NCBI GenBank assembly: GCA_037441385.1
Contig: JBBISH010000031.1
Location: forward strand, 1 to 52,880
DNA: 52,880 nucleotides
Source of the DNA: Myxococcales bacterium
Lineage (GTDB): Bacteria; Myxococcota_A; UBA9042
Direction of reading: 5' to 3'
The stretch's first letter is position 1. Every line of letters starts with the position of its first letter. Under the pieces are notes generated by a model. It made no database searches, was not told the DNA's origin, and worked only from the letters and a program-made list of their open reading frames with translations. Below, in pieces: positions 1 through 52,880 of the stretch. A program made the position numbers and the translations under genes.

Positions 1-1
1 C

Positions 2-1087
2 TCGGCCGGCACTCTTGGCGAGGTGATCGCGCGCCTGCGTGGCGAACAGCCGTGGCCCGAGCCGGCCAACGACGACCTGCCCGACAGCGGGCCGCGCCAG
101 TACCTCTGTTGGTCCGACGTGCGCGGCCACGAGCAGGCCAAACGCGCGCTGGAAGTCGCGGCCGCTGGCGGCCACAACGCGGTGCTGAGCGGCGCGCCTG
201 GGACAGGAAAAACCATGCTGGCCAGGCGCTTGCCCACGATCCTGCCCCAGCTGACCGACCGCGAGGCCATTGAGGTCACCAAAATTCACTCGGTGGCGGG
301 GCTGCTCCCCAGTCGTTCGGGCCTGTTGCGGACGCGGCCGTTCCGCGCGCCGCACCACACAGCCTCGGCGGCGTCGCTGGTGGGCGGCGGCAGTGTGCCC
401 CGACCTGGCGAGGTGTCGCTGGCCCACCGCGGCGTGCTGTTCTTGGATGAGCTCGCGGAATTCCCTCAGATCGGAAGAGCATGCCTGCGGCAACCGCTGG
501 AAGACGGCACGGCGGTGGTGACGCGGGCGCGGCTGGCCGTAACGTTCCCCGCGCGGACGCTGCTGGTGGCGGCGCTGAATCCCTGTGCTTGCGGCCACTT
601 TGGCAATGGCGACGGCCGCTGCACCTGCACGCCGCTGCAGCTCGAGCGCTACCAAAGCCGCCTATCGGGGCCGCTCTTGGACCGCATCGACGTGCAACTG
701 CGTTTGCCCAGTCTGCCCGGCGAGTTGCTGCGCCATGGGCCCAGCGGCGACACCTCGGATGTCGTGCGCGCCCGGGTGATCGCGGCGCGTCAGCGTCAGG
801 CCGAACGGTACAGCCCGCACGACTTGGGCGGCGCCATGGCCACCAACGCCGAAGTGAGCATGGCGGTCCTGCGCAAGACTTCGCCGCTGGAGCCTGCGGT
901 CCACGATCTGCTCATCCGCGCTCTGGACGCCTACGGCCTGTCGCCACGGGCTCACGACCGCGTCTGGCGAGTGGCGCGCACCATCGCCGATTTGGGGGGC
1001 GCAGAGCACATCGCGGCGCCGCACCTGGCCGAGGCGCTGCAGTATCGCTGGTTCGACCGGCGGCTGCCGGTGGCGCTGGCCGCGTAA
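2..1087 (+). CDS. comM: ComM/YifB family Mg-chelatase-like AAA+ ATPase (5'-partial; frame open to window start)
   Basis: Walker A GAPGTGKTMLA, RPFRAPHHTAS, GEVSLAHRGVLFLDE, LNPCACG zinc motif, LSGPLLDRID, RVARTIADL. Confidence 0.95.
   Translation, partial: SAGTLGEVIARLRGEQPWPEPANDDLPDSGPRQYLCWSDVRGHEQAKRALEVAAAGGHNAVLSGAPGTGKTMLARRLPTILPQLTDREAIEVTKIHSVAGLLPSRSGLLRTRPFRAPHHTASAASLVGGGSVPRPGEVSLAHRGVLFLDELAEFPQIGRACLRQPLEDGTAVVTRARLAVTFPARTLLVAALNPCACGHFGNGDGRCTCTPLQLERYQSRLSGPLLDRIDVQLRLPSLPGELLRHGPSGDTSDVVRARVIAARQRQAERYSPHDLGGAMATNAEVSMAVLRKTSPLEPAVHDLLIRALDAYGLSPRAHDRVWRVARTIADLGGAEHIAAPHLAEALQYRWFDRRLPVALAA
468..481 (+). other. Illumina TruSeq adapter prefix AGATCGGAAGAGCA embedded in comM (assembly artefact)
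   Basis: Exact 14-nt match to the adapter prefix. It replaces the normally conserved EFPRxVLE segment with EFPQIGRA. Confidence 0.85.
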
Positions 1088-1196
1088 GCGCACGCAAACA
1101 CAATCGTTCGCCGCCCACACGCACCGACCGAGCGGCACTTCGCCGCCTTGGGCCGCCGGGGTCCGGCCTTTCTGACCCTATTTGCAGGAGAGCACC

Positions 1197-2219
<1,023 letters not shown>

Positions 2220-2369
2220 GAGCCCCAAAGAAGGAGCGGCCGCGGGCAGGTGCTGCGGGCGCAACAAGCGACATGCCGTCCGTGGGGGCGGCGTGCGAGG
2301 AAGTCGGTCTGGCTGCGGCTGGCCGACGTGGATGGGCGTCCGGAAAGGCGCCCGTGAGGGAGTGCGATC

Positions 2370-2726
2370 ATGGGTGATTTGAACAAGGTGATGCTGATCG
2401 GTCGGTTGGGCAACAAGCCGGAGCTGCGCAAGCTGGCCAACGGCGATCCGGTGTGCAGCCTGCGCGTGGCCACCTCGTACGGCAGCCAGCAGGACGGCAA
2501 GTTCGAGCGCGAGACGCTGTGGCACCAGGTGTCGGTGTGGGGCAAGCAGGCCGAGGCGTGCGCCGAGCACCTAGAAAAGGGCCGGCTGGTCTACGTGGAG
2601 GGCACGTTGCGGCCGGATGACTGGAAGGACAAGGACGGCGTCATCCACCACGGCCGCGAGGTGCGGGCGGCGCATGTGTACTTCCTGGGCAGCAAGCCGG
2701 GCGAGGTGCAGCAGATCGCGGCGTAG
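2370..2726 (+). CDS. ssb: Single-stranded DNA-binding protein, OB-fold only (no acidic C-terminal tail)
   Basis: LNKVMLIGRLG..PELR, VATS, WHQVSVWGKQAE, KGRLVYVEG. GAGGGAG RBS. Confidence 0.95.
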   Translation: MGDLNKVMLIGRLGNKPELRKLANGDPVCSLRVATSYGSQQDGKFERETLWHQVSVWGKQAEACAEHLEKGRLVYVEGTLRPDDWKDKDGVIHHGREVRAAHVYFLGSKPGEVQQIAA

Positions 2727-2753
2727 TCTGCGCGAGCGCCGGGTGAGGGCCGG

Positions 2754-2790
2754 GGCCCCCTTCGCAGCTTTGGGTTGCGGAGGGGGCCTT
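2754..2790 (+). terminator. Stem-loop after ssb (probable terminator)
   Basis: GGCCCCCTTCGCAGC-tttgg-GTTGCGGAGGGGGCC, 15-bp stem with 2 G-U pairs, followed only by TT. Confidence 0.6.
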
Positions 2791-2943
2791 GCGTGCGGGA
2801 CGGGCAATGCCGCGGGATTTGGGCGGCGGTCGGGCGGCCGGATGGGTAAAACTCAGACTTTGTCGCGAAGCTGAGGAAGTACTTTCCCTTTGGACGCCTG
2901 CTGAGCAGACGTGTACGAATGACGGCCGTAGGCCCCAGCGTGC

Positions 2944-2973
2944 CCTGGAACGTCATGACCTGGAACGTCATGA
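2944..2973. repeat. Perfect 15-bp tandem duplication CCTGGAACGTCATGA x2
   Basis: Copies at 2944-2958 and 2959-2973. Confidence 0.9.
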
Positions 2974-3139
2974 ACCGCGTTGGCCACGGCTGAATGCCGG
3001 TGACATCAAGGACTTCGAACGAGTCGGCGACAACGGAAATGCACCGCGCATTGCGCAATACCGCTGGACGGCGGGAGGGATCCGCGCTATTCAGCCCGGC
3101 GGGTAGGGCCTGCGCAGGCCGCCCTGGAGATCGACAAGG

Positions 3140-4429
3140 ATGAAGAAGTGCGGTCAACTCAAGTTCATCGACTTGTTCTCGGGCGCTGGGGGCATGAGCT
3201 TTGGGTTTGCCAGGCACCCAATGTTCCGTCCGGTCTTTGCGGTCGATGCTCAGTGCGGGAAACCGAGTAGTGGGCCCGGTTCACTGGAATGCAACCTGAC
3301 ATATACGAAAAATATCGGCCTTGAGGTGCGCGAGGCCGACCTTGCTTCCTATGCTCCGGAACTACTGCTGGCAGAGTCTGGATTGGCACCTGGCGAACTC
3401 GATGTGCTGATATCATGCGCACCTTGCACTGGATTCAGCCGGACATTGCGAAAGAACCACCTCGAAGACGACGAGCGAAACAGCCTGGTACAGCGTACTG
3501 GGGACTTCGTCGCACTCCTCCGGCCCCAGATCTTGGTGATGGAGAACGCGAGGGAGCTGATCCGGGGAAACTTTTCGCACCACTACCACAAGCTTCGGGA
3601 ACGGCTTGAGCAGCTTGGGTATTCGGTAAGCGGCGAGATTCACATGCTGTCGGAGTTCGGATTGCCCCAAGTGCGCGAACGCGCCTTGATAATTGCTCAC
3701 CGCGATCACGGGCAGATCCATACCTTGCGAGACCTCTGGAGCGGATATAGGCCGTCAGCGTCCGCAATCACAGTGCGACACGCGATCGGTTCGCTACCGC
3801 CGATCGCCGCCGGCGTCGAAAACGCGGCCGATCCGATGCACGTGGCCCCGAACATGACCGGGCTCACTGCCGAGCGCCTTGCCATGACGCCACACGACGG
3901 TGGCTCCTGGCTGGACTTGGCCGGCAACCCACGGGGTGAGCACTTGCTGACGCCAGCGATGAGGCGGTCTGCCGTTGCGGGCGCGTGGGGCGACCACCCG
4001 GACGTATACGGGCGGCTCTGGTGGGACCGGCCGTGCGTGACAATCAAGAGGGAATGCGCGCATGTTGGAAATGGCCGCTACGCACACCCAGAACAAGATC
4101 GGCTCTGCACGGTTCGCGAACTCGCGTTGCTCAACGGATTTCCGTCGGACTACGAGTTTGTCGGACGTTCACTTTCAAACAAATATCGCCACATCGGTGA
4201 TGCCGTGCCACCGCTGATCAGTCATCAACTCGCGCACGCGTGCCACTGGATGCTGACCGGAGTGCGCCCTGGCCTCAAGGATTGCCTGCTGCGCGGTACC
4301 AGTCTGTCGTCTGGGGACGTCATCAGTGTTGACGACGAGTCCCTCCTCCCGCTATTCGCGAACAAGGGATACCAATCGGCTCGACCGGCTGCCCAGTCTG
4401 CCAGTCGAATCAGCGCGCCACCGGGATAG
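3140..4429 (+). CDS. DNA (cytosine-5)-methyltransferase of a Type II R-M system
   Basis: Motif I DLFSGAGG, IV SCAPCTGFS, VI MENA, VIII PQVRER, IX RLCTVRELALLNGFP, X YRHIGDAVPP. Confidence 0.95.
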   Translation: MKKCGQLKFIDLFSGAGGMSFGFARHPMFRPVFAVDAQCGKPSSGPGSLECNLTYTKNIGLEVREADLASYAPELLLAESGLAPGELDVLISCAPCTGFSRTLRKNHLEDDERNSLVQRTGDFVALLRPQILVMENARELIRGNFSHHYHKLRERLEQLGYSVSGEIHMLSEFGLPQVRERALIIAHRDHGQIHTLRDLWSGYRPSASAITVRHAIGSLPPIAAGVENAADPMHVAPNMTGLTAERLAMTPHDGGSWLDLAGNPRGEHLLTPAMRRSAVAGAWGDHPDVYGRLWWDRPCVTIKRECAHVGNGRYAHPEQDRLCTVRELALLNGFPSDYEFVGRSLSNKYRHIGDAVPPLISHQLAHACHWMLTGVRPGLKDCLLRGTSLSSGDVISVDDESLLPLFANKGYQSARPAAQSASRISAPPG

Positions 4430-5162
4430 TCCAAGTCGCGTGCAGTTTGCAGACTCGAACGTCAAGGGAAGTTACTGTGACCTTTTCGACGCTTCCGTCG
4501 AGTCGCAGCTTCCAGGCAGGCTTGCCCCGGAAGTGGACGTTGGCACTCGTACTGCCGTTCTCGGTCTTCGAAGAAAACGCGGCCGGCTCTAGATCGCCCG
4601 CAGCCTGCAGTATCTCTAATGGAATTTCCAGAAGCTCGTAGCGGACGTGGGCGGGTTGGTCAAATGCCCTGAGGCAGAGCACACGGTCATACTTCTTGAA
4701 GTGTTCGAGAATCGAACTGGTGACACCTGCAACGAAATCTTCGGGTGTGCGACACCCGCGAATCCAGCGCGCCTCCATCAGCTTCGAGATTGTGACACGG
4801 GCCGGCCTGATGTCGGCCGACGCTTCCGTCTTCAGCGAATAGCGAACGCCGTCCACAGTCACGTCTGCTCCGGCAAAGGTCTGGCTTCGGCCCACGGCCG
4901 CCAGTCGGCCCGAGGAGCGGGCTGAGGCCGCGAACGCGAACTCAAAAGGGCGCTTGCTAAGCTTCTCATCATGTGTGGCGTGGTGAATTAGTAGTCGATT
5001 TCTAAAGTCTTCTGCGAACGCTGGCGTGACAATGTCGGAATCTGAGAGTTGCTCCGTGATAGGCCGTTGCAGAACCTCGGCAATTTCCAGAAGGACTCTG
5101 ATCTGAGCGTCAGTGAGGCCTGACAAAGCCGTGGCCAGCCTGGATTTCGGCGATTTAGGCAT
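4410..5162 (-). CDS. Type II restriction endonuclease, SmaI-like PD-(D/E)xK family (250 aa)
   Basis: RLLIHH, FEFAF, GADVTVDG..SLKTEA, ISKLME, LEHFKKYDRVLCLR, YELLEIP, LDG..EK, CKLHATW mirror blocks of R.SmaI as recalled. ATG 5162 overlaps the C-gene stop. Confidence 0.8.
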   Translation of the reverse strand: MPKSPKSRLATALSGLTDAQIRVLLEIAEVLQRPITEQLSDSDIVTPAFAEDFRNRLLIHHATHDEKLSKRPFEFAFAASARSSGRLAAVGRSQTFAGADVTVDGVRYSLKTEASADIRPARVTISKLMEARWIRGCRTPEDFVAGVTSSILEHFKKYDRVLCLRAFDQPAHVRYELLEIPLEILQAAGDLEPAAFSSKTENGSTSANVHFRGKPAWKLRLDGSVEKVTVTSLDVRVCKLHATWTIPVAR

Positions 5163-5403
5163 CAGACCCCTGCAAAGCTCGCCGAAGGAGCTGATCTGGG
5201 GCGATGCCGACGGCCTTTGCCACGGCAATGAAGACCAGAAGAGTAGGCGATTTGCGGTCGTTCTCAATGTCGCCGACGTAGGTAGGGTGAAGCCCCGCGA
5301 TGGCTGCCACCTGCTCCTGCGTCAGGCCCGCATCATGCCGGGCCTGACGCAAGGCCTGCCCGACCGAACCTGAAGCTGAACTTGCGCGGCCATTTTTTCC
5401 CAT
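5155..5403 (-). CDS. Controller (C) protein, XRE-family HTH
   Basis: GQALRQAR..AGLTQEQVA..AGLHPTYVGDIE..RKSPTL. Lies directly upstream of and overlaps the endonuclease gene. Confidence 0.9.
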   Translation of the reverse strand: MGKNGRASSASGSVGQALRQARHDAGLTQEQVAAIAGLHPTYVGDIENDRKSPTLLVFIAVAKAVGIAPDQLLRRALQGSDA

Positions 5404-5410
5404 GGCGCGG

Positions 5411-5452
5411 AGTGTGACTGCGCGGGGCGGGACCGTACACAGACTATAGTAT
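5411..5452 (-). promoter_or_regulatory. C-box-like operator and probable leaderless promoter of the C-R operon
   Basis: Minus strand reads TACTATAGTCTGTG (C-box-like), then CACACT (-10-like) 7 nt before the ATG. No SD sequence. Confidence 0.6.
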
Positions 5453-6044
5453 GAGGTGCCGGTCGGAGGTGCCGTGGGCTACCAACGCGGCCACGGCGCA
5501 CGATCGGAACCGGTATTCGAGCGTTCGCTTGTACAGCCAATGTTGTCTGCCGAACTTGACCAAGATGCAGTGTTGATTCAGCAGTCGGTATCCGCACTCG
5601 GGGGGAATCGGGTCACACTTCGTCGCGCCCCGAAGCCCAATTCCGCCGCCGGCCAGGTAGACAAGCAACGCGCGCAGGCCCATCGTGCTTGAATTCGGCA
5701 ACGATAGCTGGACCGAGGTGCGCCCGAAAGACGTTTTCGCAGGCTGGTCGGGGAGGGCGACGGTGGGCTTGCGGCAGCAGCTCGCCATCCCGGCGCGTCA
5801 GCCCGGTTCGCCGACGCCGCGCAAGGTAATGCGGCACCGCGCTGGCCGCAAGCCCTCGCCGGCCAACGCGATGCCCGCACTCACCTGGCTACTTCCGGCC
5901 AAAGTACTCGCCGATCGCCGCAAAGCGCTCGAACGGGCCGCCGTCGAACTTGCTCATGGTGCCGCCTGGTGTCGCAGGTGGCCGCGGTGGTTGACCGATG
6001 CGGCCGCGGTCATGGTAGCTGGGGCGGTGCGGGGGGCAAGAAAG

Positions 6045-6282
6045 GCGGCCGATCGACCGGCCTTGGGCGGAACCGACGCCCAGCAAGGGCGGGTTGCCTG
6101 CCCTGGTGGGGCGGGTCGTGCGACCCTGCAGGGTGGACCGACTGCCCTCCAGGGGCGGGCCATCCGGGTAGGTAAGGTGCGCTCCGTGCCCGGTAGCGGC
6201 GGCCGCGCGACGGCCGCCCCGCGAAAGGGGGGCGTAACCCGGAGGGCGGTGGCGCGGGTGGGCCGCAAGTCGCCGCGCCACA
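6045..6282 (+). ncRNA. Candidate structured non-coding RNA/DNA element (series of GC-rich hairpins), family unknown
   Basis: About 8 adjacent stem-loops. G-U pairs are consistent only with the + strand. No credible ORF. Confidence 0.35.
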
Positions 6283-6498
6283 ACCAGGCACCCTTCTTCG
6301 GCCCAGCCGCGTCGCCGGGCGCGCAGGCCGGCAGGCCGGAGCGCCTAGCACCCGGTCCGCGCGCAGCGCGGATTCGCCCAACCGCCGTCACGGGCTCCAG
6401 ACTGCCGACCGGTCCAGAACCGACGCCAGGCGCCAGACATCCGCCCAAGCCGGCCGCCGAGCACTCCCAACAAAACCGATCAATTTCTCAAATAAAAC

Positions 6499-9066
6499 TT
6501 ACCCCGCCACGACTACGCTCACCATCTTCCCCGGCACCACGATCACCTTGGCAATCTTCTTGCCCTCGGTGAACCGCTGCACGTTCGCGTCCGCCAGAGC
6601 CAGGCTCTGCAGCACATCCTGCGGCGCATCGGCTGGCACCACCAGCCGCGCCCGCAGCTTGCCGTTGACCTGCACCGGGATCTCGACGGTGTCGTCGACG
6701 CAGAGCGCCGGGTCGTAGTCCGGCCACGGCACCAGGCCGACCGACGGCGCATGGCCCAGCTTCTCCCAGATCTCCTCGGCCAGGTGCGGCGCGTAGGGCG
6801 CCACGATCACTGCGAAGTTCTCGGCGACTTCCACCGGCAGCGCTTCGAGCTTGGCGCAGTCATTCAGCAGCGCCATCATCGCGGCGATCGCGGTGTTGAA
6901 GCGGAGATTGGCCGTATCGTCGCCGACTTTGGCGATCGTCTTGTGCAGCGAGCGACGGATCTTGTCGTCGGGCGCCGTCGCCGTCAGCGGCTTGTCGTAC
7001 AGGAACCACAGCCGCGACAAGAAGCGCCGTGTGCCATAGAGGCCATTGGTCGCCCAGGGTTTGGTGGCCTCTAGCGGCCCCATGAACATCTCGTACAGGC
7101 GGAAGGCGTCCGCGCCGAACTCGCGCAGCATGTCGTCGGGATTGACCACGTTGCCGCGCGATTTTGACATCTTCTCGCCGTCTTCGCCCAGGATCATGCC
7201 TTGGTTGACCAGCCGCTGGAACGGCTCGTTGGTGGGCACCACGCCCAAGTCGAACAGAACCTTGTGCCAGAAGCGCGAGTACAGCAGGTGCAGCACGGCG
7301 TGCTCGGCGCCGCCCACATACAGGTCGACCGGCAGCCAGTGCTTGACCGCCTCGGGGCTGGCAAGCGCCTGATCGTTCTTGGGATCCAGGTAGCGCAGGT
7401 AGTACCAGCACGAGCCGGCCCACTGCGGCATGGTATTGGTCTCGCGGGCGAACCAGCGGCCGTCACGCTCGAAGTACAGCCAATCGTGGCATTTGCTGAG
7501 CGGCGGCTCGGCGTTGCCGGTCGGCTGAAAGTCCTCCGTCACGGGCAAGGTCAGCGGCAGCTCGCTCTCGTGCACCGGCAGCGGCGCGCCGTACATGACC
7601 CGCCACGAGTCGGTTTGGACCAGATCGGCCACCTGCGCCGGCGTCAGCCCCGCCTCGCTGAGCGGCGAGCCATCCACCACCGAAATGATTGGATAGTACA
7701 CAGGAATCGGCTCGCCCCAGTACCGCTGCCGCGAGAAGACCCAGTCGCGCAGCTTGTAGTTGACGCGCTTCTCGCCAATGCCGCGATCGGCCAGCTCGGC
7801 GGTGATGCGCCGCTTGAATTCCGCCGTCGTCATGCCGGAGTACGGGCCGCTGTTCAGCGCCAGACCGTCGTCGGTGTAGGCCTCGCTCAACTCGTGGTCA
7901 AAGGGCTGGCCATCCGGCGAAAGTACCGGGATGATCGGCAGATCAAAGGCCTTGGCAAAGGCAAAGTCGCGCTCGTCGTGCGCCGGCACCGCCATGATCG
8001 CACCGGTGCCGTAGCCCCCCAGCACGTAGTCGGCCACCCAGATCGGGATCTTCTCGTCATTGACCGGATTGATCGCATAGCGCCCGGTAAAGACGCCCGT
8101 TTTCTCCTTGCCGGCATCCTGGCGATCGCGCTCGGACTTGCGGCGGGCCGCCTCGACATACGCGTCGACCGCGTCCTTCTGCGCGGCGGTCACCAAGCGA
8201 TCCAGCAGCGCGTGCTCCGGCGCAATCACCATGTAGGTCGCGCCGTACAGCGTGTCGGGCCGAGTGGTGAACACGCGCAAGGTGCCCAAATCGTCCTCGA
8301 CCGCGAAGTCGACCTCGGCGCCCTCGGACCGGCCGATCCAATTGCGCTGCATGGCTTTGATGCCTTCGGGCCAGTCCAGCGTGTCCACGCCCGCCAGCAA
8401 TTGCTCTGCGTAGGCAGTGATCTTCAGCATCCACTGCCGCATGGGCATGCGCACGACCGGGTGGCCGCCGCGCTCGCTTTTGCCGTCCTGCACTTCTTCG
8501 TTGGCCAGCACGGTGCCCAGCGCTGGGCACCAGTTCACGGGCACTTCGGCTTGATAGGCCAGGCCCTTCTTGAACAACTGCAAGAAGATCCACTGCGTCC
8601 ACTTGTAGTAGGTGGGGTCAGTGGTGTCGACTTCGCGGTCCCAGTCGTAGCTGAAGCCCAAGGCCTGGATCTGCCGGCGGAACGTGGCGATGTTCTTCTG
8701 AGTCGTCACGGCCGGGTGGGTGCCGGTTTGAATGGCGTACTGCTCCGCCGGCAGGCCAAAGGCGTCCCAGCCCATCGGGTGCAGCACGTTGTGGCCGCGC
8801 ATCCGCAGGTAGCGGCAGTAGATGTCGGTCGCCGTGTAGCCCTCTGGGTGGCCGACGTGCAGGCCCGCGCCAGACGGATACGGAAACATGTCGAGCACGT
8901 ACGTCTTGGGCTTGCCGTGGTCGATGTGCGTGGCAAAGGTCTTGTTCTGGACCCAGAAGCGCTGCCACTTGGCTTCGATGCGGGCAAACTCGTATTTGCG
9001 GGCCTCGTCGTCGGCGGCCGGCGCGACGGGCTGGGGCGCTGCGAGGGGCGGGGTAGGGTTCGACAT
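6499..9066 (-). CDS. leuS: Leucine--tRNA ligase
   Basis: [71 protein letters not shown]. Confidence 0.99.
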
Positions 9067-9370
9067 GGCGTATCCTTTGCGATAGGGGGCAGGCGGTCAT
9101 TCCTGCTGCGGGCGAACCGTGCCGCTTTTTGCACGGCGACGCAAGCCGGACGGGCGCCGTTGCCGCCAGAGCGCCTTTCTCCGCCTCATACGAACCCCGT
9201 CTGATTCACGCCTGTACGGCTCCTCTGACCCGGTCTGCAACCGACGAGAATCAGGCGGGGACCCCGGTTCGGGCCCGAAGAATTGCCGAAGTTTTCGAGC
9301 CGATTTGGACGGAAACCGTATCGTTCTGCTGCGAACGTCCGTGTGGCAGCCCGACCGTGGGCGACGCTTG

Positions 9371-11302
9371 CTAGCCCGATCGCTGCCACATCCGCATAAA
9401 ATCTGCCAAGGTATCGTAGCGCGGCCAGGGAGGTCCGGGCCACACCGCGCGCTCGGGCAGGCGCGCTGCTCCGGCCCCCGCCAACTCGCGCGCCAGCCCG
9501 GCAAACGCATGCCCGCTCTCTTGCCCCGGCGCCAGTCGCTGCAGCATCGCGGCATTGGCGCACAGGCGCAAAGCCCGGGCCGGGCGATCACGCTCGCCCC
9601 ACTCTTGGATGCAGTCGATGTAGATCTGCGGCGCCTGGCTCGGGTTGTCGCGGTGAACCACGACGCCCACGGCTACAGCCTGAATATGCTTTGGATCCAG
9701 CGCTTGCCACGCGCCATCGCACTGGGCCTGCAGGGTCCCGCTGGCGTCGCGGCCCAGGTCCTGGACCAGCGCCACTTCACTCGGCACCACGCCGCGGTGC
9801 AAAGCTTCGGTCACTGCCGTGCGCACGGCATCGCGCGGCAAGTAGGCTTGCGTGACCTCGCCAGAGGGCTGCGGACGCGGACCGCGGACGGGCGGCAGGT
9901 TGCCCACCAGGGTAGTGGCCTCGTCCACCGCCGTTGCCGTGCGGGCCGGGGGCTGCACCATCACCGCGTCCAGCGCCGCGAGCAAGTCGTCGCCCACCGC
10001 GCCTACCGAAACGGCAGAAGGCGCAGACGGCTGCGGGCCCACGGCCTGAGCGCGACCCGGCAGGAGCCAATTCAGGTTGTTCGGCGCCGGCACGGCAGTC
10101 TGCGCCCATTGCTGCACGGCGGCCGCTGGCATCGCTTCGGTCGGCTCCGCTGGCGTGCCGGTCAGCTCCAGTGCGGGCCCGGCATGGTCAGGACTTTCCT
10201 GTGGTTGCAGGGGAGGATCCTCGCTGGGGAGCTCGAGCTGGCGCGGTGGCCGTCTTGGCAACGGCCCCACGGGCGTCGGTACTGCTGGCTTCGGCTCGGC
10301 TGGCGCCGCCGCGGGTTCGGCGTCAAAGTCGAAGGGCGCGTCCGCGGTTGGCGCGTCGTCCCGCTCGGGTTCGGGATCGGGTTCCGGTTCGGGTTCAGGC
10401 GGCGGCTGGCCACGCTGCGAAAGGCTCTCTTCTTTCTGGGTGAGCCGTCGCATTCGCTCCAGGCCTGCCCCAAGGCGCGGTCCCGCCACGTTCTGCACCT
10501 GGGCCAGCCAGCCCAAGTGCACCGCCAGCCCGGCGCCCAAACCGATGCCCCATCCCGCCAGCTCGCCGATCACGCTGGCCCGGTCCGCGCCCGTGGTCCA
10601 CATCGCAACCAGGCGCACCATCAACCACCACGCTGCGACGCTCCACCCCGGCAGCGGAATCATGCGCGGAGGCCAAGTCGGCGCGATGAATTGGACTTGG
10701 GCCGTCAAGAAAACCACTGTAAATGCAGCAACCAATGCGCCAAGCCAGCCCTGCGCGCCGGTCCACGGCAACGAACCACTGTTGCACACCATCGTCCGCG
10801 CGCCCGCGCTGCCAAGGGCTGCCACGGCAATGACGCCCAGGTAAGTTCGCCGACCCCACCGCTCTTCTAGGTACGGGCCCACGCCCAGGAACAGCAGTGC
10901 ACAGCCCAGCAGGGCCAGGATCGGGTTGGCAAACACCAGCGGATGGAGCAGCCAGTCCAGTGGGCCGTTCTGTTCGTAGCCCAGGGACAACCGCAGCGCC
11001 CCACTGCGCAATTCGGCCTGACGCAGCTCGGCGCACAGGGTCTCGTAGTCTGCGGACGCGGGCTTGGTGCCCTGGGTCAGCCACGGCCCCATGCCCATCG
11101 GCACGGCGCAATCTTCTGGAGGAATCTCTGTGGGATGGGCCTTGCCAAACGCGCGAATGTCGCTCAGGACTTGGTCGCGGTGCGGATCCGGCGCCAGCCA
11201 CAGCCCGGCCGACAGCAGCAGCGCCAGCGCCGCCAGCACCATGGTCGCCTTGGGCGCACCTGCCACTCGCACACCAGCCAGACCAACCGGAATCACGCGC
11301 AC
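9371..11302 (-). CDS. Rhomboid-like membrane protein, probably catalytically inactive, with Pro/acidic linker and C-terminal domain (start uncertain)
   Basis: VIPVG..P.AT N-terminus, G..LEERWG..YL, GAQG in place of GASG, multiple TM helices. Confidence 0.7.
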   Translation of the reverse strand: MRVIPVGLAGVRVAGAPKATMVLAALALLLSAGLWLAPDPHRDQVLSDIRAFGKAHPTEIPPEDCAVPMGMGPWLTQGTKPASADYETLCAELRQAELRSGALRLSLGYEQNGPLDWLLHPLVFANPILALLGCALLFLGVGPYLEERWGRRTYLGVIAVAALGSAGARTMVCNSGSLPWTGAQGWLGALVAAFTVVFLTAQVQFIAPTWPPRMIPLPGWSVAAWWLMVRLVAMWTTGADRASVIGELAGWGIGLGAGLAVHLGWLAQVQNVAGPRLGAGLERMRRLTQKEESLSQRGQPPPEPEPEPDPEPERDDAPTADAPFDFDAEPAAAPAEPKPAVPTPVGPLPRRPPRQLELPSEDPPLQPQESPDHAGPALELTGTPAEPTEAMPAAAVQQWAQTAVPAPNNLNWLLPGRAQAVGPQPSAPSAVSVGAVGDDLLAALDAVMVQPPARTATAVDEATTLVGNLPPVRGPRPQPSGEVTQAYLPRDAVRTAVTEALHRGVVPSEVALVQDLGRDASGTLQAQCDGAWQALDPKHIQAVAVGVVVHRDNPSQAPQIYIDCIQEWGERDRPARALRLCANAAMLQRLAPGQESGHAFAGLARELAGAGAARLPERAVWPGPPWPRYDTLADFMRMWQRSG

Positions 11303-11685
11303 CCCGCTCGCGTCGATGGCTGCGATTGGGGGAAACCGCAGCAGATTGCCTACAAGCGTATGTCGAGCAGGACGGCGGCCGCAAGTCGGCATGTCTGCCC
11401 CGATCCGCCGCATTGGGCGCAACTCGGTGTTGCTGCGTCGTCCCAGCTACGGGTTGCCCCACTGGGGCGACCCGTTCACCCTTCGGGCGACCGCTGGGGC
11501 CCTTCTCCCTGCGGCGACCGCTAGGTCGCCTCCGTCGCTCCGCTCCTTGCGCCTTGATTTGCATCCCCAATCGGCGGCTGGGGCGAATTTCGATGGTGGA
11601 TCCTGGTCCGTGCCCACCGGCTTGCTACTGTCTTGTTGCGTCGGCATGCTGGCCGTGCCCTGATGGCGTGCGAAGTGGCCAGCCC

Positions 11686-12435
11686 ATGTCCCAGACCCTC
11701 GCCTCTGCGGCGCCATCCGAAGAAACTCCGGAGTTGGCCAAGCCTGGCACGTCATTGCCCGAACCGACTGGCCCGCGGCGCCATCACACCCTGCGGCGCT
11801 GGGCAGTGGCGGTGGTGGCGGGTTGCCTTGCCGCGGCGCTGGTGCCCGCGACCGTGGCCTGGCCCAATCGCGTGGCGGTCGGCTGGCTGGTGGGCGCTGG
11901 CCTGTACTTGGTGCGGCTTTGGTACCGCATCCTCCGCGTGGGCCCCGCCGAAACGCGCCACCGCGCCGTGCGCGACGACCCCGGCCGAGCCGCGATCTTG
12001 ATCATCACGGTGGCCGCCAGCGCCCTGAGTCTGCTGGCCGCTGCGCGCGTCATCGCGCGAGCCCGCGGGCTGACCGACGCCGGGGAACAAGTGTTGTGGA
12101 CGGTCGTAGGCTGCGCTGCGGTGGCGACCTCGTGGCTGCTGACCCACTCGGTGTATGCGCTGCGCTATGCCCACCTGTACTACCGGCGCGGCCACTCAAC
12201 CAGCGGCGAGGTCAACAAGCCCGGCGGCATGATCTTCCCCGGCGCCCGCGAGCCGTGCGACCTGGACTTTGCCTACTTTGCTTTCACGCTGGGGATTTGT
12301 TTCCAGACGTCGGACGTGGCGATCGACTGCACACGCGTGCGGCGCGCCGTGCTGTTTCACGTGCTGCTCGCCTTTGCCTACAACACTACGATCCTGGGCT
12401 TGGTGATTGGCCTTTTGGGCTCTTGGCTGCAGTAG
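11686..12435 (+). CDS. DUF1345 family membrane protein
   Basis: YALRYAHLYY, FPG..P...DFAYFAFTLG..FQTSDV, RRAVL.H..LAF.YNT. Confidence 0.85.
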   Translation: MSQTLASAAPSEETPELAKPGTSLPEPTGPRRHHTLRRWAVAVVAGCLAAALVPATVAWPNRVAVGWLVGAGLYLVRLWYRILRVGPAETRHRAVRDDPGRAAILIITVAASALSLLAAARVIARARGLTDAGEQVLWTVVGCAAVATSWLLTHSVYALRYAHLYYRRGHSTSGEVNKPGGMIFPGAREPCDLDFAYFAFTLGICFQTSDVAIDCTRVRRAVLFHVLLAFAYNTTILGLVIGLLGSWLQ

Positions 12436-12459
12436 ACTGGCCCGCGGCGGCGCGTTTCG

Positions 12460-13698
12460 CTACTTCTTGGCGACCAACCAGGCCACGGTCTTGTCGGCCA
12501 GGCTGTCCAACGCGCGGACGCCCATGGCCAAGTGCTCGTGCTTGGTGTCCTCGATCTTGTTGTGGCTGATGCCGCCCACCGACTGGGTAAAGATCATCAC
12601 GGTCGGGATGCCGGCGCGCGCGACCTCGGCGGCGTCGTGGAGCGGACCCGAAGGCAAGCGATGGCGAGTGCCACTGGCCTCGAAGACCGCATCCTCGCAG
12701 AAATCGAGCAGCTCGGGGTGGAACGGGATCGGCTCGATGGTCCAAATCGGCGACCACTCGACCGTGCAGCCGTGCTCGTCGGCAAACTTCTTGGACGCGG
12801 CTTGGGCTTCGCTGTACATCTGCGCCAGGTTGTCGGGCGACAGGTCGCGCTGATCCAGGGTGGCCTCGCAACGGCCCACCACGGCGGTGACGATGCCGGG
12901 GAACGTCTTGACGCTGCCCATCGTGCACACGGCATCTTTGTGCTTGCCAGCGATGGTGTAGATTTCCAGGGCGAGTTTGGCGCAAGCCGCCAGCGCGTCG
13001 CGGCGGAGGCCCATCGGGGTCGCGCCGGAGTGCGCCGCCTGACCGAAGAACGTAATCGCGTGGCGCTCGACGCCTTTGGTGCCCGTCACGACCCCCAGCG
13101 GCAGCCCCATCTGCTCGAGCACCGGGCCCTGCTCGATGTGCAGTTCCAAGTAGGCGCCAATGTTTTTGCGCCATTTCTCGGCCTCTGGGAAACGCTCGAT
13201 CTCCACGCCACAGGCGCGCAGGGCGTCTTCTAGGCGGACCCCTTCGCGATCCGTGCGGCCGCGGTCTGCCTCGATGCTGTGGTTGCCGGCAAACGCTGCC
13301 GAACCGAGCAGGCTCCGACCAAAGCGGGCGCCTTCTTCGTCGGCCCAGTCCACGACTTTGATCGTCACCGGGGGCTTCTTGCCAGCCGCCGCAAAGCGAC
13401 GCAGCACCGCCAAGCCTGCGACCACACCCAAACAGCCGTCTAGCCAACCGCCGCCCGGGACGCAGTCCAGGTGGCTGCCCATGACCAGCGCCACTTCGGT
13501 CTCGCCGGGCAGAGTCGCCCACAGGTTCCCCGCCGGATCTTGCTCTACAGTAACCGGCAGTTGGGCCAGGTGATCTTTGAACCACTGCCGCGCTTTGAGC
13601 CAAGTGGGCGTCCAAGCGACGCGCTGGCCCCCGTTTTCGTTGGCGGTCAGAGTGCGCAGATCCATCAAGTCTTGAATCATTCGCTGCGGTTCGAGCAT
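12460..13698 (-). CDS. M20 family Zn-dependent amidohydrolase (N-carbamoyl-amino acid/allantoate amidohydrolase-like)
   Basis: GSHLDCVP.GG.LDG.LGV, DEEGARFG, YLELHIEQGPVLE, AHSGATPM..RRDAL, SGPLHDA, GISHN. GGAGG RBS. Confidence 0.93.
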   Translation of the reverse strand: MLEPQRMIQDLMDLRTLTANENGGQRVAWTPTWLKARQWFKDHLAQLPVTVEQDPAGNLWATLPGETEVALVMGSHLDCVPGGGWLDGCLGVVAGLAVLRRFAAAGKKPPVTIKVVDWADEEGARFGRSLLGSAAFAGNHSIEADRGRTDREGVRLEDALRACGVEIERFPEAEKWRKNIGAYLELHIEQGPVLEQMGLPLGVVTGTKGVERHAITFFGQAAHSGATPMGLRRDALAACAKLALEIYTIAGKHKDAVCTMGSVKTFPGIVTAVVGRCEATLDQRDLSPDNLAQMYSEAQAASKKFADEHGCTVEWSPIWTIEPIPFHPELLDFCEDAVFEASGTRHRLPSGPLHDAAEVARAGIPTVMIFTQSVGGISHNKIEDTKHEHLAMGVRALDSLADKTVAWLVAKK

Positions 13699-13871
13699 GT
13701 TGCCTCCAAGTCCAGTTGCGCCGGTAGCGGTTGCGGTCGCCGACAATAGCCGAGAATCGGGGCCGCGACCAGATGCCCATCCCGGCCGACCGCCGCGGCG
13801 GTTTGACGGCGCTGGTTGCGCGGCAGAAAATAGCCCACACGCAGCGGTGGCCCGTCTGCAAAGGAGCCAAG

Positions 13872-14825
13872 ATGGCCCTGAACTTGTCGATTCTGCCTCG
13901 CGGGTACGCCGCAGGGCTGTTGGTTGCGGCGATCGCGACGCCGCTGTGGCCTTGTCTGAGTTGGGCGGTCGCACCCACCGCTGCGCAACTGGCCGCCCGG
14001 CCTGCCGAACCTCCGCCGTCGGTGTCGCCGATCAAAGAGAAGGTGATGCAGCGCGCCGCCGAGAAGCTGGGAGGACCGCGCGCGCCTCAGGCCGCTCCGG
14101 CCCCAGAGCCGGCCGCCGCCAGTCCGGCCGTGGCTGCGGCAGACGCTGCCACCACCGCGATCGACCTGGGCGGCGACACCTTTGCGACGGCACCCAAACC
14201 CCCCGGATTCTTGTACTCGGTGCTGCAGGACGCTTGGATCGACGACGTGCGCGAGACCTACCTGTACATCAAGTCGTCGCCCACGCGGCCGACCTCGTTG
14301 GCCGTGCCGATTCCAAAGAACCGTGCGTTCTTGGCCACGTGCATTCACGGAGGCACCATCGACGATTTGGTGCGTTCGGCCACCGCCACGGTCAAGTGGG
14401 ACCCTGCCGGTGTAGTGCGGCCCGACATCACCATCACCAAGAAGGCCGAACTCGAAATTTACGACAACGCCAAGGTGCTCGACCGCGGTGGCGACCGCTT
14501 GTACATCAACACGGCCGAGGGCATTGCCAAGGGCTTTGCCTTGGAAGGCGGCGCCGCGGCCTGGGACGAAGTGATCGAGGGCGCCAAGTTCAATGATCTG
14601 GTGGCCGGCACCGTCGTCCGCGTCGAGAACGACCCCAGCGGTCGCAAGCCCATCCGCGTGATCTTCAAGCAAAAGGCCCCGGCAATCGACGCCAGCGGTG
14701 TCAAGAGGGACCGCGGCTGCGGCTGTGACTTGCGCCCGAGCGACGGCGTCTCGGTAGGCTCTGGCCTGCTTGCTGCGGCCCTATTGGCTCTGGTGTGGTG
14801 GCGGCGCAAAACAACCTTGAGCTGA
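13872..14825 (+). CDS. Secreted protein with C-terminal MYXO-CTERM-like sorting signal
   Basis: N-terminal signal peptide; C-terminus GCGC...GLLAAALLALVWWRRK. AAGGAG RBS. Confidence 0.75.
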   Translation: MALNLSILPRGYAAGLLVAAIATPLWPCLSWAVAPTAAQLAARPAEPPPSVSPIKEKVMQRAAEKLGGPRAPQAAPAPEPAAASPAVAAADAATTAIDLGGDTFATAPKPPGFLYSVLQDAWIDDVRETYLYIKSSPTRPTSLAVPIPKNRAFLATCIHGGTIDDLVRSATATVKWDPAGVVRPDITITKKAELEIYDNAKVLDRGGDRLYINTAEGIAKGFALEGGAAAWDEVIEGAKFNDLVAGTVVRVENDPSGRKPIRVIFKQKAPAIDASGVKRDRGCGCDLRPSDGVSVGSGLLAAALLALVWWRRKTTLS

Positions 14826-14841
14826 CCGGCTGCGGGCAAGT

Positions 14842-17166
14842 TCAGTTTCGTGTCGATCGCACCGCCGCCATCCTCTGAGCGGCTGCGCAGCGCTCGCGCC
14901 ATTCTGCGCGCATCAGCTCCGGTTCCTCTTGAATGTTCAGCTGTTCAAGGGCATCGCAGCGACCCAGGCGCGCCCAGTGCAGCGCCAACAGCCGCGCCAC
15001 TTCGCGCCCCGTCAACGGCCAGCGCTCGGCCAACTTGGGCAACAGGTCGGCCAGTTCCACGACGGCCTGTTCCCCGGCCCGCAGGCGCAGCTGTTGCCGC
15101 AACGCCAGGTAACGCACAAGCGGATGATCACTAGCTAATTCGATCATCGCCGCCGCTGCTTGCTCGGGCCGAGCCGGGGCAAAACCGTAGGCCAGCAGGG
15201 CCCCGGCCGGCGCCTTCAGCGCGGCAAGGCCAGCAAGTTCGGTCTTGATCTCGACAACGCGCCGGGTGGCCTCGCCGGTGGGGAGCTGCACCACCTGGGC
15301 CCACGCCTGCCGCGCAGCCGCCACGTCGCCCTGAAGCCACTGCAGATCGCCTTGAATCGTGAGCAGTTCTGCACGTTGCAGCCGGCTGAACCCTGTGGTC
15401 TTCAAGCCCGCCAGCCGATCGAGCGCGGCCCGCGGTTGGCCCGCCGCGGCCTCGGCATCGGCCACCGTCAACTCCAGGCCCAAGTCCCGGTCGGCGCCCG
15501 CATCGGCCAGACGATCCAGCAGATCGTCGCACAGCGCTGTGGCCTGTTTGGCCTGCCCAACACGGCGCGCTTGGTCGACGCGCTCGCGGTAGCGACCGAC
15601 GCACAGCGCGCAGGTCCGATCGAACAGACCGGCTGGCTCAAAGCGCGCCCGCGCACGCTCCAGGTCCACGTCGCGCAGCGGCGGCTGACCGGGCGCTTCG
15701 ATGGCCGCAAGCCAGCGCCGCTCGACCTCGGTCAAGGGCAACCCCAATGCGCGCTCGACATCGCCGTCGCGGTAGATGGCCTTGACCGCCTCGACACCGT
15801 ACGTATCGCGCACCCAGCGCAGCAGCGAGCCGGCGATCGTGTAGGCCAAGTCGTTATTTTGACGCAAGAAGCTTGCCGGATTTCGCAGATCCGCCAGCGC
15901 CGGCGCCTTGCCCAGCTGCCGGGCCGCGCGGGTCCACTGGTGCGGATCCAGGCCGGCGCGCACCGGCCACTCGGCCGCCACCGCAGTCCCCTCGATGGTC
16001 AAAGCATCCGGCAACCAGCCGTGACGCAGCGGAACCCGCAGCAGGTTGTCCGCCCACTCGCCCGCGGCGACGTGCGCCAATTCGTGCGTCAGCACGCTGG
16101 CGCCAAATTCAGGAAGAACCAAATGAACTTGCCGCAGCCACGGCTTGGCCATCTCGACGCGGTGCGCTCCCATACCGCGGCGTTTGCTGTCCGCATCGGG
16201 CCACGCGTAGACGTCGAGCGACCGGGGCAGACCCCCAAACCACCGCCGCAGCTGGACCATGCGGAATTGAACATCGGCTTGCAGCAGTTGGCTCGCGCGC
16301 TGCCAGCGCTCGCCACGTGGGACATGAATGCGCCACACCGTGTCGGGGTGGCCCGGCTCGCGCGCCTCCAGCAGCACCGGCAACTCGCGCTCCACCGTCG
16401 CGTGGCCCAGGCGCCACCCCTCGGGCTCGGCCCGCACCAGTCCCACAGCACCGGCCGTGATCGCCAGAACGACCAGCATCATGGCGCGCAAGTCCGCATC
16501 ACGCCAAGACGTTCGCAGTTGGATACCGCCCGCCGGACGGCCAAGCAGCGCATCCAGCGCCAGCACCGAGCCGGCCCAGGCCACGTCCAGTAACCGAAAA
16601 GCCAGGTACGACCAAGTCGGTGCGACCGCGTCCTCGTACAGCGCGCCGGCGACCCATCCCGTCGGCATCGCGACGCCAAACACCTGGGGATGCAACAAGA
16701 AAGTTGCCGCGGCCGGCACGCAACTCGCCAGCAGCAGCGTCAGGCCCAACGCCGCTCGCCGCCCACGCCCCGCGCCCGCGCCCCAGCGCGCCGCCGTCCC
16801 CAGCGCCGCCCCGCCCACGGCCGCCATTGCGGGCCCCAGCAACCAAAAGGCCAGGCCGGTGGCCTTGTCGCAGTTGGGCTGCCACGGCGATACGGCCAGC
16901 AGCAGGATCAGCGGCGCCACCAGCGGCAGGCCGAAGCTCTGCCAAATCGCGACCTTCCGCAGCCTGCTGGCCTGCGCCAAGCTCGCCGCGCACGTCACCG
17001 GCGCCAGCACCAGGTTGGCGTGGTAGTCGAGCACGGCAAGTCCCTGACTTGCCAACAGGATCGCCGTCAGCAGCGGCGCCAAGTTCGCGACCAAGCCCAG
17101 CGCACGCAGCAGACGCGAAGTCGTTGCTGTTCCTGGCGATGGGTTGGGTGGCCGCGGCTCCGCCAT
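14842..17166 (-). CDS. Membrane protein with gluzincin-type metallopeptidase motif and TPR-like C-terminus
   Basis: N-terminal TM helices; THELAH followed by downstream IEGTA; helical repeat-like C-terminus. Confidence 0.7.
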   Translation of the reverse strand: MAEPRPPNPSPGTATTSRLLRALGLVANLAPLLTAILLASQGLAVLDYHANLVLAPVTCAASLAQASRLRKVAIWQSFGLPLVAPLILLLAVSPWQPNCDKATGLAFWLLGPAMAAVGGAALGTAARWGAGAGRGRRAALGLTLLLASCVPAAATFLLHPQVFGVAMPTGWVAGALYEDAVAPTWSYLAFRLLDVAWAGSVLALDALLGRPAGGIQLRTSWRDADLRAMMLVVLAITAGAVGLVRAEPEGWRLGHATVERELPVLLEAREPGHPDTVWRIHVPRGERWQRASQLLQADVQFRMVQLRRWFGGLPRSLDVYAWPDADSKRRGMGAHRVEMAKPWLRQVHLVLPEFGASVLTHELAHVAAGEWADNLLRVPLRHGWLPDALTIEGTAVAAEWPVRAGLDPHQWTRAARQLGKAPALADLRNPASFLRQNNDLAYTIAGSLLRWVRDTYGVEAVKAIYRDGDVERALGLPLTEVERRWLAAIEAPGQPPLRDVDLERARARFEPAGLFDRTCALCVGRYRERVDQARRVGQAKQATALCDDLLDRLADAGADRDLGLELTVADAEAAAGQPRAALDRLAGLKTTGFSRLQRAELLTIQGDLQWLQGDVAAARQAWAQVVQLPTGEATRRVVEIKTELAGLAALKAPAGALLAYGFAPARPEQAAAAMIELASDHPLVRYLALRQQLRLRAGEQAVVELADLLPKLAERWPLTGREVARLLALHWARLGRCDALEQLNIQEEPELMRAEWRERCAAAQRMAAVRSTRN

Positions 17167-17475
17167 GCGCTGCTCTGCCGGGTTGCGGCTTCGCGCAGGC
17201 ACCGGCCCGCGCGCGACCACTATAGCGAAAAAGGGCCAGGGTGTCGGCGCAGCCGCGGCCGGATCGCCGCAACTCGCGTTGGCGCGCGCCACGCGCTATG
17301 CTAGCATCTACCGATTCGCTTGCGCTCCGGCGCAAGGTGCCGTGCCTTTCCCGGCGACAAGTCCTGGAAACTACGGTGTGCGTCACAGTTGCGGCAGTCG
17401 ATCAGGGGTGCCACCGCGGCAAGTCGGGACGCAGCGTCCCAAGCGCGGTGAAAGCAGAGCGGTACGAGGCGATTC

Positions 17476-19101
17476 ATGGGCGTCACCAAGCTGGTCCGCA
17501 TCAGCACCGGGCCTGGGCAGCACGAGATCATCCTTGGCGATGTGACGACCATCGGCCGCCAGCCCACCAACACCTTGCAGATCGTCGATCGGTTGGTTTC
17601 CAAGGAACACGCCATCATCTCGCGGCATCCCAAGCTGCCCCGCTACCAACTGATTGATCTGCAGTCGCGTAACGGCACGTTTTGCAACGATCAGATGGTC
17701 GATGGCGAGGTTGCGCTGCGCCATGGCGATGCCGTCCGGATCGGCTCGACCACTTGGAAATTCGTGCAAGAGGGCGCCGACACGCTGCGCATGGGCGATG
17801 TGGAAGAGCCCGTGGCCGAAGAGCCGGGTGCCGCGTCGATCCATGCGACCATGCAGATCGACCTGGCTCACGACTTCCAAAAGGCTGACTTCGTCTTGGA
17901 TGACAAGATGTTGCGCGCCGACTACGAGAAGCTGCGCCTTGCCTATACGCTCAACGGCGACCTGCACGCCGCGCCGGACATCGACACGGTGCTCGAGCGC
18001 CTCCTCAAGCGCGTGCTGGAGTGGCTGCCCATCGACCGCGGGGTCGTGCTGTTCGTCGACCCCACCAAGGGCGGCGACCCGGCCGAGACGCTGCATCAAG
18101 TGGCGGTCAAGCTGCGCCAGGGCGCGACCCTGACGGCCGAAGAGCGCGAAATCCATGTGCCCCGCTCGATCGTGCGCCATGTCATCGCCAAGCGCGAGGC
18201 CGTCCTGTCGACCGATGCGCGGCTGGACGCCCGCTTTGCCAACGCCGCGTCGGTGGTGCTGCAGGGCATCCGCTCGTCGATGACAGTGCCGCTCATCACC
18301 ACGGACCGCATCCTGGGCGTCTTGCACGTGGACTCGCTGATCAGCTCGGGCCTGTTTGCCGAAAAGGACCTGGCCGTGCTGGTGGCGGTGTCGCGCCAGG
18401 CCTCGATCAGCATCGACAACGTGCTGCTGCAGCGGCGGTTGGTCGAAGAGGCGGCGCTGCGTTCGTCGTTGTCGCGGATGCTGTCGCCGAACCTGGTCGA
18501 CCGCATTGTCGCGGGCGACCTCGCCATCGAAAAGGGCGGCGCGCAAAAGCGCGTGACCGTGATGTTTGCCGACATTCGCGGCTTTACCAGCCTAACTGAG
18601 CGCCTGGCCCCGGCCGACATGGTCGCGCTGATGAACGAGTACTTCGAGCGCGTTTCGGACGTGATCTTCAAGCACGACGGTACGTTGGACAAGTACATCG
18701 GCGATGCGGTGATGGCCTTGTGGGGTGCGCCGTTGGGCGCCGAACACGACGAGCTCAGCGCGGTGCGCGCCGCCGCGGGCATGCAAGACGTGGTGCGCCA
18801 GCTCAACGCGGAACGGGCGGCCATGGAGCAAGAACCGATTGGCGTCGGCATCGGCATCGCTACGGCCACGGTGATCGCGGGCTACGTGGGATCGTCGCAG
18901 ACCATGAGCTACACCGTGTTCGGTCGCGGCGTAAACCTGGCGTCGCGGCTGTGCTCGGCGGCCAAGGCCGGCGAAGTGCTGTTGTCGCCTACCACACTGG
19001 ACGCAATCCGCCCGTACGTCGTCGCCGACGAGATGGAGGAGCTGCGCCTAAAGGGCATGGCCGATCCCGTCAGGCCGTACAAGCTGTTGGGCCTCCGCTA
19101 G
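17476..19101 (+). CDS. FHA-GAF-class III adenylate/guanylate cyclase
   Basis: FHA (IGR...VSKEHA..DLQSRNGT), GAF (IRSSMTVPL..ILGVLHVD), cyclase (FADIRGFT, DKYIGDAVM, VNLASRL). Confidence 0.93.
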   Translation: MGVTKLVRISTGPGQHEIILGDVTTIGRQPTNTLQIVDRLVSKEHAIISRHPKLPRYQLIDLQSRNGTFCNDQMVDGEVALRHGDAVRIGSTTWKFVQEGADTLRMGDVEEPVAEEPGAASIHATMQIDLAHDFQKADFVLDDKMLRADYEKLRLAYTLNGDLHAAPDIDTVLERLLKRVLEWLPIDRGVVLFVDPTKGGDPAETLHQVAVKLRQGATLTAEEREIHVPRSIVRHVIAKREAVLSTDARLDARFANAASVVLQGIRSSMTVPLITTDRILGVLHVDSLISSGLFAEKDLAVLVAVSRQASISIDNVLLQRRLVEEAALRSSLSRMLSPNLVDRIVAGDLAIEKGGAQKRVTVMFADIRGFTSLTERLAPADMVALMNEYFERVSDVIFKHDGTLDKYIGDAVMALWGAPLGAEHDELSAVRAAAGMQDVVRQLNAERAAMEQEPIGVGIGIATATVIAGYVGSSQTMSYTVFGRGVNLASRLCSAAKAGEVLLSPTTLDAIRPYVVADEMEELRLKGMADPVRPYKLLGLR

Positions 19102-19156
19102 AGACACCACCAAGTACTCGACATTCGTTCGGCAATTCGGCCTGCCGGTCGTGTCT

Positions 19157-20200
19157 CTAGCCGTCCAAGCGTGCCAGGCGCTGCGCCAGCGCGCTGACCA
19201 CCGGGGCTGGCCGCGGTCCCAGCGCCGAACTGGCCAGAGACTCGAACGCCGCCAATTCCTTGGCCAATAGCGCTTGCGCCGAGCGGGCACCGTCGCGGCT
19301 GCGCACCCATTGCACCCAACCGGCCACTTCCGCGTCGGCCATCGGCGCATGCTCGTCGGCCGTGGCGAGCCGCTGCACCAGATCGGCAAATCCCGTGGGG
19401 TCCTGCTCGCCGGCCAGGATCGCGGGGACCGTCAGCTTGCCTTCGCGGAAGTCGGCGCCCGGCTGGCCGCGGCCCTTCTGACCCAGTAAGTCCAGAAGAT
19501 CATCGCGAATCTGGAAGGCCAGGCCCAAGTGGCGTGCGGCGCGCTGGCAGGTGTGCTGGTTGGCCGCCGGCAGACCGAGCAATACGGCCGAACCCTGAAG
19601 GCAGGCGCCAAAAAGCGGCCCGGTCTTGGCCATGTGCACACCCAGCAGATCCTCAAGCTGCGGCCGCCGCACCGATCGCCAGTCCACGTCGGCCACCTGG
19701 CCGCGGATCGTCTCGACCACTGCGTGCCCAAGCAACTGGGCGAGCTGCGCGCTCACCCCTTGCTCGTGCGGCGGCACGTCCAGCAGCCAGACCAAGGGCG
19801 CCACCAACATGGCGTCGCCAGCGTTGATGGCCTGAGCCACGCCCACCTGCGTCCACAAAGTGGGCGTGCCGCGGCGGTATTCGTCGCCATCTTGCACGTC
19901 GTCGTGGACCAGCGTGCCGTTGTGGACCATCTCGATGGCGGTGCCCAGGCGCAGCGCTGCCGCGGCAGGGCCGCCGCCAGCTTCGACCAAGGCCATCGGC
20001 AGCAGCCCGCGGAGCCGCTTGCCGCCCGTCGCCATGTGCGCAGCGACCATGTCGCCCAACATCGCCCGGCCAATCGCCGCTTGCGGTTCAGTCGTCATGG
20101 CATAAGTAGGCGCCAGGCCGAGCGATCCGGTCCGGCAGGCGTGGCGCAAGGCTTGTTCCAGGGCGGGCAGGTGCGGCGTCAACAGCTCGTCAAAGTTCAT
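19157..20200 (-). CDS. Trans-polyprenyl diphosphate synthase
   Basis: GGKRLR, HNGTLVHDDVQD..RRG, AINAGD, GQ..D, KTG, FQIRDDLLD, DFREGK.T. Confidence 0.93.
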   Translation of the reverse strand: MNFDELLTPHLPALEQALRHACRTGSLGLAPTYAMTTEPQAAIGRAMLGDMVAAHMATGGKRLRGLLPMALVEAGGGPAAAALRLGTAIEMVHNGTLVHDDVQDGDEYRRGTPTLWTQVGVAQAINAGDAMLVAPLVWLLDVPPHEQGVSAQLAQLLGHAVVETIRGQVADVDWRSVRRPQLEDLLGVHMAKTGPLFGACLQGSAVLLGLPAANQHTCQRAARHLGLAFQIRDDLLDLLGQKGRGQPGADFREGKLTVPAILAGEQDPTGFADLVQRLATADEHAPMADAEVAGWVQWVRSRDGARSAQALLAKELAAFESLASSALGPRPAPVVSALAQRLARLDG

Positions 20201-20207
20201 CTTGGAC

Positions 20208-21161
20208 CTACTCTGCGCTCGGCGCGGCCAGGTCGGCAGGCAATTCTGCGACGACCAGCCGTCCAGTTGCTCGCCAAGCCACTGCCGCGGCTTGCACTGC
20301 CTCGGGAGAACCGCAGGCCAGCACGCAATCGCCACCGCCTGCGCCCGACGTGCGCGCCACCAGACTGTGTTCACGGCAGAACTGGCGCGTCCTTTGCAGC
20401 GCAGGTGGCAGCAGGTCGGGCACGCGAACTGCCGCCACATCCAGCGCTTTCTCGCAGTGATCGAGCGCCGCCACCAGGGTCTTGGGCGACGCCACCGGCC
20501 AGAGCGCCAGCAACTCGCGGGCCGCCGCATCGATGGCTTGCAGCGACTCGCCCATCGCCACCACCCGCGCCAGGGCCGGGGCTGTCGCCGCCGCCTCGCC
20601 CGTAAAGAACGCAGCCATCGCAAGGCCTTGTGGCCAGTCCAGCGGCTGAACTGTATCGCCGTGGCGATCAAAGGCCAAACAACCGCCGTGGGCGATGGTC
20701 GTGACGTCGTACCCGCTACCGGCGCCTTGGACTTGCCGATGCACCACCCGTGCCAGCCTGGCCACTTCGTCAGCCCCGGGCTGCAGGCCAGCCAAAGTCG
20801 CCAGCCCACGCAGCGTCGCCACCGTGACCGCGGCGCTGGTGCCGAGCCCCACTTTCTTGCCGTCTTGACTGCCGTGGACCTGCAACAAGAGCGCCCGATC
20901 GACCCGGACATTCCACGCTTGGCCGGCGGCCTGCTGGGCGGCAAAGGCGAACTGCCCCAGGCCAGGGCCATCCACGTTGCCATCCAGCCGCGTGCCAAAG
21001 GCATCCAACCACACGCCGGGCGGTCCCGCTTCGGCCACGGCCCGGACAAGACGTCCCACCGCCACGGCGATGCACACGCCACCAGGGCGCAACACTGCGT
21101 ATTCGCCGGCGATCATCAACTTGCCCGGCACATCAAACAGCACTGGCCGATCAGCCTGCAT
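20208..21161 (-). CDS. Phosphomevalonate kinase (GHMP family)
   Basis: PGKLMIAGEYAVL, KVGLGTSAA, GSGYD, SGAGGGDC; lies in the MVA operon. Confidence 0.88.
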   Translation of the reverse strand: MQADRPVLFDVPGKLMIAGEYAVLRPGGVCIAVAVGRLVRAVAEAGPPGVWLDAFGTRLDGNVDGPGLGQFAFAAQQAAGQAWNVRVDRALLLQVHGSQDGKKVGLGTSAAVTVATLRGLATLAGLQPGADEVARLARVVHRQVQGAGSGYDVTTIAHGGCLAFDRHGDTVQPLDWPQGLAMAAFFTGEAAATAPALARVVAMGESLQAIDAAARELLALWPVASPKTLVAALDHCEKALDVAAVRVPDLLPPALQRTRQFCREHSLVARTSGAGGGDCVLACGSPEAVQAAAVAWRATGRLVVAELPADLAAPSAE

Positions 21162-22146
21162 CGCCCACCAACCGGGCGCCGCCGCCCACTCGCGTCTGCA
21201 GCACTTCTTCGATACCGGGCACCGAGGCCAGTTCGTCCGAAACCGCCCGCGCATCCTGAGCTTCGCACAGCACCACCACCGAACTGCCGGCATCGATGGT
21301 AAAGCAGCATTCCGCGCCCTCGTCGCGCAGCCGGCGCACCGCATGGATCAGCGCCACGGTGGGTGCCTGCCAGTACAGCAGCGGCGGACGGTTGGCCATC
21401 ATGGTGGCGTGCATGGCCAGCGCGTTGCCTTCTACCACCTCGGCCAGGGCACGCATGTTCTTGTCGCGCAGCGCATTTTGGCACGCAACCACGTCGCGCT
21501 GACACTGATCGATCCAGGCATTGAAGAGCGGCGACGTGCCCGCCGCGTTCATCTTCATGCCCTGCGTCGAGCTCACCTTCTTCTTCTGATCGGCCACGAC
21601 GGCAACCAAGATCTTGAGCGGCCAGTGCTCACTGTCGAACACCCGCTCGGCGTAACTGTCGTTGCCGTCTTGCGATTCGCCCGCGTGCCACAGCACATAG
21701 CCGCCCGCCACCGACCGTGCGGCCGACCCTGACCCCGTGCGCGCCAGCACGGACAGCTCGCGCTCGCTCAGGTCCAGTCCATAGGCCTTGCTGGCCGCGA
21801 CCGCCAGCGCCGCAAACGCCGAGGCCGAGCTGGCCAGACCGCGCGCGGTGGGCACGGTGTTCACCGAACGCAGCCCCGCTTTGACCTGGGTCCCCGCGCG
21901 TTGGCGAATCACGTCGAGCACGCGCCGCACCTTGGTCATGCCGGCCGGGTCCAGCTCCTGATCGTCCACCATCATCACGTCTTCGCTGAGGTCGGGGTTG
22001 GGCGCCACCACGGTCAGTGTGCCCAGCTCGGCCAGCGTTACCGAAAGGGATGGCGCCAGCGGCAGATTCAGGACGTGGTCGCGCTTGCCCCAATACTTGG
22101 TCAAGGCGATGTTCGACGGGGCGAAGGCTGCGGCACGTTGGAGCAT
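21151..22146 (-). CDS. mvaD: Diphosphomevalonate decarboxylase
   Basis: SNIALTKYWGK, PTARGLASSAS, RTGSGSAARS, SSTQGM, FTIDAG. Confidence 0.95.
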   Translation of the reverse strand: MLQRAAAFAPSNIALTKYWGKRDHVLNLPLAPSLSVTLAELGTLTVVAPNPDLSEDVMMVDDQELDPAGMTKVRRVLDVIRQRAGTQVKAGLRSVNTVPTARGLASSASAFAALAVAASKAYGLDLSERELSVLARTGSGSAARSVAGGYVLWHAGESQDGNDSYAERVFDSEHWPLKILVAVVADQKKKVSSTQGMKMNAAGTSPLFNAWIDQCQRDVVACQNALRDKNMRALAEVVEGNALAMHATMMANRPPLLYWQAPTVALIHAVRRLRDEGAECCFTIDAGSSVVVLCEAQDARAVSDELASVPGIEEVLQTRVGGGARLVGDAG

Positions 22147-22165
22147 GGTCAGTCCTTTGGGTAGG

Positions 22166-23119
22166 TCACCGGGATGGGGTGCTGGGCTCGGCGGCTTGCC
22201 CGGGCGCGTGATCCGTCTGCGAGTCAGGCCGGACCACGGGCGAGATCCAGCTGGACCAGCCCTGGTGGGCGACGGCGTTTCGCGCGTGGTGGGCGCGGTC
22301 GGCGTCGGCAAACAGGCCCAAGGTCACGCCGCCCAAGCCCGCGCCGCTGGATTTGCTGGCCAGTGCGCCCGCTTCCAACAGGAGCGCACGGCAGACTTGC
22401 AGAGGTTCATTCACGATCCCAAGCGGATCCAGTGCCTCGCCGGCCAAGCGCAAGGCTGCGGCCAACTGATCCAAGCGGCCCGATTGCAGGGCCTCGGCGG
22501 CAGTCTCTGCTGCTCGGGTCACGCTCGCGAGCAGCGTGTGCCGGCGCAGATCGCCCATTGCCTCGCGGGCTTGCTTGGCCATGTCGATGGCGGTCCGGGT
22601 CGGCTGGCCCTGGCCCACGTCCACCACCAGCCACTGCGCCGGGGCCAACTCGGCATGAATGCTCGGCTGGCTCAGGACGGCACCCTGTTGGAACAGCACG
22701 GCCGTCCCCCCGGCCGCCGCCGCTGCCGGATCCAAACCCGACGATTTGCCGTGCACCAGTGCTTCCAAATCCCTTGCCCGCTGGGCCACTTCGCGGGTGT
22801 CCAGCTCGTCCGGGTGCTGCAGCGCATGGGCCGCCCGCACCAGCGCCACCGCCAGCGCCGCCGACGAGCCGAGTCCGCGCCGAATCGGCACATTCGAGGC
22901 AATCGACGCCCGCAGCGGCGTCTGCCACGCCACTTGCTCCAGCGCCGAACGCAGCATCTGCTGGGCTTGCGCATCCGCCGGCCACTCATCCGATTCCGCT
23001 GGCGTCAACTCCACTTGCGTGTGCAGCTGCGGCAGGCCGATTGCCAACGCCCGCGCGCCGTCGAGCACCCAATGCTCGCCGACCAAGATCAGCTTGGCAT
23101 GGCCCAGGCCCAGCGCCAC
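22166..23119 (-). CDS. mvk: Mevalonate kinase
   Basis: AKLILVGEH, PIRRGLGSSAA, HGKSSGLD, SGAGLGG. Confidence 0.9.
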   Translation of the reverse strand: MALGLGHAKLILVGEHWVLDGARALAIGLPQLHTQVELTPAESDEWPADAQAQQMLRSALEQVAWQTPLRASIASNVPIRRGLGSSAALAVALVRAAHALQHPDELDTREVAQRARDLEALVHGKSSGLDPAAAAAGGTAVLFQQGAVLSQPSIHAELAPAQWLVVDVGQGQPTRTAIDMAKQAREAMGDLRRHTLLASVTRAAETAAEALQSGRLDQLAAALRLAGEALDPLGIVNEPLQVCRALLLEAGALASKSSGAGLGGVTLGLFADADRAHHARNAVAHQGWSSWISPVVRPDSQTDHAPGQAAEPSTPSR

Positions 23120-24193
23120 CTACAGACTCCGCAGGGCCGTATCGACCACGGGCGTGTGCGCCAGCTGGTGCAGGTCAGGCGCCCCGGTCAAGAACATCAC
23201 CACGCGCAGGGTCTCGATCACGCCCTCGATCTCGGTGACGACTGCGTCCACGCCCTGGTGCGCTGCCCTCAAGAACGGCCAAGCCATCGCGCACGCGTCC
23301 GCGCCCAGCGCAAGGCAGCGCGCCACGTCCAGACCTGTTCGCAGACCGCCCGACCCGATGACCAAGCGGTTTTGCAGCGCCGCCCGTGCCAGCCGGATCG
23401 AGTCGGCCGTCGACGTGCCGAATCCGGCCAGAACTTCGCCGGCGATGGCCCGCGGTGTCCGTTCGGTGTGACGCAAGCTCTCGATCCGCGCCCAGGAAGT
23501 GCCGCCCACGCCTGCGGTTTCCACGCCCGCAATCCCCAGACTGCGCAGCCTCTGCAGCGACTGGGCGCCCAGGCCCATGCCCACTTCCTTGATGACGATC
23601 GGGGTGCTGCTCGACGCAGCGACTTCGGCCAAGGCATCGTGGATACCTCGCCAGTCGCGGTCGCCTTCGGGCTGAATCGCCTCTTGCAGCGGGTTGAGGT
23701 GCACCATCATCGCGTCGGCGCCCACAGCCCGCGCCAACTGGTCCAGGTCGGCGCCCGACAGGTGATCGCGCAGCTGAATCGCGCCGATATTGCCAAACAG
23801 CAGCGTGGTGGGCGCCACATCGCGCATGGCGAAGGTGGCGATGCTCTCGGCCGCCAGGTCCAGCATTGGCCGCTGGCTGCCCAAACAAAACCCCACGCCG
23901 CAACGCTCGGCCGCCTCGGCCAGGATGCGATTGATTTGACCGGCTTGGGCGTTGCCGCCCGTCATCGCGCCCACCAGCAGCGGCGCTCGCAGGGGCTTGC
24001 CCAGCACGGTGCACGCCGTAGACACCTGCTCCAGGTCCAGCTCGGGCAACGAAAGTGCCTCGAAGCTTAGGTGTTCCAGGCCACTGGTCGGCCCAGGCCG
24101 CTGGGTGCGCTCGTCGTACGCGGCAATGCGCAGGTGATCGCCCTTTCGGTCGCCGTTGGTCGGTTCGCCTGCGGTCTCCGTCGAATCTGCCAT
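23120..24193 (-). CDS. fni: Type 2 (FMN-dependent) isopentenyl-diphosphate delta-isomerase
   Basis: RKGDHL, AMTGG, GSQR, NIG, HLNPLQEAIQPEGD, KEVG.G, GGTSW, SGGLRTG. Confidence 0.96.
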   Translation of the reverse strand: MADSTETAGEPTNGDRKGDHLRIAAYDERTQRPGPTSGLEHLSFEALSLPELDLEQVSTACTVLGKPLRAPLLVGAMTGGNAQAGQINRILAEAAERCGVGFCLGSQRPMLDLAAESIATFAMRDVAPTTLLFGNIGAIQLRDHLSGADLDQLARAVGADAMMVHLNPLQEAIQPEGDRDWRGIHDALAEVAASSSTPIVIKEVGMGLGAQSLQRLRSLGIAGVETAGVGGTSWARIESLRHTERTPRAIAGEVLAGFGTSTADSIRLARAALQNRLVIGSGGLRTGLDVARCLALGADACAMAWPFLRAAHQGVDAVVTEIEGVIETLRVVMFLTGAPDLHQLAHTPVVDTALRSL

Positions 24194-24297
24194 GGCTTCA
24201 GGCCTCCACCCAGACCGGGGCGCGCAAGGATCGCCGACGCTGGCCACGGGCGCAAGTGCGGGTGGCGCGGTGCACGGAATTGCCGCACACTTTCGCC

Positions 24298-25497
24298 ATG
24301 CGCTTGACTCTGCTTGTTGCCGCCATCGCCATTTTGCTCCCGGCGGTGGCTGCCGCGCACCCGATCGACGAAGTGGTATCGCAAGCGCTGATCGATCTGC
24401 AGAGTCGCGACGCCGTCACCTTCGAGGCCACGGTGTTCTTGGACCGGCGGCACATCGAGGGCTATGCCCAAGTCCTTGAGCGCATGGGCCTGCCGGCCGA
24501 GGACAACCTGGACACGCTGACGATGACGATCTCGCACGCCTTTCGCTTTGGCGACTGCGCCGTGCAGCAGCGTCCGCCGGGCCAGCGAAGTACCCAGAAG
24601 GCCGCCGGCGGCTGGGTGGGATTTCACTTCACACTGAAATGTCCTGGTCCGCAAGGCGAATTGACGCTACATCGCGAGCAGTACAGCCGCGACAAGACCC
24701 GCACCACCTTGCTCTGGACCGTGTCGATCGCCGGTCGTGAGCAAGTCGAGGCGTTGGTCCCGCCGCACCTGCAGAGCCTGACCCTGGCATTGGACGGTTC
24801 GGGGCTGGTCCGCGGCGAGCGAGGGAAGCGACTAAGTCCCTACAGAGACAGCGCTTCCGGGGTCAGCCCGGCCGACCCGACTACCGGCGCCCAGATGCTC
24901 GCCGAGCAGGGGCGCGCCCGCCAACTGCCGCCGGTCGACATCTTGAGTCTCTGGGCGCAAGAAGGGGCGCTGCACCTGGCCACTGGGCCGGATCACCTTT
25001 TGTTTCTGCTGACTTTGGTGATCGGTGCCAGCGGCTGGACCGGGCTGCTGGCCGGCGTCACCGGGTTCTCGTTGGGCCATATGACGTCGATGGCCGTGTC
25101 GCTGTGGTTCGATTGGCCGCCCGTGCCGCTGCTCGACGTGGTGATCGGCGGAACGATTGCGCTTTCGGCCTGGCAGGGCCGGCGCGTGCGCGGCCTGGCA
25201 ACGGTGCGGCTGGCGGCGACCAGTGTGGCCTTTGGCCTGATCCACGGGCTGGGATTCGGCACAGGTCTCAAGCACTTGACTGTGGGGGGCGCCAACTTGT
25301 GGTGGCCGCTGCTCAGCTTTGGCCTGGGCTTGGACATGGCCCAAACGGTCTGGGTTGCCTTGGGGGCGCTGCTGTGGAAGGCGGCCCCGCGGCAGCAGAA
25401 TCCGGAAACGTGGCAGCTGAGCGCCGCCCGCACGCTGATGGCCGCTGGCGCAGTGGCGGGGATCTACGCGCTGGTAAGCGACCTGCTCGGGGCCTGA
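24298..25497 (+). CDS. HupE/UreJ family membrane protein with N-terminal extension
   Basis: Signal peptide ending AAAH; G..H..TGPDHLLFL, F..GH, FGLIHGLGF. Confidence 0.85.
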   Translation: MRLTLLVAAIAILLPAVAAAHPIDEVVSQALIDLQSRDAVTFEATVFLDRRHIEGYAQVLERMGLPAEDNLDTLTMTISHAFRFGDCAVQQRPPGQRSTQKAAGGWVGFHFTLKCPGPQGELTLHREQYSRDKTRTTLLWTVSIAGREQVEALVPPHLQSLTLALDGSGLVRGERGKRLSPYRDSASGVSPADPTTGAQMLAEQGRARQLPPVDILSLWAQEGALHLATGPDHLLFLLTLVIGASGWTGLLAGVTGFSLGHMTSMAVSLWFDWPPVPLLDVVIGGTIALSAWQGRRVRGLATVRLAATSVAFGLIHGLGFGTGLKHLTVGGANLWWPLLSFGLGLDMAQTVWVALGALLWKAAPRQQNPETWQLSAARTLMAAGAVAGIYALVSDLLGA

Positions 25498-28182
25498 TTA
25501 CGCTTGCGGCGCTGGCTCTTGCGGCGCGGGCACGATCGCCAGCTCCACGCCGGTCTCGCCCACTGCGACCCAGTCCAGGCCCTCGGGCTGCTGCTGATCG
25601 AACCCCTCGGCGCGCGACGCGGCGAGCCAGTCGGCCTGCACCAGCTTGAAGCCGCTCAGCTTGTCCAGGTCGCCGCGCAGGTGGATGGCCTGCAGGGGCC
25701 GCCCGCCGCCGATCTTGCCCGCCGTGCGCGCTGCCCGCACCGCGGCGATGAGATCGAGCAAGGTCTGCCCGTGGCCCATGATCTCGGCGGTGGGGTAGCT
25801 GCCAAACACGTCGATGGTGCCGCTCTCGTCTTGCGGCCACGGCGCAATGTGCAGCGAAGCCGGGGCCTTGTCGCCCAGCCACCCCTTGATGGTGCGGCTG
25901 TAGAGCTCTTCGGTGATGAACGGCAGCACGGGGGCGAACAGACGCAGCAGCGTCCAGGTGCCCCACAGCAGCGTCTGGCGGCCAGCCTCGATCTCGCCCG
26001 CGCTGAAGCGGGTGCCCTCCTTGAAGCGATCCTTGACGATCTCCAAGTAGTTGTCGCACCAGTCGCCCCAGAAGAACGTCTCGCTCGCGCGCAGCGCCCG
26101 GCTGTACTCGTAGTGCTCAAAGCCGGTGGTCGCTTCGGCCACGCACTGCTGCAACTTGCCGCGCACCCACAGGTCGGCGGCGGTCGGCGTCTCGGCCACT
26201 TGGCCGGGCTGCCAGTCGCTGAGGTACATCAGCGCAAACCGTGTTGAATTCCACAGCTTGGTCAGCAAACGCCGGCCGCCCTTCACGTCCTCTTCCAGGT
26301 AGCGCAGGTCGTTGCCCAGCGACGCGCCCGCCGCCCAGTAGCGCAGCGAGTCGGCGCCATACTTGCCGATCACTTCGGCCGGATCGACAAAGTTGCCGGC
26401 GCGCTTGCTCATTTTCTTGCCGTGGCGATCCAGGCCCCAGCCCGAGATCATCACATCTTTCCACGGCAGCGAGTCGGTGTGCAGGTGTCCTTTGGCCACG
26501 GTGTAGAACAGCCAAGTACGGATGATCTCGTGGGCTTGCACGCGCACGCCGGCCGGATAGATCTCGGGCCGCGGCTGATCCTGGATCGGCTTCTGCTCGG
26601 CGTCGCGGTCGTTCCACATCGCCCAGTTGGCGTTGATCAGCGGCGTGAGCGACGAGGTCATCCAGGTGTCCATCACGTCGGGCTCGGGCCGGCTGTCTTG
26701 GCTGCCGCACTTGGGGCAGGCCTTGGTGCAGGCGGTCATGGTCGGGTCGACCGGCAACTGGTCCTGGTCGGCAAAGATCGGCGTGTCGCAGCCGTTGCAG
26801 AACCAGACCGGGAAGGGCACGCCGTAGAAGCGCTGGCGCGAAATGTTCCAATCCCAGCGCAGGTTTTCGACCCATTGGTCGTAGCGCTCGCGCATGAACT
26901 CGGGGTACCAGTTCAGCTCGCGGCCGCGCGCCAGCAGCGGCTCCTTTAGGTCCAGCAGGCGGATGAACCACTGCGGCGCCACCTGAATTTCCACCGGCGT
27001 GCTGCAGCGCTCGTGCAGGCTGGCGCGCGACACGTTGTCCTTGATGCCCAGCAAGTAGCCATGCTCACGCAGCAATTCCACCGCCGCCAGCCGCGCTTCG
27101 CTGTAGGTGGGCGAGCCCTTGGCCGCCACGTGCACGCGGGCGTTGTTCAGGGTCGGCAGGTTCGGCGTCACCATCCGCCCGTGCGGGTCCAGGATCAGCA
27201 CGGTCTCTAGCTGGTGCTTGCGCCACTTCTGGATGTCCTCGGGGTCGCCAAAGGTGCAGACCATCATCAGGCCGCTGCCGAACTCGGGATCGACGGTCTC
27301 GTCGAACACCAGCGGAATCGTACGGAACTCCGCTGGATCTTGGGCTTCGCCCGCTTCGTTGGCGCGCAGGTTGGTCAGCGGCACGCGGAAGCGCAGACCC
27401 TTGAGGTGGGCAAAGCGCTTGTCGCTGGGGTGGCAGGCCAGCGCGACGCAGGCCGGCACCAGCTCGGGGCGGGTGGTCTCGATGACGCCTTCGCGGACCG
27501 AATCCGCCGTCGCGGTGCTGGGATCCACGTCAAACCGCACCGCGTGCATCGGTCGATTTTGCTCGTCGCCGGACTCCACGTCGGCCTGGGCCAGCGAGGT
27601 GGCGCACGCTGGGCACCACAGGATCGGGTCCGCGCGTCGCTCCATGCGGCCCTTGCTGACCAGATCCAAGAACGATTGCTGGGCGTTGCGGACCGCGCGC
27701 GGCTGAATGGTCGAGTAGGTCATGCGCCAGTCGACCGACAGGCCCAGGCCGCGCCACAACTGCTCGTAGACCTGCGCACCTTCGCGGGTCTCCTTCAAGC
27801 ACAAGTCCACAAAATCCTTACGTGTAATCTTGCCCTTCTGGATTTTGTACTTTTGCTCTACGTAGCGCTCGGTCGGCAGGCCGTTGTCGTCAAAGCCCAT
27901 GGGGTAGAAGATCTCGTAGCCACGCATGCGCTTGAAACGCACCACGAATTCCGCCTGGGAGTAGCTCATCGCGTGGCCCGTGTGCAGGTGCGCGGCGCTC
28001 ACATACGGCGGCGGCGTGTCGATGGCGTAGGTGCGACCAGCCTTGGCCGCGGCGCTGTCGGGCCGGTAGCGGTACAGGCCCAGCGTTTCCCAGGCCTTGA
28101 CCCAGCGCGGCTCCACTTCTTGATGCTCGTAGTTTTTGGGCAGAGATTCAGCCGGGTTGTTCGACTTGGTCACATCGGTCAT
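25498..28182 (-). CDS. valS: Valine--tRNA ligase (type 2/archaeal-like subfamily)
   Basis: IDTPPPYVS..LHTGH, GFDDNGLPTER, ETTRPE, WNISRQRFYGVPFP, DTWMTSSLTP, QAHEIIRTW, KMSKR. Confidence 0.96.
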   Translation of the reverse strand: MTDVTKSNNPAESLPKNYEHQEVEPRWVKAWETLGLYRYRPDSAAAKAGRTYAIDTPPPYVSAAHLHTGHAMSYSQAEFVVRFKRMRGYEIFYPMGFDDNGLPTERYVEQKYKIQKGKITRKDFVDLCLKETREGAQVYEQLWRGLGLSVDWRMTYSTIQPRAVRNAQQSFLDLVSKGRMERRADPILWCPACATSLAQADVESGDEQNRPMHAVRFDVDPSTATADSVREGVIETTRPELVPACVALACHPSDKRFAHLKGLRFRVPLTNLRANEAGEAQDPAEFRTIPLVFDETVDPEFGSGLMMVCTFGDPEDIQKWRKHQLETVLILDPHGRMVTPNLPTLNNARVHVAAKGSPTYSEARLAAVELLREHGYLLGIKDNVSRASLHERCSTPVEIQVAPQWFIRLLDLKEPLLARGRELNWYPEFMRERYDQWVENLRWDWNISRQRFYGVPFPVWFCNGCDTPIFADQDQLPVDPTMTACTKACPKCGSQDSRPEPDVMDTWMTSSLTPLINANWAMWNDRDAEQKPIQDQPRPEIYPAGVRVQAHEIIRTWLFYTVAKGHLHTDSLPWKDVMISGWGLDRHGKKMSKRAGNFVDPAEVIGKYGADSLRYWAAGASLGNDLRYLEEDVKGGRRLLTKLWNSTRFALMYLSDWQPGQVAETPTAADLWVRGKLQQCVAEATTGFEHYEYSRALRASETFFWGDWCDNYLEIVKDRFKEGTRFSAGEIEAGRQTLLWGTWTLLRLFAPVLPFITEELYSRTIKGWLGDKAPASLHIAPWPQDESGTIDVFGSYPTAEIMGHGQTLLDLIAAVRAARTAGKIGGGRPLQAIHLRGDLDKLSGFKLVQADWLAASRAEGFDQQQPEGLDWVAVGETGVELAIVPAPQEPAPQA

Positions 28183-28308
28183 CGGGTGCTCCGGTGCATG
28201 CTGTGCGGGTACGTTGGGGGCGCGGCGGCGTACCAGCGACGGCCCGGCCAGCCCACCCCGCGGGGGCCAGCAGGCTATCATGCACGCCCGATCCCGCCAA
28301 GCTGGGGC

Positions 28309-29226
28309 CTACTTGCCTGCTTGCACCGCATAGATCGCCGCCGCAAGGGCGCGGACGTAGCGTGCGTAGTCGGTGGGGCCGCGTGGACCGGCTGGCAGCA
28401 CCGCCAACTTGGCGCCTGTCAGACGCGCCACCTGGTCCGAGGCGTTGCGCGGGTAGTACTCCTCTTGCAGCAGCGCCGGCACCCGCGCCGCCTTCAGTTG
28501 GCCGACCACCTTGGCCAAATGGGCAGGATCCGGCGGAATTCCCGGCCGCGGCTCGATCGTCGCCACCTGCTGCAGCCCCAGCCAGTCCAGCAGGTACACG
28601 AGTGAGTCGTGGTACACCGCCACCTGGCGCTGCGCAGCGGGCAAAGCCGCGAATTTCTGACGCTCTTCCGCAGCCAGCGCCCGCAGTTGCTGGGCCAGTC
28701 CCGCGCCGCGCTGGCGGTAGGCGGCAGCGTGTTCCGGGTCCAATTGGCCCAGCGCCGTGGCCAGCCCTTCGGCGATCGCCGCGCCGGCGCGCGGATCCCA
28801 GGAGAAGTGCGGGTTTCCACCCGGGTGGATGTCCCCTTGGGCGCGGTCGACCGACGTGGGCACGCGCAGCTTCTGCACGTAGCGCGACGCGTCGAACGCG
28901 CCCGCCGCACCGGGCAGCAGCTTGGGATTGCGCGCCTGCCGCACCAGCGCTGGCAGCCAGCCCACCTCCAGATCCAAGCCGTTGAACAGCAGCAGATCCG
29001 CCCGGTTCAGGGCGATGACCAGGCTGGGCTTGGCGTCGGCGTAGTGTGGATCCTGGTTGGGCGCCAGCAGCGCTTCCACATCCGCGTCGCCGCCCGCCAC
29101 CTCGCGCGCCAACTGCGCCAACGTGGGCAAAGTCGCCACCACCCGTGGGTGCGCCGCAAGGGCGGGCAGGGCGGCCAACAGCGTCGCCAGACTGGCGGCG
29201 ATCAGCATCGAACGAAGGAACATCAT
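28309..29226 (-). CDS. Metal (Zn/Mn) ABC transporter substrate-binding protein
   Basis: QDPHY..KPS, NGLDLEVGWLP, GDIHPGGNPH, YH, IEPRPGIPP. Confidence 0.92.
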   Translation of the reverse strand: MMFLRSMLIAASLATLLAALPALAAHPRVVATLPTLAQLAREVAGGDADVEALLAPNQDPHYADAKPSLVIALNRADLLLFNGLDLEVGWLPALVRQARNPKLLPGAAGAFDASRYVQKLRVPTSVDRAQGDIHPGGNPHFSWDPRAGAAIAEGLATALGQLDPEHAAAYRQRGAGLAQQLRALAAEERQKFAALPAAQRQVAVYHDSLVYLLDWLGLQQVATIEPRPGIPPDPAHLAKVVGQLKAARVPALLQEEYYPRNASDQVARLTGAKLAVLPAGPRGPTDYARYVRALAAAIYAVQAGK

Positions 29227-29256
29227 GGGGGAATCCTAGAGCGCGTCGCTCGCTCG

Positions 29257-30525
29257 TCAGTAGCCGTGGGAGCCGTGGGCGCCGACCACCGATTCGACCA
29301 TCAGCAACGCCCCATACACCGGCTCATTCAACCAGCCCGGCTGGTCCCGCGACACCTGCAGCCGTATGCGCGAAAAATGGCTGGGATAGAAGGTCGCCTG
29401 CGCCGCATGGCGGGTGCGCGTGCTTGTCCATTCGGGGTTCAGCGGATCGCCGGCCACGCCCGTCGCCCACTCGCTCCGCCAACCGACCTCCCACCGCTGC
29501 GCAACCATCGCCACGATCTGCGCATAACCAGCCTGATCGACAAGACTTTGGCTGCCGAGATCGCGCTGCCGCCGTGCATGTTCGATTTGCAGGGACACCG
29601 AGCGACGCTCGGCATCCGCCACGGGTCGCCAGCGCAAGTACAGGTCGCCGCCCACGATTTGGGTCCCAAGCCCCATCACCAGCGGATTCGGTCCGGCCTG
29701 CGCCGACGCGCCGACATACAGCGACCAATCGTCGTTCAACGGCGCAAAAGTCCGCAGCGTGCCGGTGTACTGCAGATCGTCGGCGGCCTGCACGGGCCGG
29801 GGCGCGTCGCCCAGCATCGACCGATTGCAGCAGGCGTTGTCGGCTTGTTGGGCCGCCAGTTTGGCCTCGACGAACCAGGGCAGGGGCAGCAGCCAGCCGA
29901 CCTGGGCGCCCACCGCCCGGTTGCCGTCGGCGCCAAAAAACTTGCCGAGCATCAGCGGTTGGTCGGCAAAGCTCCACACGTGCGGGTGGGTCGGGTTGGC
30001 GCGCCCAAAATCACTAAGGAATTTTCCTGCCTTGACAAGCAAGTTGCCGGGCAGCGCCAGGGTGTCGACAAACACTTCTTCCAGCTCCACGCCGTCTTTG
30101 CCAATGGCGATGCTGGTTTGGAAGTGCAAGTACGGGTCCACGTTGGATTCGCCGAACAACTCCAGGTAGTGCAGGTTGAATCCCGAACCGGTCGCGTCGT
30201 GCCCACCCATCTGGGGCGGATTCGGGCGCGAGAATGCCGCCGCCGATCCTCCAAACAGCAGGGACAGAGCGGGGTTGGCGCTGGACGACGGACCGTCGCT
30301 GGCCGGCGCTGGCGCGGGTTGGTCGGCATTGGCGGCTGCGGCCAGGGCGGCCTGATCTTCGGCCGATAGGGCAGCTGGGGTCGAATCGCCAGGAAGATCT
30401 GCCGCTTGGACCGTAGCGCCGGCGAACAGGCTCGCCGCAGCCAGTGTCCACAGGTGGCCAAGGAATCGGCCTCTGGGTGCGCTCGCAGCGGCAACCCTGC
30501 CCGAGCAAGAATGGGCGTTCGTCAC
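29257..30525 (-). CDS. Putative zinc-regulated outer-membrane beta-barrel/receptor
   Basis: Signal peptide; NP.LS, EL...[28 protein letters not shown]-terminal GAHGSH; directly upstream of the metal SBP. Confidence 0.75.
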
Positions 30526-31469
30526 GCGGCCAACCCCAACGTCACCCGCAAACCTGCCAGGGTTTTTTCAAGCCCTTCGCGTAGTTGCACCTTGGGCTCC
30601 CAGCCAAGCTCTTCGCGGGCACGGCGAATGTCGGGCTGGCGCTGTTTGGGGTCGTCGGCGGGCAGTGGGCGGTACAGGAGGCGCTGCGGACCCAAAAGCT
30701 CTTGCACGCGCTGCGCCAGCTCCATGATGGTAAACTCGTTGGGATTTCCCAGGTTGTATGGCATGCCGTCGCCGCGATTCAGCACGCGCACGATGCCCTC
30801 GACCAGATCGTCCACATAGCAGAACGAGCGGGTCTGGCCACCGTCGCCAAAGACGGTCAGCGGCTCGCCGCGCAGGGCCTGGGCCAAAAAAGCCGTGACC
30901 ACCCGACCATCGTCCGGCTTGAGCCGAGGACCATAGGTGTTGAAAATGCGGATGATGCGCGTGTCGGTGCCAAAGCTACGCCGGTAGGCCATGGTGGCGG
31001 CTTCGGCAAAACGCTTGGCCTCGTCGTAGACCGATCGCGGGCCGATCGAGCTGACGTTGCCCAGGTACGATTCGCGCTGCGGGTGCTCCAGCGGATCGCC
31101 ATAGATCTCGGACGTCGACGCCAGCAGAAAGCGCGCGCCTTTGGTCTTGGCCAATTCCAGCGCGTTCAGCGTCCCGGCCGAACCCACCTTCAGCGTCTGG
31201 ATCGGCATGGCCAGATAGTCGAACGGCGACGCTGGCGAGGCAAAATGCAGCACCGTGGCGACCTCGCCGGGCACGTCCAGGCCCTCGCTCACGTCGGCGA
31301 TGCGCAGCTGAAAGTCGGGGTGCGACTGCAGGTGCGCCAGATTGTCGGCGCGCCCCGTGCAGAGATTGTCCACGGCCACCACGGACCAGCCGTCGGCCAA
31401 GAAACGCTCGCACAGCGACGTGCCGACGAAGCCGGCGCCCCCAGTGATGACAACGCGTTGCTTGGCCAT
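30522..31469 (-). CDS. UDP-glucuronic acid decarboxylase family (extended SDR)
   Basis: [64 protein letters not shown]. Confidence 0.93.
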
Positions 31470-31631
31470 GCTCGTGTCCGGCCCAGGATCGGGCCGCCAA
31501 AGGATAGCGGGTCGCGGCCGCTTGTCCACCGGGCGCCGCAGTAGCCGGCCACCCACTCTGGTCGCATTGGAAATGCCGGGCGGCGTGTGCTATGCCGAGC
31601 GTGCCGGGGTCAAAGCCGGCGGGAGTCGTCG

Positions 31632-34244
31632 ATGCCGCGAGCACAAAAAAACGCAAAGAAATCCGATAAGGCGCCCGTCGAATTGCGCAGTGTCGCCCGG
31701 CCGACTGGATTGGATGCGGCGCAGTGCACTACGCAAATTGCCTTGGACAAGCTCAAGTTCGACACGACGGACGAAGTCGAGCGCATGCCCAGCGTGATCG
31801 AGCAAGAACGCGCGATGGCCAGCCTGGAACTGGGCTTGTCGGTGAACCGCCCGAATTACCATGTCTACGTGGCGGGACCGTCTGGAACGGGCAAGCGCAG
31901 TCTGTTGCGGGCGATGCTCGACAAGCTGGCGCCGGCGCGCAAGACGCCGCAAGACTGGTTGTACCTTCACAATTTTGCCGACAAAGACGCGCCGATCGCA
32001 GTGGGCCTCAAGGCTGGCGAGGGCCGCGAACTCAAGAAGGCCCTAGACAAGTTGTTGGAAAAACTCCAGAAAGAGATTCCGGGGTCGTTCCACTCGCCCG
32101 AGCACCAGCTGAAGTTGCAGCACGCGGTGTCGCGCTCGCAAATGGCGTCGACCGATGCCTTTGTGGCGCTGTCGCGGCAGGCCGAGGCGCTGGGTTTTGT
32201 GGTGCGCGCGACCAAGGATGGCGAGTTGGAGACGCTGCCCGTGGTGGGCGGCAAGACCCTAAAAGACAAAGATATCATGGCTCTGCCGGAAGCGGAGCGC
32301 AAAGCCATCGACAAGCGTCGCGAGGATCTAGAGCCGCTCTTTACCGCCTTTGTCCAGGCCAACCGCAAGATCGAGCAGCTCACGCAAGATCGCATCGAGA
32401 AGGTGCAGCGCGAGATGGCTGAGCGGGTGACGGCCAATCTTTTCAGTGATTTGCGTGATCGGTTCAAGTCGGGCGGGCGCAAACTGGGCAGCTTTTTCGA
32501 TGCGCTGCGCGACGACGTCCACGCCAACCTGACGCGCTTCTTGCCCGATCACGACGCGGAAGAAGAAAAGAGCAGTCCTCGCGAGGAGTCCGATCCCTTC
32601 GTCGGCTTCCGCGCCAACCTCGTGGTCGATCACGGGCCCGAAAAAGGCAGTGGATCCAAAGCAGTCGCTCCCAAAGGCGCGCCGGTCGTGTTCGAGACCC
32701 ACCCCACCTACTACCGCTTGTTCGGCCGCATCGAACGTCGCGTAGAGCAGGGCATCTACTTCACCGATCACACCATGATCCGCGCCGGTTCGCTGGCCCA
32801 GGCCAATGGCGGCTTCTTGGTGTGCCACGCGGTCGACTTGGTGCAGGGTGTGGGCGTGTGGGAGAACCTGAAGGTCACCCTGCGCAACGGCGAGCTGTCC
32901 ATCGAGGATCTAGGTGAAATGGCAGGACTTCTGCCTACTTCGGGCCTGAAGCCCGAGCCGATTCCGCTCCAAGTCAAGATCGTGCTGATCGGCTCGAACT
33001 CGCTGTACCATGCGCTGTACCGCGGCGACGACGACTTCCGCAAAATCTTCCGGGTCAAGGCCGATTTCGACCACGAGATCCGCCAGTCGCCCGATGCCAT
33101 CCAGAAGTACGTCAGCTTCATCGCCACCGCGGCCAAGAACAACAATTGCCGGCCCGTCGACCGCGAAGGGGTCGCGGCGATCCTGGAACACGGTGCGCGG
33201 CTGGTCGATTCGCAGCGCAAATTGACCTTGCGTTTCAACCGTATCTCGATGCTCCTCATCGAGGCCGACTGGTTTGCCGCCAAGTCGCGCAGCAAGCACA
33301 TCACGCGCAAGCATGTCGAAAAGGCCATCGCCCAGCGCACCCAAAGCTCGGCGCTGATCGCCGACAAGATGCACGAGGACTTGCTCGACGACCAGTGGTT
33401 GATGGAGGCCAATGGCACCGAAGTTGGCGTGATCAATGGTCTTGCCGTACTGAGCGTCGGCGAGCACGAGTTCGGCCGGCCGTTCCGCATCACCGCCCGC
33501 TGCTTCGCCGGCACGGCGGGCATCGTCAACATCGAGCGCGAAGTGGCGATGTCGGGCGAGATACACGACAAAGGCGTGCAAATTCTCTCGGGTTTCTTGG
33601 GTGATCGCTTCGCGCAGAAGCACCCCTTGTACTTGACGGCGACGGTCACTTTCGAGCAAAGCTACGGCGAAGTCGACGGCGATTCTGCTTCCAGCACGTG
33701 GCTTTACGTGATCCTGTCCGCCATCTCGGGCGTTCCCATCGCGCAGGGCATCGGCGTCACCGGATCGGTCAATCAACTGGGCCAGATCCAGCCGATCGGC
33801 GGGGTCAACGAGAAGATCGAGGGCTTCTACCGCTTCTGCAAGGCCAAGGGACTGACGGGCGAGCAGGGCGTGATGATTCCTTGGCAGAACGTGCAACATC
33901 TGGTTTTGGATAAGGAAGTGCGCGAGGCGATCGCCAAGGGCCAATTCCATGTCTGGCCGGTTCGAACGGTGGACGAAGGCATCCAGATCCTCACTGGGGT
34001 CGAGGCCGGCGTACCCGGCGCGGATGGGCTGTACCCGCAGGGTACGTTGATGCGCAAAGTGGCCGAACGTCTTGATGAATTGCGCCGACATGCCGCCACC
34101 GGCAAGCCTTCTTCGGGCAAGCGCGGCTTGGTCGGGGGCAGCGGTGTGCGCGCCCGTCGCCGCCACGAAGACGAGTTTGAAGAGGGGGCCGAGGACGACG
34201 GCGACGACGAGATGCGCGGCCTGGGCGAATGGGGAGACGATTGA
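31632..34244 (+). CDS. Lon-like protease (AAA_32/LonC type with S16 protease domain)
   Basis: GPSGTGK, ANGGFL, LKPEPIPL.VKIVLIG, INGLAV, HDKGV, EQSY..VDGDSAS (Ser), GGVNEKIEG (Lys). Confidence 0.92.
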   Translation: MPRAQKNAKKSDKAPVELRSVARPTGLDAAQCTTQIALDKLKFDTTDEVERMPSVIEQERAMASLELGLSVNRPNYHVYVAGPSGTGKRSLLRAMLDKLAPARKTPQDWLYLHNFADKDAPIAVGLKAGEGRELKKALDKLLEKLQKEIPGSFHSPEHQLKLQHAVSRSQMASTDAFVALSRQAEALGFVVRATKDGELETLPVVGGKTLKDKDIMALPEAERKAIDKRREDLEPLFTAFVQANRKIEQLTQDRIEKVQREMAERVTANLFSDLRDRFKSGGRKLGSFFDALRDDVHANLTRFLPDHDAEEEKSSPREESDPFVGFRANLVVDHGPEKGSGSKAVAPKGAPVVFETHPTYYRLFGRIERRVEQGIYFTDHTMIRAGSLAQANGGFLVCHAVDLVQGVGVWENLKVTLRNGELSIEDLGEMAGLLPTSGLKPEPIPLQVKIVLIGSNSLYHALYRGDDDFRKIFRVKADFDHEIRQSPDAIQKYVSFIATAAKNNNCRPVDREGVAAILEHGARLVDSQRKLTLRFNRISMLLIEADWFAAKSRSKHITRKHVEKAIAQRTQSSALIADKMHEDLLDDQWLMEANGTEVGVINGLAVLSVGEHEFGRPFRITARCFAGTAGIVNIEREVAMSGEIHDKGVQILSGFLGDRFAQKHPLYLTATVTFEQSYGEVDGDSASSTWLYVILSAISGVPIAQGIGVTGSVNQLGQIQPIGGVNEKIEGFYRFCKAKGLTGEQGVMIPWQNVQHLVLDKEVREAIAKGQFHVWPVRTVDEGIQILTGVEAGVPGADGLYPQGTLMRKVAERLDELRRHAATGKPSSGKRGLVGGSGVRARRRHEDEFEEGAEDDGDDEMRGLGEWGDD

Positions 34245-34741
34245 TGAGCGACCGCGCGGTCTTGCAGGCCATGCTTGCCCGATGGCTGGTGGCCCTGAAT
34301 CACCGTGGCCAGGGGGTGGCCGCCGCCGTGGCGGACCAGGTCGCTGTGCAGCGCTTTGGCTTCCACTACCAGCGGGGCGAGTTGGTCGAGGAACTGCACG
34401 GACCGACCGAGGTGGCACAATGGCTAGCCCGGACCGCCCCCGTGGTGCGCTTTGAGTTGGACCCGGGCGAACCCGTCCAAACTGGGCCAGGTGCCTGGCA
34501 AGTTCGCTATGTCGTGAGTGCTCCCGACGATTTTCTGGGCGGCGGCCTGTGGGACATTCGGCTCGACGACCACGGCCTGCTCAGGTATCTCGGCCATCAT
34601 CCTGACGATCTGGCGCCGGAGCACTGGGGGCCGCCGCCCGCGCACGCCGACCACGATCAAACCGTCCATGATCAGACCGTCCATGATCAGACCGTCCATG
34701 ATCAGACCGTCCATGATCACAGGGACCACTCAGCCCACTAG
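34244..34741 (+). CDS. Hypothetical protein with His-rich repeat tail, translationally coupled to the Lon-like gene
   Basis: TGATG overlap at 34242-34246; C-terminal (HDQTV)x4 HDHRDHSAH. Confidence 0.7.
   Translation: MSDRAVLQAMLARWLVALNHRGQGVAAAVADQVAVQRFGFHYQRGELVEELHGPTEVAQWLARTAPVVRFELDPGEPVQTGPGAWQVRYVVSAPDDFLGGGLWDIRLDDHGLLRYLGHHPDDLAPEHWGPPPAHADHDQTVHDQTVHDQTVHDQTVHDHRDHSAH
34651..34719 (+). repeat. 15-bp tandem repeat CCATGATCAGACCGT, about 4.6 copies
   Basis: Units start at 34651 (2 mismatches), 34666, 34681, 34696; partial unit at 34711. Confidence 0.95.
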
Positions 34742-35188
34742 TTTGTCCGGATCGACGCGGCCCTTGCGCACCGCAGGTACGCCCGCGATCAGGCTGTAGG
34801 GCGGGAACTCGGCGAACTCTTTCACCACCGCTCCGGCCGCGACGATGCTGTGGTGGCCGATGCGCGCGCCCATCAGGATTACGGCGTTGGTGCCGACAAA
34901 CACGTGGTCGCCGATCTCGGTGGGCGCGCGGTCGACTTCGCTGTGGCGGCGCTCGGTCACGGTCCTGCGCATCGAGCTGTGGGTCAGGATTTGCGCGCCC
35001 GAGCTGATGTCGCAGCCCTTGCCGATGGTCAGGCCGCCTGAACCGTCGATCAAGGTGAAGGCGCCGATCCAGCAGCCAGGGCCGATTTCAGGTTGGCCGA
35101 CCACCCAACAGAGCGGATTGTAAGGATTGGGCGGCAGAGGCCAAGTCGGCGGGTACCCGGGCGGCAGCGGCGGCGGTTCGTGGCTCAT
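34730..35188 (-). CDS. Hexapeptide-repeat (LbH) acyltransferase
   Basis: IGPGCWIG, LTIGKGCDISSGAQILTH, IGDHVFVG, IAGVPA. Confidence 0.88.
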   Translation of the reverse strand: MSHEPPPLPPGYPPTWPLPPNPYNPLCWVVGQPEIGPGCWIGAFTLIDGSGGLTIGKGCDISSGAQILTHSSMRRTVTERRHSEVDRAPTEIGDHVFVGTNAVILMGARIGHHSIVAAGAVVKEFAEFPPYSLIAGVPAVRKGRVDPDKLVG

Positions 35189-35315
35189 GGCTCCCACCAT
35201 GCCAAGCTGCTGCGCGGCGTGCAAGGCTGTGCAGGCGACTTTGGATTATTCGACGCGTGCCGCGAACATGCTAGCGTGGCCGCCAACTGCCCGGTCGCAG
35301 TGTGGAACGCCCCAC

Positions 35316-35948
35316 GTGAAAGTCACTTTCGTTCGTCACGCCGCCAGCGAATGGGCCGGCACGCCGCGCCTGCTGGGCCGGACCGACATCGGCCTCTCGG
35401 AGTTGGGGCGCCAGCAAGTGCCCCTGGTGGCCGAGCGTTTGGGCCGGCACCGCTTCGACGCGCTGTGGTCCAGCCCGCTGCTGCGCTGTCGCGACACCGC
35501 GGCCGGGATCGGCGATCGCATCGGTCATATGCCCGTGCTCGACGACCGCCTGATCGAACTGGACATCGGTCAGCTTGAGGGCATGTCGTTTGCGGAATTG
35601 CCAAAGGGGCCTGGGACCTTTCGCGACCGCTGGCAGCGCCGTCCAGGCACGACGCGCTTCCCCGGTGGCGAGACCATCGCCGAAGTAGTGGCCCGTACCT
35701 GGACCGTGCTCGAAGACCTGTACGACGTCCACCCCAACGGCCACGTCCTGGTGGTCGCCCACATGTTTGCCATCAGCGCCGCCCTCACGCGCGTGTTCAA
35801 GCTCAAACCGGGGCAGTTCCGAACATTTGCCGTCGATCCCGCGTCCCTGTCCACGGTGCAGATGGACCGCGGGGGCTTTCGGCTGCTGCAGCTCAACGAC
35901 ACCAGTCATCTTGGGTCGTTGCGTGCCCCCGGCAGCCATGCTCTGTAG
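35316..35948 (+). CDS. Histidine phosphatase (PGAM/CobC-like)
   Basis: FVRHA, SSPLLRC, RLIELD.G..EG, FPGGE, VVAH. Confidence 0.88.
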   Translation: MKVTFVRHAASEWAGTPRLLGRTDIGLSELGRQQVPLVAERLGRHRFDALWSSPLLRCRDTAAGIGDRIGHMPVLDDRLIELDIGQLEGMSFAELPKGPGTFRDRWQRRPGTTRFPGGETIAEVVARTWTVLEDLYDVHPNGHVLVVAHMFAISAALTRVFKLKPGQFRTFAVDPASLSTVQMDRGGFRLLQLNDTSHLGSLRAPGSHAL

Positions 35949-36199
35949 AATATGCCTGCCGCGGCAGGTCGCGCCGGCCCGGCCTGTTGGGTTGCGCCTG
36001 GCTTGCAGGTAAGTACGGACTTCTCTAAACTTAGCGAGCCCGGCCGCCGTCTGCGGCGGGTTTCCTGCCTGCTCAGGCCGGCGTCTTGTAGCGCGAAGGC
36101 GCGCCTTCTGAGCCATTGCATAGTATCGCAGAACTTGCTAGGTTCGGTGCGACGCGGACCGGACCGCAGTTCTTGGCGATCGACGAGTGCGGAGCAAGC

Positions 36200-37069
36200 A
36201 TGCTCACCCGAATCGAGTACCCCCTCAACCGGCCCGCGCCGGTTCTCAGCGTCGTGGTAGTGGCCTGGCGCCGTGACGAAGACCTCCCTGCCTGTCTGAA
36301 GGCCATCTGCAATCAAACGCTGGATCGCCGCCAATACGAAATCATCGTCGTCGACAACGGCGGCAATCCAAACGCGCGACGTAACTGTGCGCATTTGGTC
36401 GATCTTTGGTACGAGTCGCCCACCAACAGTGGCTGTTCGGGCGGGCGCAATGTGGGCGCAAGGCTGGCCCGCGGCGAGTTCATTGCCTTTGTCGACGACG
36501 ACGGCGAGATCGAGCGGCCGTTCCTGGCGGCGGCGCTGTCCGCCATCCAGTCCTCGGCCGATCTGGCGGGTGTGCGCGGCAAAGTGATTCACCGCAAGCA
36601 CCGGTTCATGACCATGCTCGCGGGCGTCTACGACCTGGGCCCAGAGCTGCTGCCGCGGGTCACGCTGGACTGCGAAGGGGCGAGCATCGTGCGCTCGGCG
36701 CTGTTTTGTTCCGTCGATGGCTTTGACGAGCGGCTTGCGGGTGGCGAAGGTTTGGATTGGACGGTACGGGTGATGCTCGCCTTTCCTGGCGTGCGCGTGT
36801 GCTACGAGCCGGCGATGGTGATGCGCCACGACTACGTGGATAGTCCCGTCCGTTACCTGTCCAAGGTGCATATGAACCGCCGAAGCCGCGAGCGGCAATC
36901 GGCGCAACTAGACGAGTTTCCTACGCTTCGTATCCCGCCCGAACTCGGGATCAAGACCGACCTGCCGGATCGCCGGCCATTGCTGGATCGAATTGTCTGC
37001 AAATTCGGCCGCTACATCGTGCGCGCCACCGAGTGGATTCCCGAACGCGACGACTATCGCCGCAAGTAG
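36200..37069 (+). CDS. Glycosyltransferase family 2
   Basis: LSVVV, EIIVVDNG, GRN.GA..ARGE.IAFVDDD, GFDE. Confidence 0.9.
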   Translation: MLTRIEYPLNRPAPVLSVVVVAWRRDEDLPACLKAICNQTLDRRQYEIIVVDNGGNPNARRNCAHLVDLWYESPTNSGCSGGRNVGARLARGEFIAFVDDDGEIERPFLAAALSAIQSSADLAGVRGKVIHRKHRFMTMLAGVYDLGPELLPRVTLDCEGASIVRSALFCSVDGFDERLAGGEGLDWTVRVMLAFPGVRVCYEPAMVMRHDYVDSPVRYLSKVHMNRRSRERQSAQLDEFPTLRIPPELGIKTDLPDRRPLLDRIVCKFGRYIVRATEWIPERDDYRRK

Positions 37070-37120
37070 GGGCGCGCTGGACCCAATCGGTCCGGCAAGG
37101 TAGCGACAGGAGAACTGTTC

Positions 37121-39004
37121 ATGTGCGGACTTGTTGGGATGCTGCTGCCGAATGGAGCGCAAAGGCGCGAGAGCGAGCTGCGGCGCGCCTGTGAAGCACT
37201 CGTTCACCGCGGACCCGACGACGAAGGTCTGTATTTCTCGGGCCCGGTGGGTCTGGGCTTCCGGCGCTTGTCCATCTTGGACCTGACCCCAGGGGGGCAC
37301 CAGCCGATGACCTCGGCCGACGGTCAATGGACCGTGGTCTTCAACGGAGAGATCTATAATTTCATAGAGCTGCGTCGCGAGCTGCGCGCGGCTGGGCGCG
37401 AGCTGCACAGCGACAGTGACACCGAGGTCTTGGTCGAAGGCCTGTCGTTGTGGGGGCTTAGGACCTTCGAGCGCTGCAACGGCATGTGGGCGGTCTTGGC
37501 CTGGCACGAGCCGTCGCAGACGCTCTACGTGGTCCGCGATCCGTGGGGCATCAAACCGCTGCTGACGGCGCGCCTAGACGCTGGTTGGGCCTTTGCCAGC
37601 GAGATCGGGGGCCTAAAGGCCCTGGGTTGCCAGATTGGCGAGTTCAATCTACCCGTCATTTCGCACTTCTTGAGCACCGGCGAAATCGATATCGGCGACA
37701 ACACGGCCTTTACCGCGGTGCAGCGCCTGTTGCCAGGCCGTGTCTATGCCTACCGTTTGGCCGCCGAGCCGTTCGCCGTGGCGTATCCCGATGGGACCGC
37801 CCAGGTCGAAATTCCCCGCCACGACGGTAGCGAGGCCGCCGATCACGAGTACGTGGCTGCGTTCCGGGCTGCCTATGTGCGGTCAGTCGAGGCGCGGATT
37901 CGCTCGGATGTGCCTGTGGGGACGTGCCTTTCCGGCGGTCTGGACTCGACCAGCATCGCTTGCATCGCCGCGCGTGCCCAGCCCGCCGAGCGGGTGCGCC
38001 CGTGCCGGTACGCGTTCTCGGCCCTGCTGCCCGAATTCGACGAGACTCCGTACATCAAGGCGGTGGTGGCCCAGACCGAAGTCAACTGGTATCACACGGT
38101 TTGCGACGACTCTAGCGTGGCCAACCGCATCGACGCCTTTGTGGCCGCCAACGGCGAGCCGATGCACTCGCTGTCCGCCTTCGCCGGCTACCTGGTCATG
38201 GAGCTGGCGGCGCGCGAGGGCGTCAAGGTGCTGCTCAACGGACAGGGCTCCGACGAACTGCTGGCTGGCTACTCTTCGGCCTCGCAGCCCTACCTGCGCA
38301 CGTTGGCGGTATCAGAGGGATTGACCGCGGCCCTGCTGGCGGCCCGCAGCGAATCCAAAGGTCGCTTTGGCGTGGTCGAAACCGCGGTGCGCATGGGCGG
38401 TGGGCTGCTGATGTCCGCCCTGCCCAGCGATCGCCAGTCGCAGATGTATCGCCGGCGGGCCGAGCGTAACCCGTTGCCATTGCTGAAGAAACACAGTAAT
38501 CCGGCGCTCGTTGCCGGTGCGGACGCCCACAACTTCTTGGACGCCAACTTGCTCGACCAGCAAGTGCGGGCGCCGCTGCCACTATACTTGCGCATCGAAG
38601 ATACCAACTCGTCGGCGTTTTCGCTGGAATCGCGGCTGCCGTTCCTGGACCCGTCTGTGGTGGCCCTGGCCCGGGCCGCACCGCCGCGGCTGCTGCGCCG
38701 GCACGGCTTGAACAAGTTCCTGCTTCGCGAGGCCCTGCGCGGTCTGGTGCCCGAAGTGGTGCGAACCAGGCGGGACAAGATGGGTTTCCCGATTCCCGCC
38801 GAGCGCTGGTGGCGGGGGCCCTTGGGCGATCGCATGCGCCACTTGCTGACCGCCGAGCGCCTGAGCCGCCGCGGTTTGTACGACGTGCCGCGCTTGATGG
38901 CATCGATCCACGCCTTCCACGCCGGCGCCAAGCTCGAGCCGTGGTTGGGCCGCGTTTTCAACATCGAATTGTGGGCGGCGCATCACATCGACGGCGGCAA
39001 ATAG
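37121..39004 (+). CDS. asnB: Asparagine synthase (glutamine-hydrolysing)-like amidotransferase
   Basis: MCG N-terminus, HRGPD, RRLSILD, FNGEIYN, SDTEV, LSGGLDS, NGQGSDE, ESRLPFLD, KMGF. Confidence 0.95.
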   Translation: MCGLVGMLLPNGAQRRESELRRACEALVHRGPDDEGLYFSGPVGLGFRRLSILDLTPGGHQPMTSADGQWTVVFNGEIYNFIELRRELRAAGRELHSDSDTEVLVEGLSLWGLRTFERCNGMWAVLAWHEPSQTLYVVRDPWGIKPLLTARLDAGWAFASEIGGLKALGCQIGEFNLPVISHFLSTGEIDIGDNTAFTAVQRLLPGRVYAYRLAAEPFAVAYPDGTAQVEIPRHDGSEAADHEYVAAFRAAYVRSVEARIRSDVPVGTCLSGGLDSTSIACIAARAQPAERVRPCRYAFSALLPEFDETPYIKAVVAQTEVNWYHTVCDDSSVANRIDAFVAANGEPMHSLSAFAGYLVMELAAREGVKVLLNGQGSDELLAGYSSASQPYLRTLAVSEGLTAALLAARSESKGRFGVVETAVRMGGGLLMSALPSDRQSQMYRRRAERNPLPLLKKHSNPALVAGADAHNFLDANLLDQQVRAPLPLYLRIEDTNSSAFSLESRLPFLDPSVVALARAAPPRLLRRHGLNKFLLREALRGLVPEVVRTRRDKMGFPIPAERWWRGPLGDRMRHLLTAERLSRRGLYDVPRLMASIHAFHAGAKLEPWLGRVFNIELWAAHHIDGGK

Positions 39005-39059
39005 CCCGTTGCGCCGCGGAGCGGTCGCCACCACTCTCCCCAGCCTGCACTCAAACCCA

Positions 39060-40304
39060 ATGACCAATCAAGAACTTCTGGCGCCATCGGTCGCGCTGCA
39101 AAGGATTCTGGCCGCCGTTGCCCCGTTGCCCGCTGAACCCACGGCGATCGACGGAGTGGGCCACGGGTTTGTGCTGGAGCCGGTCCACGCAGATCGCGAT
39201 CAACCGCCCTTCGACCGCGCTGCGATGGATGGTTTTGCTCTTCGAGTTGAGGACTTGCGTGCCATTGGCCTGCAGTTGCCGTGCAGCGCCACCGTGGTCG
39301 CCGGCCGGCCGCTGCCCAGCCCAGTTCCGCCTGGCACCTGCGTGCGAATCATGACCGGTGGCGCAGTGCCGGCGTCTCTGGACGCCGTGGTGCCCATCGA
39401 GGTCGTCCAAGTTGCCACGCTAGATGGCGCGGTGGTCGTCACCTTCCCCAACGGCGTCCGCCGCGACCAGCATATCGCGCGCTGCGGCAGCGAAGTTCGC
39501 CAAGGGGCCCAGGTGATTGCCGCGGGTTCCGCGTGGACGCCAGCGCGCGTGGGAGTGGCGGCCAGCTTTGGCGCCGCCCAGGTCCCGCTGGTTCGGCCGG
39601 TGCGCGTGGCGCTGGTCGCGACGGGCGACGAGATCGTGCCGGTGCACACCCAGCCCGGCCCAGGTCAGATCCGCGATAGCAATCGTTACGCGCTGCAGGC
39701 CTTGTTGAACCGGCACGGCGCTCAGGTTCAGGTGTATCCTACGGCGCCCGACCGGGCCGACGGCTTGGCCGACCTGCTCGAGACGGCTTGGCGCTACAAC
39801 GACTTGCTGATCACCACTGGCGGCGTCTCGGCCGGAGACCTTGACCTGGTCGTGCCCACGTTGACCCGTCTGGGCGCCGTTGCCCACTTCCACAAGATCG
39901 CGATCAAGCCCGGAAAGCCCCTGCTTTTTGCCACTCGGGCCGGCAAGTCGATGCTGGGGCTGCCCGGCAATCCCGTGAGTGCGCTGGTTTGCGCCGTGCT
40001 GTTTGCCGTGCCGCTCCTGCAACGGCTACGCGGCGCCGCTGGGGTGGGGTGGCAGTTCGTTCAGGTCCCTCTCGCAGGGCCAATGGGACCCGCGGGCGCC
40101 CGGCTGGAGGTCTTGCCAGTTCGCTTTGTCGACGTCGATGGCCGAACCCAGGTCGCGCCAGTGTCCGCCAAGGGATCCGCGGACTTGCCGGCCTACGCGC
40201 AAGCAGACGCGTGGGCGTTGCGCCCTGCCGGCGATCCAGCCCGCAGCGCGGGCGAAGCCCTTGATGTGCTGTGGTCCCCGCAGCCGCACGATCGCGGCGC
40301 CTAG
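39060..40304 (+). CDS. moeA: Molybdopterin molybdotransferase
   Basis: PPFDRAAMDGFA, IMTGG.VP, TGDE, IRDSN, TTGGVSAGD.D, KPGKP, LPGNPVS. Confidence 0.95.
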   Translation: MTNQELLAPSVALQRILAAVAPLPAEPTAIDGVGHGFVLEPVHADRDQPPFDRAAMDGFALRVEDLRAIGLQLPCSATVVAGRPLPSPVPPGTCVRIMTGGAVPASLDAVVPIEVVQVATLDGAVVVTFPNGVRRDQHIARCGSEVRQGAQVIAAGSAWTPARVGVAASFGAAQVPLVRPVRVALVATGDEIVPVHTQPGPGQIRDSNRYALQALLNRHGAQVQVYPTAPDRADGLADLLETAWRYNDLLITTGGVSAGDLDLVVPTLTRLGAVAHFHKIAIKPGKPLLFATRAGKSMLGLPGNPVSALVCAVLFAVPLLQRLRGAAGVGWQFVQVPLAGPMGPAGARLEVLPVRFVDVDGRTQVAPVSAKGSADLPAYAQADAWALRPAGDPARSAGEALDVLWSPQPHDRGA

Positions 40305-40456
40305 ATTGCAGATCAATCAAGACTTTCTGTGCGCGTCCGAACCTGGGTCATGTGCACCGCGAGTCGCCGCATGCGCTCGCCTGCGCCCCACTTGGGGCAA
40401 GTGACGCAGCCGAGCGATTCGATTGCTGAACAAAGACGCAGGAATGGGTCGCGGCT

Positions 40457-40702
40457 CTAATACGGTGCGCGATCGAGGACGTACTTCAGTTCGTGCAGCG
40501 TCGGGTAGGCCGTGTCACGGAAGATCACTTCGTCGCCGGCGGCGAACCCCTTGTCCTTCAGCTTGGTCAGTAGGCGGTCCGCGACCACCGTCGCCGTGGC
40601 CTCGTCCTTGCAGATGGCGTCGCCCTGCCGCTCCGAGGCGGCCCAGACCCAGCCCGAGAACTTGCCGTACTGCTTCTTGATATCGCACTTGTAGGTTGCC
40701 AT
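40457..40702 (-). CDS. Small hypothetical protein (81 aa)
   Basis: GGAGG RBS, GC3-rich codons, protein-like composition. Confidence 0.7.
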   Translation of the reverse strand: MATYKCDIKKQYGKFSGWVWAASERQGDAICKDEATATVVADRLLTKLKDKGFAAGDEVIFRDTAYPTLHELKYVLDRAPY

Positions 40703-40867
40703 CGTCGGTTGCCTCCGCGGTCGCTCTGGTTGGTGCCCTGTCCGTGGTGGATGTTCGTTTGGGTTGGCCGGCTGCCTAGCCCACTGTGGCCTGCCGCCGG
40801 CTCCACGCAGTGCCGCATCCTAGCATTGCCAGCGAGGCCGACAAGCCGGACCGCGCAAGAGGCATTC

Positions 40868-40896
40868 TTGACGCCGCAATCCGCAACGAATATGGT
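40868..40896 (+). promoter_or_regulatory. Sigma70-type promoter upstream of the lipoprotein gene
   Basis: TTGACG-N17-TATGGT. Confidence 0.55.
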
Positions 40897-41039
40897 ACAA
40901 GATCGTGTCGTCGCGTTTGCGACACGAGGCTGCCGGCAACGGCGCGCAACCCCTTCGCCCAACACAGGGTTCCCCGGCGATTTCGGTGCCGGTCCAGGGA
41001 CCGCAGCATTGGGACCGCAAGTGCAGTGAGGAGTAAGTC

Positions 41040-42146
41040 ATGAAGCGTTATCTGAATCCGGCTCTGGCCGCTGCGGGTCTGTGCGCCGCCTTGGCCTTCG
41101 CCGGTTGCGACTCGGGCACCGGCTCGACCAACACCAGCAGCGCCGCCGACACCACCCAGGGTGGCACGGACACCAAGGTCACCGACACCACCAAGGCCGA
41201 CACCGCTGCCCCCGACACCAGCACCGGCGGCGGCGACACGACCACCACCGACACTGCCAAGACGGACACCGCCAAGACGGACACCGCCGACACCACGTCG
41301 TCGGTTTGTGATCCCGCGTGCGCCGCTGGCAAGTACTGCGATCTGACCGCCAAGCCCCCGGTTTGCAAGGACATGACCTGCAAGCTGCCCGACAAGTTTG
41401 GCGCCACCACCCAGAAGGCCAGCAAGCTGGAGTTGCCGGGCGCCGGCAGCGGCTGCGACCTGAACGGCGACGGCAAGCCGGACAACGCCCTGGGCAGCGG
41501 CCTCGCGATGCTGCTGGGCCAGGCCAACGACGCCCTGAAGAAGACGATGACCGAAGGCAAGCTGGTCATCCTGATGAACACCGACACCTTCAAGTCGGAC
41601 GGCAGCGCCTTCAGCATGGACATGCTGATCGGCGATCCCGACGCCAGCAACGCGACCTGCGACTTCACGTCGGACAGCGCGAACTGCAAATACACCGTCT
41701 CGCCCAACAGCTACGACATGACCTCGGCCGCCGCGACTTGCCCGGCGCTGATCAACTTCCCCAACGCCAAGGTCACCGGCGGCAAGCTGAGCGGCGGCGG
41801 CGCCAACCAGAAGTTCACGCTGAACCTCCCCGTGGCGGGCGTGGCCCTGTCGCTGACGATCACCCAGGCTCAGATCCAGGGCGACGTCAAGGGTGCATGG
41901 GATTCGACCAGCAACGGCCAGATCTGCGGCGTGCTGACCAAGTCGGACCTCGAGAAGGCCATCAACTCGGTGCCGGATGAGCAACTCGCCGGTATTGGCA
42001 TGGACAAGGCCACGGTGATCCAGCTGTTCAACAGCATGGTGACGCCGGACTTCTCGACCACCGGCGGCGCCAACGACGCCTACTCGGTCGCGATCTCGTG
42101 GGAGTCGGTCAAGGGCCAGATCACCGGCATGACCCCGGCGAAGTAG
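41040..42146 (+). CDS. Secreted lipoprotein, Cys-containing, with Thr/Asp-rich linker
   Basis: Lipobox FAGC, low-complexity DT linker, DLNGDGKPD Ca-binding-like loop; GAGGAG RBS; strong codon bias. Confidence 0.85.
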   Translation: MKRYLNPALAAAGLCAALAFAGCDSGTGSTNTSSAADTTQGGTDTKVTDTTKADTAAPDTSTGGGDTTTTDTAKTDTAKTDTADTTSSVCDPACAAGKYCDLTAKPPVCKDMTCKLPDKFGATTQKASKLELPGAGSGCDLNGDGKPDNALGSGLAMLLGQANDALKKTMTEGKLVILMNTDTFKSDGSAFSMDMLIGDPDASNATCDFTSDSANCKYTVSPNSYDMTSAAATCPALINFPNAKVTGGKLSGGGANQKFTLNLPVAGVALSLTITQAQIQGDVKGAWDSTSNGQICGVLTKSDLEKAINSVPDEQLAGIGMDKATVIQLFNSMVTPDFSTTGGANDAYSVAISWESVKGQITGMTPAK

Positions 42147-42311
42147 TTCCGGATCCGCGCGGCCGTGGGCGATAGCGTCTGCGGCCCATCCGATCAGCTT
42201 GTGGCGAGGTGCTCGAAAGGGTGCCTCGCCACAAGCGTTTTTGGAATCCAAATGCGGCGGCTCTGGCCAAGAAAAAAGTGCGCAAAACGTGCACCGCGCC
42301 GCTCCGGCCGC

Positions 42312-42340
42312 TTGACACGTGTGGCGCACGCCGCTAAAGT
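42312..42340 (+). promoter_or_regulatory. Sigma70 promoter of the tRNA pair
   Basis: TTGACA-N17-TAAAGT. Confidence 0.75.
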
Positions 42341-42420
42341 TCCGCCCACGCCGCGCGGGACACCCACGGCGGGCAAGTTCCGAGCGAACTTTGCCAGCAC
42401 CAACCGGTGCAAATCGAGAC

Positions 42421-42493
42421 GGGCGAATAGCTCAGGGGTTAGAGCTTCGGCTTTACACGCCGCGGGTCGCAGGTTCGATTCCTGCTTCGCCCA
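42421..42493 (+). tRNA. tRNA-Val(TAC); CCA not encoded
   Basis: Acceptor GGGCGAA/TTCGCCC, D-arm GCTC/GAGC, anticodon loop TTTACAC, T-arm GCAGG-TTCGATT-CCTGC. Confidence 0.95.
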
Positions 42494-42541
42494 CCGTCGT
42501 TGATGCCAGGGTCGCACCCCGAATCGCCCAGGTACCGTCAT

Positions 42542-42618
42542 GGAGTGGTAGTTCAGTCGGTTAGAACGCTGGCCTGTCAAGCCAGAGGTCGCGGGTTCAA
42601 GTCCCGTCCGCTCCGCCA
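42542..42618 (+). tRNA. tRNA-Asp(GTC) with encoded CCA; probable integration site
   Basis: Acceptor GGAGTGG/CCGCTCC, anticodon arm CTGGC-CTGTCAA-GCCAG, T-loop TTCAAGT, 3' GCCA. Confidence 0.97.
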
Positions 42619-42637
42619 AGTGTTCCCGTTCATCGCG

Positions 42638-42673
42638 AAAGGCTCAGATTCCACTACGGATCTGAGCCTTTTT
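42638..42673 (+). terminator. Intrinsic terminator between tRNA-Asp and the convergent integrase (possibly bidirectional)
   Basis: AAAGGCTCAGATTC-cactac-GGATCTGAGCCTTTTT. Confidence 0.85.
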
Positions 42674-42731
42674 CGCTTGAACGCCGGTCGCCCTCCTTTT
42701 GCGTTGGTGGTGGTGTCCGATGGACGTTGAG

Positions 42732-43742
42732 TTAGCGGCGCCGCCGGTCCCCGCCGGCTGCGACGCGCAGGTCAAGTTGGTTGAGCGCCGGCTGCGCCTC
42801 GGGCGAGCCGATGTAGTGCTTGCGGGCGGTGCGGCCGGCGTCGGCGTGGCCGAGCAGGCGGCCCACATCCGGGGCTTGCAGGCCGCCCAGCTCGGCGCAC
42901 AGGGAGGCGTAGGTGTCGCGCAGCCCGTGGGGGCTGACCGGGTCCAGACCGGCGGCGGCACACACGCGGATGACCAGCTTTTCCAGCCACGAGCTGTGGC
43001 GCATCAGCGACTGGCCCGCCTTGGGCCGGGGCCGGGCGAACACGAGCGCGGTCGCCGGCAGGTCCAGCACCAGCGCGGTCAGCTCGGGCCGCAAGTCGCG
43101 CGGCAGGCCCACGGTGCGGCGGCTGCTGGCGGTCTTGACGTTCCAGCCGTCGTCGCCATCGGCGGCGCAGGGGCGCACCCACAGGCGGCCCAGCTCCAGG
43201 TCGATGTCGGCGGCGCGCAGGTTGCGGACCTCGCCGCTGCGCATGCCCGTCAGCAGGGGCAGCTGGGCAGCGACGCGCTCGGCCAGGTCGCAGAGCTGGT
43301 TGCAGGCCTTGAGGTAGCGCTCCACCTCGCCGACGTTGCGGAGCTGCCGCTTGCCGCGGCCGATCAGCGCCGCCGCCTTGCGCCCGCACCAGGGCAGGTC
43401 TTCCTTGTCGATGGCCTTGGCCGGGTCCTGGGCGAGCAGGCCGCGCCGCCACGCCCAGTTGAGGAACTCGCGCACGCTGTGGTAGCGGCTGCGCTGGGTG
43501 GCCAGGGCCAGGTGGGCGACGGCCCCCAAGTAGCGGTACAGAAACGCGGTATCGACCGAGCTGACCGGCGCTCGGGGCGCCAGCAGCGCGAACTGGCCCA
43601 GGTCCAGCTTGCCGGTGCGGTTGACCGTGCGCTCGCTCCAGCGGCCCCGGCTGACCTTGAACTCGATGAAGGCCGCGACCGCCAGGTCGAGCTGCATCGC
43701 CGGGCTCAGAGCGATCGGGGTTTTGGGGAGCAGGTCGGTCAT
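42732..43742 (-). CDS. Tyrosine recombinase / phage integrase
   Basis: Complete catalytic set: TGMRSGE (R), VKT (K), HGLRDT (HxxR), LLGHA (H), KHY (Y); GAGGA RBS. Confidence 0.93.
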   Translation of the reverse strand: MTDLLPKTPIALSPAMQLDLAVAAFIEFKVSRGRWSERTVNRTGKLDLGQFALLAPRAPVSSVDTAFLYRYLGAVAHLALATQRSRYHSVREFLNWAWRRGLLAQDPAKAIDKEDLPWCGRKAAALIGRGKRQLRNVGEVERYLKACNQLCDLAERVAAQLPLLTGMRSGEVRNLRAADIDLELGRLWVRPCAADGDDGWNVKTASSRRTVGLPRDLRPELTALVLDLPATALVFARPRPKAGQSLMRHSSWLEKLVIRVCAAAGLDPVSPHGLRDTYASLCAELGGLQAPDVGRLLGHADAGRTARKHYIGSPEAQPALNQLDLRVAAGGDRRRR

Positions 43743-43775
43743 GGGTTCCTCGTGCGCTCGGCGGTCGCAGGTGAA

Positions 43776-44120
43776 TCAGGCAGCGGCCGCGCGGGCCTGG
43801 TTGCCGGCGTTGCCGGTGTAGCGCTCGTGCCGGCCGGGAAGCTCGGGGCTCTTGGGCAGCACCTTGTCCACGTCGCGGTAGGCCACGCCCAGGACCAGGC
43901 AGGCCGCAGCGCGCAGCAGCGACTGCTGGCGCCACAGGCGCTGGGCGGCCGGCGAGCCCGTGCAACTGGTGACCCGCAGCGTGGGGCAGTAGCAGGTGCC
44001 CGGCCAGCTTCGCCACGTGGGGCTGATTCCCTCGAGCACGGCGCGGGCCTGGTCGACCGTGAGGGTCGGCAGCAGCGGCAGCTGGTTGAGCGGCGCGGGC
44101 GGGGTCGGCTGGGTGCGCAT
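43776..44120 (-). CDS. Phage hypothetical protein (114 aa)
   Basis: GGAGG RBS; co-oriented between the wHTH-like gene and the integrase. Confidence 0.65.
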   Translation of the reverse strand: MRTQPTPPAPLNQLPLLPTLTVDQARAVLEGISPTWRSWPGTCYCPTLRVTSCTGSPAAQRLWRQQSLLRAAACLVLGVAYRDVDKVLPKSPELPGRHERYTGNAGNQARAAAA

Positions 44121-44153
44121 GGTGGCCTCCGTAGGGGAGTGGCTTGGGGTTGG

Positions 44154-44573
44154 CTAGGCGCACACCGTATCCGTCATCCCGAACTGGCGAGCGTACGGCT
44201 GCAGCTCGGCCTCGGCGACGCTGCGCGCCTTGCACACCGGAAGATCGCGCAAGCCATTGAGCCGGAAACAAACGTGCTCTCGACGCCGCGGCGCGTACAT
44301 GGAGTCCAGCTGATTCCATCCGACCAGGTAAGCCAGCCCAACTTCGGGCGACCACGCGATGACGCCGCGGCTCTCCAGTTCGCGCAGGCTGGCAACAACC
44401 TCGTCGCGGGCCTGCGTCGAGCGCGTGAGTGCCTCGGACAGCAGGTCGGGCGTTGCAATGACCGTTCCGTCTGCTCGGGACGAGATGTAGCGAAAGTACA
44501 TGTACATCGACCTGGACATGAGCGTTTTCAGTCCCAAGGTCCGCAGGTGCTTTTCGCGTTCACTGAGCTTCAT
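44154..44573 (-). CDS. Phage protein resembling the N-terminal winged-helix of replisome-organiser/initiator proteins
   Basis: Y..ISSRADG.V....LL....EV..SLREL..RGVI....LAYLVGW pattern (recalled resemblance only). Confidence 0.5.
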   Translation of the reverse strand: MKLSEREKHLRTLGLKTLMSRSMYMYFRYISSRADGTVIATPDLLSEALTRSTQARDEVVASLRELESRGVIAWSPEVGLAYLVGWNQLDSMYAPRRREHVCFRLNGLRDLPVCKARSVAEAELQPYARQFGMTDTVCA

Positions 44574-44602
44574 GACATACCACCAAGGTTGAGGTTAAAC
44601 CG

Positions 44603-44899
44603 ATGAACACTACTGAACTACGCCGCCGAATGAATCTGTTCATCGCCGGCAAGGACTTGGATGACGCTGAGATGTACCCGGCCGCTGCGCCGGACCTGCT
44701 GACCTACGGGCTTGAGGAAGCGGGAGACCTGCTTGGCGTCTCGTTCCGCGAGACCCGAGAGGTTCGGCTGATGGTCGCCTGCGGCGCGCTCCAGGGCGTG
44801 CGCGGGCCGGGAGGGCATCACGCAGTGCGCGGCAGGGAAGTCGACGCCATCAACGGCATCCGCCGGACCCGGATTCGGGAGCGTGGCGGCGCGGCGTGA
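44603..44899 (+). CDS. MerR-like/excisionase (Xis/BldC-type) HTH protein
   Basis: YGLEEAGDLLGVS...VRLMVACGAL.GVRGPGGHHAV..REV; GAGGT RBS. Confidence 0.6.
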   Translation: MNTTELRRRMNLFIAGKDLDDAEMYPAAAPDLLTYGLEEAGDLLGVSFRETREVRLMVACGALQGVRGPGGHHAVRGREVDAINGIRRTRIRERGGAA

Positions 44900-44941
44900 G
44901 GGCTGGGAGCGGTCGAGCACTGGTTGCCTCCTGGTGACCCC

Positions 44942-44970
44942 AGGATGCGCCGGTCCGTTCCGGGTGTCAA
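44942..44970 (-). promoter_or_regulatory. Leftward sigma70 promoter
   Basis: Minus strand TTGACA-N17-CATCCT, followed by AGGAGG and a GTG at 44920. Confidence 0.6.
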
Positions 44971-45002
44971 TACCTTTAGTCCTGCGCGAATGGCATGGAC
45001 GC

Positions 45003-45011
45003 TGCTATACT
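45003..45011 (+). promoter_or_regulatory. Extended -10 promoter of the tandem-HTH gene
   Basis: TGcTATACT just upstream of GGAGGT RBS and ATG 45026. Confidence 0.5.
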
Positions 45012-45025
45012 TGCTGGAGGTGGCC

Positions 45026-45511
45026 ATGGCGGCCGATGACAACAAGCAATCCATGACCGAGTTCTTTCAATCAGTGGGCTTTGTTACGGTCGTTCAAGCA
45101 GCTGAGCGCACTGGCGTGGCCCACCAGAAGATCTCGCAATGGGCCCGCACCGGCGAGATCACCGCGAAGTTCGTTGGCCGCCAAGCCGTTCTGCCCGAGT
45201 GCGCCATCGAAGAGATCCAGGCGATCGCGGCGAACTGGACGGGCGAAAACGATGGACGCAAGGCCAACGTCTACAAAAGCGTCCTGCGCGAGCAACTCGC
45301 CGACTTCTTGACCCTGACCGACGCCGCGCCGCTGGTGGAGCGGGACGCGATGACTCTGCGCCGCTGGATTGCCTCCGGGAAGCTCGACGGCTACCGGTTC
45401 GGGCGGCATCAGGTGTTTGTCAAGCGCTCGGATATTGAGGAGATTCGCGCGAACGTGGCGGCGGGTCGCGGGCCGTTCGAGCGGGCGGAGTCGAGCGGGC
45501 GGGAGCCGTGA
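45026..45511 (+). CDS. Tandem excisionase-type (HTH_17) DNA-binding protein
   Basis: Two domains: FVTVVQAAERTGV...ISQWARTGEI.AKFVGR and FLTLTDAA.LV....TLRRWIASGKL.GYRFG..VFVKRSDI. Confidence 0.85.
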   Translation: MAADDNKQSMTEFFQSVGFVTVVQAAERTGVAHQKISQWARTGEITAKFVGRQAVLPECAIEEIQAIAANWTGENDGRKANVYKSVLREQLADFLTLTDAAPLVERDAMTLRRWIASGKLDGYRFGRHQVFVKRSDIEEIRANVAAGRGPFERAESSGREP

Positions 45512-45771
45512 TCACGAAACCGGGCTTGCGTGGGGAAGGCGTAGCAAGCCTGGGCAATCGTTGACAGAATAGCGTTTGGCGGCATTGGGGTGGACTAGTG
45601 GGGGCGGGGCCTGGTCGTTGCTGGTTGCCGCGTGGTGCCCGCGAGCGCCGGCAAAAAGACACCGGCCGGCCACCGTGTGGGGCAGCCGGCCGGGTCCTTC
45701 TGGTTCCGCGGCGATCAACGCGGCGGGCCCGGCCGTGACCGGGCAACTGGTCGCCATAGCATGGCGATTAC

Positions 45772-45864
45772 CTAACCCTTTTTGGCGTGAATCGGATAGA
45801 CCTTGCCGTTCTTGTTGGTCCGGAAACCAATCGGAACGCGGTCGTCCACCTTGGCATTGGCCAT
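45772..45864 (-). CDS. Putative 30-aa basic microprotein
   Basis: GAGGTG RBS 5 nt before ATG; MANAKVDDRVPIGFRTNKNGKVYPIHAKKG. Confidence 0.5.
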   Translation of the reverse strand: MANAKVDDRVPIGFRTNKNGKVYPIHAKKG

Positions 45865-45995
45865 CGGTGCACCTCGATTTTCAGGGCCCTCGCCGAGTCG
45901 AAGCGAGAGATTTCTTGAAAAACCGGGCGAAACATGCCAAGGTCCGGGCTCTGAGCTTTTTGGGACCTCGTCTCTGACACTTCCCCTCGAGCACT

Positions 45996-46034
45996 GTGAC
46001 GGCCGCTGCTCCAACAGCGGCCGTCATGCTTTTT
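45996..46034 (+). terminator. Stem-loop with T-run
   Basis: GTGACGGCCGCTG-ctccaa-CAGCGGCCGTCAT-gc-TTTTT. Confidence 0.65.
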
Positions 46035-46071
46035 GGGGTGTTCCCCGCTTCCAGGCCCGCGCCTGGCGCAC

Positions 46072-46518
46072 TTACGGCGTAGCACCTCCGAATGGCTTTT
46101 GCAGCTCGGCCGGCTCCTGGCCGGTCAGGCAGTACACCTCGCCCCGCTTCTCGAACCAGTTGGCTCGGCGGTAGACGGCGGCGCGAATGGTATCGTCCTT
46201 GAACCGCAGCTCTGGCCACCGCCGCTGAAACAGGCTGACGATCTCGACGAGTTCGAGAGGTCCCTCGTCGCGTAGCAGAGCGACCACGCCGTGTGACGCT
46301 GGCGGGCCAGCCAAGCCGCCTGTGGCAAGCGGCAGCTCCTGAGCGCCGGACGTGGCCTTGGTCGTGGCCTTCTTCGACTTGGTGTCGGCGTCGCGCTCGA
46401 AGTCCGGCAGATGAACCCGGATCTGGCTGACCAGGGCGTCGGCTTGGCGGCGAACGTTCGCCAGGGCCTTCATGGCGGTCGCGAGTTGTTCGATGTGGTC
46501 TGGCGTCAGCGTGGCCAT
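46072..46518 (-). CDS. Phage protein: N-terminal coiled coil plus C-terminal winged-HTH-like domain
   Basis: AGGAGG RBS; VVALLRDEGPLELVEIV...TIRAAVYR..FEKRGEVYCL. Confidence 0.7.
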   Translation of the reverse strand: MATLTPDHIEQLATAMKALANVRRQADALVSQIRVHLPDFERDADTKSKKATTKATSGAQELPLATGGLAGPPASHGVVALLRDEGPLELVEIVSLFQRRWPELRFKDDTIRAAVYRRANWFEKRGEVYCLTGQEPAELQKPFGGATP

Positions 46519-46536
46519 GTGAACCTCCTGGACCAC

Positions 46537-46585
46537 AGGATATTCCGCCCACCCATGACGCGCAACTAATTGTTTTCAATTAGTT
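46537..46585 (-). promoter_or_regulatory. Leftward promoter with adjacent perfect palindromic operator
   Basis: Minus strand TTGCGC-N17-TATCCT (46565-46537); palindrome AACTAATTG-TTTT-CAATTAGTT at 46564-46585. Confidence 0.6.
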
Positions 46586-46636
46586 TCCTATGCCGACGAG
46601 TTTTTACACGGGGTGAGACAGCGGTATGACGTGAGC

Positions 46637-46652
46637 CTGAACGCTCGTTCAG
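46637..46652. promoter_or_regulatory. Myxococcus-type LexA (SOS) box
   Basis: CTGAACGCTCGTTCAG matches 16 of 17 positions of the M. xanthus consensus CTRHAMRYBYGTTCAGS. Confidence 0.65.
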
Positions 46653-46722
46653 TGCCGGCCCCAAGACGCAACAGGCCCGCCACCACGGTAGCAGGCCTGC
46701 GCTCCAGGGTGCCCCGCCGGAG

Positions 46723-46992
46723 CTAGCAATGCCAAACAGTGCTGCGCGGTTGCAGGCTGGTGCGCCACAGCAGGCGGACCGAGCGCAGGGCGGTGGTGTC
46801 GGCGCGGGCCTGCAGCGCGATGACCTCCAGGTCGACCGGGGCGAGCTGGTAGGCGTGGACGGGCAGCGGCGCCGGCTGGGCCTGCACGGCCTGGGGCGCA
46901 GCGGTCTCGCCGGTGTCGGTGGGCGGCGGGGTGCGCTCGCAGGCGGCGAGCAGCGCCAGGGCGGCGCAGGTGATGAGCAGGGCACGGAGCAT
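46723..46992 (-). CDS. Small phage lipoprotein
   Basis: Signal peptide with lipobox LAAC; GAGGT RBS. Confidence 0.65.
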   Translation of the reverse strand: MLRALLITCAALALLAACERTPPPTDTGETAAPQAVQAQPAPLPVHAYQLAPVDLEVIALQARADTTALRSVRLLWRTSLQPRSTVWHC

Positions 46993-47590
46993 GGGCTACC
47001 TCGACGTCGGCCCGGAAGTGGGCGCCTGCCGAGCGTAGCGCGCCGCGGCGGCCGGACGCAGGGCAGTGGTGCCGGCGCGCCCGGCTGGGCCCGGACCTCC
47101 ATTCACGACGCGGTAGCCCGGAGACCGTACCGCAACTGCTGGTTTTCTCACCCCGTCTTGGGCTTGGTCCTGCGGTGCCCGACCGTGCCGGCAGGCACGG
47201 CCTCAGTGCGTCCGGACCGGATGCCCCGCGCAGGGCCGCTTTTGCCCCTAGAACCGTTTTGCCGGGTGCAGGGTGCGGGGTGGGGCGGAAAATGGCTCCT
47301 ACCCGGCAAAGCGCTCGCGCACGGGGCATCCGTGGGGGTGGGGCGCCGGAGGGGTCGGCGTGGTGAGCACGGCGAGCGCGGTTAGAACGACTGGAGCGTT
47401 GGGCCCGGCGGGCCAGCCTGGACCGGGTAGACCTGGGGTCGAAACTGGACCCTGCTCTACGCCGAAGGGGTAGGTTGGGTTTTAGGACAAGTACTGAAGG
47501 TAGGGAGTAGACCTAATTGACCTACGGGACCTTAACGCGCGCGCGCACGAGAGGGGGGTGGCGACACCCCCCCTCAACACCCTCCCTGAA

Positions 47591-47698
47591 CACCCCCGGT
47601 GTACAGGGGGAGTGTGCACCCCCGGTGTACAGGGGGGGTGTACACCCCAGGTGTACAGGGGTGGTGTGCACCCCCGGTGTACAGGGGGAGTGTACACC
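47591..47698. repeat. Four 26-bp tandem repeats (iteron-like), consensus CACCCCCGGTGTACAGGGGGRGTGTR
   Basis: Units start at 47591, 47617, 47643, 47669; TGT(A/G)CA core occurs twice per unit. Confidence 0.95.
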
Positions 47699-47940
47699 AA
47701 GATCGCACCTAAAGATTTCATGCACATGTCAAAAGATCTCCCATTTCGACTCGTGCTTCAAAGCTGCGCGGAGCTGCGCAGGGCTTCGCACGTCGACCTC
47801 TACACGGACACCCCAGCGGACCACCCACGCAGTCACGCACGCACTGACCACCTGAGCACCATGCCGGCGCGCAAACTTTTCGCGAAAGTTTTCGCAAAAC
47901 TTTTGGCGAGATCAGCACCAGATTGGTCCCAATGCCGAAG

Positions 47941-47982
47941 TTATCCCCAAGTTATCCACAGGATCATCAAAAGTTATCCACA
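47941..47982 (+). promoter_or_regulatory. Cluster of DnaA boxes
   Basis: TTATCCCCA (47941), TTATCCACA (47952), TTATCCACA (47974). Confidence 0.8.
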
Positions 47983-48129
47983 GGCTATCCGTGACGCGAT
48001 CCGTAACGATCTCAACTGCGATCTCAACGGACATGCAAAAAGCGAACTTCGGCCGTCGTCGGCCTGCAGCAGCGACGGCGCCCAGGCGGGCAACGGCCGA
48101 TAAGAGGCTTTATGTCAACTAGTTGAACG

Positions 48130-48402
48130 TCAAACGCCGGCTCGCGCCGGGCACCGCTCGGACAGCGCCGCCCAGGTCACGACGGCGCCGCACAGCCGGC
48201 AGCGGGCAGGTACGGCCGCAAGCGGGTGGTGGCTCGGCAGGTGGCCGGCGCGCGGATAGCGGGCATCGAGTGCAGGGGTTGCCGTCGTCGCACGCGGCGG
48301 CGCGTCCGTCGAGCGGCCGAGCTGGGCGGTGTCGGCGGTGCGCAGCGTGGGCGGCATCGGCAGCATCCAGGGCCAGGCATCGGCAGGGCGGGTCAGCGAC
48401 AC
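48130..48402 (-). CDS. Phage hypothetical protein with His/Cys cluster (possible zinc finger)
   Basis: GTG overlapping the upstream small ORF; H..SHH...CRLCG...CP. Confidence 0.4.
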   Translation of the reverse strand: MSLTRPADAWPWMLPMPPTLRTADTAQLGRSTDAPPRATTATPALDARYPRAGHLPSHHPLAAVPARCRLCGAVVTWAALSERCPARAGV

Positions 48403-48497
48403 CAGCGGGAACTCGCGAGGTCGCACAGAGCGAGCCAGAGGCCGTGCCAGACAGAGCGGTCGGTGGCGCAGGCCCACAGGTAGGCAAGGGCGTTCAT
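48393..48497 (-). CDS. Putative 34-aa hydrophobic peptide
   Basis: ATGA overlap with the holin-like stop; MNALAYLWACATDRSVWHGLWLALCDLASSRWCR. Confidence 0.4.
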   Translation of the reverse strand: MNALAYLWACATDRSVWHGLWLALCDLASSRWCR

Positions 48498-48745
48498 TGC
48501 GGCCGAGGCGTGACCACGTTCTGCTGGTCGATGGGCGTGGGGTTGGCGGCCTGGCGGAAGTACACGGCCAGACCACCCAGGCCGGTGACGACCACGCCGA
48601 CGACCTCGTCGCTCAGCACGGCGGCGACCTGGGCCGCGATGTCGGGCGGCAAGTACTTGGCGAGTTCCTTGGTGAGCACGACCGCGACGATGGCGGCGAC
48701 GGTGCGGTTGGTGCGGCTCTTGGTCACGGTCTTGGCGGCGGGCAT
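48494..48745 (-). CDS. Holin-like membrane protein
   Basis: 83 aa, K...KSRT N-terminus, two hydrophobic helices, R....TPI end; GGAG RBS; near the endolysin. Confidence 0.6.
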   Translation of the reverse strand: MPAAKTVTKSRTNRTVAAIVAVVLTKELAKYLPPDIAAQVAAVLSDEVVGVVVTGLGGLAVYFRQAANPTPIDQQNVVTPRPQ

Positions 48746-48772
48746 GGGCGGTCTCCAGGCGGCGCGAGGCCG

Positions 48773-49036
48773 CTACTTGCAGTCGTCGTTGGGGAGCTTG
48801 GTGGCGCTCTCGCAACGCACCCGCGGGGGCTTGTCCTTGCAGACCTCGACCGCGTAGTACGGGCGGGCGTCGGGGCCCGAGCTGCCGTCCCAGCGGTAGT
48901 AGACCTGGCAGCCGCTGCAGCTCTCCAGCAAGACGATGGTCAGCAGCAGCAGGCCGATGATGAGCGCCGACACGCCCCAGGCGGCCCAGCGGTCGTCGCG
49001 GGGCCGGTGCACTTGGATGGGATGCCAGACGAACAT
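48773..49036 (-). CDS. Small membrane/lipoprotein-like protein in the lysis cassette
   Basis: AGGAGG RBS; one TM segment followed by SCSGC. Confidence 0.55.
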   Translation of the reverse strand: MFVWHPIQVHRPRDDRWAAWGVSALIIGLLLLTIVLLESCSGCQVYYRWDGSSGPDARPYYAVEVCKDKPPRVRCESATKLPNDDCK

Positions 49037-49045
49037 GCGCACCTC

Positions 49046-49498
49046 CTACCCGACGAAGCGGGCCCAGATGATGGGGCGGCCGTTGCCGAGCGCGCCCTTG
49101 GCGAACCAGGCCAGCCGGTGCATCGCGGCAATGCCGTGGCCCGTGTCGCAGCATTCGACGGTCAGCGCGGCCGCAACATCGCGTACAACGAACACGTGGC
49201 CGGAACGGCGCTTGCCTCTGACGGTCCGGCCTGGCCAAACGCCGATACAGCCTGGCTCAGGCGCGGCGATTTGCTGCCAGCGCACATGGCCGCCCTGGGC
49301 GTCGCCGTAGATGCGATCGGTGTTCCACCAAAGTCCGCGTGAGTCCTCTTTGCGCTGGCCACAGCAGCGGGCCAAAAACGCGGAGCAGTCGCAGCCGATG
49401 GGGTCGCCGTCCAGGTCAGCGCCCTTGCGGTAGACGACCTTGCCGCCGTGTTGGTGGAGCAGGGCGACGGCGAGCTGCAGGACCTCGGCCGGGCTCAT
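49046..49498 (-). CDS. NlpC/P60/CHAP-like peptidoglycan hydrolase (probable endolysin)
   Basis: Y..G, CDCSAF (catalytic Cys), PGCI, GHVFVV (His), VEC. Confidence 0.75.
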   Translation of the reverse strand: MSPAEVLQLAVALLHQHGGKVVYRKGADLDGDPIGCDCSAFLARCCGQRKEDSRGLWWNTDRIYGDAQGGHVRWQQIAAPEPGCIGVWPGRTVRGKRRSGHVFVVRDVAAALTVECCDTGHGIAAMHRLAWFAKGALGNGRPIIWARFVG

Positions 49499-49893
49499 GG
49501 CAGCGCCGCCGTCGACAGCGTGGCGCAGCAGCTGGGGCAGCGGCCGCAGTGGTCCGCCAGGTAGCGCTGGGGCCAGGTGGCGACATCGTCGTTGGGGTCG
49601 GGAGCTGGGGCCGCGGCGGTCATGGCGGCCAGCGTGATGCCGAGCTGCTCGGCGGGGGCGGGGCCGGCGGCGGCCACCTCGGGCGGCAGGCTCATCGGAG
49701 CGGCGGCGGCTTTGGTCTTGACCTGGCGCGGGGCGATGGAGTCGATGGCGACCGACAGCTCGACTACCTTGTCTTCCAGCGATTTCAGGCGGCCGTTGAT
49801 GCTCGCCACAAAGAACACGCCGGCAATCAGGGATGTGACGCTGGCGAGCGCCAATCCCGCCCAGGCCACCACGTTGCTTTCACGGTCCGCCAT
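49495..49893 (-). CDS. Phage membrane protein (TM plus coiled coil), coupled to the endolysin
   Basis: GGAGG RBS; N-terminal TM then heptad RLKSLEDKVVEL; ATGA overlap with the endolysin. Confidence 0.65.
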   Translation of the reverse strand: MADRESNVVAWAGLALASVTSLIAGVFFVASINGRLKSLEDKVVELSVAIDSIAPRQVKTKAAAAPMSLPPEVAAAGPAPAEQLGITLAAMTAAAPAPDPNDDVATWPQRYLADHCGRCPSCCATLSTAALP

Positions 49894-49990
49894 CGCGACC
49901 ACCTCCAGCGCGGAGTGTGGCGCGGTGAGCAAGCGGCGGTCAGGGCGGGGATGCTGGAGCAGGGGGCTAGCGACTTGAGGCGATCGGAGG

Positions 49991-50563
49991 TCACAGCGTC
50001 TCCAAGTCCGCCAGGCGGTCGCTCGGCACCACGCTGAACCCAGCCACTTTGCTGATGCGCCACGGTTCCACGTAGGGGGCGCCCAAGGTCTGCACCTCGA
50101 ATAGCCGGTTGATCGGCGCCGATGGGGCATCGTTCAGGGTGTCGCCGCTCACCTCGATGTCGGCATTTTGGCCAGAGAAAACGCCTACAGACACGTAGCC
50201 AAGACTCATATTGCACGGCACGCGCACCACATCGTTGCCGGTCAGACCGCCGTCGCTGGTCGAACCCTCATGGTAGGGCGCTGCGGTAGACGTGAAGCCG
50301 TTGCCTTGCCAGCCACGTGATAGCGCCGCCCGGCAGTGCACGGAAGCAGGCGGCGTGACGATGCCCAGGTGGCGCGTTTCCGGAGCGCCGGCCTGCAGCG
50401 AGTCAAACTGGTGCCCGGTGCCGCAGTAGGGCGTCACCGCCAACGCCTCCGACCAGAGCACCGCCGACACCAGCAGCGCGGAGCTGGCCGGCGGCGTCGC
50501 CTCGTCGGTGATCGGCGCGGTGAGGTCTTCGGCCTGCCAGTTCTTGGGAACGGGGACACGCAT
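49991..50563 (-). CDS. Phage hypothetical protein (probable virion/tail)
   Basis: Tightly packed operon (3-nt gap); beta-rich composition. Confidence 0.65.
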   Translation of the reverse strand: MRVPVPKNWQAEDLTAPITDEATPPASSALLVSAVLWSEALAVTPYCGTGHQFDSLQAGAPETRHLGIVTPPASVHCRAALSRGWQGNGFTSTAAPYHEGSTSDGGLTGNDVVRVPCNMSLGYVSVGVFSGQNADIEVSGDTLNDAPSAPINRLFEVQTLGAPYVEPWRISKVAGFSVVPSDRLADLETL

Positions 50564-50566
50564 CGG

Positions 50567-51589
50567 TCAGCTCCCTGGCGTGAACCACGCCATCACGGCA
50601 AATATCCGCGTAGTTTGCGTGGCCGTGGTGCGGATTGCCAACTCCAAGTCCACGTAGGCCAGCAGCCCGCTGCCCAAGATCTTGACCTGCAGCGCGGCCG
50701 ACTCGATGGCGCCGCTGGCATCGAACAGCACCGACTGGCCATCGCCGCCGATGCCCACCTGGCGCAGGCGCACCAGGTCAGCTGTGCCGCCGGCATCCAC
50801 ATCGGCGATCACTCGCACAGCCAGCGTGACCGTACCCGTTTGGCCGGGCAGCCAAATGCGCACCGGTGGCGCCGGACGCCAGAAGCTGGCGTCGTGGCTG
50901 GTCCACCGCGGCGCGCTGCGGTACTCCTGGCCAAACGAATACGCGCACTGCCGGCGGTCGACCAGCAGAGCCGCTGTGCTCGCCTTGCAGCGGTTGAGCC
51001 AGTCCGTGTGCACCGCGGCCCGATCGGCGCTGGCCATCAGCGTGTCGTCGTAGGGCACGAACCCGCTCGGCTGAATGCCGGACACCGCATCGCCCGGAGT
51101 GGGCCAGGCCAGGATATGATGGTCGTCGCGGGTGCCGGCCGCGGGGGCCGTGAGCGACACCCGCAGCGCGACGGCGGTGGCCGGGATGGTCTGGTTCGCC
51201 TTCTGGTGCGTGGTCAGTCGGCCGGCGACGCCGTTGCTCACCACCACGTCGCTGCAGATGGCGGTCCAGACCGAGGCGCCGCCAGCCACGTAGGCCGTGG
51301 TGTAGTCGACGGAAACGGTCACGTTTTGGCTGGCCGCGCTGCACACAAAGCGCACCTCGAACGAGTAGAGCAGACCGTCCGCGCTCGGCAGCACCGGGAT
51401 GTGGTACTCGCTGGCGCGCGGCAGGGCGTCGTCGGCGGTGGGGGCCAGGCTGACCAGCGGCGGCCGGTAGTGCTTCCAGTTGTGGTTGACGTTCTGCAGC
51501 GCGCGGTCAAGCGTGTACCGCTTCATGTGCGGAAGCAGCAGCTCGTATTCATTGGCGATGTTGACCGTTGCCGGCGTGGTGAACGCCAT
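50567..51589 (-). CDS. Phage hypothetical protein (probable virion/tail)
   Basis: MAFTTP start typical of tail proteins; Thr/Val-rich; 3-nt gaps to neighbours. Confidence 0.7.
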   Translation of the reverse strand: MAFTTPATVNIANEYELLLPHMKRYTLDRALQNVNHNWKHYRPPLVSLAPTADDALPRASEYHIPVLPSADGLLYSFEVRFVCSAASQNVTVSVDYTTAYVAGGASVWTAICSDVVVSNGVAGRLTTHQKANQTIPATAVALRVSLTAPAAGTRDDHHILAWPTPGDAVSGIQPSGFVPYDDTLMASADRAAVHTDWLNRCKASTAALLVDRRQCAYSFGQEYRSAPRWTSHDASFWRPAPPVRIWLPGQTGTVTLAVRVIADVDAGGTADLVRLRQVGIGGDGQSVLFDASGAIESAALQVKILGSGLLAYVDLELAIRTTATQTTRIFAVMAWFTPGS

Positions 51590-51592
51590 GTG

Positions 51593-52879
51593 CTACCCCC
51601 ACTGCGAGCCGTCGTCGATGTGCGCGAACGGTTCTTGCCAGGTGCTGATGTGGCCGCCGTCCAGCGTGGGCAGCGTCAGGGTCGACCGGTCGGTGGTGCT
51701 CAGGGTGTGGCCGGTCGGGTTGCTGGTGATGGTGAGCCGGCACACGCCGCCCACCTCGGCCGCGGCGCTGACCTGGTGGCGCTGCCCCACGGTCTCGGTC
51801 TTGCCCGGCTTGTAGTGGTAGAGCCAGACCGGGCCGGCCGCGTCGGCAAGCGCCGCCTCCATGTGCGGCAAGTACTTGAGCGGAACCTCAATCCAGGTGG
51901 GCGTGGTGGCGTGCTGGTAGGCCGAGATCAGCATCGCCGGGCTCAGCGCGTGCACGGTCACGCTGCCGTCGATGAGCAGCACCAGCTTGACCGCCAACGT
52001 CTTCGGGTTCATGGCGCGGCCGGTGACGCGAGCGGGGCCGGAGTAGCCAGGCGCACCGGTGGCCCCGGTCCAGGTCCAGATGCCCGGGTGCGTCGTGTCC
52101 AGATAGACGACGTCGCCCACCTCTGCACTCACCCACGGCGGCACGCGCACGGCCAGCACCTGCAGCGTCTGGTCGGCGGCAAGCTGGCTGGCGCAGGCGG
52201 CCTTGGCGATGTCCCACAGCGCGTCGCGGCTAGTCGCTGGAACGCGGTACTCCATCTCGCGGCGGCCCTCGGCCTCGGCGCTAGGCTGGTCGGCCAGGGT
52301 GAGGCGATCGGCGGCATCGTCGCTGGTGCCCAGTGGTCGCAACACGCTGACGACGTTGGGCGCCTCGGCCCGCTCAATGGCCAGGATCGGGTCGTCGCTG
52401 TGGCTGAGCAGGTCAGTGTCGGCGATGGTGGTGGCCCAGCCCGAACCGAACGGCGCGGTGTTGACCAGCGTGAGCAGCTGCCGCCGGCTGGACTGGCTCA
52501 CGTCGGGCCGGCAGACCACGGCGCCGCGGAACAGGCCCAGGGCACCGCCGAACACGTCGACGAACGTAGCGCCAGCATGGTTCACCTCGCACTGCAGCGA
52601 GCTCAGCGGAGCGGGCGCCTGCAGGAAGCTGGTGACGTGCAACACGCTGGAGTCCAGGCTGTAGCCCTGGCCGCGCTGCAGCACGTCGTAGGACCCGCGC
52701 AGGGCGGTCGAGCCGCTTGACTCCATGGTCGCCAGCATGAGGCCGGTGGGCGTGCCTGTGCAGGTGAGCAGCAGTTCCACGCCCGCGCCGATGGCATCGG
52801 GGCCAGACAGTGCGGACAAAGGCGCTCCCGCCAGCGGCGCCAGGCCGGCCAGGTACACGTCGTTTCCCGAGTAGCCAGT
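51593..52879 (-). CDS. Large phage protein, probable tail/baseplate hub (5'-partial)
   Basis: Frame open to the window end; VGDVVYL...ARVTGR motif typical of tail hub C-termini. Confidence 0.65.
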   Translation of the reverse strand, partial: TGYSGNDVYLAGLAPLAGAPLSALSGPDAIGAGVELLLTCTGTPTGLMLATMESSGSTALRGSYDVLQRGQGYSLDSSVLHVTSFLQAPAPLSSLQCEVNHAGATFVDVFGGALGLFRGAVVCRPDVSQSSRRQLLTLVNTAPFGSGWATTIADTDLLSHSDDPILAIERAEAPNVVSVLRPLGTSDDAADRLTLADQPSAEAEGRREMEYRVPATSRDALWDIAKAACASQLAADQTLQVLAVRVPPWVSAEVGDVVYLDTTHPGIWTWTGATGAPGYSGPARVTGRAMNPKTLAVKLVLLIDGSVTVHALSPAMLISAYQHATTPTWIEVPLKYLPHMEAALADAAGPVWLYHYKPGKTETVGQRHQVSAAAEVGGVCRLTITSNPTGHTLSTTDRSTLTLPTLDGGHISTWQEPFAHIDDGSQWG

Positions 52880-52880
52880 G

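Follow-up and report, generated by a model that had tools for sequence, protein, structure and literature searches.

A palindromic 26-bp repeat array in non-coding DNA of an integrated phage-like element, a candidate iteron-type replication origin

Results

Gene neighborhood of the array

The stretch of DNA that was analyzed (the window, 52.9 kb) carries host DNA up to tRNA-Val and tRNA-Asp at 42421-42618, followed by an integrated element that continues past the window end. To the left of the repeat array described below, several small genes follow the integrase, and the following genes of the element were considered in the analysis.

42732-43742, - strand: tyrosine integrase, assigned using Pfam and PHROG, beside tRNA-Asp
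44154-44573, - strand: 139-aa winged-helix protein beside the integrase module; candidate for a repressor or an origin binder
44924-45511, + strand: 195-aa protein with two excisionase-type HTH_17 domains; candidate tandem-repeat binder
46072-46536, - strand: orphan 154-aa protein, apart from the lipoprotein-like gene the nearest credible gene to the left; candidate array binder
46723-46992, leftward: lipoprotein-like gene

The leftward gene that begins at 46992 has the array about 600 bp upstream. To the right of the array, all on the - strand, two small membrane proteins, a sub-threshold CHAP-domain protein and three tail-like proteins are encoded. On thin annotation, the element is plausibly a prophage. 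No initiator, helicase loader or primase was recognizable among the 42 window proteins using Pfam or among the 24 that were scanned against PHROGs, and no ParA, ParB, ParM or terminase was found among the 42 proteins.

The second-lowest G+C spot of the window (49%) was located at 44483-44662, between the 139-aa winged-helix gene on the - strand and a 98-aa open reading frame (ORF) on the + strand (44603-44899). The translation of this ORF appears HTH-like by eye and gave no Pfam match; G+C-based gene calling favored the overlapping - strand ORF 44618-44920 over it. This spot (near 44574-44603) may be the lysogeny switch.

Elsewhere in the window, a C-5 cytosine methylase (+ strand) and a SmaI-family endonuclease (- strand) are encoded at 3140-5267 in an island of lower G+C content (59-61%, compared with about 67%), and this gene pair is probably an acquired type II restriction-modification system. 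A 368-aa protein with a lipoprotein-like signal sequence and a Thr/Asp-rich low-complexity region is encoded just before the tRNA genes (41040-42146); it matched no Pfam or PHROG family.

Anatomy of the array

Repeat and pattern searches resolved the array into the following parts, none of which was assigned to a strand.

47551-47586: decayed left array edge, consisting of a G6/C7 hairpin (47551-47575) and two degenerate C-type 13-mers; one copy at 67%
47587-47698: core array of four 19-bp palindromes and an extra half-site
47587-47605: palindrome 1, 1 mismatch
47613-47631: palindrome 2, 0 mismatches
47639-47657: palindrome 3, 0 mismatches
47665-47683: palindrome 4, 0 mismatches
47691-47698: extra half-site

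Tandem Repeats Finder reported the array at 47590-47698 with a period of 26 bp, 4.2 copies, 87% matches and a score of 176, the top score among 41 rows for the window. The protein database places the proteins of the window on a single contig of 52880 bases; the window may thus be an assembled contig, in which case the copy number of the 26-bp repeat is uncertain. The second-highest score (125) belongs to a 15-bp tandem repeat at 34647-34719 (4.9 copies, 94% matches), located at the 3′ terminus of ORF 34229-34741.

Eight intact cores, spaced 13 bp apart, were found between 47600 and 47696: six copies of TGTACA (starting at 47600, 47626, 47639, 47652, 47678, and 47691) and two of TGTGCA (47613 and 47665). 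A degenerate ninth core, TGAACA, starts at 47587. The array unit consists of a 19-bp hyphenated palindrome, TGTRCACC-N3-GGTGTACA, and a 7-bp G-rich spacer. Three palindromic registers are possible, of which the C-centered TGTRCACC-N3-GGTGYACA is clearly the best: its matches at 47613, 47639, and 47665 are perfect and the one at 47587 has 1 mismatch, the four being spaced at exactly 26 bp, while G-centered registers need 2-3 mismatches. Allowing at most three mismatches, seven matches to the palindrome were obtained against 0.82 expected, a number reached in none of 100 shuffles, and no copy was found in the rest of the 52.9-kb window. Within the unit, GGTGTACAGGGG is unchanged in all four copies and variation is confined to positions 3, 4, 11, 24, and 25 (5 of the 26 columns). 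The array is real and non-random, and is best read as four 19-bp hyphenated palindromes with 7-bp G-rich spacers. As the 26-bp period corresponds to approximately 2.5 helical turns, successive palindromes face opposite sides of the helix. The hairpin at 47551-47575, which was retained in both the MFE and the centroid folds of DNA and RNA, is a diverged copy of the G-run/core/C-run segment of the array, to which it is connected by the two degenerate 13-mers.

These results confirm what a preceding sequence-only reading had described. The 26-bp array with its TGT(A/G)CA cores, the hairpin, a (CG)5 tract and GACCT repeats were all present at the coordinates given, and the palindrome matches at 26-bp spacing bear out the view that the array is a direct repeat and a chain of inverted repeats at once. 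The same reading had set a CRISPR array aside, rightly so, since no gap separates the units and the G-rich 7-bp spacers belong to the repeat.

It had also held that no credible ORF spans the array. Three mechanical ORFs do cross it (47558-48103 and 47517-47855 on the + strand, 47482-47727 on the - strand), but a codon-position G+C signal of coding was absent across about 47000-48490 and the array-spanning ORFs had no PHROG or Pfam match, so that the claim stands. The array is embedded in about 1.4 kb of non-coding DNA. A hidden gene considered at 46729-47385 (+ strand) was rejected, its translation being Arg/Gly-rich and without a PHROG match.

Flanking DNA, A+T-rich stretch and DnaA boxes

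The following features were mapped on both sides of the array; where no strand is given, none was assigned.

47451-47484, + strand: terminator-like hairpin with a T-run after it, shortly upstream of the array
47510-47545: three GACCT-containing 9-bp tandem repeats (starting at 47510, 47519, and 47528), then (CG)5 at 47536-47545
47699-47867: flank of 58% G+C abutting the last palindrome, with a short palindrome inside at 47765-47790
47868-47909: 12-bp A+T-rich repeat, 3.4 copies, found using Tandem Repeats Finder; candidate DNA-unwinding element
47871-48050: 180-bp stretch with the lowest G+C content (46.7%) of the 52.9-kb window
47941-47982, + strand: three DnaA boxes in the same orientation, at 47941 (1 mismatch), 47952 and 47974 (both perfect)
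48049-48100, - strand: 18-nt inverted repeat with a T-run on the - strand

On the left, the hairpin at 47451-47484 is weak evidence of a terminator, as two terminator-like sites were found against 1.4 expected. Short G-rich repeats were also seen on the + strand at 47260-47345, in the left, G+C-rich portion of the non-coding DNA (three copies of TGCAGGG, and an 11-mer G-run motif occurring twice, 58 bp apart).

On the right, the G+C fraction falls to 0.58 for 47699-47860, compared with 0.668 for the whole window. Of any 100 bp in the window, 47884-47983 form the least stable duplex (-134.9 kcal/mol; the mean is -162.6, with an sd of 7.0), and the 12-bp A+T-rich repeats are located almost entirely inside this weakest stretch. 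The window minimum falls here at the 100-bp and 180-bp scales, and at 47689-47988 at the 300-bp scale. The A+T-rich repeats, the lowest-G+C stretch and the DnaA boxes lie about 170-350 bp to the right of the array.

The number of DnaA boxes in the window is unremarkable (4 vs. 2.3 expected), whereas their clustering was reached in none of 500 whole-window Markov simulations and none of 50000 local-composition simulations. The boxes follow an 11-bp phase, which is extended by 5-of-9 matches at 47985 and, nearly in phase, at 47997. Separately, blastn matched the cluster at 47938-47990 with 85-90% identity to four phage records (H6-H9), T7-like phages of Shigella and Enterobacter, within genome bases 19-123 at their start, which are terminal regions.

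Judged from its position and T-run, the 18-nt inverted repeat at 48049-48100 may serve to terminate the leftward lysis/tail operon. GC skew showed no switch at the array site. An enrichment of GATC was considered as evidence and rejected, the motif occurring 6.3 times per kb throughout the window and other 350-bp windows holding more.

Search for relatives

The exact two-site pattern gave no match in GTDB genomes (one per species, 185,579 species), a collection that does not include the source genome. A blastn search with 47400-48110 against phages and plasmids returned nothing on the array, part of which may have been masked by the low-complexity filter; the nine phage records and one plasmid record obtained all matched only the DnaA-box stretch (query 533-591).

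Related loci were collected using an alignment of the 340-aa tail-protein family as query, comprising 16 of 18 proteins (the partial sequences P0007 and P0010 were left out). Forty-two stretches were matched, giving three loci which have only three tail genes in common with the window and in which large proteins with weak baseplate matches are encoded upstream of the relatives of the tail-like proteins. A search of related prophages for analogous arrays beside DnaA boxes had been suggested. None was found: no array, DnaA box or analogous repeat was present downstream in the three loci, of which only L002 extends far enough to be informative, and L002 diverges from the window directly after the shared genes. 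Only 17 relatives of the tail proteins were found among 5.8 billion protein clusters, with closer ones (P0003-P0006) being 66-87% identical and located on contigs of up to 33 kb, and a tblastn search with the 421-aa tail protein against phages gave no match.

In L002 itself, four copies of a GGGCCACAC-containing repeat were observed at 6114-6290, beside an apparent 3′ tRNA part and a 234-aa gene. These are probably arm-type sites at the attachment site of a different integrated element.

Candidate binding proteins

Three small proteins of DNA-binding type are encoded within 3.5 kb of the array, and none is tied to it. The 195-aa protein matched Pfam HTH_17 in two stretches (E 2.8e-13) and an excisionase/regulator PHROG; as a speculation, its two domains would suit a 26-bp unit made up of two 13-bp sub-repeats. 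For the 139-aa protein, the AF2 model (pLDDT 75.5) has winged-helix topology. Its best PDB matches were MarR-type regulators, none at E ≤ 0.001, and atlas leads to N-terminal domains of replisome-organizer type were weak. Besides itself, it had three matches in 1.84 billion representatives; P0022 aligns throughout, and P0024, a repetitive, non-bacterial-looking protein, was left out. The 154-aa protein found only itself among proteins of near or longer length. An atlas lead pointed to HARE-HTH, with a score slightly above those of the 139-aa protein leads, and the AF2 single-sequence model was too poor for a structure search (pLDDT 50). Neither the 139-aa nor the 154-aa protein showed similarity to P4 alpha.

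Discussion

Comparison with known systems

The closest architectural parallel is the origin of phage lambda. In the part of PMC5043065 dealing with it, ori-lambda is described as four inverted repeats of a 19-bp sequence which bind O dimers, followed by a 40-bp A+T-rich region; binding of initiator (O) dimers by these iterons is likewise stated in a passage of PMC7466680. In the lambda record, four 18-bp iterons are annotated between 39034 and 39118; their starts are 20, 24, and 23 bp apart, and an A+T-rich tract comes after them. The array shares with this origin four tandem hyphenated inverted repeats of 18-19 bp (here with 0-1 mismatch per site), C-run/G-run arms, and a tract of lower G+C content on one side. 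Next to the array, the flank has 58% G+C compared with 66.8% overall, and the minimum of 46.7% lies 170-350 bp away. Lambda iterons are located inside the O gene, while the array lies in non-coding DNA and no O-like gene occurs among the 42 proteins. The spacing here is 26 bp with G-rich spacers, as opposed to the A-rich ones of lambda; a phased DnaA-box array is found nearby; and there is no sequence similarity, as blastn of the array region against phages gave no lambdoid match.

Plasmid origins offer a second parallel. According to the section of PMC5043065 on plasmids, iterons there are "mostly direct repeats", in contrast with ori-lambda, classical iterons are helically phased, and a P1-type origin has the order DnaA boxes, A+T-rich region, iterons. 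The same order of elements, including host DnaA boxes, A+T-rich repeats and an array of putative initiator sites, is found at the present locus. In contrast with these plasmids, its sites are palindromic with a period of about 2.5 turns, and no Rep-family gene is present among the 42 proteins.

The satellite phage P4 is a precedent for an origin outside coding DNA and apart from its initiator gene, which in the P4 annotation is some 2 kb away. The P4 alpha primase-helicase binds type 1 octamers. These octamers, GGTGAACA/TGTTCACC, are found there in both orientations and agree with the array half-site at 7 of 8 positions, a resemblance that may be chance. Three short tandem "type 2" repeats lie on one side of the octamers, as the three GACCT repeats do here, again by resemblance only. 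However, the P4 octamers are irregularly spaced, as opposed to the regular 26-bp array; moreover, neither an alpha-like protein nor a second crr-like cluster was found in the window, beyond which the element extends. Dispersed palindromes of the REP/BIME kind do not account for the array either, with no copies outside it in 52.9 kb and none in the GTDB representatives.

The array as a possible part of a replication origin

The array is tentatively read, with less than even confidence and from sequence features, as the initiator-binding (iteron) part of the replication origin of the integrated phage-like element. Sites of dimer type, an easily melted segment with A+T-rich repeats, and phased DnaA boxes together make up standard origin anatomy, which makes an origin the most likely function. 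In such an origin, dimers of a sequence-specific DNA-binding protein encoded by the element would occupy the four 19-bp palindromes. Host DnaA would oligomerize on the phased boxes 240-400 bp away and, together with the palindrome-bound dimers, would distort the DNA; the intervening duplex, the least stable of the window, could then open and allow helicase loading.

Several observations weaken this reading. No initiator gene was found in the window, while the initiator genes of lambda and of iteron plasmids contain or adjoin the iterons. The period of 26 bp, or about 2.5 turns, differs from the helical phasing of classical iterons. The distance of approximately 170 bp from the array to the A+T-rich repeats is larger than in lambda, and the G+C minimum does not abut the array. 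Comparative support is lacking, and GC skew shows no switch. The DnaA boxes and the low-G+C stretch could form an origin or a promoter by themselves, in which case the array might have a different role.

The strongest rival, although in itself unlikely, is that the palindromes are an operator array, that is, cooperative sites for a regulator of the element (the 139-aa, the 154-aa or the double HTH_17 protein), which would control the leftward lipoprotein and 154-aa genes or shield them from transcripts running on out of the late operon. Dimeric helix-turn-helix regulators typically recognize sites with dyad symmetry, such as these 19-bp ones, and proteins of the HTH_17/Xis type are cooperative binders of tandem repeats. 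Three proteins of DNA-binding type are encoded nearby, and the array lies downstream of the lysis genes and upstream of the leftward gene. However, no sigma-70-like promoter was found in 46500-48700 (0.2 expected), though promoters of the host may differ, and no copy of the site occurs at the probable lysogeny switch near 44574-44603 or elsewhere in the window. The G-run spacers and the 600 bp to the nearest start codon would also be atypical of an operator. Less likely again is a role of the array as RNA or single-stranded DNA hairpins, be it a transcript-stabilizing or -terminating element or a small RNA, or the absence of any function, the array being a recent tandem duplication. Predicted folding is strong (RNA of the + strand -102.1 kcal/mol, z -4.5; - strand -93.7, z -3.0; single-stranded DNA -51.3, z -3.7), and the A/G variation at half-site position 4 preserves A-U or G-U pairing on the + strand, but palindromic arrays fold well by construction. 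A sub-threshold Rfam match to ivy-DE (RF02999) scored 28.8 bits against a gathering score of 41.4 and was rejected as chance; this RNA is reported only from pseudomonads in the portion of the source concerned with it (bioRxiv 10.64898/2026.09.16.751967). None of the 14 weak Rfam matches reached threshold, and neither promoter evidence nor dispersed REP-type copies were found.

The sequence-only reading had left the choice between a replication origin, a partition site and a packaging site. Of these, the origin is the best supported, through the dimer-type sites, the least stable stretch and the DnaA boxes, while partition and packaging are without gene context. The array is very unlikely to be a site of centromere-like or pairing type, at which a small DNA-binding protein would spread or would pair (handcuff) copies of the element. 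Several plasmid centromeres (F sopC, pSK41 parC) are built of tandem repeats with an inverted repeat in each, and the array is likewise a direct-repeat array and an inverted-repeat chain at once. The parS sites of extrachromosomal mycobacteriophage prophages are repeat arrays too, as described in a passage of PMC7157519. However, no ParA, ParB or ParM match was obtained, and in known systems the centromere adjoins the par operon. With a tyrosine integrase beside tRNA-Asp, the element is integrated, unlike those plasmids, and needs no partition system. That a small terminase recognizes the array for packaging (as a pac or cosB-like site) has a slighter chance still. The array does lie just beyond the lysis genes, and the sites that terminases recognize often consist of several short repeats outside coding DNA, but no terminase gene adjoins it: it is flanked on one side by lysis and tail genes and on the other by genes of lysogeny type, and terminase genes, if any, would be located beyond the window end. 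DnaA boxes, moreover, have no known role in packaging.

Returning to the origin, a more specific and quite improbable version of it is a hybrid origin without an adjacent initiator gene, in which a small orphan winged-helix protein of the element would act on the palindromes together with a filament of host DnaA. The winged-helix protein might build a complex resembling the lambda O-some on palindromes facing alternate sides of the helix, as the 26-bp, 2.5-turn period would place them, or else might drive cruciform extrusion of the quasi-palindromic chain. Opening of the DNA would be passed on to the host DnaA filament, nucleated on the oriC-like phased box array. If true, this would describe a temperate phage replicating by means of host DnaA and a minimal specificity factor of its own.

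The sequence-only reading had further seen an unusual architecture and the best candidate for an undescribed system in the window. This went too far, as ori-lambda already combines four tandem dyad iterons with an A+T-rich tract and iteron plasmids share the order of the elements. Every component of the locus has a well-studied precedent and no new category is opened. The locus is quite possibly, though with somewhat less than an even chance, a further iteron-type origin in a very poorly sampled phage lineage. If confirmed, it would combine palindromic iterons of lambda type with an oriC-like DnaA-box array outside any gene, and would provide a replication origin, possibly a cloning replicon, for very poorly known phages of uncultured high-G+C bacteria.
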